This document shows positions 1 to 32,000 of a stretch of 32,000 nucleotides of DNA, piece after piece; the stretch's first letter is position 1; the number at the start of each line of letters is the position of its first letter. Below the pieces are notes generated by a model. That model was not told the origin of the DNA, did not search any database, and saw nothing but the letters and a program-made list of their open reading frames with translations. Position numbers and translations under genes: made by a program. The stretch covers positions 1,470,001 through 1,502,000 of the forward strand of contig NC_007681.1 of the NCBI RefSeq assembly GCF_000012545.1, written 5' to 3'. Source of the DNA: Methanosphaera stadtmanae DSM 3091 (GTDB taxonomy: Archaea > Methanobacteriota > Methanobacteria > Methanobacteriales > Methanobacteriaceae).

Positions 1-2
1 CT

Positions 3-647
3 AACCTTTCGGTTATAAAAGAAGCAACACGTGAATATGGTCTTGAAAAGATTGGAACTGTTGGAACACCTTGTCAAGTTATGGGATTACGTAAAATGCA
101 AACTTATCCTCTTGGTGTTAGAAATGTTGTTGATAAAATAGCCCTATCCATTGGTATTTATTGTATGGAAAACTTCCCATATGAATCTTTAAAAACTTTC
201 ATCAATGATAAAGTCGGTGTTACACCATCACAAGTTACAAAAATGAACATTACTAAAGGTAAGTTATTTATAACCCATACTGGTGGTGAAGGTAAGATTC
301 CTCTTAAAGAAACGCATGGTTATGAACAGGCGGGATGTAATTATTGTATGGATTATGTTGCTGAGTTGTCTGATTTATCTTGTGGGTCTGTTGGAGCAAA
401 ACCTGGATGGTCTACTATTATTAAACGTACCGATAAAGGAGCTTCTTTAATTGATAAAGCTATTAAAGAAGGTGTTCTTGAAACAACAGAAACTAATGAA
501 GGTAAATTTGGTTTAGAAATGCTTAGAAAATTATCTACTAATAAAAAGAAAAAACACCAAAAACGTATTGATAAACAGATTGATTATGGTCTTAATATGC
601 CATTTACCCATTCAAAAGATAAAAATGATCCTCTTGAAAATAGGTAA
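3..647 (+). CDS. Coenzyme F420 hydrogenase/dehydrogenase beta-subunit family protein (FrhB/FdhB-like), 5' end cut by window edge
   Basis: Frame 3 is open from nt 3 (NLSVIKEATREYGLEKIGTVGTPCQVMGL...), so the track's Met at 81 is internal. The GTPCQ...GIYCMENFPYE...GCNYCMDYVAELSDLSCGSVG pattern is typical of FrhB-family FAD/FeS subunits. TAA at 645-647 is followed by T7 and T9 tracts. Confidence 0.7.
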   Translation, partial: NLSVIKEATREYGLEKIGTVGTPCQVMGLRKMQTYPLGVRNVVDKIALSIGIYCMENFPYESLKTFINDKVGVTPSQVTKMNITKGKLFITHTGGEGKIPLKETHGYEQAGCNYCMDYVAELSDLSCGSVGAKPGWSTIIKRTDKGASLIDKAIKEGVLETTETNEGKFGLEMLRKLSTNKKKKHQKRIDKQIDYGLNMPFTHSKDKNDPLENR

Positions 648-664
648 TCTTTTTACCCTATATA

Positions 665-681
665 TTTTTTTATTTTTTTTT
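665..681 (+). terminator. Oligo-T tracts (T7, T9) downstream of the frhB-like stop
   Basis: tttttttatttttttttt lies 18 nt after the stop codon. Archaeal intrinsic termination uses oligo-T runs. Confidence 0.5.
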
Positions 682-811
682 ACTTATTAATTTACTAATT
701 TTATGTGTGTTATGCCATTATTTTAAGTCTATTTTAAATTATTTTTATGTATATATTATTTAAGAGTATTTTTGTGCTTTATTTCATATTTAATATTATT
801 AAAAACAATGC

Positions 812-1226
812 AAAATTTTTAGGTATACCAAAATATTTATATACTCAGGAAGTATAATATTAAATTGACTAAGAAGTTTAGGTTATCCTAAATTCATATA
901 AGCCATCCTAAACTATTAGTCAATGACAAGTTAAACAAACAATTACAGACTATAAACATTAAATTAAAAGAATTAAAAACTATTACTCCTACACATAATC
1001 AAAACACGTGAATAAAAAAATAGTTTAAATAAATCACCTATTATTAATTAAAAATTCTTTTAAAAAAAAGTCTTAAAAATCCTCACTCCTTATTAAAAAA
1101 CATAATATAACTTGTAAAAAAAAAGAAAATAAAAAAAAATAAAACTCCCTAAGAACTCTAAAGAGAAATAATCTAAAGAGTAAATACAACTATTTTCTTT
1201 TTACATTAATTATCTTTTTTTTAAAA
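812..1226 (+). repeat. Copy A of a two-copy conserved ORF-free intergenic element (partner at 9351-9696)
   Basis: Collinear identical blocks of 10-27 nt shared with 9351-9696 (listed in findings), separated by indels. No conserved ORF on either strand. Confidence 0.85.
817..845 (+). promoter_or_regulatory. Candidate archaeal promoter: GGTATACC palindrome, A-rich BRE and TTTATATA box (copy A)
   Basis: ggtatacc at 822-829, then ccaaaa, then tttatata at 836-843. The same arrangement occurs in copy B. Lies between two converging gene 3' ends. Confidence 0.45.
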
Positions 1227-1229
1227 TGA

Positions 1230-1799
1230 TTATTTATCTTCATTTATTAAAAAACAATATTCTCGTAGTCTATTATCATACTCCTTATAATCAGGAAACC
1301 TTTTCCTTATAATATTAAAAAATTCATCACTATGATCTAGAACTATTAAATGAACCAACTCATGATAAATAACATATTCAATTAAATCATTAGGTAGAAA
1401 TCTAAGATCTTTTGATAAAGTAATATTACCTAAACTACTACAACTTCCCCATTTAGTAGTCATGCTTCTAAATTGTACCCTATTAACCCTCACATTTAAT
1501 AAGTTTTCATATTTTTTAATATAATTCTTTGAGACTTCTTTTAAAATATTTAATGAATTATGTTCAATAGATTTATCCTTAGTTGATTGTCTTAATATAT
1601 TTTGAGACTTATGAAATTCCAGTATTTTATTATAAATCCAATTATCCTTCTTATGAATATAGTACTCAACATCTCCCCTAAAATGCTTAGGTAAAATTAA
1701 CTTAAGAACACCTCTTGATAATTCATAACGAACATATTTAACATCACGATAATCAACAATGTACTCCACTTCTATATCCCTAATTCTAATCTTAAACAT
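1230..1799 (-). CDS. YgjP-like / DUF45 (M48-type) metal-dependent hydrolase
   Basis: 189 aa with WGSCSSLGNITLS followed by an HExxH zinc motif (YHELVHL), the DUF45/YgjP signature arrangement. Confidence 0.7.
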   Translation of the reverse strand: MFKIRIRDIEVEYIVDYRDVKYVRYELSRGVLKLILPKHFRGDVEYYIHKKDNWIYNKILEFHKSQNILRQSTKDKSIEHNSLNILKEVSKNYIKKYENLLNVRVNRVQFRSMTTKWGSCSSLGNITLSKDLRFLPNDLIEYVIYHELVHLIVLDHSDEFFNIIRKRFPDYKEYDNRLREYCFLINEDK

Positions 1800-1965
1800 G
1801 AAAAAAATTCCATTAATAATTCTTTCTAAATATTATTTATCATACAACAATTAATAAATAACTATTTACTTCAAATACAAAACACTAATAATTCATATTG
1901 TTATATATAATAATAGATTATGTTAATTTTAATTAACTCATAGACAAAAATCAAGGAAATAAAAC

Positions 1966-3159
1966 ATGAATATAAAAGAAGTTGATGTATTAATCATAGG
2001 GGCAGGACCAGCAGGATCATTAGCTGCAAGAGAAGCTAGCAAAAATGGTGCAAAAACATTAATCATAGATAAAAAATCAGAAATTGGTACACCAAAAAGA
2101 TGTGCTGAAGGAATTATGAGTGGTGTTCTTGAAAGAGTACATATTACACCAGATGAACGTTGGATTGCAAGGAAAATTGATGGAGCTAGAATAGTTTCAC
2201 CAAATAATACAAGTGCATGGTTTACACCAGAAACATTAGAAACACCTGCTACAGGTATAATATTAGAACGTAAAGTTTTTGATAAACATATGACAATGGA
2301 TGCTATTAGAGAAGGTGCTGAAGTTATGATAAAAACCGAAGCATTATCCATGAAACGTGAGGGCGATGGATACTTAGTTGATATTAAAAGTTTTAACAAA
2401 GAATATAATCAAATTAAAGCACATATTGTTATTGGAGCAGATGGCCCTGAAGGTCATGTTGCTAGATGGGCAGAACTTAATACTAAAGTACCTCTTGCAG
2501 AGATGGAATCTGGCCTACAGTATGAGATGACCAATCTTAAAATGAAAAATAACTCAGTAATTCAATTTTTCTTTGGAAGTGTAGCTCCTGGAGGATATGC
2601 ATGGATTTTTCCTAAGGGATATGATACTGCAAATGTAGGAATTGACATATCTGGAATTAAAGCCGAAAAAAGTGCTGTTAAATATTTAAATGATTTTATA
2701 GCTAATTGTGATGAAACAAAAGATGGTCAGATTGTTGAAATTAATGCTGGAGGAAATCCACTATGTGGTATATTTGATAAAATTATCACAGATAATGTTA
2801 TGCTAGTTGGAGATGCTGCAGGATGTGTTAGTCCAATAACTGGTGGTGGAATTGACACTGCATTAGAAAGTGGTATGATTGCAGGTAGAGTTGCAGCAAA
2901 AGCAATAAAGAATCGTGATTATTCTGAAGAAAAATTACAAGAATATGCTGATTATATAGATAGTCACTTAGGTAAAAAATTTAAGAAATATATTGCAATA
3001 AGAGATGTATTATATAATTCAAGTGATGAAGATTTAGATGAATATATTACTGCATTAGCCAATGCTAATATTACAAAGCTCTCTACCAAATCATTAATCA
3101 AAGTAGTAATGAAAATTTCACCAAGAAAACTATTTAAATTACGTAAAATCTTATTATAA
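1966..3159 (+). CDS. Geranylgeranyl reductase family flavoprotein (digeranylgeranylglycerophospholipid reductase-like)
   Basis: N-terminal FAD fold VLIIGAGPAGSLAAREASKNGAKTLIIDKK, then PKRCAEGI, GADGPEGHVARW and GDAAGCVSPITGGGI, typical of archaeal GGR. AAGGAAA precedes the ATG. Confidence 0.8.
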   Translation: MNIKEVDVLIIGAGPAGSLAAREASKNGAKTLIIDKKSEIGTPKRCAEGIMSGVLERVHITPDERWIARKIDGARIVSPNNTSAWFTPETLETPATGIILERKVFDKHMTMDAIREGAEVMIKTEALSMKREGDGYLVDIKSFNKEYNQIKAHIVIGADGPEGHVARWAELNTKVPLAEMESGLQYEMTNLKMKNNSVIQFFFGSVAPGGYAWIFPKGYDTANVGIDISGIKAEKSAVKYLNDFIANCDETKDGQIVEINAGGNPLCGIFDKIITDNVMLVGDAAGCVSPITGGGIDTALESGMIAGRVAAKAIKNRDYSEEKLQEYADYIDSHLGKKFKKYIAIRDVLYNSSDEDLDEYITALANANITKLSTKSLIKVVMKISPRKLFKLRKILL

Positions 3160-3179
3160 TATGATTTTTACATAACTTC

Positions 3180-3200
3180 TTTTTTATAACCTTTTTTTTT
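3180..3200 (+). terminator. Oligo-T tracts (T6, T9) after the GGR gene
   Basis: cttttttataaccttttttttt lies about 20 nt after the stop codon at 3157-3159. Confidence 0.5.
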
Positions 3201-3645
3201 GAAAATACAATATTTAATAATACTTTAAAGAAAATCAATTAAAAATATTTTCTAAAGAAAATCCTTCTTTTTAAAAAATAAAAACACAACAGAACAAAAA
3301 GTCATTTAAACTCCTTAAAATCTTAGAAAGCCCAAATAAAAAATAATCATATATAATGTATATTTTTTATAATAGATAAATACATATAATTATTATATAA
3401 ATACAAAAATGAATAGAATAACTAGAGATATTTGAAATAAAAAAACATGAATCAAATAACACATAGTTAAACTTAAATCATTTAAATGAATTTTAAATAA
3501 ACTAAAAAGAAATATATGTCATAGGGATAGATTATTCATTATTTTTTTAAGAATAAAATAAAAAAAATATTATATTTCAAAAATAAAACTAAAAATACAT
3601 TAAAATTCATTATAGAGTTACTATTAAAAGGGGAGTAAAACAAAA

Positions 3646-5274
3646 ATGTTGATAAAGGGAAATATTTTAAATGTATTTACAGATGAAATATATCCAGGAG
3701 AAATTAAAATTGAACATGGAATAATTGAATCAATAAAAGAAGTTAATGCCGATTTTAATGATATTATAGTTCCAGGTTTTATTGATGCACATATACATAT
3801 TGAAAGTTCAATGTTAACACCGTCACGATTTGCTGAAATAGCTCTAAGACATGGAACAACATCAGTCATTGCAGATCCACATGAAATTGCAAATGTCATG
3901 GGAATGGATGGTATTGACTATATGATTGATGATGCAAAAAAAACACCATTAAAATATTATTTTACTGCACCATCCTGTGTACCAGCAACAAAATTTGAAA
4001 AATCAGGTGCTACTATAAGTCCAAACATAATAGACAACCTATTATCCAGGCCTGAATTTGTAGCATTAGGTGAAGTGATGGATTATAATGCTGTAATTTC
4101 TAATGAAAAAAGTATCTTGGAAAAAATAAAAATAGCAAAAAAATATCATAAACCAATTGATGGGCATGCACCATTACTAAGTGGAAAGAATCTACAAAAA
4201 TATGTTAAACATGGTGTAATTACAGACCATGAAAGTACCACTAAAAAAGAAGTAGCTGAAAAAAAGAGAATGGGTATGAAGATAATGATCCGAGAAGGAT
4301 CAGAATCTAAAATGCTAGAAAAACTCATTTACTCAAATTGTGATTTTATAGTATCTGATGATCTTAAACCAGAAGATCTTATTAATGGACATTTAGATAA
4401 ATGTCTACGTAAAGCTGTTGACTATGGAATGGATCCATACGAAGCTATAAAACTTGTAACAATAAATCCTGCAGAACATTATAATTTAAATGCTGGAAGT
4501 ATCAGTCCAGGTAAAAGTGCAGATTTAGTATTTATAGATAATTTACGTGATTTCACAGTAAAACGTGTAGTTATAAATGGTAATACCATATTTAAAAAAC
4601 AAAAATTATTATTCCGTGCAAATCCACGTCCTATTGATACAACATTACATGTGTCCTTAACTAAACCAGAAGATTTTGATTTAAAAGCCCAAAATCCTGC
4701 ACATAAAAGTGCTACTGTTAATTTAATTAATGTATCTGATAACACAATCATTACAAAACAATCCAGTGCAAAATTAAGTATTCAGAAAAAAACAATTATT
4801 CCTTCAGTATTTGAAGATATTTTAAAAATAAGTGTTGTAGATAGGTATGGTGGAAATACTATTTCAAATGGTTTTGTTAAAGGATTTGGAATTAAAAATG
4901 GAGCAATAGCATCTAGTGTAAGTCATGATTCACATAATATAATAGTTGTTGGAACTAACAGTGAATACATGTCTCGTGCTACTAATCACTTAATTGAAAA
5001 TAAGGGAGGTCTTGCTGCAATATCCAACCAGGCTAAATTAGATGTTACCCTACCAATTGCAGGACTTATGAGTGATAAACCAGCAAAAGTAGTTGCTAAT
5101 AATTCAGCAAAATTAAATGAATTAGTAAGTAACATGGGATGTGAATTATCTAGCCCATTTACATCATTATCATTTATGGCATTACCTGTTGTACCTGAAG
5201 TTAAAATGACAACAAATGGATTGTTTAATGTTAATACACATCAATTTATTGATATAATAAAAGAAGAAAAATAA
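3646..5274 (+). CDS. ade: Adenine deaminase
   Basis: 542 aa. Amidohydrolase metal motif PGFIDAHIHIESSMLTP, then TSVIADPHEIANV and DGHAP, with the length typical of Ade. GGGGAG RBS upstream. Confidence 0.85.
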   Translation: MLIKGNILNVFTDEIYPGEIKIEHGIIESIKEVNADFNDIIVPGFIDAHIHIESSMLTPSRFAEIALRHGTTSVIADPHEIANVMGMDGIDYMIDDAKKTPLKYYFTAPSCVPATKFEKSGATISPNIIDNLLSRPEFVALGEVMDYNAVISNEKSILEKIKIAKKYHKPIDGHAPLLSGKNLQKYVKHGVITDHESTTKKEVAEKKRMGMKIMIREGSESKMLEKLIYSNCDFIVSDDLKPEDLINGHLDKCLRKAVDYGMDPYEAIKLVTINPAEHYNLNAGSISPGKSADLVFIDNLRDFTVKRVVINGNTIFKKQKLLFRANPRPIDTTLHVSLTKPEDFDLKAQNPAHKSATVNLINVSDNTIITKQSSAKLSIQKKTIIPSVFEDILKISVVDRYGGNTISNGFVKGFGIKNGAIASSVSHDSHNIIVVGTNSEYMSRATNHLIENKGGLAAISNQAKLDVTLPIAGLMSDKPAKVVANNSAKLNELVSNMGCELSSPFTSLSFMALPVVPEVKMTTNGLFNVNTHQFIDIIKEEK

Positions 5275-5275
5275 G

Positions 5276-5869
5276 TTATTCTTCTATAATTTCTTTTTTT
5301 AAAAGTTTTAAAGACTGAATATGCTGATTATTTCCCGATTTTTTAATAAAACTAGATAAATTCTGAAGTTTATTAATATAATCATTTTTTTGAGTAGAAT
5401 TCATGTATGGTATTCTTGTATAATCTACTAATAAATCAATTATCTTATTTGTTGCTCTGTTAATTACTGGTGGTTGATTATTTATTTCATGAATTTCCTC
5501 AATATTTGCAGTAATCTGTGTTAGTGTAACTTTTCCATAGTTATCTTCATGAACATATTCACATATAGAATATACATTAGCTTTAATAACTATATTTGAA
5601 TCTAATAAAAAATACTCTTTATTATAATCACTTGGTGTTAATTTATTTAAAAGTGCCTTGGTGTATACTAGAGGATTTGTTGTAAATTGAATTAGAAATT
5701 CAGGATTAGTTTTTATATTTTTTAGAGTTCTATTCGGATATAAATTTAGAATTACTTTTTTATTATTGAATTTTATTCCAAATGGCTTAAAATTAACTTG
5801 TTTATTAAATGATGTTATTATTACCTCATAAATTGTATTTTCCATTAGATTAATTTCTATATCATCCAT
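5276..5869 (-). CDS. DUF447-family protein (FMN-binding split-barrel-like)
   Basis: 197 aa. The pattern IYEVIITSF...NFKPFGIKF...LNLYPNRTLKNI...NPLVYTKA resembles DUF447 proteins common in methanogens. Family call is from memory only. Confidence 0.45.
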   Translation of the reverse strand: MDDIEINLMENTIYEVIITSFNKQVNFKPFGIKFNNKKVILNLYPNRTLKNIKTNPEFLIQFTTNPLVYTKALLNKLTPSDYNKEYFLLDSNIVIKANVYSICEYVHEDNYGKVTLTQITANIEEIHEINNQPPVINRATNKIIDLLVDYTRIPYMNSTQKNDYINKLQNLSSFIKKSGNNQHIQSLKLLKKEIIEE

Positions 5870-5881
5870 ATTTTAGCCACA

Positions 5882-6049
5882 TTAATATTGGTATTTACGT
5901 TGATCAAGCCATCGAGTTATTATTCCATAAACTAGAAATGCTACAATCATAACAAGAATTAATGGTAATAAAACTTTGAAAAATAAAAATATAAATATAC
6001 TTGCAATGATTATACTAATTACAATAATTATTATATTATCAATTGTCAT
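5882..6049 (-). CDS. Small hydrophobic protein, 55 aa, two predicted TM helices (not in ORF track)
   Basis: Hand translation gives MTIDNIIIIVISIIIASIFIFLFFKVLLPLILVMIVAFLVYGIITRWLDQRKYQY with a TAA stop. It ends 12 nt upstream of the DUF447 ATG on the same strand. A TATA-like ttatatat lies about 26-33 nt upstream of the ATG, so the mRNA may be leaderless. Confidence 0.35.
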   Translation of the reverse strand: MTIDNIIIIVISIIIASIFIFLFFKVLLPLILVMIVAFLVYGIITRWLDQRKYQY

Positions 6050-6147
6050 AATATAATATATAGATAAAAGTAATATATAATAAATTATTAAATCAGTAAT
6101 TTTTTTATTATAAAACTTATTTTAAAAAAAAAATATGGGAATTTATC

Positions 6148-6708
6148 ATGAGCATTGTTATTATTAATAATTTTGGACAGTATAATCATAGAATATCTAG
6201 AACTTTGAAGTATTTGAATATAGAAAATAGTCTTATACCAAATACTACTAGTTTTGAAGAAATAGAGCAAATGAACCCTAAAGGCATTATTTTAGGTGGA
6301 GGTCCATCTATTGAACGTATAGGTAATTGTAAGGAAATTATCTTAAATATGGACATTCCAATTTTGGGAATATGTTTAGGACATCAAATTATAGCTGATG
6401 TCTTTGGTGGAGAAACTAAATCTGCAGAGATTGAAAGTTATGCACAAATAGAACTTAATATTCTTAAGGAAAATGGTCTATTTAAAGGTATTGGTGATTC
6501 TCTTAAAGTATGGGCTTCTCATAAAGATGAAGTTGTTACTTTACCTGAAAATTTTGAAATACTTGCAAACTCAGATAAATGTGATATTGAAGCTATGAAA
6601 CATGAAGATAAAAATATATATGGTATTCAATTCCACCCTGAAGTACAACACACACCACGTGGTGGAGAAATATTTGAAAACTTCAATAAAATATGTGAAA
6701 ATTATTAA
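6148..6708 (+). CDS. guaAA: GMP synthase [glutamine-hydrolyzing] subunit A (class-I glutamine amidotransferase)
   Basis: 186 aa with GICLGHQ (nucleophile Cys) and GIQFHPE (His/Glu), immediately followed by the ATP-pyrophosphatase subunit. This is the archaeal split arrangement. Confidence 0.85.
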
Positions 6709-6735
6709 ATTAATTTAAAGGTTGAGTGAAATAAG

Positions 6736-7665
6736 ATGATGATGGACACTACTAAATTTATAGAAGAATCAATAAAAAGTATAAAAGAAGAAGTTAAGGA
6801 TGAAAAAGTCATTATTGCCTTATCTGGTGGAGTAGATAGTTCTGTTGCTTCAATTCTTGCATCAAAAGCTATTGGAAATCAACTCGAAGCAGTATTTGTA
6901 GATCATGGTTTACTTAGAAAGAATGAAGCTAAAGAAGTTGAAGATACATTTAAAGATAGATTAAATTTTAAATTAGTTAATGCCCAAGATGAATTTATAG
7001 AAGCATTAGATGGTGTAACAGATCCTGAAAAGAAACGTGAAATTATTGGTCACAAATTTATTGAAGTATTTGAAAGAGAAGCTAAAAAATCAGGAGCTAA
7101 ATACTTACTTCAAGGAACTATAGCACCAGACTGGATTGAAAGTAAAGGAAATATAAAATCACACCACAATCTTACATTACCTGAAGGTTTAGTATTGAAA
7201 ATTATAGAACCTTTACGTGAATTATACAAAGATGAAGTAAGAGAAGTAGGTACTGCACTTGAATTACCTGATGCTATTGTTCACAGACAACCATTCCCAG
7301 GGCCTGGACTTGCAGTAAGAGTTCTTGGAAACATTACAAAAGAAAAACTAGAAATTTGTAGAGAAGCTAATGCTATTCTTACACAACACGTTGAAAACGA
7401 AGGATTAGATAAAGATTTATGGCAATATTTCGTAGTTTTAACAGATAGTAAAGTAACTGGAGTAAAAGGAGATCAAAGAGACTTTGGATACCTTGTTGTT
7501 ATACGAATGGTTCAATCATTCGATGCTATGACAGCAAATGTACCAGACATTCCATGGCCATTCCTACATAAAGTATCACAGGAAATTACTGCTAATGTTC
7601 CCGAAATAACACACGTATCTCTCTCATTAAGTAATAAACCACCTAGTACAATAGAATTTGAATAA
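6736..7665 (+). CDS. guaAB: GMP synthase subunit B (ATP pyrophosphatase)
   Basis: PP-loop [10 protein letters not shown], then [27 protein letters not shown] and [12 protein letters not shown]-terminal dimerisation region ends ...PPSTIEFE. Three consecutive ATGs at the start. Confidence 0.9.
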
Positions 7666-7771
7666 TTCTATAACCTCCTTTTAATTTTTATTAGTCTAAT
7701 TAATTTTTAATTATAATACAAAAAATATTTAATTACTTTTTTTAAAAAAAATAAAAAAAATAATATAGGAA

Positions 7772-9085
7772 ATGAAATTTATGAATTGTTTAACATCAAA
7801 ATTAATAGTTTATAGAAATATTGATAAAGAAAGTATTTTATTTAAGTTATCTGAAATATTTAAGGATTTTAAAACAAATGATTATGAAGATGAGGAAATT
7901 ATTAATAGAATTTATACTCAAATTAACAGATTACTTTCTCTTGCAACTAGTTATGGTTTTGATAAGAACCTATGGCATAATTATTTAGCTTTTATCTTAG
8001 CTACTGTTGAAAATCCCTTCACCCTTGTTTCTGAGAAGGTTGGTGTTAATGAAGGTAGTGTTAATGAATTTACAAAAAATGATTATTTAATAATAAAACA
8101 ATTATTTGACTATGACTTTTCAGAAATAGAAGAAAAATTAGGTATTAACTGTTTTAGTATAATAACTAATTATCATGCCATAATTAAAAAAGAACAATTA
8201 TTTAACAAAGATGTGAGTATTAAAGTTCAAGAACTTAGTAATCTTATTGAAGAAGCTTCTAATGAAATGGAAATATATGATATTGTCACTGATTTCTATA
8301 AACGTTATGGTGTTGGTAAATTTGGATTAAATAGGGCATTCAGATTATCTCATGATGAAAATTCTGATTTTATTATTCCTATTACCTCACTTGATGATGT
8401 TACTCTTGATAATCTTGTAGGTTATGAAATGCAGAAGAAAAAATTAATTAGAAATACTGAAGCTTTTGTTAATGGAAAAAAAGCAAACAATGTTTTATTG
8501 TATGGTGATGCTGGTACTGGTAAATCTACAAGTATTAAAGCAATACTTAATCAATACTATGATAAAGGTCTTAGAATGATTGAATTATATAAACATGAGG
8601 CCAAATATTTATCTAAGGTTATTAGTCAAATAAAAAATAGAAATTATAGATTTATTATTTACATGGATGATCTTTCATTTGAAGAATCTGAGAGTGAATA
8701 TAAGTATCTTAAAGCTTTAATTGAAGGTGGTCTTGAGACTAATCCTGATAATGTATTGATATATGCCACATCTAATAGACGTCATCTTATTAAAGAAACA
8801 TGGAATGAAAGAACTAATACCTCATCTGGTGAAGAGATGTATAGATCTGATACTATTCGTGAAAAATTATCATTAGTTGATAGGTTTGGTATGTCTATTG
8901 GTTATTATAAACCTACAATGAAAGAATACTTTAATATTGTAATTACTCTTGCTAAAGATTATCCTGAAATTAAATTATCAGAAAAAGAATTAGAACAAGA
9001 AGCTAATAAATGGATTATGACCCATGGCGGTCCTTCTGGACGTACAGCCCAACAATTAATTTATTATTTACTGGGAGATAATTAA
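7772..9085 (+). CDS. DUF815-type AAA+ ATP-binding protein
   Basis: 437 aa with Walker [20 protein letters not shown], Walker B-like [10 protein letters not shown] and ATSNRRHL, characteristic of the DUF815 ATPase family. Confidence 0.7.
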
Positions 9086-9350
9086 TTAAGAAAGAATAGA
9101 TTTTAATAAAATAAAACAATAGTAAGATTAATATTTTAATCTTTTACTCTTAATTCTTCTTTTTTTATGTGTATTTTTTGATTGATATTATTCTTTTTTA
9201 CTAATTACTATCAAAGATTTGTTTTTTAGTAGTATTTTGTGTAATTGTATTTATCATTATACTATTTTCTACCAGGTTATATAATTTACCACCACTACTA
9301 TTATATTATATGTAAATCAAGGAAAACTTAAGTGATTCATTAATATTGTA

Positions 9351-9696
9351 AAAATTTTTAGGTATACCAAAACCTTTATATACTATCGAAGTATAATATT
9401 AAATTGACTAAGAAAATTAGGTTTACCTAAATTCTTAGTTATGAGTTAAAAAATCCAATTAAAAGAATTAACAAAAATAACTATTATAAAACTACACAAT
9501 AAAAATAGTTAATCATATTTAAATCACCTATTATTAAATAAATTCTTTTAAATAATAACTCAACACTCCTTATTAAAAAAACATAATATAACATAAGCCA
9601 AAAAGAAAATAAAAAAAAATACTCTAAAACAAGCATCCAATGGAGTATTAGTACAAATAATATTTTCTTTTTAAAACTTATACTTTTTTTTAAAAA
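9351..9696 (+). repeat. Copy B of the two-copy conserved ORF-free intergenic element (partner at 812-1226)
   Basis: Same ordered set of identical blocks as copy A, about 70 nt shorter because of indels. Lies between converging genes. Confidence 0.85.
9356..9384 (+). promoter_or_regulatory. Candidate archaeal promoter: GGTATACC palindrome, A-rich BRE and TTTATATA box (copy B)
   Basis: ggtatacc at 9361-9368, then ccaaaa, then tttatata at 9375-9382. Confidence 0.45.
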
Positions 9697-10736
9697 TCAG
9701 ATACAAAATAATATATCATATTAAATCATTACAGATATTAGATAAATATATATATTATATGTGTAAAAAAAATAACTTAAGATACAAAGTAATTTGTATC
9801 GAAATTAAAAAAACATGAGAAACTGTGTATTTACAAAAAAATCTTTAAAACAATGTAAATAATAGATAGCCATCCGAAATTTAAAATAGGAATATTAAAA
9901 TCAATCTATTTAAAAAAAATTGAAGTTAATGATTAACTAAATAATAGATAAAACATAATCAAAGTATTAATTTAATTACTATTATGAATATGATAATTCA
10001 ACCAAGTATAATAAAAGTAATTATCACTATCAAGACTCTCAATAACAATAGTATGATATAATATTTCAAAACTTAAAGATTTTACTAAAATTATATACAT
10101 TATTTAAAAATAGCATCATATTTCTGAATTATGATCATAGTATCATCATAACAACTATAACATATTCGTAATTCATTGTTCTACAAGATTAGATGAAATT
10201 TTAAATAAGTAATATAAATATTACAATTAACAACTAGTGAAAAATCAAAAAGCAATGCTAAAAATACACGAAAAATAATTTGATTTATACAAAAACAACC
10301 ACTATAACAAAGCAAATACTACTAATTGTATAAATTAAAATTATTTAAAAAAAAATGAAGTTATCCTAGAAAATTAATATTTATTCATAAAAACTCTCTC
10401 AATTTCATAATATTATTGATAAAATATGAAATTGTAGACAAAAAAATTAAATTTATCTTTCTTAGTCTAAAATACCCTATATATAATGTTGAGGATGATA
10501 GACAAAGAATATAAACAATTAAAATCATCAGTAACACTAAAATAATGGTTTGAAGATAATTATTTTAAACCTAAAAAAGAAGAAGCTATGATTAAACAAA
10601 CCCATGGGCTGTGGGGGATAGCTCGATTAATCTAAACTACAATAATAGTTTATTGCCCGAGAAACACCAACCATAATAGTTGGAGTAAGTCAAAGTCTAT
10701 TTATTTTTTTTTAAGAGAACTATAACTTTATTTTTA

Positions 10737-10787
10737 GAGGTTATGACATGATTTAATAACTACTTGTTCCAATCATGTCATAATCTC
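10737..10787. repeat. Inverted repeat forming a 17-bp stem with a 17-nt loop, 3 nt beyond the proC-like stop
   Basis: gaggttatgacatgatt (10737-10753) pairs with aatcatgtcataatctc (10771-10787). There is one G-T position, which is a G-U wobble only in the + strand RNA. Confidence 0.7.
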
Positions 10788-10790
10788 ATT

Positions 10791-11567
10791 TTATGATAAT
10801 TCCTCATTTCTTTCTAAACCTTTGATTAAAGAATCATATAATGATTTTCCCTCAGAAAGACTATTTATAATAGCTTCTGTTACACCCCCAGGTGTTGAAA
10901 CTTCCTTTACAAATTCTTCTTTATTTGATTTGGGAACTAATTTCTCTGCTTTTGAAGAAATTTCAATAAAATCTGAAAATTCCTCAGCAATTTTTCCAAT
11001 AGCTTCTTTATTTTCATCTAATTGTGCATCGACAACAGAGTAAACTGCAGGTAAACATCCTGCTAAAACCATGTATTTCATTTGATTTTCATTATCTAAT
11101 ACGTAATAATCTATTTCTAATAATTTAAAAATAGTATTAGCTTTCTTATTTTCTGGGTATACTCCTGCTATGGCATTATAATTTCTAATTGTACCAGGAC
11201 CTGTTGGTATAATGCGTACAACATTGTTTGATCCTGTTTGTCTTTTAATAGTATCTATACTTATACCAGCCATGAAAGAAATTACAAGTACATCTTCATC
11301 TAATCCAAATTCACCAATCTGTCTAAAGTTCTGTGGAGGTACAGATAAAATTATTATAGAACACGATTTTACAATATCTGAATTATTATGTATTAATTCA
11401 TCTAAATTATTATCATATAAATCACTGAATGTGAAAATAGAACCATTATATGATAGTTGTATATTTTCTCGAGGATATTTTTTTTCAAGTAATGATAGTG
11501 CTAATGCTTGGCCTATATGCCCTGCTCCTATTATTCCAATATTATTTTTAAAAAGATCATCTTTCAT
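10791..11567 (-). CDS. Pyrroline-5-carboxylate reductase family protein (ProC-like NAD(P) oxidoreductase)
   Basis: 258 aa with N-terminal Rossmann [14 protein letters not shown] and C-terminal [14 protein letters not shown] resembling the P5CR signature. Confidence 0.55.
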
Positions 11568-11657
11568 AAATATTATTCTCTAATTGAATACTATAATACT
11601 TTATTAAGATATAATAATATAATAATAGTTAATCTAAAAAAGAGGGGGTTAATACCA

Positions 11658-12821
11658 ATGATTGAAAGTAAATATAAATTTCTAAAAACCATAACAAAAC
11701 AGTTATATAATATGAAATCAAAGAAAATAGGCAAGGAAATTGATGGTACAACACCTCCTTCAATTTTTATTGGTAGTTATAACTATCCTAAGGTATATGC
11801 TGGACCATTAATTGCACCAGAATTTGAAGATTCCATGATTATGGATCAACCTGAAGAATGGATTTCAACAAATACTTCTCAACAAGAGATTATAAATTAT
11901 CGTCTGAATCTTGTAAGGGGAAAACAGACAATTGGAATAAATGATCTTGAAAATAGTTATGTTGAAAAATTACAGGAAATATCTATGGCTTCAAAATCAA
12001 TAGTTAGTGAAGCAGAATTTAATAAAAAGCCATATGGTATGACTTTAAGTGCAGAAAATACCCCACATGGACCAAGTGCTCTTCTTAAGAAATTTGATAT
12101 TGAAAATGTAAAATGGGATTATCAACTAGAAAAAGCATACTATGATACTGATTTAAGGGCAAGTGATGCTGTTGAAATATTACATAAGAAAAATATTCCA
12201 TTTTCACAGATACAAAAAGCATTTTCTGTTGGAACTATGGGTGAGAAGAAGAATAGAAAATTAGTACCTACCCGTTGGTCAATAACTGCTGTTGATACTA
12301 CAATTGCAAATAATTTACTTAAGAATGTTAAATATTATTCTCAAATTGATTGTTATAAAGTATATGAATTTACCAGTCTAAATAATTATTATGCTATTCT
12401 TGAAATACCTACACCATGGCAATATGAATGGATGGAAGCCTTTTTAAATACAAGTAATGGTGCTATGATTTTTACTGATTATGAACGAGATCATGGAAAA
12501 AAAGAATATTCACGTGTTGGTGGATGTTACTATACTGCTAAGATGGCTGTTCTTGAACAGATGGAACGGGACAAACAACAAGCAGGTTGTATTATTTTCA
12601 GAGAAGCTAATGAAGATTATATTCCATTGGGTGTGTTTAATGTGCGTGAGAATATTCGTCATGCAATGAATTCAAAGCCTAAGGAATTTGAAACTATGCA
12701 ACAATCACTAGATTATATTGAAACAAAATTAAAACTTACAATTAAAGATTTTAGAAGGGCTAGTGATTTATTAGATGAAATATTAAAAGAAAGACAAACT
12801 ACTCTTGATGAGTTTTTCTAG
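11658..12821 (+). CDS. nreA: Archaeal Nre-family DNA-repair-associated protein (NreA-like) with C-terminal PIP box
   Basis: I start it at ATG 11658, preceded by the GAGGGGG RBS at 11642-11648. The track's 11508 start runs through the divergent promoter and the neighbouring gene. [22 protein letters not shown] is the hallmark Nre N-terminal motif. The C-terminus QTTLDEFF matches the PCNA-interaction consensus Qxx[LIM]xx[FY][FY]. Confidence 0.7.
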
Positions 12822-13830
12822 GTTGGTGATATATTTGTTAAAATTAGATTATAAAAAACGTTCTGAAGATGCATCTTCCCTTATGAAGGAGGCTATTTAC
12901 TCTAATCATGATTATTATACTGATGCTATTGAAGGTATTCAAGAGTTATTGCCTTCAAATGAAACACATATACTCAATAGTGCAAATAGTTGTATATTAA
13001 CTGTTGTTGAAGCACTACCTGAACCCATACTTATACCTGATGAAGGTGGATGGAATGGATTAGAAAGAAGTGCAAAGATATTAAAAAAACAAGTAGATAC
13101 TATTGACACAGATGATGGTATTATAAATATTGAATATCTTCATAATTATTTAAAAAATAACAATGTAGGTTCTATTTATATTACAACTCTCGCTGGTTAT
13201 ACTGCATTACAACCTGTAAATGAAATTTTTGAATTATGTGCCCTATATGATGTTATCCTTGTTTTAGATATTTCAGGTACAGTAGGATCTAATGAATTGT
13301 CATCACAAGAACACTGTGATATCCAAGTATGTTCAACAGGCTCACCTAAAATAGTGAATATAGAAAATGGTGGATTTATAAACAACATAACACAGAAATT
13401 AAAATTCAACAACCACCTATTAAAAACATTTAAAGCAGATAATATAACATGTGCTGGAATAAGTAATGAAATAACAAAGGCACCACTCATATTAGATAAA
13501 ACAATAAAATTAAATACTTATCTTAAAAAAGAATTATCAAAAAAATTAGAAGATGATACAACACATAATGTCATACATAGTAACTCCATTGGAATAAACA
13601 CCATATTTACAACAGAAAGTAAAAGTAAAACTAAAAAATTAGCATATAATATAAGACAAAAACTCGATATTACAGATAATAAAAGTATAATAACAACAGG
13701 CCCTAATTATAATAGACTAAAAAAACCATGTGTTGCCATAGAAGTAAAAAATTTAGATATAAATCAATTAAATCAAGAAAAAATTGATGAATTAATAGAA
13801 ATTATAATAGAATCAATAAATGAACAATGA
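12808..13830 (+). CDS. Hypothetical protein, possibly fold-type-I PLP-dependent transferase-like
   Basis: About 340 aa. The ATG at 12808 lies inside the nreA PIP-box codons (14-nt overlap). The layout ILIPDEGGW...[39 protein letters not shown]...CSTGSPKI resembles small-domain/Asp/Lys regions of class-V-like aminotransferases. This is a weak call by eye. Confidence 0.45.
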
Positions 13831-13901
13831 AGTTACTCCATGCAGTCATATATTTCAAGTGTAAAAATCATTACAAATTATTTAAAAAAAGAAAAAGAGA
13901 A

Positions 13902-14438
13902 TTAATTTTTTATTGAAAGTAATGCAATTTTTTCACAGAGAGTATCCTCTATATTTTCATCATTTACTAGTTCATATTTCTCCACTATTTTTTTAGAGTC
14001 ATATTCTTCTAGTAATTCATCACGTCTATTGGATAAAAACATTTCTACTTCCATTATTTGTTTATCTGTTGTATTAATATATACTACTGTAATATTTCCT
14101 TGTTTTTTAATTCCAAGTAAGTTAAGAGCCTGTGTTATTTGTTTTTGTGCTGATAATCTTACACATATTTCAAGTCCTCTGTCATGAGCAAAATTTTGTT
14201 TTTCCTGAAATGCCTTTATTGACTGTGCTATTGCTTGATTTAAGTGTTTAATTCCACAGATATAATCACAATCCAATAACTGTATCGTTGAATCTTCTTT
14301 TTGGGAAGTTATGTTATCTATTTTTTTTAGAAATTCTGGAATATTTTCAATTGTATTATCAGGATAGGAATGTATTGTTATTGTGTATTCATTAAGTAAT
14401 TGTTTCTGTAAATCCATTCTTTCATCTTCTTTTTTCAT
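13902..14438 (-). CDS. cgi121: KEOPS complex subunit Cgi121-like
   Basis: 178 aa. [51 protein letters not shown] matches the conserved Cgi121 core. The start is ambiguous: ATG 14438 overlaps the upstream gene by 17 nt, while ATG 14417 lies 4 nt after its stop. Confidence 0.55.
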
Positions 14439-15909
14439 CTGTAAGTATTTTATTTACTCCTTTTAAATATGCTTCTACACTTGCCATTATAATATCAGGT
14501 TCTGTACTTCTTGCTGTTATTACCTTATCATTATATTTAAGTTTTACAAGTACGTCAATCAATGCATCTGTTCCACCAGTAATTGCATCAACATGGTATT
14601 CTTCAAGTGTAATATCAGCAGTATCTTTAATTGTTTTTCGTATTGCCTCAATTGCAGCATCAACTGGCCCTACACCTACTCCTGCTTCTATTCTTTCACT
14701 ATTATTTATATTTACTTTTACTGATGCTGTTGGTGTTACTTTATTTCCAGAAACTGTTGTGTATTCTTGAAGTACTAATGAGTCTTCCATGTCAATATTT
14801 AGAATATCATCTGTTATTGCTTGTAAATCCACATCTGTTACTGTTTTTCCCATGTCTGATAATGATTTTACTCTTTCAAATATTCTATTTAATTCATCAT
14901 CTGTTACTTGTGTATTAGTTTCCTTTATTTTTTCATGTATCACATGTTTTCCAACATGTTTTCCTAGTATAAATCTTCTTCTATGTCCTACTGTTTCTGG
15001 TTTTATTGGTTCATATGTTTCTGATTTTTTTAGTACTCCATCTGCATGTATTCCAGATTCATGTGCAAATGCATTACTTCCAACTATTGCCTTATTAGAT
15101 TGAAGTGTAACTCCAGATATTCTCTCTACAAGTTGAGATATTTCATAGAATAATTCAGTTTTTATTCCTGTTTTTATGTTGTATAATGATTCTATTGCCA
15201 TTACTAACTCTTCACAGGAAGCATTACCTGCTCTCTCTCCAAGACCATTTATTGTTACGTGTGCCTGTTGTGCTCCAGCATTTAAAGCTGCTAGTGTATT
15301 TGCAACTGCAAGTCCAAAGTCATTATGACAATGAACACTAAGTGGTTGTGGAAGTTGTGCTAATTCTTTATAGAATTCATAGGAACGTTCTGGTGTTAAG
15401 ATTCCCACTGTATCACATGCACATAGCCTATCTGCTCCAACCTCAATACATTGATTATATAGATGTTTAAGATCATCCATACCTGTTCTTGTTGCATCTT
15501 CTGTTGATAATTCAACTATTAAACCATGACTTTTAGCATATTCTGTTGCATTAACTGCCATTTCTTCTACTTGTTCTCTTGTTTTACGTAGTTTATAGTC
15601 AATGTGTAAATCTGATGATGGAATTACTAGATGAATACTATCCACATCACAATCAAGTGCTGTATCTATATCTATCTTCATTGGTCTTGCAAAACTACAT
15701 ATTTCTGCATTTAACTTATTTTCTGTTATGGTTTTAATACTTTTTTGTTCATCTTTTGATGTTATAGCAGAACCTGCTTCTATAACATCCACACCTAACT
15801 CATCTAATTTTGAAGCTATTCTTAACTTTTCATTAGATGTGATTAATACTCCAGGTGTTTGTTCTCCATCCCTTAGAGTAGTATCCAATATTTTTAAATC
15901 ATTTAACAT
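14422..15909 (-). CDS. cimA: (R)-citramalate synthase / 2-isopropylmalate synthase family (CimA-like, with C-terminal LeuA dimerisation/regulatory domain)
   Basis: Contains [41 protein letters not shown] and HESGIH, plus a C-terminal domain [14 protein letters not shown]. Family assignment is secure; CimA versus LeuA is tentative. I start it at ATG 15909 because AGGTGA (complement of 15915-20) sits 5 nt upstream. The track's start at 15918 is a GTG. Confidence 0.8.
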
Positions 15910-15918
15910 GATTATCAC

Positions 15919-16989
15919 CTATTTTTTTGATAAAACAGTTATTATACGTGTTAAACTTTTATGCATTCTAATAGCATGTTGTTGATTAATTTTAAGGGAT
16001 GTACCCTCTACAACTTCATTTAGGTCTATGTAATGTGGACTTGCCATACATATATACCCATCATCTTTTAAATAATTTGAAATTGCAATTAGTGCTTCAT
16101 GATATAGTTCTTTTGTATTATCTCCACCAAGAGTTGTTGATATACCATATGGTGGATCCATTGCCACTGCATCAACTGTTTCATCAAGTTCTAATTTTCG
16201 TACATCTTCCCACATTATTTTAAAGTCTTCAAAACCTTCATGTGCCAAGTTAAGTTTTGAACCTTCATACATATGTTTTTCAATATCTGAACCAATTAAT
16301 TTAGTATTTAATATTCCTGCTTCTATAAGAATTCCACCAGTTCCACAGAATGGATCAAGTACAGTGTCGTTGTTATGTACATGAGCTAAATTCACCATAC
16401 ATAATGCTAGTTTTGGACTCATTGAACCTGGATGAAAGTATGGTCTTTTATGTGGTTTGTTGTCAAAGAAATGTTTTTTATCTTGTTCTATTATTAATTG
16501 GCTTATTATTACTTTATTATATTTTTTTATAGATACTTCTTTGTATTCATTTACTACTTGTTCTGGATTTGTGTATATTAACTTAATTGTACATATTGCA
16601 TCATCTAATGATACTGGCATGTTTGATTTTTGTTTAATAAATCCACCAATATTACGTTCAATTTTATCTTTATCAACATCACCACCACCCATACGTTTAA
16701 CACGTACTTTAAATGAATCTGTAACATATTTTGTCCAATCTATATCCTCTATTGATTCTTCAAGTTTTTCTGGTGTTGTTTTAGATATTGTTTTTAGTAT
16801 TTCATGAGTATATCCTAAATGACTTCCCAATTCTACAATATCTTCCCATGTAGCCCCAACATCCAATTCTATTATTCCAGGATATTCATTTAAAATAGTG
16901 TATTTTATATCCAATGTTTCTAGTCTTGATAATAGTTCTGCTTTAGGTAATGTTTCATTTTCTTGGGAAAGTACTACAGTGATTTCCAT
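15919..16989 (-). CDS. Archaeal Trm11/Trm-G10-type tRNA (guanine-N2)-methyltransferase (THUMP domain plus class-I MTase)
   Basis: The N-terminus MEITVVLSQENETLPKAELL is the typical aTrm11 start. SAM motif I is DPFCGTGGILIEAG and motif IV is MDPPYG. Confidence 0.7.
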   Translation of the reverse strand: MEITVVLSQENETLPKAELLSRLETLDIKYTILNEYPGIIELDVGATWEDIVELGSHLGYTHEILKTISKTTPEKLEESIEDIDWTKYVTDSFKVRVKRMGGGDVDKDKIERNIGGFIKQKSNMPVSLDDAICTIKLIYTNPEQVVNEYKEVSIKKYNKVIISQLIIEQDKKHFFDNKPHKRPYFHPGSMSPKLALCMVNLAHVHNNDTVLDPFCGTGGILIEAGILNTKLIGSDIEKHMYEGSKLNLAHEGFEDFKIMWEDVRKLELDETVDAVAMDPPYGISTTLGGDNTKELYHEALIAISNYLKDDGYICMASPHYIDLNEVVEGTSLKINQQHAIRMHKSLTRIITVLSKK

Positions 16990-18134
16990 ATATTTTTCAG
17001 TCTCCTTACACCTATTTTTGGTAATAATTTAAAAATTATTCCTGTTTTTATTAATTGTTTTAGTAATGGAATTTGATTATCCATATCACCATATTCTGAA
17101 ATTATTTTATCAACATCATATTCATTTAATTGATTGAACATATAATTAAAATCATCCTCAGTCATGTTTTCCATTATATTTTGAACATTATGTTGAGTCC
17201 TAAATTCTTCATCATATCTTTCATGATATTCTCTTTCATAGTTTTCTAGGTATGAATTATCTCCAGATTCAAGCATTTTATTACTGTTATTTTTTGCAAT
17301 TTCTGTACAGTTAAATCCTGAAATAATACCTCCACCTGTTGTAGGTTTAACTTGACTTGCCGTGTCTCCTAGAAGTATTGTGTTGTTTTGAACTATTTTC
17401 TTATTAATATTAAATCTAGGAATAATTCCATAATGTTTTTGAATAATTTCATCATTTAATGAAAGCTCATTATCCAATAGTTTTGTTGCTCCACCATAGG
17501 AATTTTTTGTAAATAAACCAATTCTTGATTGGTTAGATGATACTGGTATTTTCCATAAAAATCCAGGTAATAGTTCTTCTCTAACAGATACATCCACAAA
17601 TTCAGTACTTGGATTATCTGTTTGTATAGTGTATTGTATTGCCATGAATGAATCTTCATCTAAATTAGGATTCATTTTCTTTGATGTTTTTGAATTAGGT
17701 CCACATGCTACTGCTATTAATTTAGCTCTATGATATGCATTACCTATTCTTAATGTGGTGTTGTTAATATCAACATCATCCACCATTGTTCCTATATGGG
17801 CATCCACTCCAGCATTGATAGCTCTATCAAACAAGTACTTATCATACAATACCCTATCTAGCACATATGCTACTGTATTATCTTTTTCAACATGTATTGT
17901 CGTTTTATTTGGTGATATTAAGTTAGCTCCCCTAACTTCATTAGATATAAATTCTCTTGGTAAATTTTTAGTATCATCAATATTTGTTGAAACCAGTCCA
18001 GCACATTGTAGTGGTTGACCTATCCTATTTTTCATATCAAAGAGAGCTACATCATATCCTAATTTTGCCATTTTATATGCATATGTAGATCCTATTGGTC
18101 CACCACCAACTACAATTATATCATAATTTGTCAT
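16974..18134 (-). CDS. Geranylgeranyl reductase family FAD-dependent oxidoreductase (second paralog)
   Basis: DIIVVGGGPIGSTYAYKMAKLGYDVALFDMK, PLQCAGLVS and LLGDTASQVKPTTGGGI. Its last 16 nt overlap the start of the Trm11 gene. Confidence 0.7.
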   Translation of the reverse strand: MTNYDIIVVGGGPIGSTYAYKMAKLGYDVALFDMKNRIGQPLQCAGLVSTNIDDTKNLPREFISNEVRGANLISPNKTTIHVEKDNTVAYVLDRVLYDKYLFDRAINAGVDAHIGTMVDDVDINNTTLRIGNAYHRAKLIAVACGPNSKTSKKMNPNLDEDSFMAIQYTIQTDNPSTEFVDVSVREELLPGFLWKIPVSSNQSRIGLFTKNSYGGATKLLDNELSLNDEIIQKHYGIIPRFNINKKIVQNNTILLGDTASQVKPTTGGGIISGFNCTEIAKNNSNKMLESGDNSYLENYEREYHERYDEEFRTQHNVQNIMENMTEDDFNYMFNQLNEYDVDKIISEYGDMDNQIPLLKQLIKTGIIFKLLPKIGVRRLKNIWKSL

Positions 18135-18223
18135 ATTTTACATCCAATTTGTTGTATAATTCAAAAAAAAATCTATAATAAATATAACTCCATCAATCTA
18201 AAAAAAAAGAAGGTGAAATAAAA

Positions 18224-19063
18224 TTATTTATACTTTTTAAATCTATTTTGATGTTTGTTAATTATTTCATCCAGTTCTCTTTTAGATTTTTTCTTATCCC
18301 CCATCATTTGTTTCCATTTAGAAGTTTTAGTATTTTCTTCTTGGATACCTCTATAATCCCTTTGATTATCAAAATTCTGATTATAATTATCATATTGGTA
18401 ATCCTGTTGATAATTATTTGATTGAGTATTGTATTTGTTAAATCTAGGATCATATGTGGAATTGAAATTTGAATATCCCCTATATGAGTCTGATTGGACA
18501 TTACTTATCTTATTCATTACAATATCTTCAACTTTACTAGGATTTGGTACTGCATCAAGAATCGTTTCTGAGTTATCATGTCCACCATAGATTATCATAT
18601 TTCCACAGTTTAGAATTCTTTCAATAATTGATTGAGAAACTTCTATATCTTGTATTTTACTATAAGACATGGCGATTTTTTCTTTATGGAAAAATCCCCT
18701 CCTTATTATTACACGTTGTTCTGTTAAAGTATAGAGTGTATAATTCCAATCTAAAACATCCAATCCTATTTTTATAATTACAATTAAAATACAAAAAATA
18801 AGTATTAATTCCATTATAAAAGTCATATTTTCAAGATTGATTTGAAAAGTTGTTAATAAATTACTTTGTATACCATAGAATACTGTTATTAATGGTGCAA
18901 ATAAAAATACTAACAGGAATAATACCACTATTTTCAGTACAAAATTATCTGAGTATAATAATATGTTCGGTCTTGTTTCAAGAAGAACATGTTCACTATT
19001 AGATGGTCTATTATCATAGGTATTATACTTATTTTGCCTAGATTGATTAGGTTTTGGCATCAT
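18224..19063 (-). CDS. Membrane protein with bacterial-type PH domain (YdbS/YdbT-like, bPH_2) and N/Q/Y-rich tail
   Basis: Two hydrophobic helices (aa ~41-65 and ~82-100), then YTLTEQRVIIRRGFFHKEKIAMSYSKIQDIEVSQSIIERILNCGNMIIYG, the bPH_2 pattern. The C-terminus is a low-complexity N/Q/Y region followed by a Lys-rich end. Confidence 0.6.
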   Translation of the reverse strand: MMPKPNQSRQNKYNTYDNRPSNSEHVLLETRPNILLYSDNFVLKIVVLFLLVFLFAPLITVFYGIQSNLLTTFQINLENMTFIMELILIFCILIVIIKIGLDVLDWNYTLYTLTEQRVIIRRGFFHKEKIAMSYSKIQDIEVSQSIIERILNCGNMIIYGGHDNSETILDAVPNPSKVEDIVMNKISNVQSDSYRGYSNFNSTYDPRFNKYNTQSNNYQQDYQYDNYNQNFDNQRDYRGIQEENTKTSKWKQMMGDKKKSKRELDEIINKHQNRFKKYK

Positions 19064-19190
19064 AGATAATCATGCCCCCATTTATTATTTTAAATATGTT
19101 AAGTATATTTGTTAATAATAAATAATATAATTTTATAAAAGATTTAAAAAAAAGATACTTGATTCTATAAAATAATAAATCGTGATTTTA

Positions 19191-19925
19191 ATGCCAAAAA
19201 ATACACTCCATATAAAAAATATAGATATTCAAACAACACATATCATGTTAAAAACAGATATTAACTGTGATATTAAACCATTTATTCAAAACCAGAGAGA
19301 AATAATTTTAAATGAAATTAAAGAAAATCCCAATTTTCTAAAATCATATACCCCCATACCCCTAATTGATAAGAAACCTATACTCAAATTAATGACTAAA
19401 GCTGGTGAAATAGCAAATACTGGACCTATGGCTGCTGTTGCTGGAAGTATAAGTGAGATGTGTTTAGATTATCTTGAATCATTTAAAAGTAAATTTTCAA
19501 TAGTAGAAAATGGTGGAGATATTGCTCTTAAAACAAACAAAAAGATAAATATGGGTATTTATGCTGGAAAAACTAGTTTTTCATATAATTATGGTTTTAA
19601 AATAAAACCTAAACCTTATAAATACGGCATATGCACCTCCTCATATGATGGTCCTTCAAAAAGTTTTGGTAGTACTGATGCAACCATAGTATTTAGTAAA
19701 CAAAGTAGCATAGCTGATAGTCTTGCAACAAGTATTGGTAATTATGGAAATGGAAATACAGAAAATGAAGTTGTTCATAATGCTCTAAGTTATGCTGAAA
19801 AATACAGTGACTACTATGAGGGAGTTCTTGTTATAAAGGGAGAAACTCTTGGTAAAACTGGACATATTCCACAATTAATCTCAATTAACAACACACATGT
19901 AAAAGAAGCATTTGAAATAGAATAG
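19191..19925 (+). CDS. UPF0280-family protein (ApbE-like fold)
   Basis: GPMAAVAGSISEMCLDYL...ENGGDIAL...GICTSS motifs are typical of archaeal UPF0280. The track's start at 19182 is a GTG; the first ATG is at 19191. No clear RBS for either. Confidence 0.6.
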   Translation: MPKNTLHIKNIDIQTTHIMLKTDINCDIKPFIQNQREIILNEIKENPNFLKSYTPIPLIDKKPILKLMTKAGEIANTGPMAAVAGSISEMCLDYLESFKSKFSIVENGGDIALKTNKKINMGIYAGKTSFSYNYGFKIKPKPYKYGICTSSYDGPSKSFGSTDATIVFSKQSSIADSLATSIGNYGNGNTENEVVHNALSYAEKYSDYYEGVLVIKGETLGKTGHIPQLISINNTHVKEAFEIE

Positions 19926-19927
19926 AT

Positions 19928-21061
19928 TTATAGATTTTCAAGACATACCTCTTGAAGAACTTGAGCATCAGGATTATCTGGATAGATCACTAAAACCTTT
20001 CTAAAACATTTAATTGCATTGTTAAAATCATCCAATTCCATATATGCCACCCCTTTATTATTTAACACTATAGGATTGTTTTCATTTAGTTTTAATGCAT
20101 TATTATAACATTCAATTGCTTCTTCATATCTTTGCAGTCCAAGGAGTGTATTTCCTTTACTTGCCCAAGTATTTGAATCTTTATCATTATCTAAACATAA
20201 TTCCAATGATTTATCATAGGAATATAATGCTTCTTCACTTTTACCAAGCATATTCAATACTGTTGCCCGTTCATTCCATACATCAGCATCTGTATCATCT
20301 ATTTCTATAACCATGTCAAAGGAATTTAAGGCATTTTCAAAATCATTAAGCATTTCATAGATCAATCCTCTCCAATATAATACTGTTGTGTTATGCATAT
20401 TGATACTTAATGCTTTATCACTCATTTTAAGAGCCTTTTCCAAATCATGTTTATTTAGGTATGCTATTGCTATGTTATTATAGAGATATTCATTGTCTGG
20501 TTCTAATTTTATTGCTTTTTTATAATGATTTATAGCATCCCCAAATTGTCCCAGACGTGAGAGTGTATCACCAATTCTATTTAGTAATTTTACATCATCA
20601 TGATCATATTCTAATGCCGCCTTGTAACAGATTGATGATTGTTTATACTTACCCATCTCAAATAATACATCTGCCTTTTTAATAATCATGTTTTTTTGAT
20701 TAATTGCTGAACCTTCCCATTGTGTTACATGTAACTTACGAAATTCAAATACTTGAAACTTATCTTTACCACTTGTATTGTTGGGATATGTTTTTTTAAG
20801 ATCTTTCTCCATTTCCTTCGAATTTTTATATCCTAACTTAGTAGGCAGTGTTGCATCTTCTATTATTTGATTAAATGTCAGTATCTCCACCCTTGTAACT
20901 TCAGCTTCAAATAATTTTTCCCGTTCTTTAGATAGGATATTCCAGTAACAATATAACCTATCACCCCTATATAATGGTTGTTTCCACAAACGTCTAATTG
21001 TAACATTGCGTTTTCCACTAATCAAATCAATATCTCTATTTCCTAGTAATAAAATTGGCAT
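19928..21061 (-). CDS. Fusion protein: N-terminal ASCH/PUA-like domain plus C-terminal TPR repeats
   Basis: The first ~115 aa (DLISGKRNVTIRRLWKQPLYRGDRLYCYW...FQVFEFRKL) resemble an ASCH beta-barrel; this part is tentative. The remainder has about 7 clear TPR units (e.g. AINHYKKAIKLEPDNEYLYNNIAIAY, AIECYNNALKLNENNPIVLNNKGVAY). Confidence 0.7.
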   Translation of the reverse strand: MPILLLGNRDIDLISGKRNVTIRRLWKQPLYRGDRLYCYWNILSKEREKLFEAEVTRVEILTFNQIIEDATLPTKLGYKNSKEMEKDLKKTYPNNTSGKDKFQVFEFRKLHVTQWEGSAINQKNMIIKKADVLFEMGKYKQSSICYKAALEYDHDDVKLLNRIGDTLSRLGQFGDAINHYKKAIKLEPDNEYLYNNIAIAYLNKHDLEKALKMSDKALSINMHNTTVLYWRGLIYEMLNDFENALNSFDMVIEIDDTDADVWNERATVLNMLGKSEEALYSYDKSLELCLDNDKDSNTWASKGNTLLGLQRYEEAIECYNNALKLNENNPIVLNNKGVAYMELDDFNNAIKCFRKVLVIYPDNPDAQVLQEVCLENL

Positions 21062-21066
21062 GGTTT

Positions 21067-21783
21067 TTACTCTTTTTTAATTGTTTGATTTCCAAATTGG
21101 TTAGATTTAAGATGAATTTCAGGTATTGTTGTATCTAGAGAATTTATAATTTCTACAAGATCCTCTGGATTTGGTTCTTCATATGTTGAAAGACTTATAT
21201 CATATGTTACTCTGTTTCTAAATTGTTGTAATGTATATATATTACATCTAAGATTTCTTGTTAATTCTTGAATATCTTCTGGTTTTAACAAATTTGGAAC
21301 ATATGTTGTACGACATTCTAAAAATACATTGTGATTTAATATTATGTCAATTGATTTGTTAATACTTTCCTTAACATTATTTGGATACACATCACTAATT
21401 TTATAATATTTATCTAATGGTGCTTTAATATCTATTGCTACATAATCAAGGTCATCTATAATTTGGTTTAAATTTTCAGGATGCAATCCATTTGTATCTA
21501 ATTTAATTAATAAATCAAATTCTTTAGCTTTTTGAATATAATGTTTTACTACATCTATATGTAGTAATGCTTCACCACCACTTATTACTATAGCATCAAT
21601 AAAATCAACATTTTTATCTATTTCTTCTTCAACCTCTTCTATATCCCACCGTGATAATGATTCATTCTTTAATAATTGAGGATTGTGACAATATTTACAT
21701 CTTAGGTCACATCCCGGTATAAATAAAACTAATGCCATTTTACCTGGATAATCTAGTGAAGAATAAGTTGGTTGTATATTCAA
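21067..21783 (-). CDS. Radical SAM activating enzyme (anaerobic ribonucleotide reductase activase NrdG-like family)
   Basis: LFIPGCDLRCKYCHNP carries the CxxxCxxC cluster motif. VISGGEALL, the ~238 aa length and the overall layout fit glycyl-radical activase-like proteins. Confidence 0.8.
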   Translation of the reverse strand: MNIQPTYSSLDYPGKMALVLFIPGCDLRCKYCHNPQLLKNESLSRWDIEEVEEEIDKNVDFIDAIVISGGEALLHIDVVKHYIQKAKEFDLLIKLDTNGLHPENLNQIIDDLDYVAIDIKAPLDKYYKISDVYPNNVKESINKSIDIILNHNVFLECRTTYVPNLLKPEDIQELTRNLRCNIYTLQQFRNRVTYDISLSTYEEPNPEDLVEIINSLDTTIPEIHLKSNQFGNQTIKKE

Positions 21784-21978
21784 TTAAATCACTCAAATTC
21801 TAAATAAGTATTTTTTTCTAATATAATAATAAATTGTTTCATAGTAATATAATAAGTTTATTTATAAATTAATTTATTAAAAAAAATAAATGTTTAAATA
21901 AAAAATATATATAATAAATAAAGAATATTTTTAGTTATATTAATTAAATTTAAAATATGGAAAAAATATGTGATAATT

Positions 21979-22446
21979 ATGGCTAATAAAACTAAAATTT
22001 ATGACGGTGCACATGTAGTTGATGATGTAACATTAGGTGATAAAGTATCAGTATGGTATAATGCTGTTGTAAGAGGAGATCTTGAACCTGTAACTGTTGG
22101 TGAAAGATCAAATATTCAAGAAAATAGCGTTGTACATGTAAGTACTAATTATCCAGTTAAAATTGGTAAAAATGTATCTATTGGACATAATGCAATTATA
22201 CATGGTTGTACTATTGAAGACAATGTTTTAATAGGAATGGGTGCTATTGTATTAAATGGTGCACATATTACTAAGAATTGTTTAGTTGGAGCAGGTGCAC
22301 TTGTAACTGAAAATAAAACTTTTCCCGAAGGATCACTTATCATTGGATCACCTGCAAAAGCTGTACGCGAATTAACTAAAGAAGAAATTAAAGAAATTAC
22401 TGAAAATGCTGATGAATACGTTGAATTAGCATTTGAAAAAGAATAA
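21979..22446 (+). CDS. Gamma-class carbonic anhydrase-like / left-handed beta-helix (hexapeptide repeat) protein
   Basis: SVWYNAVVRGD, NIQENSVVH, IGHNAIIHGCTIEDNVLIGMGAIVLNGAHI and GSPAK, the canonical gamma-CA/YrdA pattern. The track's start at 21970 is a GTG; the ATG is at 21979. Confidence 0.8.
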   Translation: MANKTKIYDGAHVVDDVTLGDKVSVWYNAVVRGDLEPVTVGERSNIQENSVVHVSTNYPVKIGKNVSIGHNAIIHGCTIEDNVLIGMGAIVLNGAHITKNCLVGAGALVTENKTFPEGSLIIGSPAKAVRELTKEEIKEITENADEYVELAFEKE

Positions 22447-22458
22447 AAAAGGGATTAT

Positions 22459-23562
22459 ATGGTAAAAACAAGAGCAATATTAGAGGAATACAAAACTTAC
22501 GTTCCAGGTAGATCTAAAAAGGAAATTGCTGAAGAATATGGTGTTGCTGAAGAAAGTATTATTAAACTTGGATCTAATGAAAATCCATGGGGACCTTCAC
22601 CTAAAGCAAAACAAGCAATTATTGATTCTATTGATGAAATAAATAGATACCCTGAATCTAATCATGAATATATTAAAGAACAAATTGCTAAATATGCTAA
22701 TGTAACAAAAGATCAAGTTATTATTGGTGGAGATGGAGCTGATGAATTATTTGAAGTATTAGCAAAAACTGTTATTGATGAAGGTGATGAATTTATAGTA
22801 CATCAACCTACATATACATATTATGAATATACCTTCAAACAATCTAATGCTAAAGCTGTTTATGCTACATGGAATATTGAAGAAAATAAATTAGATGTGG
22901 ACTCTGTCCTTAATAACATTACAGATAAAACAAAAGTAATTTTCTTATGTACTCCAAACAATCCTACAGGAGGACTTATTCCACAAGAAGATATTGTTAG
23001 AATTATTGAAGCTACAGATGCTCTTGTTGTAATAGATGAAGCATATTGGGAATTTTCTGAAGTTAATAATGTGAACTTACTTAAAAAATACAATAACATA
23101 TTCATAATAAGAACCTTCTCTAAAGTAATGGGTCTTGCAGGTTTAAGAATTGGATATGGTCTTTCAAATCCAGATTTTATAGAAAAAATGTCAAGAATAA
23201 AACCAGTATTTAGTGTAACAGTTCCTTCTCAAAAAGCTGTTATTGCAACATTAAATGATGAAGAATTTATTAAAGAATCCACAGAAAAAGCAATTACTGA
23301 GAGAGAATACTTGTATGAAAGTGTTAATAGTATAGATAACATTCATATTTATAAATCCAAATCTAATTATTTGTTAATGGATGTTCGAAAAACAGGATAC
23401 ACAGCAGCAGAATTAACTTCAAAGTTAATGTCTAGGGGTGTAATTGTACGTGACTGTACAAGTTTTGTTGGTCTTGATGAATATTATATTCGCATTAGTG
23501 TTGAAACACATCCAAAAAATGAAAAATTTATTGAAATATTAAAAGAAATAGTAGAAAATTAA
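22459..23562 (+). CDS. hisC: Histidinol-phosphate aminotransferase
   Basis: KLGSNENPWGPSP, NRYPE, LCTPNNPTG, VVIDEAYWEF, and RTFSKVMGLAGLRIGY with the PLP lysine. Confidence 0.85.
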   Translation: MVKTRAILEEYKTYVPGRSKKEIAEEYGVAEESIIKLGSNENPWGPSPKAKQAIIDSIDEINRYPESNHEYIKEQIAKYANVTKDQVIIGGDGADELFEVLAKTVIDEGDEFIVHQPTYTYYEYTFKQSNAKAVYATWNIEENKLDVDSVLNNITDKTKVIFLCTPNNPTGGLIPQEDIVRIIEATDALVVIDEAYWEFSEVNNVNLLKKYNNIFIIRTFSKVMGLAGLRIGYGLSNPDFIEKMSRIKPVFSVTVPSQKAVIATLNDEEFIKESTEKAITEREYLYESVNSIDNIHIYKSKSNYLLMDVRKTGYTAAELTSKLMSRGVIVRDCTSFVGLDEYYIRISVETHPKNEKFIEILKEIVEN

Positions 23563-23591
23563 AATATTTCTATTATTTTTTCATTATCTAA

Positions 23592-23600
23592 TTTTTTTTT
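23592..23600 (+). terminator. T9 tract terminating hisC, overlapping the stop codon of convergent pdaD
   Basis: T9 at 23592-23600, preceded by T6 at 23576-23581. Only 36 nt separate the two stop codons. Confidence 0.45.
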
Positions 23601-24054
23601 AGTGTCTTATAGGATCATGATATATCAAAGCAGCAACTACACTTGCCTTATCTATTACTTTATGTGTTTGAATTACTTCCCTATAATCAATTATTTCAAG
23701 GCCCCTTTTTTCTATCATATACTCTGCCATGAATTTTGCTTCTTCTTTTAGTTGTTTAAGTGTTCTGTTAATCCCAGATGTTTCAATTACACAACCCATC
23801 TCTTCTGCTTGAGCAAATGCTATTACTGCAGATATTTCATCCCCTGGATTATCTGAATATTGATGAGATAATACACAGTTTGTCATTTCTCCTGGTTTTA
23901 ATTTAGGCATTGGTATTACTTGAGTATTTGGTGGTAGCATACTTGATACTGGAATTAAATTAACATTACCTATATCTGCATCAAGAAGTGCATTGTCAAA
24001 TGCATTTAGTTTTGTTGGTCCTTCTGATGCACCTTTTGTTAGTGATACTTTCAT
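23599..24054 (-). CDS. pdaD: Pyruvoyl-dependent arginine decarboxylase
   Basis: 151 aa. GASEGPTKLNAFDNALLDADIGNVNLIPVSSMLPP contains the Ser-Ser self-cleavage site typical of PdaD. GGAGGAAA RBS upstream. Confidence 0.85.
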   Translation of the reverse strand: MKVSLTKGASEGPTKLNAFDNALLDADIGNVNLIPVSSMLPPNTQVIPMPKLKPGEMTNCVLSHQYSDNPGDEISAVIAFAQAEEMGCVIETSGINRTLKQLKEEAKFMAEYMIEKRGLEIIDYREVIQTHKVIDKASVVAALIYHDPIRH

Positions 24055-24352
24055 GTTTTAGATTTCCTCCTAGGACTTGTTATATTATTATGTTTAAATT
24101 ATCTTTTAAAAAGGTATTCTATTTCATATATGTTATATGAAAGATTCTTTTAATTACATTTAGTTATAAAAATCAAAAAGTATATAAGCCTACTTTTATA
24201 TATAAAAAATATGTAAATCATGAAAAAGCTACTAAAAAAACAAAAGAAAGAATAAATAAAAGCTTAAGAAGATTATAAAAAATAAAATAAAAGTTAATTA
24301 TTATAATGAAGATTAATTTTATTAATTCATAAAAAACAAAAGGAGTAAAAAC

Positions 24353-26830
24353 ATGACCCAAGAGATGGAAAATGAAAACCTATCATTTACACAACAACTG
24401 AGAAAAGATGGATTCATAAAAGATATAGACACCAATCCCACATGTTTTGATGATACTGATAGCCAAAATCAATTACCAATAATTTTCATACCAAATACAA
24501 TACTCTTACCACATACAGATATAACACTTAACCTTGACAAACAACACACAGACAACCTACTACACACAGTAGATGATAATAATCATGGAATTATATTAAC
24601 ACCAAAAAAATTAGAAGAAGGAAATGGAAATGTAGAATTCTATGATGTGGGGGTAATTCTAGAAATAAAAAGTTTAACAGAAGACAAAGAAAATGAATTA
24701 CTACCAGAAGAATATGTACTTGAATTAAAAGTTAAAGATAAAGTATATGTTAATAAAATCCTTAAAAAAGATGGATTCTTCCATGCTCAATATAAAATAC
24801 TTCCAGAAGAAAATACTCTAACAGAAGATGAAATAACAGAATTAAACAAAAACATAGATGAAACAGTACTTGAAATAGCAAAATTCCTACCAAATACAGA
24901 TAAATATACAAGAAAAATACTTGGAAAACTAGATACACAAGATAAACTTGCAGAAGTATTTCCATTTCTAAAAGTTCCAATTAATAAAAAACAAGAACTA
25001 CTTGAGTTAGATTCTGTTAAAATAAGAGCTCTTAAAGTTATACAACTACTTCTTGAACAAAAAGATGCAATAGGCATACAAATGGAACTTGCTAAAAAAC
25101 TTAACAAAAAAATGAATGAAACACATAAAAACACTCTCTTGAGAGAACAAATGAAGTTGATTCAAGAAGAACTTAACATGACAGATGATACTCCAGCACA
25201 TAAAACCTACAGAGAACGTATAAAAGATGCCCAACTTCCAAAAGAAGTTGAAGAAGCTGCACTTGAGGAAGTAACAAAATTAGAAAGACAAGGACAAAAC
25301 AATGCAGAAGAAAATATAATAAGAAACTATCTTGATACCATACTTCAACTACCATGGCATAAAGAAGAAAATCCTACAATTGACATAGTAAAAGCTAAAA
25401 AACAATTAAATGATGATCATTATGGATTAAAAAAGGTAAAAACTAGAATTATACAACATTTAACTGTTCTTAAAATGAAAAAAGACAAACAAGGATCTAT
25501 TCTACTATTTGTTGGACCACCAGGAACTGGAAAAACAAGTCTTGGAAAAAGTATTGCGGCAGCACTTGAGAGACCATATGTAAGAGTAAGTCTAGGTGGA
25601 GTAAATGATGAATCTGAAATTAGAGGACATAGAAGAACGTATCTTGGAGCTCTACCTGGACGTATAATCAATGGAATGAAAAAAGCTGGAAAAACAAATC
25701 CAGTATTTGTTCTTGATGAAATTGATAAAATGACTGAATCTCTTAATGGAAATCCAACTAGTGCACTACTTGAAGTTCTAGATCCTGAACAGAATGATTC
25801 ATTCTCAGACAACTACCTTGAAGTACCATATGATCTATCAGACGTATTCTTTATAGGAACTGCTAATTCATTACAAGACATACCAGGACCACTAAGAGAT
25901 AGACTAGAAATAATTGAATTAGATAGTTATACAAACACTGAAAAACATCATATTGCAGATGAACACTTAATTAAAGAAGTTCTCCTAGAACATGGCCTAA
26001 CAGAGGACGATCTTAAAATAACATACGATGCTATTGATTGTTTAATTGAAAAATACACACGAGAATCTGGTGTAAGAGGTCTTAAAAGAGAAATTGCAGC
26101 AATTGCAAGATATGTTACTGAAAAGATTGTTGTTGATAATGTTGAAAGACCCTATGTTGTAGATGAAAACATGCTCTATGACATATTAGGTCATGAAAAA
26201 TCACATTATGATAAAGTTCCAGATAGTAATCCACCAGGTGTTGTTACAGGTCTTGCATGGACACCTATAGGTGGAGACATATTATTTATAGAAGCTGTAC
26301 TCTTACCTGGAGAGGAAAAATTAAAATTAACAGGACAACTTGGTGATGTTATGAAAGAATCTGCACAGATTGCACAAAGTTTAATAAAATCAAGACTTGC
26401 AACTGTACTTAAAGATTCAGATATTGAAAAAAGAGATATTCACATCCATGTACCTGCAGGATCAATACCCAAAGATGGTCCATCTGCAGGAGTAACACTA
26501 CTTACAACAATAGCATCCCTTGTAACAAATACTCCTGTTGATTCCACACTAGCTATGACTGGTGAAATTTCATTAAGAGGAAAAGTTCTACCTGTAGGTG
26601 GAATAAAAGAAAAGGTAATAGCTGCACATAGATCTGGTATAAAAACAGTTTTACTTCCAGAAGAAAATATGAAGGATCTTGATGATGTACCATGTGAAGT
26701 TAAAGATGATATGACATTCAAACCAATGAAAACTGTTGATGAAGTATTATATGAAGCTCTTGGACTAAAATTACCTGAAAATAAACCTTTAAATATTTCC
26801 ATTGATGAAATAAATAAAGTAACACCCTAA
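24353..26830 (+). CDS. lon: ATP-dependent Lon protease, LonA (bacterial) architecture
   Basis: 825 aa. An N-domain of about 390 aa (LPIIFIPNTILLPHTDITLNL) precedes Walker A GPPGTGKTS (25514-25540) and Walker B VFVLDEIDK. The protease domain has PKDGPSAGVT (Ser codon 26483-26485) and GGIKEKVIAAHRSG (Lys). No hydrophobic insertion in the AAA+ module. AAGGAG RBS 7 nt upstream. Confidence 0.9.
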   Translation: MTQEMENENLSFTQQLRKDGFIKDIDTNPTCFDDTDSQNQLPIIFIPNTILLPHTDITLNLDKQHTDNLLHTVDDNNHGIILTPKKLEEGNGNVEFYDVGVILEIKSLTEDKENELLPEEYVLELKVKDKVYVNKILKKDGFFHAQYKILPEENTLTEDEITELNKNIDETVLEIAKFLPNTDKYTRKILGKLDTQDKLAEVFPFLKVPINKKQELLELDSVKIRALKVIQLLLEQKDAIGIQMELAKKLNKKMNETHKNTLLREQMKLIQEELNMTDDTPAHKTYRERIKDAQLPKEVEEAALEEVTKLERQGQNNAEENIIRNYLDTILQLPWHKEENPTIDIVKAKKQLNDDHYGLKKVKTRIIQHLTVLKMKKDKQGSILLFVGPPGTGKTSLGKSIAAALERPYVRVSLGGVNDESEIRGHRRTYLGALPGRIINGMKKAGKTNPVFVLDEIDKMTESLNGNPTSALLEVLDPEQNDSFSDNYLEVPYDLSDVFFIGTANSLQDIPGPLRDRLEIIELDSYTNTEKHHIADEHLIKEVLLEHGLTEDDLKITYDAIDCLIEKYTRESGVRGLKREIAAIARYVTEKIVVDNVERPYVVDENMLYDILGHEKSHYDKVPDSNPPGVVTGLAWTPIGGDILFIEAVLLPGEEKLKLTGQLGDVMKESAQIAQSLIKSRLATVLKDSDIEKRDIHIHVPAGSIPKDGPSAGVTLLTTIASLVTNTPVDSTLAMTGEISLRGKVLPVGGIKEKVIAAHRSGIKTVLLPEENMKDLDDVPCEVKDDMTFKPMKTVDEVLYEALGLKLPENKPLNISIDEINKVTP

Positions 26831-26838
26831 TCCCCTTA

Positions 26839-26846
26839 TTTTTTTT
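26839..26846 (+). terminator. T8 tract after lon
   Basis: ccccttattttttttaatt begins 1 nt after the TAA stop. Confidence 0.5.
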
Positions 26847-26959
26847 AATTAAATAATTTCCAATTAGAAAAATCTTTTTTTGATAATATATGCTAATTTT
26901 ATAATAAATTAATTACAATATATTATATAACAATATAATGAGAATTTTGAAGTGGAAAA

Positions 26960-27790
26960 ATGAATGATAATGAAATAAATTTTTGGCTAGACTTATTCGA
27001 AGATATGACAAATAAAGTGGAAGATGCAATAAATACTGCCAGAAACGATCCCCAAATAAGAACAATAACAAAGATAGGAGCAGATGGAACACCAACCCAT
27101 AAAATTGATGAATATGCTGAAGATATGGCTATTGATATTCTTAAAAAGAGTGGAAAATCATTGATTGTTATTAGTGAAGAAAGTGGAACTATTAAAATAG
27201 GTGATAATCCAGAAGCAATTATTATAATGGATCCTTTAGATGGTACAAGTAATGCCTTAAAAAACATACCATGTTATGGTATTTCTCTAGCATTAGCTAA
27301 AATTAATTCTGGAGAGGATTTAGAAAAAATTACACTGGAAGATATAGAAATAGGTTATGTTAAAAACTTCCCTATTGGTGATGTATACATGGCTGTAAAA
27401 GGTCATGGAGCTACAAAAAATGATAAACCAATGAAGATTTCAGAGATTACAAAAGCATCTGAATCAACAGTGAGCACTTATGTTTATAGAGCTAAGAAAA
27501 ATAGTCTTAGTAAGTTATGTTCATCAGTTAGACGTATGCGTTTAATGGGTGCTATTGCAATAGAATTATGTTATGTTGCCGATGGAACATACGATGTATT
27601 CCTAGATATTGGCCAGGTAAGAGTTCTTGATATTGCTGCAGCACAATTAATAATAAAAGAAAATAATGGTATTGTAACCAATGCAAAAACAGGAAATATA
27701 AATAATCAATTGAATTTAAAAGAAAAAACATCGATAATAGCAGCAGCAAATGAGAAAATACATGAAGATATTATTAAATTGTTAGAATAA
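26960..27790 (+). CDS. Inositol monophosphatase / fructose-1,6-bisphosphatase family protein (probable NADP phosphatase partner of NadK)
   Basis: ISEESG, MDPLDGTSN and VLDIAAAQLII are the IMPase metal-binding motifs. Located directly upstream of the NAD kinase gene. Confidence 0.8.
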   Translation: MNDNEINFWLDLFEDMTNKVEDAINTARNDPQIRTITKIGADGTPTHKIDEYAEDMAIDILKKSGKSLIVISEESGTIKIGDNPEAIIIMDPLDGTSNALKNIPCYGISLALAKINSGEDLEKITLEDIEIGYVKNFPIGDVYMAVKGHGATKNDKPMKISEITKASESTVSTYVYRAKKNSLSKLCSSVRRMRLMGAIAIELCYVADGTYDVFLDIGQVRVLDIAAAQLIIKENNGIVTNAKTGNINNQLNLKEKTSIIAAANEKIHEDIIKLLE

Positions 27791-27803
27791 GTTTGTGATT
27801 TAT

Positions 27804-28631
27804 ATGAGAATTGGAATTATCTCACGTACTGATAAAGAAGAAGCTATAGAACTTGATGATACTATTATAAAATATTTATTTGAAAATAATATTGAAGTTG
27901 AATTAGATTCACAACTAACTAAAAAACTTCCACAATACTCAGAAAATAGTGTAGATATTACAAAGATGAATGCTGATATTGTATTATGTGTTGGTGGTGA
28001 TGGAACAGTCCTACATGCTCAACGTTATCTATCTCCAAAGAAAATACCAATACTTAGTATTAATATGGGAACTGTGGGTTTTTTAACTGAAGTTGATCCT
28101 GAGGACATATTTGAATGTCTTGATAAATTATTAAGTTATGATTTCTTTATAGAAGAAAGATTACAATTAGATGTTCTAATTGATTCACAATGGCATACTG
28201 TTTTAAATGAATTGGTGTTAATGACAAGTCAACCTGCTAAAATGTTAGATTTACGTGTTTCTGTGGATGAAGAAATTGTAGATGAAGTTCGTGCTGATGG
28301 CTTAATTATATCCACACCCAGTGGATCTACTGCTTATGCTATGTCTGCGGGAGGACCAATTGTTGATCCTAGGGTTGATGCAGCAATTATCATACCAATA
28401 TGTCCATTTAAATTAAATACTAGGCCAAAAATAGTTCCAGCAGATAGTATCATCACAGTTAAATTCTTAAAAGAAGGTAAAAAAGGAGTTGCTGTTCTTG
28501 ATGGTATTGTAAATAAGGAATTTGACTATTTAGGAGAAATTAAACTTAAAAAATCCGAAAATTCAGCATATTTTGTTAGATTTAAAAAGAATTTCTATAA
28601 TAGTGTAAATAATAAATTAATTGTAGGTTAA
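27804..28631 (+). CDS. nadK: NAD kinase
   Basis: VGGDGTVLHA, NMGTVGFLTE and ADGLIISTPSGSTAYAMSAGGPIV. The track's start at 27795 is a GTG; the ATG is at 27804. Confidence 0.9.
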   Translation: MRIGIISRTDKEEAIELDDTIIKYLFENNIEVELDSQLTKKLPQYSENSVDITKMNADIVLCVGGDGTVLHAQRYLSPKKIPILSINMGTVGFLTEVDPEDIFECLDKLLSYDFFIEERLQLDVLIDSQWHTVLNELVLMTSQPAKMLDLRVSVDEEIVDEVRADGLIISTPSGSTAYAMSAGGPIVDPRVDAAIIIPICPFKLNTRPKIVPADSIITVKFLKEGKKGVAVLDGIVNKEFDYLGEIKLKKSENSAYFVRFKKNFYNSVNNKLIVG

Positions 28632-28660
28632 CTACAATTTTCTCTTTTTTAGGTGTTGAT

Positions 28661-30007
28661 ATGAAAAACATATTAATTAGTGATGCTAATCATGGTGGAC
28701 TTACACTTCTTGAAGAATATTCAAAATACACCAAGAATAATTTATTTTTCTATGATACATACAACAAACTTAATTTAGATATGAAAGAATTTTATAAAAA
28801 AAAATATAATGTTGAGTTTCTTTCATTAGATGATATTAGGAAAAATGAGGATAAATATATTACAATTAGTCCCATACATATGAAACCATTATTTAGGTGT
28901 GATTATACTCATCATGAATTTACAGGATATTTAATTAAAAAACATGAAGAATGTTATGGATGGAATTTTAAGATTATAGAAATTACTGGTGTTAAGGGAA
29001 AAACTACAACTGCAAACTTAATAATGGAAGTTTTAAAAAATAAAAATCTTCTTGTTTTAACAAGCCATAATCTTCTATATAAAAGTTGTGAAAGGGAGAT
29101 TGTTTTGGATAAAACACTGAGTATCACACCAGCCAGTATAATTCATGCCCTTAATAGAGCAAAAGATATGAATTTACTCAGTAGTATTGATTACTGTATT
29201 TTTGAAGTATCTCTTGGTATAACAACAAATACAGACATTGGTATTCTAACAAATATATTAGAGGATTATCCAATTGCAGATAATAGCCAAAGTGCATCTA
29301 GTGCAAAAAAATCAGTTTTTAAATCAAAAAAGGTTATTTGTGATAGAACTACCCTTAAGAAGTACTACCCACACATGGACAAAAATATTATAACTGTTAG
29401 TTTAGATGATAAAACTGCAGACATCTATACAACAGAGATTGATTATAATATTAAGAGTACTTCAATTAGAATAAAATACTGTGACTATGAATTTAGAGTG
29501 AATTGTTTTGCCCTATGTGATTTTTATATAAATAACATACTATATGCTGTGTGTGTTGGTTTGTTGTTGGATATTCCAATAAAAACAATTACCTCAAATA
29601 TAAAGGATACTCTACCAATAGAAGGTAGAGGATCAATTAAATATATTGAAGATAAAATAGTTCTTGAAGATATTAATCCAGGACTTAACACCACATCCAT
29701 ATCAAAATGTATTTCAAATCTAGAGAGATATTCAAATAATTATGTGTTGATTGTTGGTGGAGATTATGGTATAACTTGTGAGGAAATAGATGAAGAGAAG
29801 TTATCTAAATACATATCCACCATAGATTCACCTATTGTTTTAACAGGAGATGTTGGATATAATCTATTAAAAAAATTAGATAAAGACTATGAATTCTATC
29901 ATGAACTCACTGATGCTTTTAATTATTTACTTAAAAAGGATTATGATGTTATTCAAATAATTTACAGAAGTGAGTATGCTAGAAATATTACATATCTTCC
30001 AAATTAA
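28661..30007 (+). CDS. cfbE: Mur-ligase-family protein, probable coenzyme F430 synthetase (CfbE-like); alternative is a pseudomurein peptide ligase
   Basis: P-loop ITGVKGKTTTANL, EVSLG and LTNILEDY are Mur-ligase central-domain motifs. The N-terminus ILISDANHGGLTLLEEY resembles the start I recall for CfbE homologs. Adjacent to hemC rather than to other cell-wall ligases. The call needs a profile search. Confidence 0.5.
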   Translation: MKNILISDANHGGLTLLEEYSKYTKNNLFFYDTYNKLNLDMKEFYKKKYNVEFLSLDDIRKNEDKYITISPIHMKPLFRCDYTHHEFTGYLIKKHEECYGWNFKIIEITGVKGKTTTANLIMEVLKNKNLLVLTSHNLLYKSCEREIVLDKTLSITPASIIHALNRAKDMNLLSSIDYCIFEVSLGITTNTDIGILTNILEDYPIADNSQSASSAKKSVFKSKKVICDRTTLKKYYPHMDKNIITVSLDDKTADIYTTEIDYNIKSTSIRIKYCDYEFRVNCFALCDFYINNILYAVCVGLLLDIPIKTITSNIKDTLPIEGRGSIKYIEDKIVLEDINPGLNTTSISKCISNLERYSNNYVLIVGGDYGITCEEIDEEKLSKYISTIDSPIVLTGDVGYNLLKKLDKDYEFYHELTDAFNYLLKKDYDVIQIIYRSEYARNITYLPN

Positions 30008-30245
30008 ATATAAATTGAAACTAATTAAAATTATTTGTAAGAGTATAAAAAGAAGAAGTAACTTATTGAGTAATATATTTATTTAAATCAAAGACATGGT
30101 AAAAATATATTAAATAAATTAAATATATAATAATAAAGAGTGAATAAATAATTTACTAATTTTTTTTAAGATAAAAAAAAATTAATTATCACTACTACAA
30201 AATACGTGACTAAAATTATCACGTCAAGTCGAGGAGGCAGATTAA

Positions 30246-31118
30246 TTGATAGTTGGTACTAGAGGTAGTAAACTGGCCACCACACAAACTAAAACTGTTG
30301 TAAAAGCTCTTGAAGAAATTACTGGAGAAGAAATTGAAACTAAAATAATTAAAACAACAGGAGATAAGATTAAAAATTCACAGTTATATAATATTGATGC
30401 TAAAGGTATATTTACAAAAGAATTAGACACAGCCCTCATTGATGGAAGTATTGATTTTGCCGTACATAGTTTTAAGGATTTACCTAGTGAATTAAATGAC
30501 CAGCTTACAATAACTGCCATACCTCAAAGAGAAGCTATTAATGAAGTATTAATTTCTAATTATTCATGGGATGAACTACCAGAAAATGCTACATTAGGTA
30601 CAAGTAGTGTTAGAAGAGAAGCATTCTGTAAATTACATGGTAAAAAGATTCAAACAAAACCTATACGTGGAAATATAGATACTCGTATACGTAAAGTTGA
30701 AGAAGGAGAGTATGATGCTACAATAATGGCTTTAGCAGGTATTAACCGATTAGGCCTACAGGAACATATAAAAGAAGTATTTGATGAACAATACATAACT
30801 CCTCCTGCAGGACAAGGAGCTTTAGCTGTGATGACACATAAAGATTCAGAATATAATGATGTTATTTCAAAATTAAATCATGAAGATTCTAGAATTGAAG
30901 CTATGACAGAAAAAGCTATTCTTGAAACTATAGGTGTTGGATGCCAATGGCCTATTGGTATAGTCTCAAAGGTAGATGGTAATAACATAAATATACATTG
31001 TAAATTATTAAGTCCTGAAGGTAAACTTTTAGCAGATGTAAACAAAACAACAGATAAAAACAATGCTATTAATACTGCAAAAGTTATTGGAACAAAATTA
31101 AGAGAGGATACTTTATGA
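30246..31118 (+). CDS. hemC: Hydroxymethylbilane synthase (porphobilinogen deaminase)
   Basis: IVGTRGSKLATTQT, AVHSFKDLP, LGTSSVRR, RGNIDTRIRK and GCQWPIG with the dipyrromethane Cys. TTG start at 30246, 8 nt downstream of a strong GAGGAGG RBS (30231-30237). Confidence 0.9.
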   Translation: MIVGTRGSKLATTQTKTVVKALEEITGEEIETKIIKTTGDKIKNSQLYNIDAKGIFTKELDTALIDGSIDFAVHSFKDLPSELNDQLTITAIPQREAINEVLISNYSWDELPENATLGTSSVRREAFCKLHGKKIQTKPIRGNIDTRIRKVEEGEYDATIMALAGINRLGLQEHIKEVFDEQYITPPAGQGALAVMTHKDSEYNDVISKLNHEDSRIEAMTEKAILETIGVGCQWPIGIVSKVDGNNINIHCKLLSPEGKLLADVNKTTDKNNAINTAKVIGTKLREDTL

Positions 31119-32000
31119 AACAGACAAATGTAGGTGTTATTGGAGTAGGATCTATGGGTTACAACCACGTACGTATATACTCTGAATTAGAAAATGCGAA
31201 TTTAGTAGCTATATCAGATATGGTACGAGGTACACTTGATAAGGTATCGAAAGAATTTAATACTGTAGGTTATGTTGATTATGATAATATACTTCAAATT
31301 GATGATATTGAAGTAGTAAATATCTGTGTACCAACAGTATTCCATCATGATGTAGTTATGCGGGCAATAGAAGCAGGAAAAAATGTACTTGTAGAAAAAC
31401 CTATTGCTTCAAAATTAAATGAAGCAGAAGAAATGATCAAAGCAGCAGAAGACGCAGGTGTAACTTTGGCAACAGGACATGTTGAAAGATTTAATCCGGC
31501 TGTAAGAGTTGCAAAAAAATTAATTGATGAAGGAGCAATAGGTGAAGTTGTAACTGCAAATTCAAAAAGATTAGGTCCTTTTCCTCCAAGAATACGTGAT
31601 GTTGGAGTTGCTATCGATTTAGCAATACATGATATTGATATTTTCAATTACCTATTTAATAGTAGGGCAAATACTGTATTTGCAAATATGAGTAGTAAAC
31701 TTAAAAATTGTGAGTTTGAAGACCATGCAGAAATTATGACTAAATATGATAGTGGAGTTTTAAGTATACTTGAAACTAACTGGTTAACACCATATAAAAA
31801 ACGTCAATTAAATATTACTGGAATTGACGGAATTATAAGTGTTGATTATGGAAATCAAACTGTTACATTATTTAAAGAAAATAATCAGGTTGAAGACATA
31901 AAAGTTGAAAATAAAGAACCTCTCAAAGAAGAATTAAGATCATTTGTTGATTGTGTACAAAACAATACTCCTCCAGAAGTATCTGGTAAAGATGGATATG
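31115..32000 (+). CDS. Gfo/Idh/MocA-family NAD(P)-dependent oxidoreductase, 3' end cut by window edge
   Basis: Not in the ORF track because there is no stop within the window. Hand translation: MKQTNVGVIGVGSMGYNHVRIYSELENANLVAISD...VNICVPTVFHHDVVMRAIEAGKNVLVEKPIA...GHVERFNPA. The ATG overlaps the hemC stop (ATGA at 31115-31118). Confidence 0.75.
   Translation, partial: MKQTNVGVIGVGSMGYNHVRIYSELENANLVAISDMVRGTLDKVSKEFNTVGYVDYDNILQIDDIEVVNICVPTVFHHDVVMRAIEAGKNVLVEKPIASKLNEAEEMIKAAEDAGVTLATGHVERFNPAVRVAKKLIDEGAIGEVVTANSKRLGPFPPRIRDVGVAIDLAIHDIDIFNYLFNSRANTVFANMSSKLKNCEFEDHAEIMTKYDSGVLSILETNWLTPYKKRQLNITGIDGIISVDYGNQTVTLFKENNQVEDIKVENKEPLKEELRSFVDCVQNNTPPEVSGKDGY

What the first reader, a model, noticed from the sequence alone, without database searches (positions are those of the whole stretch)
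812..1226. Two-copy, ORF-free, promoter-bearing intergenic element: candidate undescribed small-RNA gene family
nt 812-1226 and 9351-9696 are collinear copies of one element on the same strand. Identical blocks verified by eye: aaaatttttaggtataccaaaa (812-833 = 9351-9372, 22 nt); tttatatact (836-845 = 9375-9384); gaagtataatattaaattgactaagaa (849-875 = 9388-9414, 27 nt); aattaaaagaattaa (962-976 = 9457-9471); aaatcacctattattaa (1031-1047 = 9521-9537); cactccttattaaaaaa(a)cataatataac (1084-1111 = 9564-9592); aaaagaaaataaaaaaaaata (1121-1141 = 9601-9621, 21 nt); tattttcttttta (1191-1203 = 9661-9673); cttttttttaaaa (1214-1226 = 9683-9695). Between blocks the copies differ by indels, and A is about 70 nt longer. 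That is modular conservation rather than a recent verbatim duplication. Both copies lie between CONVERGENT genes (frhB-like > < ygjP-like; DUF815 ATPase > < proC-like), where no mRNA promoter is needed. Yet each has a consensus archaeal TATA box with an A-rich BRE and ends in two oligo-T runs (T5 then T8). No ORF is conserved between the copies on either strand. The + strand is strongly A-rich, like the sense strand of genes here. Predicted transcripts run about 866-1222 and 9405-9691.
Basis: partly seen in the sequence, partly recalled or inferred. Interest (0 to 1): 0.78.

Follow-up and report, generated by a model that had tools for sequence, protein, structure and literature searches.

The report
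Iron-box-controlled small RNA in gut methanogens
The two look-alike gene-free stretches are two copies of a conserved, previously undescribed non-coding RNA gene of the human-gut methanogen Methanosphaera; its promoter carries iron-repressor binding sites and the RNA probably shuts down an iron-hungry hydrogenase when iron is scarce, a control so far described, as far as I could find, only in bacteria.

Summary
All nine listed blocks are identical, and the A/B alignment scores 168 bits against 81 or less for AT-rich background. The window is Methanosphaera stadtmanae DSM 3091.

The element is a family. I found 12 distinct full-length members in at least 8 gene contexts in Methanosphaera-type genomes and gut or rumen metagenomes. 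None has a conserved ORF, an Rfam match, or a phage or plasmid match.

Each member is a stand-alone + strand unit: BRE/TATA, predicted start at G867/G9406, an RNA of about 230-350 nt, then a hairpin and T-run. Seven helices are supported by shuffle tests, matched indels and a few compensatory changes. Formal covariation is modest.

New finding: two palindromes, TTTAGGTATACCAAAA (-49..-34) and TTTAGG-N4-CCTAAA (+11..+26), bracket the TATA box and start site. They match the ChIP-seq motif of the Haloferax DtxR-family iron repressor TroR. The same arrangement precedes feoAB-dtxR-VIT1 operons in Thermoplasmatales-type contigs.

The RNA is G-poor and shows unpaired C-rich anti-Shine-Dalgarno blocks. 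One block complements the frhA ribosome-binding site by 13-16 nt in three Methanosphaera species and by 10-11 nt in two more, but not in a Methanobrevibacter outgroup.

Best reading: an iron-starvation-induced, RyhB/IsrR-like sRNA. No expression data exist.

The parts
818..833 (+). Copy A, box O1: TTTAGGTATACCAAAA, a DtxR/TroR-type palindrome abutting the BRE, at about -49..-34
   Evidence: It is identical in copy B, L004, L035 and L038, all of which were retrieved without using this motif. It matches the Haloferax TroR ChIP-seq motif TTTAGGC-NNN-CCTAAAA and box O1 of the feoA promoters.
830..843 (+). Copy A, A-rich BRE (AAAATA) plus TATA box TTTATATA (836-843)
   Evidence: The consensus methanogen promoter is from established knowledge. 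The TATA box ends 23 nt before the predicted start.
867..1202 (+). Copy A, predicted primary transcript (about 336 nt), from G867 to the first T-run. This is the non-coding RNA.
   Evidence: Promoter geometry. No T5 or longer run occurs before 1198 on the + strand, whereas the - strand has T9 runs. MFE -44.7 kcal/mol, z = -4.86, against -2.81 for the opposite strand. nhmmer places the family at 866-1202.
866..922 (+). Copy A, 5' domain: helix P1 (866-878 with 907-922) enclosing P2
   Evidence: The duplex beats shuffles in 10/10 members. Pair 2/41 occurs as G-C x7, G-U x2 and A-U x1.
877..892 (+). Copy A, box O2: TTTAGGTTATCCTAAA at +11..+26. It is the second DtxR/TroR-type palindrome, and in the RNA it forms hairpin P2.
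   Evidence: The half-sites are essentially invariant (copy B's outermost base differs, ATTAGG), and the 4-nt spacer varies (TTAT, TAAT, TTTG, TAGT, TTTA) across members. It was not part of any search pattern.
926..1083 (+). Copy A, central domain. It holds P5 (AGACT 947-951 with AGTCT 1069-1073), P6 (TTAAAAGAATT 964-974 with AATTCTTTTAA 1053-1063), and P3 (AACTATT 978-984 with AATAGTT 1019-1025), whose loop shows ACTCCTACA (985-993). P4 is weak in this copy.
   Evidence: Matched indels and joint absence of both arms are seen across members.
1030..1047 (+). Copy A, block S2: TAAATCACCTATTATTAA. It is an unpaired anti-Shine-Dalgarno block and the candidate seed for frhA.
   Evidence: Unpaired probability 0.86. 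It is a perfect 13-nt complement of the M. stadtmanae frhA ribosome-binding site. The core ATCACCTAT is present in 11 of 12 members.
1084..1111 (+). Copy A, block S3: CACTCCTTATTAAAAAACATAATATAAC, an unpaired C/U-rich block just 3' of the central domain
   Evidence: It is nearly invariant in 10 of 12 members and absent in L035. Unpaired probability 0.63-0.97.
1120..1202 (+). Copy A, 3' domain. Helix P7 pairs the A-block (1120-1131) with the U-block TATTTTCTTTTT (1191-1202). It encloses AACTCCCTAA (1143-1152) and the 3' hairpin (1155-1181). The U-block is the predicted termination site.
   Evidence: P7 is significant in 9/10 members and covaries in L017, L025, L019 and L038. The 3' hairpin is present in 9/10 members with different arm sequences, z from -2 to -9.
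1215..1222 (+). Copy A, second oligo-T run (T8), a likely back-up terminator
   Evidence: A second T5-T8 run follows the first in most members.
9357..9372 (+). Copy B, box O1
9375..9382 (+). Copy B, TATA box TTTATATA
9406..9672 (+). Copy B, predicted transcript (about 267 nt). It is a shorter, more diverged paralogue that lacks the P5 arms, the CTCCT motif in the P3 loop, and the CTCCC block.
   Evidence: nhmmer places it at 9405-9672, E = 1e-33.
9416..9431 (+). Copy B, box O2 (ATTAGGTTTACCTAAA) at +11..+26
9520..9537 (+). Copy B, block S2 (TAAATCACCTATTATTAA)
   Evidence: unpaired probability 0.93.
9564..9592 (+). Copy B, block S3
9600..9691 (+). Copy B, 3' domain: A-block 9600-9611, hairpin 9619-9648, U-block 9661-9672, and the second T-run (T8) at 9684-9691

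Best explanation
Each copy is a stand-alone gene for a structured, non-coding RNA of about 270-340 nt, transcribed on the + strand. The family is conserved in Methanosphaera and close relatives. Two DtxR/TroR-type operator palindromes bracket its promoter, one abutting the BRE and one at +11..+26. A metal-loaded DtxR-family repressor would therefore keep the gene off when iron is plentiful, and the RNA would be made when iron runs short. The RNA is G-poor. It presents three or four unpaired C-rich blocks that mimic the 3' end of 16S rRNA, and these would pair with Shine-Dalgarno regions and block translation of mRNAs for dispensable iron-rich enzymes. The best candidate target is frhA, the first gene of the F420-reducing [NiFe]/Fe-S hydrogenase operon, which lies directly upstream of copy A. 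Shown here: the family, its lack of coding capacity, the promoter and terminator anatomy, the boxes and their link to iron genes elsewhere, the structure, and the frhA complementarity. Inferred: transcription itself, repressor binding, iron responsiveness, and the trans-acting mechanism.
For: Family and selection: there are 12 distinct full-length members in at least 8 gene contexts. The orthologous site after DUF815 is kept in species whose ProC is only 60% and DUF815 about 73% identical.
Non-coding.
Transcription unit: the BRE/TATA-to-start geometry is identical in both copies. The T-runs lie only at the 3' end of the + strand. A 3' hairpin is present in 9/10 members with different arm sequences.
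Structure: z = -4.86. P1 is significant in 10/10, P4 in 8/10, P5/P6 in 9/10 and P7 in 9/10 members. In the formal count, 88.6% of cells pair, against 30-50% when partners are slid, and 4 pairs show double changes. G-U pairs occur on the + strand only.
Iron boxes: the motif occurs only at the two promoters in about 50 kb of M. stadtmanae DNA. It matches the TroR ChIP-seq motif TTTAGGC-NNN-CCTAAAA, which occurs as tandem sites around the TATA box, either one sufficient for iron-dependent repression (PMC10783522). The same O1-TATA-O2 layout precedes feoA-feoB-dtxR-VIT1 in four further loci, three of them found by protein homology. L035 and L038 were found through FrhA and carry both boxes.
Function: composition is A 0.50, C 0.14, G 0.06-0.08. 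The C-rich blocks have unpaired probabilities of 0.62-0.99, against about 0.5 overall. frhA ranks first of 36 translation-initiation regions. The frhA ribosome-binding site core ATAGGTGATT is invariant in 5/5 Methanosphaera species while the rest of the 5' UTR is scrambled, it extends to 13-16 nt in three of them, and it is absent in the Methanobrevibacter outgroup.
Design parallel: IsrR has two repressor boxes, one in the promoter and one just after the start site, plus unpaired C-rich regions that hit SD sequences in an AT-rich genome (PMC9410917).
Against: There is no transcript evidence of any kind; I found no RNA-seq or TSS study of M. stadtmanae itself. I could not show a DtxR-family gene or an iron-uptake gene carrying the box in Methanosphaera, so the box-to-iron link rests on Haloferax and on Thermoplasmatales-type contigs. 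Members from the metagenome scan were retrieved with O1+TATA as the pattern, so O1 conservation is circular there; it is independent only in 5 members. Formal covariation is modest: 29/500 shuffles reach the observed number of double changes, and most helices are invariant. A general duplex screen of whole transcripts against window translation-initiation regions was no better than shuffles. The frhA match was found post hoc, and 7 of its nucleotides are simply a strong SD. DtxR-family paralogues can sense Mn or Zn instead of Fe. Copy A has a weak P4, and L035 lacks block S3, so not all modules are essential.
Confidence: 0.5

Rival explanations
1. It is a real, box-regulated non-coding RNA, but it does not act by pairing with ribosome-binding sites. 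It could instead be a protein-binding or sponge RNA, for example one that titrates an RNA-binding protein or mimics the 16S 3' end, or a scaffold. The frhA match would then be coincidental.
For: The stems are conserved in primary sequence with little covariation, which in IsrR was read as a possible protein-contact surface. The RNA is long for a seed-type sRNA (about 300 nt) and has a 28-nt invariant block (S3) with no identified target. Seven of the 13 nt matching frhA are generic SD sequence.
Against: The multiple unpaired C-rich motifs in a G-poor RNA are the hallmark of anti-SD regulators in AT-rich organisms. The frhA complementarity extends beyond the SD on both sides and is kept in five species while the surrounding UTR is scrambled.
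Confidence: 0.2
2. The anatomy is the same, but the boxes are read by a DtxR-family paralogue that senses manganese or zinc (MntR/SirR/ZntR-like). The RNA would then belong to a Mn or Zn response and not an iron response.
For: Archaea carry one to five DtxR paralogues with different metal specificities (PMC10783522, citing Leyn and Rodionov). FeoB and VIT1 can also move Mn (PMC8351635, for FeoB; established knowledge for VIT1). No metal was tested here.
Against: The motif matches the TroR motif that was tied experimentally to iron. The co-regulated operons encode FeoAB, the main Fe(II) importer. The best candidate target is an Fe-S-rich enzyme.
Confidence: 0.12
3. It acts in cis. It could be a regulated promoter whose transcript or transcription interferes with the convergent downstream gene, or a 3'-UTR or terminator module of the upstream gene, and not a trans-acting RNA.
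For: In most loci the element sits just downstream of a co-oriented gene and often faces a convergent gene. Copy A follows the frh operon in three species.
Against: The upstream and downstream genes differ between loci, with at least 8 contexts. The element has its own consensus promoter and ends in a hairpin plus two T-runs before the next gene. In copy B, 1.1 kb separates it from the convergent gene. In L019 and L017 the next gene is co-oriented.
Confidence: 0.06
4. It is a mobile or decayed sequence, either a MITE-like repeat or the remnant of a duplicated gene plus promoter, with no function of its own.
For: It is dispersed in different contexts and present in two copies per genome. One contig (L023) joins the flank of copy A to the body of copy B.
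Against: There are only two copies in the window and one per fetched locus. It has no terminal inverted repeats and no match in viral, phage or plasmid collections. Its position is syntenic across species. Block-wise conservation and paired arms persist at divergences where intergenic DNA is otherwise scrambled. No reading frame is recoverable in any member.
Confidence: 0.03

Closest known systems
IsrR (Staphylococcus) and FsrA (Bacillus subtilis): Fur-repressed iron-sparing sRNAs of AT-rich Firmicutes
   Same: These are stand-alone non-coding genes. IsrR has two repressor boxes, one in the promoter and one just downstream of the start site. Both present several unpaired C-rich regions, in loops or next to stems, that pair with G-rich Shine-Dalgarno sequences of mRNAs for Fe-S enzymes. 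The stems are conserved in sequence with little covariation, and the terminator is variable (PMC9410917).
   Different: There is no sequence or Rfam relationship. The host here is archaeal, with a BRE/TATA promoter and oligo-T termination. The repressor boxes are of DtxR/TroR type, not Fur type. The RNA is about twice as long. The target is inferred, not shown.
RyhB / PrrF1-PrrF2 (Proteobacteria) and MrsI (Mycobacterium tuberculosis)
   Same: The logic is an iron-starvation-induced riboregulator that spares iron by repressing non-essential iron proteins. The genes are often duplicated, as ryhB and prrF are, and here there are two paralogues. MrsI is predicted to be controlled by IdeR, a DtxR-family repressor.
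   Different: There is no homology. RyhB and PrrF depend on Hfq. The seeds are not anti-SD C-rich motifs. None of these is archaeal.
TroR/DtxR iron regulon of Haloferax volcanii (operator TTTAGGC-NNN-CCTAAAA)
   Same: The half-sites and the 4-nt spacing are the same. The sites are tandem around the TATA box, and either site is sufficient for repression in iron-replete cells (PMC10783522). The same boxes sit on feoAB-dtxR-VIT1 operons in other Euryarchaeota.
   Different: [quoted passage not shown] The box spacing here is 59 bp centre to centre, against about 30 bp in Haloferax and about 47 bp at feoA.
Characterised archaeal trans-acting sRNAs (Methanosarcina sRNA162, sRNA154 and sRNA41; Haloferax s479 and SHOxi)
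   Same: They are intergenic, stress-regulated archaeal sRNAs, and some mask ribosome-binding sites (titles and abstracts listed; details from my own knowledge).
   Different: There is no sequence relationship (Rfam). Those respond to nitrogen, zinc/CRISPR context or oxidative stress. I found none reported for Methanobacteriales or for iron.

Membership tests
Any Rfam 15 family (including archaeal C/D-box, H/ACA, SRP, RNase P and known sRNAs) | Covariance-model match at or above the gathering score | tested here: not met
   There are 0 hits in the whole window at gathering thresholds. With permissive filters on both intergenic regions, only chance-level hits appear, with E above 1 and far below gathering.
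Iron-sparing sRNA class (RyhB, PrrF, FsrA, IsrR, MrsI): a functional class, not a homology family | The promoter carries operator(s) of the iron-sensing repressor | tested here: met
   Two DtxR/TroR-type palindromes bracket the TATA box and start site in every member. The motif is tied to iron by ChIP-seq and reporter assays in Haloferax and by feoAB-dtxR promoters. This is sequence-level evidence only.
Iron-sparing sRNA class | The transcript accumulates under iron limitation and is repressed when iron is replete | not testable with these tools
   No expression data are available. I found no M. stadtmanae transcriptome or TSS study.
Iron-sparing sRNA class | Non-coding | tested here: met
   All six frames are interrupted in both copies and no ORF is shared. 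No ORF is conserved among the 12 members.
Iron-sparing sRNA class | Base-pairs with mRNAs of iron-containing proteins, typically at the ribosome-binding site | tested here: inconclusive
   The frhA ribosome-binding site complements block S2 by 13-16 nt in three species and by 10-11 nt in two more, is not complementary in the outgroup, and ranks first of 36 translation-initiation regions. The whole-transcript screen was not above the null. There is no experimental pairing.
Iron-sparing sRNA class | Sequence homology to a known member | tested here: not met
   Rfam holds models for sRNAs of this class, and none matched. The element is therefore an analogue, not a homologue.
Archaeal DtxR/TroR regulon | TTTAGG-N4-CCTAAA palindrome(s) overlapping core promoter elements | tested here: met
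   O1 lies at -49..-34 and O2 at +11..+26 in both copies. In the window the motif is found only there: 4 matches against 1.05 expected.
Archaeal DtxR/TroR regulon | A cognate DtxR-family repressor is encoded in the same genome and binds the site in a metal-dependent way | not tested
   No DtxR gene lies in the roughly 50 kb of M. stadtmanae DNA I could read. The family is reported to be widespread in archaea. Binding cannot be tested here.
Archaeal DtxR/TroR regulon | The same box occurs on iron-homeostasis genes of the same lineage | not tested
   This is shown only for Thermoplasmatales-type contigs and, from the literature, for Haloferax. No Methanosphaera iron gene was within reach of the tools.
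MITE, IS or other mobile element | Terminal inverted repeats or target-site duplications, many copies, or similarity to known mobile DNA | tested here: not met
   There are two copies in 32 kb and one per locus in 218 kb. Positions are syntenic. There are no viral, phage or plasmid matches. No terminal inverted repeats are apparent at the boundaries.
5' leader or riboswitch of a downstream gene | A consistent co-oriented downstream gene with no terminator in between | tested here: not met
   The downstream genes differ and are often convergent. A hairpin plus two T-runs precede them.

The most novel reading that the evidence does not exclude
This would be the first iron-sparing riboregulator in Archaea. 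A DtxR/TroR-repressed small RNA of the human-gut methanogen Methanosphaera would be made when iron is scarce. Through an unpaired mimic of the 16S rRNA 3' end, it would mask the ribosome-binding site of frhA and shut off synthesis of the very iron-rich F420-reducing hydrogenase, and probably other targets through its other C-rich blocks. The RyhB/IsrR solution would then have arisen independently in the archaeal domain.
Probability: 0.4. Interest if true: 0.85.

Novelty: new variant of a known kind. Interest (0 to 1): 0.77.

Why it matters
Methanogens have among the highest iron demands known, yet I found nothing on how they regulate iron use; the review of methanogen iron and sulfur pathways (PMC8351635) mentions neither DtxR nor small RNAs. 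My literature searches found no metal-starvation sRNA in any methanogen and no iron-responsive sRNA in any archaeon.

If this reading is right, it gives three things. It is a concrete, testable post-transcriptional arm of the archaeal iron response. It is a case of convergent evolution with the bacterial RyhB, FsrA and IsrR systems. It is a handle on how a human-gut methanogen, which competes for iron with the host and with bacteria, reallocates iron away from a dispensable hydrogenase.

It also adds a non-coding member to the DtxR/TroR regulon and supplies a new RNA family for Rfam. Even on the most cautious reading, it is a conserved, structured, promoter-bearing orphan RNA gene family in a clinically relevant archaeon.

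Tried and rejected
1. Known RNA family. Rfam at gathering and permissive thresholds and ARAGORN gave nothing.
2. Small protein. Six-frame translations of both copies show no shared ORF.
3. Mobile or viral origin. There are no hits in viral contigs, phages or plasmids.
4. Plain MAFFT plus RNAalifold on full-length members recovered only the two invariant helices, because indel-rich loops are misaligned. I replaced this with anchor-based duplex tests and a condensed alignment for the formal count.
5. I did not build a covariance model, because a model of about 300 positions would probably exceed the calibration limit. I used an nhmmer profile instead.
6. Whole-transcript target prediction against the window's translation-initiation regions was not better than shuffles.
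7. The second 10-nt S2 match, at a LeuA/CimA-like gene, was judged too weak.
8. The ten 'class 2' hits of the metagenome scan share GGTATACC-AAAA-TATA, but they are virus-like early promoters with a different half-site (ATGGTA). I excluded them from the family.
9. I first took L011 to be a Methanobacteriaceae contig. Its FeoB is in fact Thermoplasmatales-like.
10. Attempts to reach a Methanosphaera DtxR or iron gene failed. An extra 18 kb or so flanking the window and about 95 kb of other Methanosphaera loci contain none. The paper by Leyn and Rodionov (2015) is not held.
11. Naming the organisms of the metagenome loci through cluster look-up returned no names.
12. The 1.1-kb gap after copy B is not a detectable decayed copy of neighbouring genes.
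13. The bacterial-type terminator scan finds nothing, because it requires at least 3 G-C pairs.
Full report
OBSERVATION. The two regions are real, collinear, same-strand copies. MAFFT aligns 812-1226 with 9351-9696. The best direct repeat in the whole window is 812-898 = 9351-9437, 87 nt at 89%. A sensitive blastn of intergenic region A against the window gives 168 bits for region B, against 81 or less for anything else in this 27%-GC sequence. The flanking genes are as described. Protein identities to ABC57683, ABC57684 and ABC57691 on a 1,767,403-bp contig identify the window as Methanosphaera stadtmanae DSM 3091. Close strains carry copy A with no substitutions within the transcribed body and promoter; the only differences there lie in homopolymer tracts. 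The 160 nt upstream carries several SNPs.

IT IS A FAMILY. A 22-mer from the start-site block found one genome hit: a full-length third copy in a rumen Methanobacteriaceae MAG, behind an unrelated LOR/Tubby-like gene. A scan of metagenome contigs with the O1+TATA core returned 24 loci, 13 of which carry the whole element. Looking up FrhA homologues later uncovered two more copies, in Methanosphaera sp. ISO3-F5 and another Methanosphaera sp., each directly downstream of frhB. Altogether there are 12 distinct full-length members.
- Three of them (L019, L025, L028) occupy the copy-B site after guaA-DUF815, in species whose DUF815, Nre and ProC are only 73%, 77% and 60% identical to M. stadtmanae.
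- Three species have a copy after frhB, which is the copy-A site.
- The rest sit behind unrelated genes, with convergent or co-oriented neighbours.
A profile search of 218 kb of fetched DNA found only these copies: two in the window and one per locus. The element is therefore not a leader of a particular gene and not a high-copy repeat.

WHAT IT IS NOT. It gives no Rfam match at gathering or permissive thresholds and no tRNA or tmRNA. No ORF is shared between the copies on either strand. It has no similarity to viral contigs, phage genomes or plasmids.

TRANSCRIPTION UNIT. Both copies have an A-rich BRE and the TATA box TTTATATA. Twenty-three nt downstream lies a T-G step, the predicted start at G867 and G9406. 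On the + strand no T5 or longer run occurs until TATTTTCTTTTT (1191-1202; 9661-9672), and a T8 follows. The opposite strand contains T9 runs that would stop an archaeal polymerase almost at once. That oligo-T tracts terminate archaeal transcription is established knowledge. The predicted RNAs are about 336 and 267 nt long, 50% A and only 6-8% G.

STRUCTURE. The + strand of copy A folds at -44.7 kcal/mol, z = -4.86, with 0 of 100 shuffles as good; the opposite strand gives z = -2.81. I located helix arms by sequence anchors that do not depend on pairing, and tested each duplex against shuffles.
- P1 is the 5'-terminal UGACUAAGAAG pairing with CUUCUAGUCA. It is significant in 10/10 members, and its second pair occurs as G-C, G-U and A-U.
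- P2 is the box-O2 hairpin.
- P3 is AACUAUU pairing with AAUAGUU. It is invariant and displays ACUCCUACA in its loop.
- P4 is GAGUUAA pairing with UUAACUC. It is significant in 8/10 members, and L019 has a compensatory A-U to U-A change.
- P5 is AGACU pairing with AGUCU. Both arms are missing together in copy B and in L027.
- P6 is UUAAAAGAAUU pairing with AAUUCUUUUAA. It shows matched indels in L004 and an extension in L019, and both arms are absent together in L017 and L025. P5 and P6 taken together are significant in 9/10 members.
- P7 is the A-block AAAGAAAAUA pairing with the terminal UAUUUUCUUU. It is significant in 9/10 members. It covaries in L017 (GUAAAAAAAGAUAUAA with UUAUAUCCUUUUUUUAC), and shows matched changes in L025, L019 and L038.
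- A 3' hairpin is present in 9/10 members, with at least seven different arm sequences and z from -2 to -9.
The formal count on a condensed alignment of P1 to P4 gives 88.6% of cells paired, against 30-50% when partners are slid. Only 4 pairs show double changes, a number reached by 29 of 500 shuffles. The alignable helices are mostly invariant, so covariation support is real but modest.

THE PROMOTER CARRIES IRON-REPRESSOR BOXES. Two palindromes bracket the core promoter: O1, TTTAGGTATACCAAAA, at -49..-34 and abutting the BRE; and O2, TTTAGG-N4-CCTAAA, at +11..+26. Within about 50 kb of M. stadtmanae DNA the motif occurs nowhere else. The half-sites of O2 are essentially invariant across members, while its 4-nt spacer varies. 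Three lines of evidence identify the boxes.
(i) One metagenome hit (L011) has the same O1-TATA-O2 layout directly upstream of feoA, feoB, a DtxR-family repressor (PF01325 and PF02742) and VIT1.
(ii) Its FeoB is Thermoplasmatales-like. Three further feoAB-dtxR loci, found by protein homology with FeoB only 72-79% identical to L011's, carry both boxes in the same positions; the two of these that extend far enough downstream also encode a VIT1-like gene. A fourth locus, a short contig, retains only O2. That is a phylogenetic footprint.
(iii) ChIP-seq of the DtxR-family regulator TroR in Haloferax volcanii gave the motif TTTAGGC-NNN-CCTAAAA, which has the same half-sites and spacing. It occurs as tandem sites around the TATA box, and either site is sufficient for repression in iron-replete cells (PMC10783522).
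Caveat: the metagenome members were retrieved with O1+TATA as the query, so O1 conservation in them is circular. It is independent in copies A and B, L004, L035 and L038. O2 and the RNA body were never part of a query.

LIKELY FUNCTION. The conserved segments that are not helix arms are C-rich: ACUCCUACA (the P3 loop), AAAUCACCUAUUA (S2), CACUCCUUAUUAAAAACAUAAUAUAAC (S3) and AACUCCCUAA (S4). Their predicted unpaired probabilities are 0.62-0.99, against about 0.5 for the whole RNA. S2 contains AUCACCU, which is identical to the anti-Shine-Dalgarno end of 16S rRNA (established knowledge). The SDs in this window are AAGGAG, AGGTG and GGAGG.

I ranked 36 M. stadtmanae translation-initiation regions against the four blocks. 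frhA came first: AAUAGGUGAUUUA is a perfect 13-nt complement of S2 (-16.4 kcal/mol), spanning the SD to 4 nt before the start codon. As an independent test I fetched frhA from four more Methanosphaera species and one Methanobrevibacter.
- The core ATAGGTGATT is invariant in all five Methanosphaera species, although the rest of each 5' UTR is unalignable.
- It extends to 16 nt in L035 and to 15 nt in ISO3-F5, where it is perfect against that strain's own RNA.
- The outgroup has AGAGGTGACA instead.
- In 228 kb of Methanosphaera-type DNA, the only complements of S2 of 13 nt or more, apart from the RNA genes themselves, are the frhA ribosome-binding sites.
Frh is a Ni-Fe enzyme with multiple [4Fe-4S] clusters; the Pfam hits to FrhG and FrhB are. 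From my own knowledge it is not part of the methanol-plus-H2 energy pathway of M. stadtmanae, which makes it a plausible enzyme to sacrifice. Copy A lies immediately downstream of the frh operon.

A whole-transcript duplex screen was not informative, and the frhA lead was found post hoc. It is a prediction, not a result.

COMPARISON WITH WHAT IS KNOWN. The design matches staphylococcal IsrR almost point for point. IsrR has two repressor boxes, one in the promoter and one just after the start site. It has unpaired C-rich regions that hit SD sequences in an AT-rich genome. Its stems are conserved with little covariation, and its terminator is variable (PMC9410917). MrsI of M. tuberculosis is predicted to be controlled by IdeR, a DtxR-family repressor, and ryhB and prrF are often duplicated. 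There is no sequence homology to any of these, so the RNA is an analogue and not a member. My literature searches found no iron- or metal-starvation sRNA in methanogens, and none for iron in any archaeon.

WHAT IS NOT SHOWN. Four things remain unproven: transcription, iron responsiveness, a DtxR-family gene or a boxed iron gene in Methanosphaera itself, and any RNA-mRNA interaction. The responsible paralogue could sense Mn or Zn. The modules are not all universal: copy B lacks P5 and two C-rich motifs, L035 lacks S3, and L017 lacks S2.

VERDICT. I put about 0.85 on a genuine, conserved, independently transcribed non-coding RNA gene family. I put about 0.7 on control by a DtxR/TroR-type metal repressor. 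I put about 0.45-0.5 on the full model, an iron-starvation-induced anti-SD riboregulator with frhA as a target. It is a new variant of a known kind, and of high interest because it is directly testable.

Noticed in passing
L005, L006, L007, L009, L014, L016, L018, L020, L022, L026 (for example L014 264-330): Ten metagenome contigs carry a promoter with two TGGTATACCA palindromes around a consensus TATA box (ATGGTATACCAAAAGGTTTATATAC..N6-8..TGGTATACCAT). It is followed by strings of tiny Zn-finger ORFs, a DNA methyltransferase-like ORF, QueD/QueE-like ORFs and a 957-aa ORF. This looks like the early operon of an archaeal virus or provirus with its own repressor operator. The half-site ATGGTA differs from the TAGGTA of the RNA promoters.
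   Followed up: partly
L023 (oriented 4010-4470), compared with window 790-833 and 9373-9790: This M. stadtmanae-type contig has the frhADGB operon and the upstream flank of copy A, then switches inside the shared 22-nt block to the body of copy B and copy B's downstream sequence. It is either a metagenome assembly chimera across the repeat, or a real deletion of the 8.5 kb between the two direct copies.
   Followed up: no
L036 12612-15034: In Methanosphaera sp. rholeuAM130, frhB is convergent with DUF815. That is what an inversion of the whole segment between the copy-A and copy-B sites of M. stadtmanae would give. No RNA copy lies in the 218-nt junction. The two RNA loci may mark rearrangement end-points.
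   Followed up: no
window 9697-10790: This is a 1.1-kb A-rich stretch (47% A) downstream of copy B with no ORF above 50 aa and no called gene in a close strain (L034). The numbering of the DSM 3091 protein accessions suggests one annotated ORF here. It contains a 33-nt direct repeat (9896-9928 and 10331-10363) that reads as a T-rich TATA-like motif on the minus strand. It also has a roughly 50-nt imperfect palindrome at 10737-10787, just past the end of proC. It has no detectable similarity to neighbouring genes of related loci.
   Followed up: partly
window 648-811 compared with 812-1229, in L001-L003: Among near-identical strains, the 164 nt upstream of box O1 carry about 6 substitutions. 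The 418-nt element shows changes only within homopolymer tracts (A-run length changes and one shifted G). This is a small-sample hint of purifying selection within the species.
   Followed up: no
Genome-contig scan: The 22-mer that occurs twice in this window did not return M. stadtmanae DSM 3091 from the species-representative genome collection, although the window is from that genome. That stretch is presumably masked or absent there, so the copy number per complete genome could not be counted.
   Followed up: no
L013 (oriented 1685-2758) and L038 3785-5065: IS605 OrfB/TnpB-like genes lie within a few kb of the RNA gene in two loci. In L013 the assignment rests on sequence appearance only; in L038 it rests on Pfam PF01385/PF07282. 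No link to the element was evident.
   Followed up: no
L034 14590-14620 (minus strand); L035-L038 around 9985-10003: The frhA start codon differs between Methanosphaera species (TTG, TTG, ATG, GTG, ATG), while the preceding ATAGGTGATT is invariant.
   Followed up: partly
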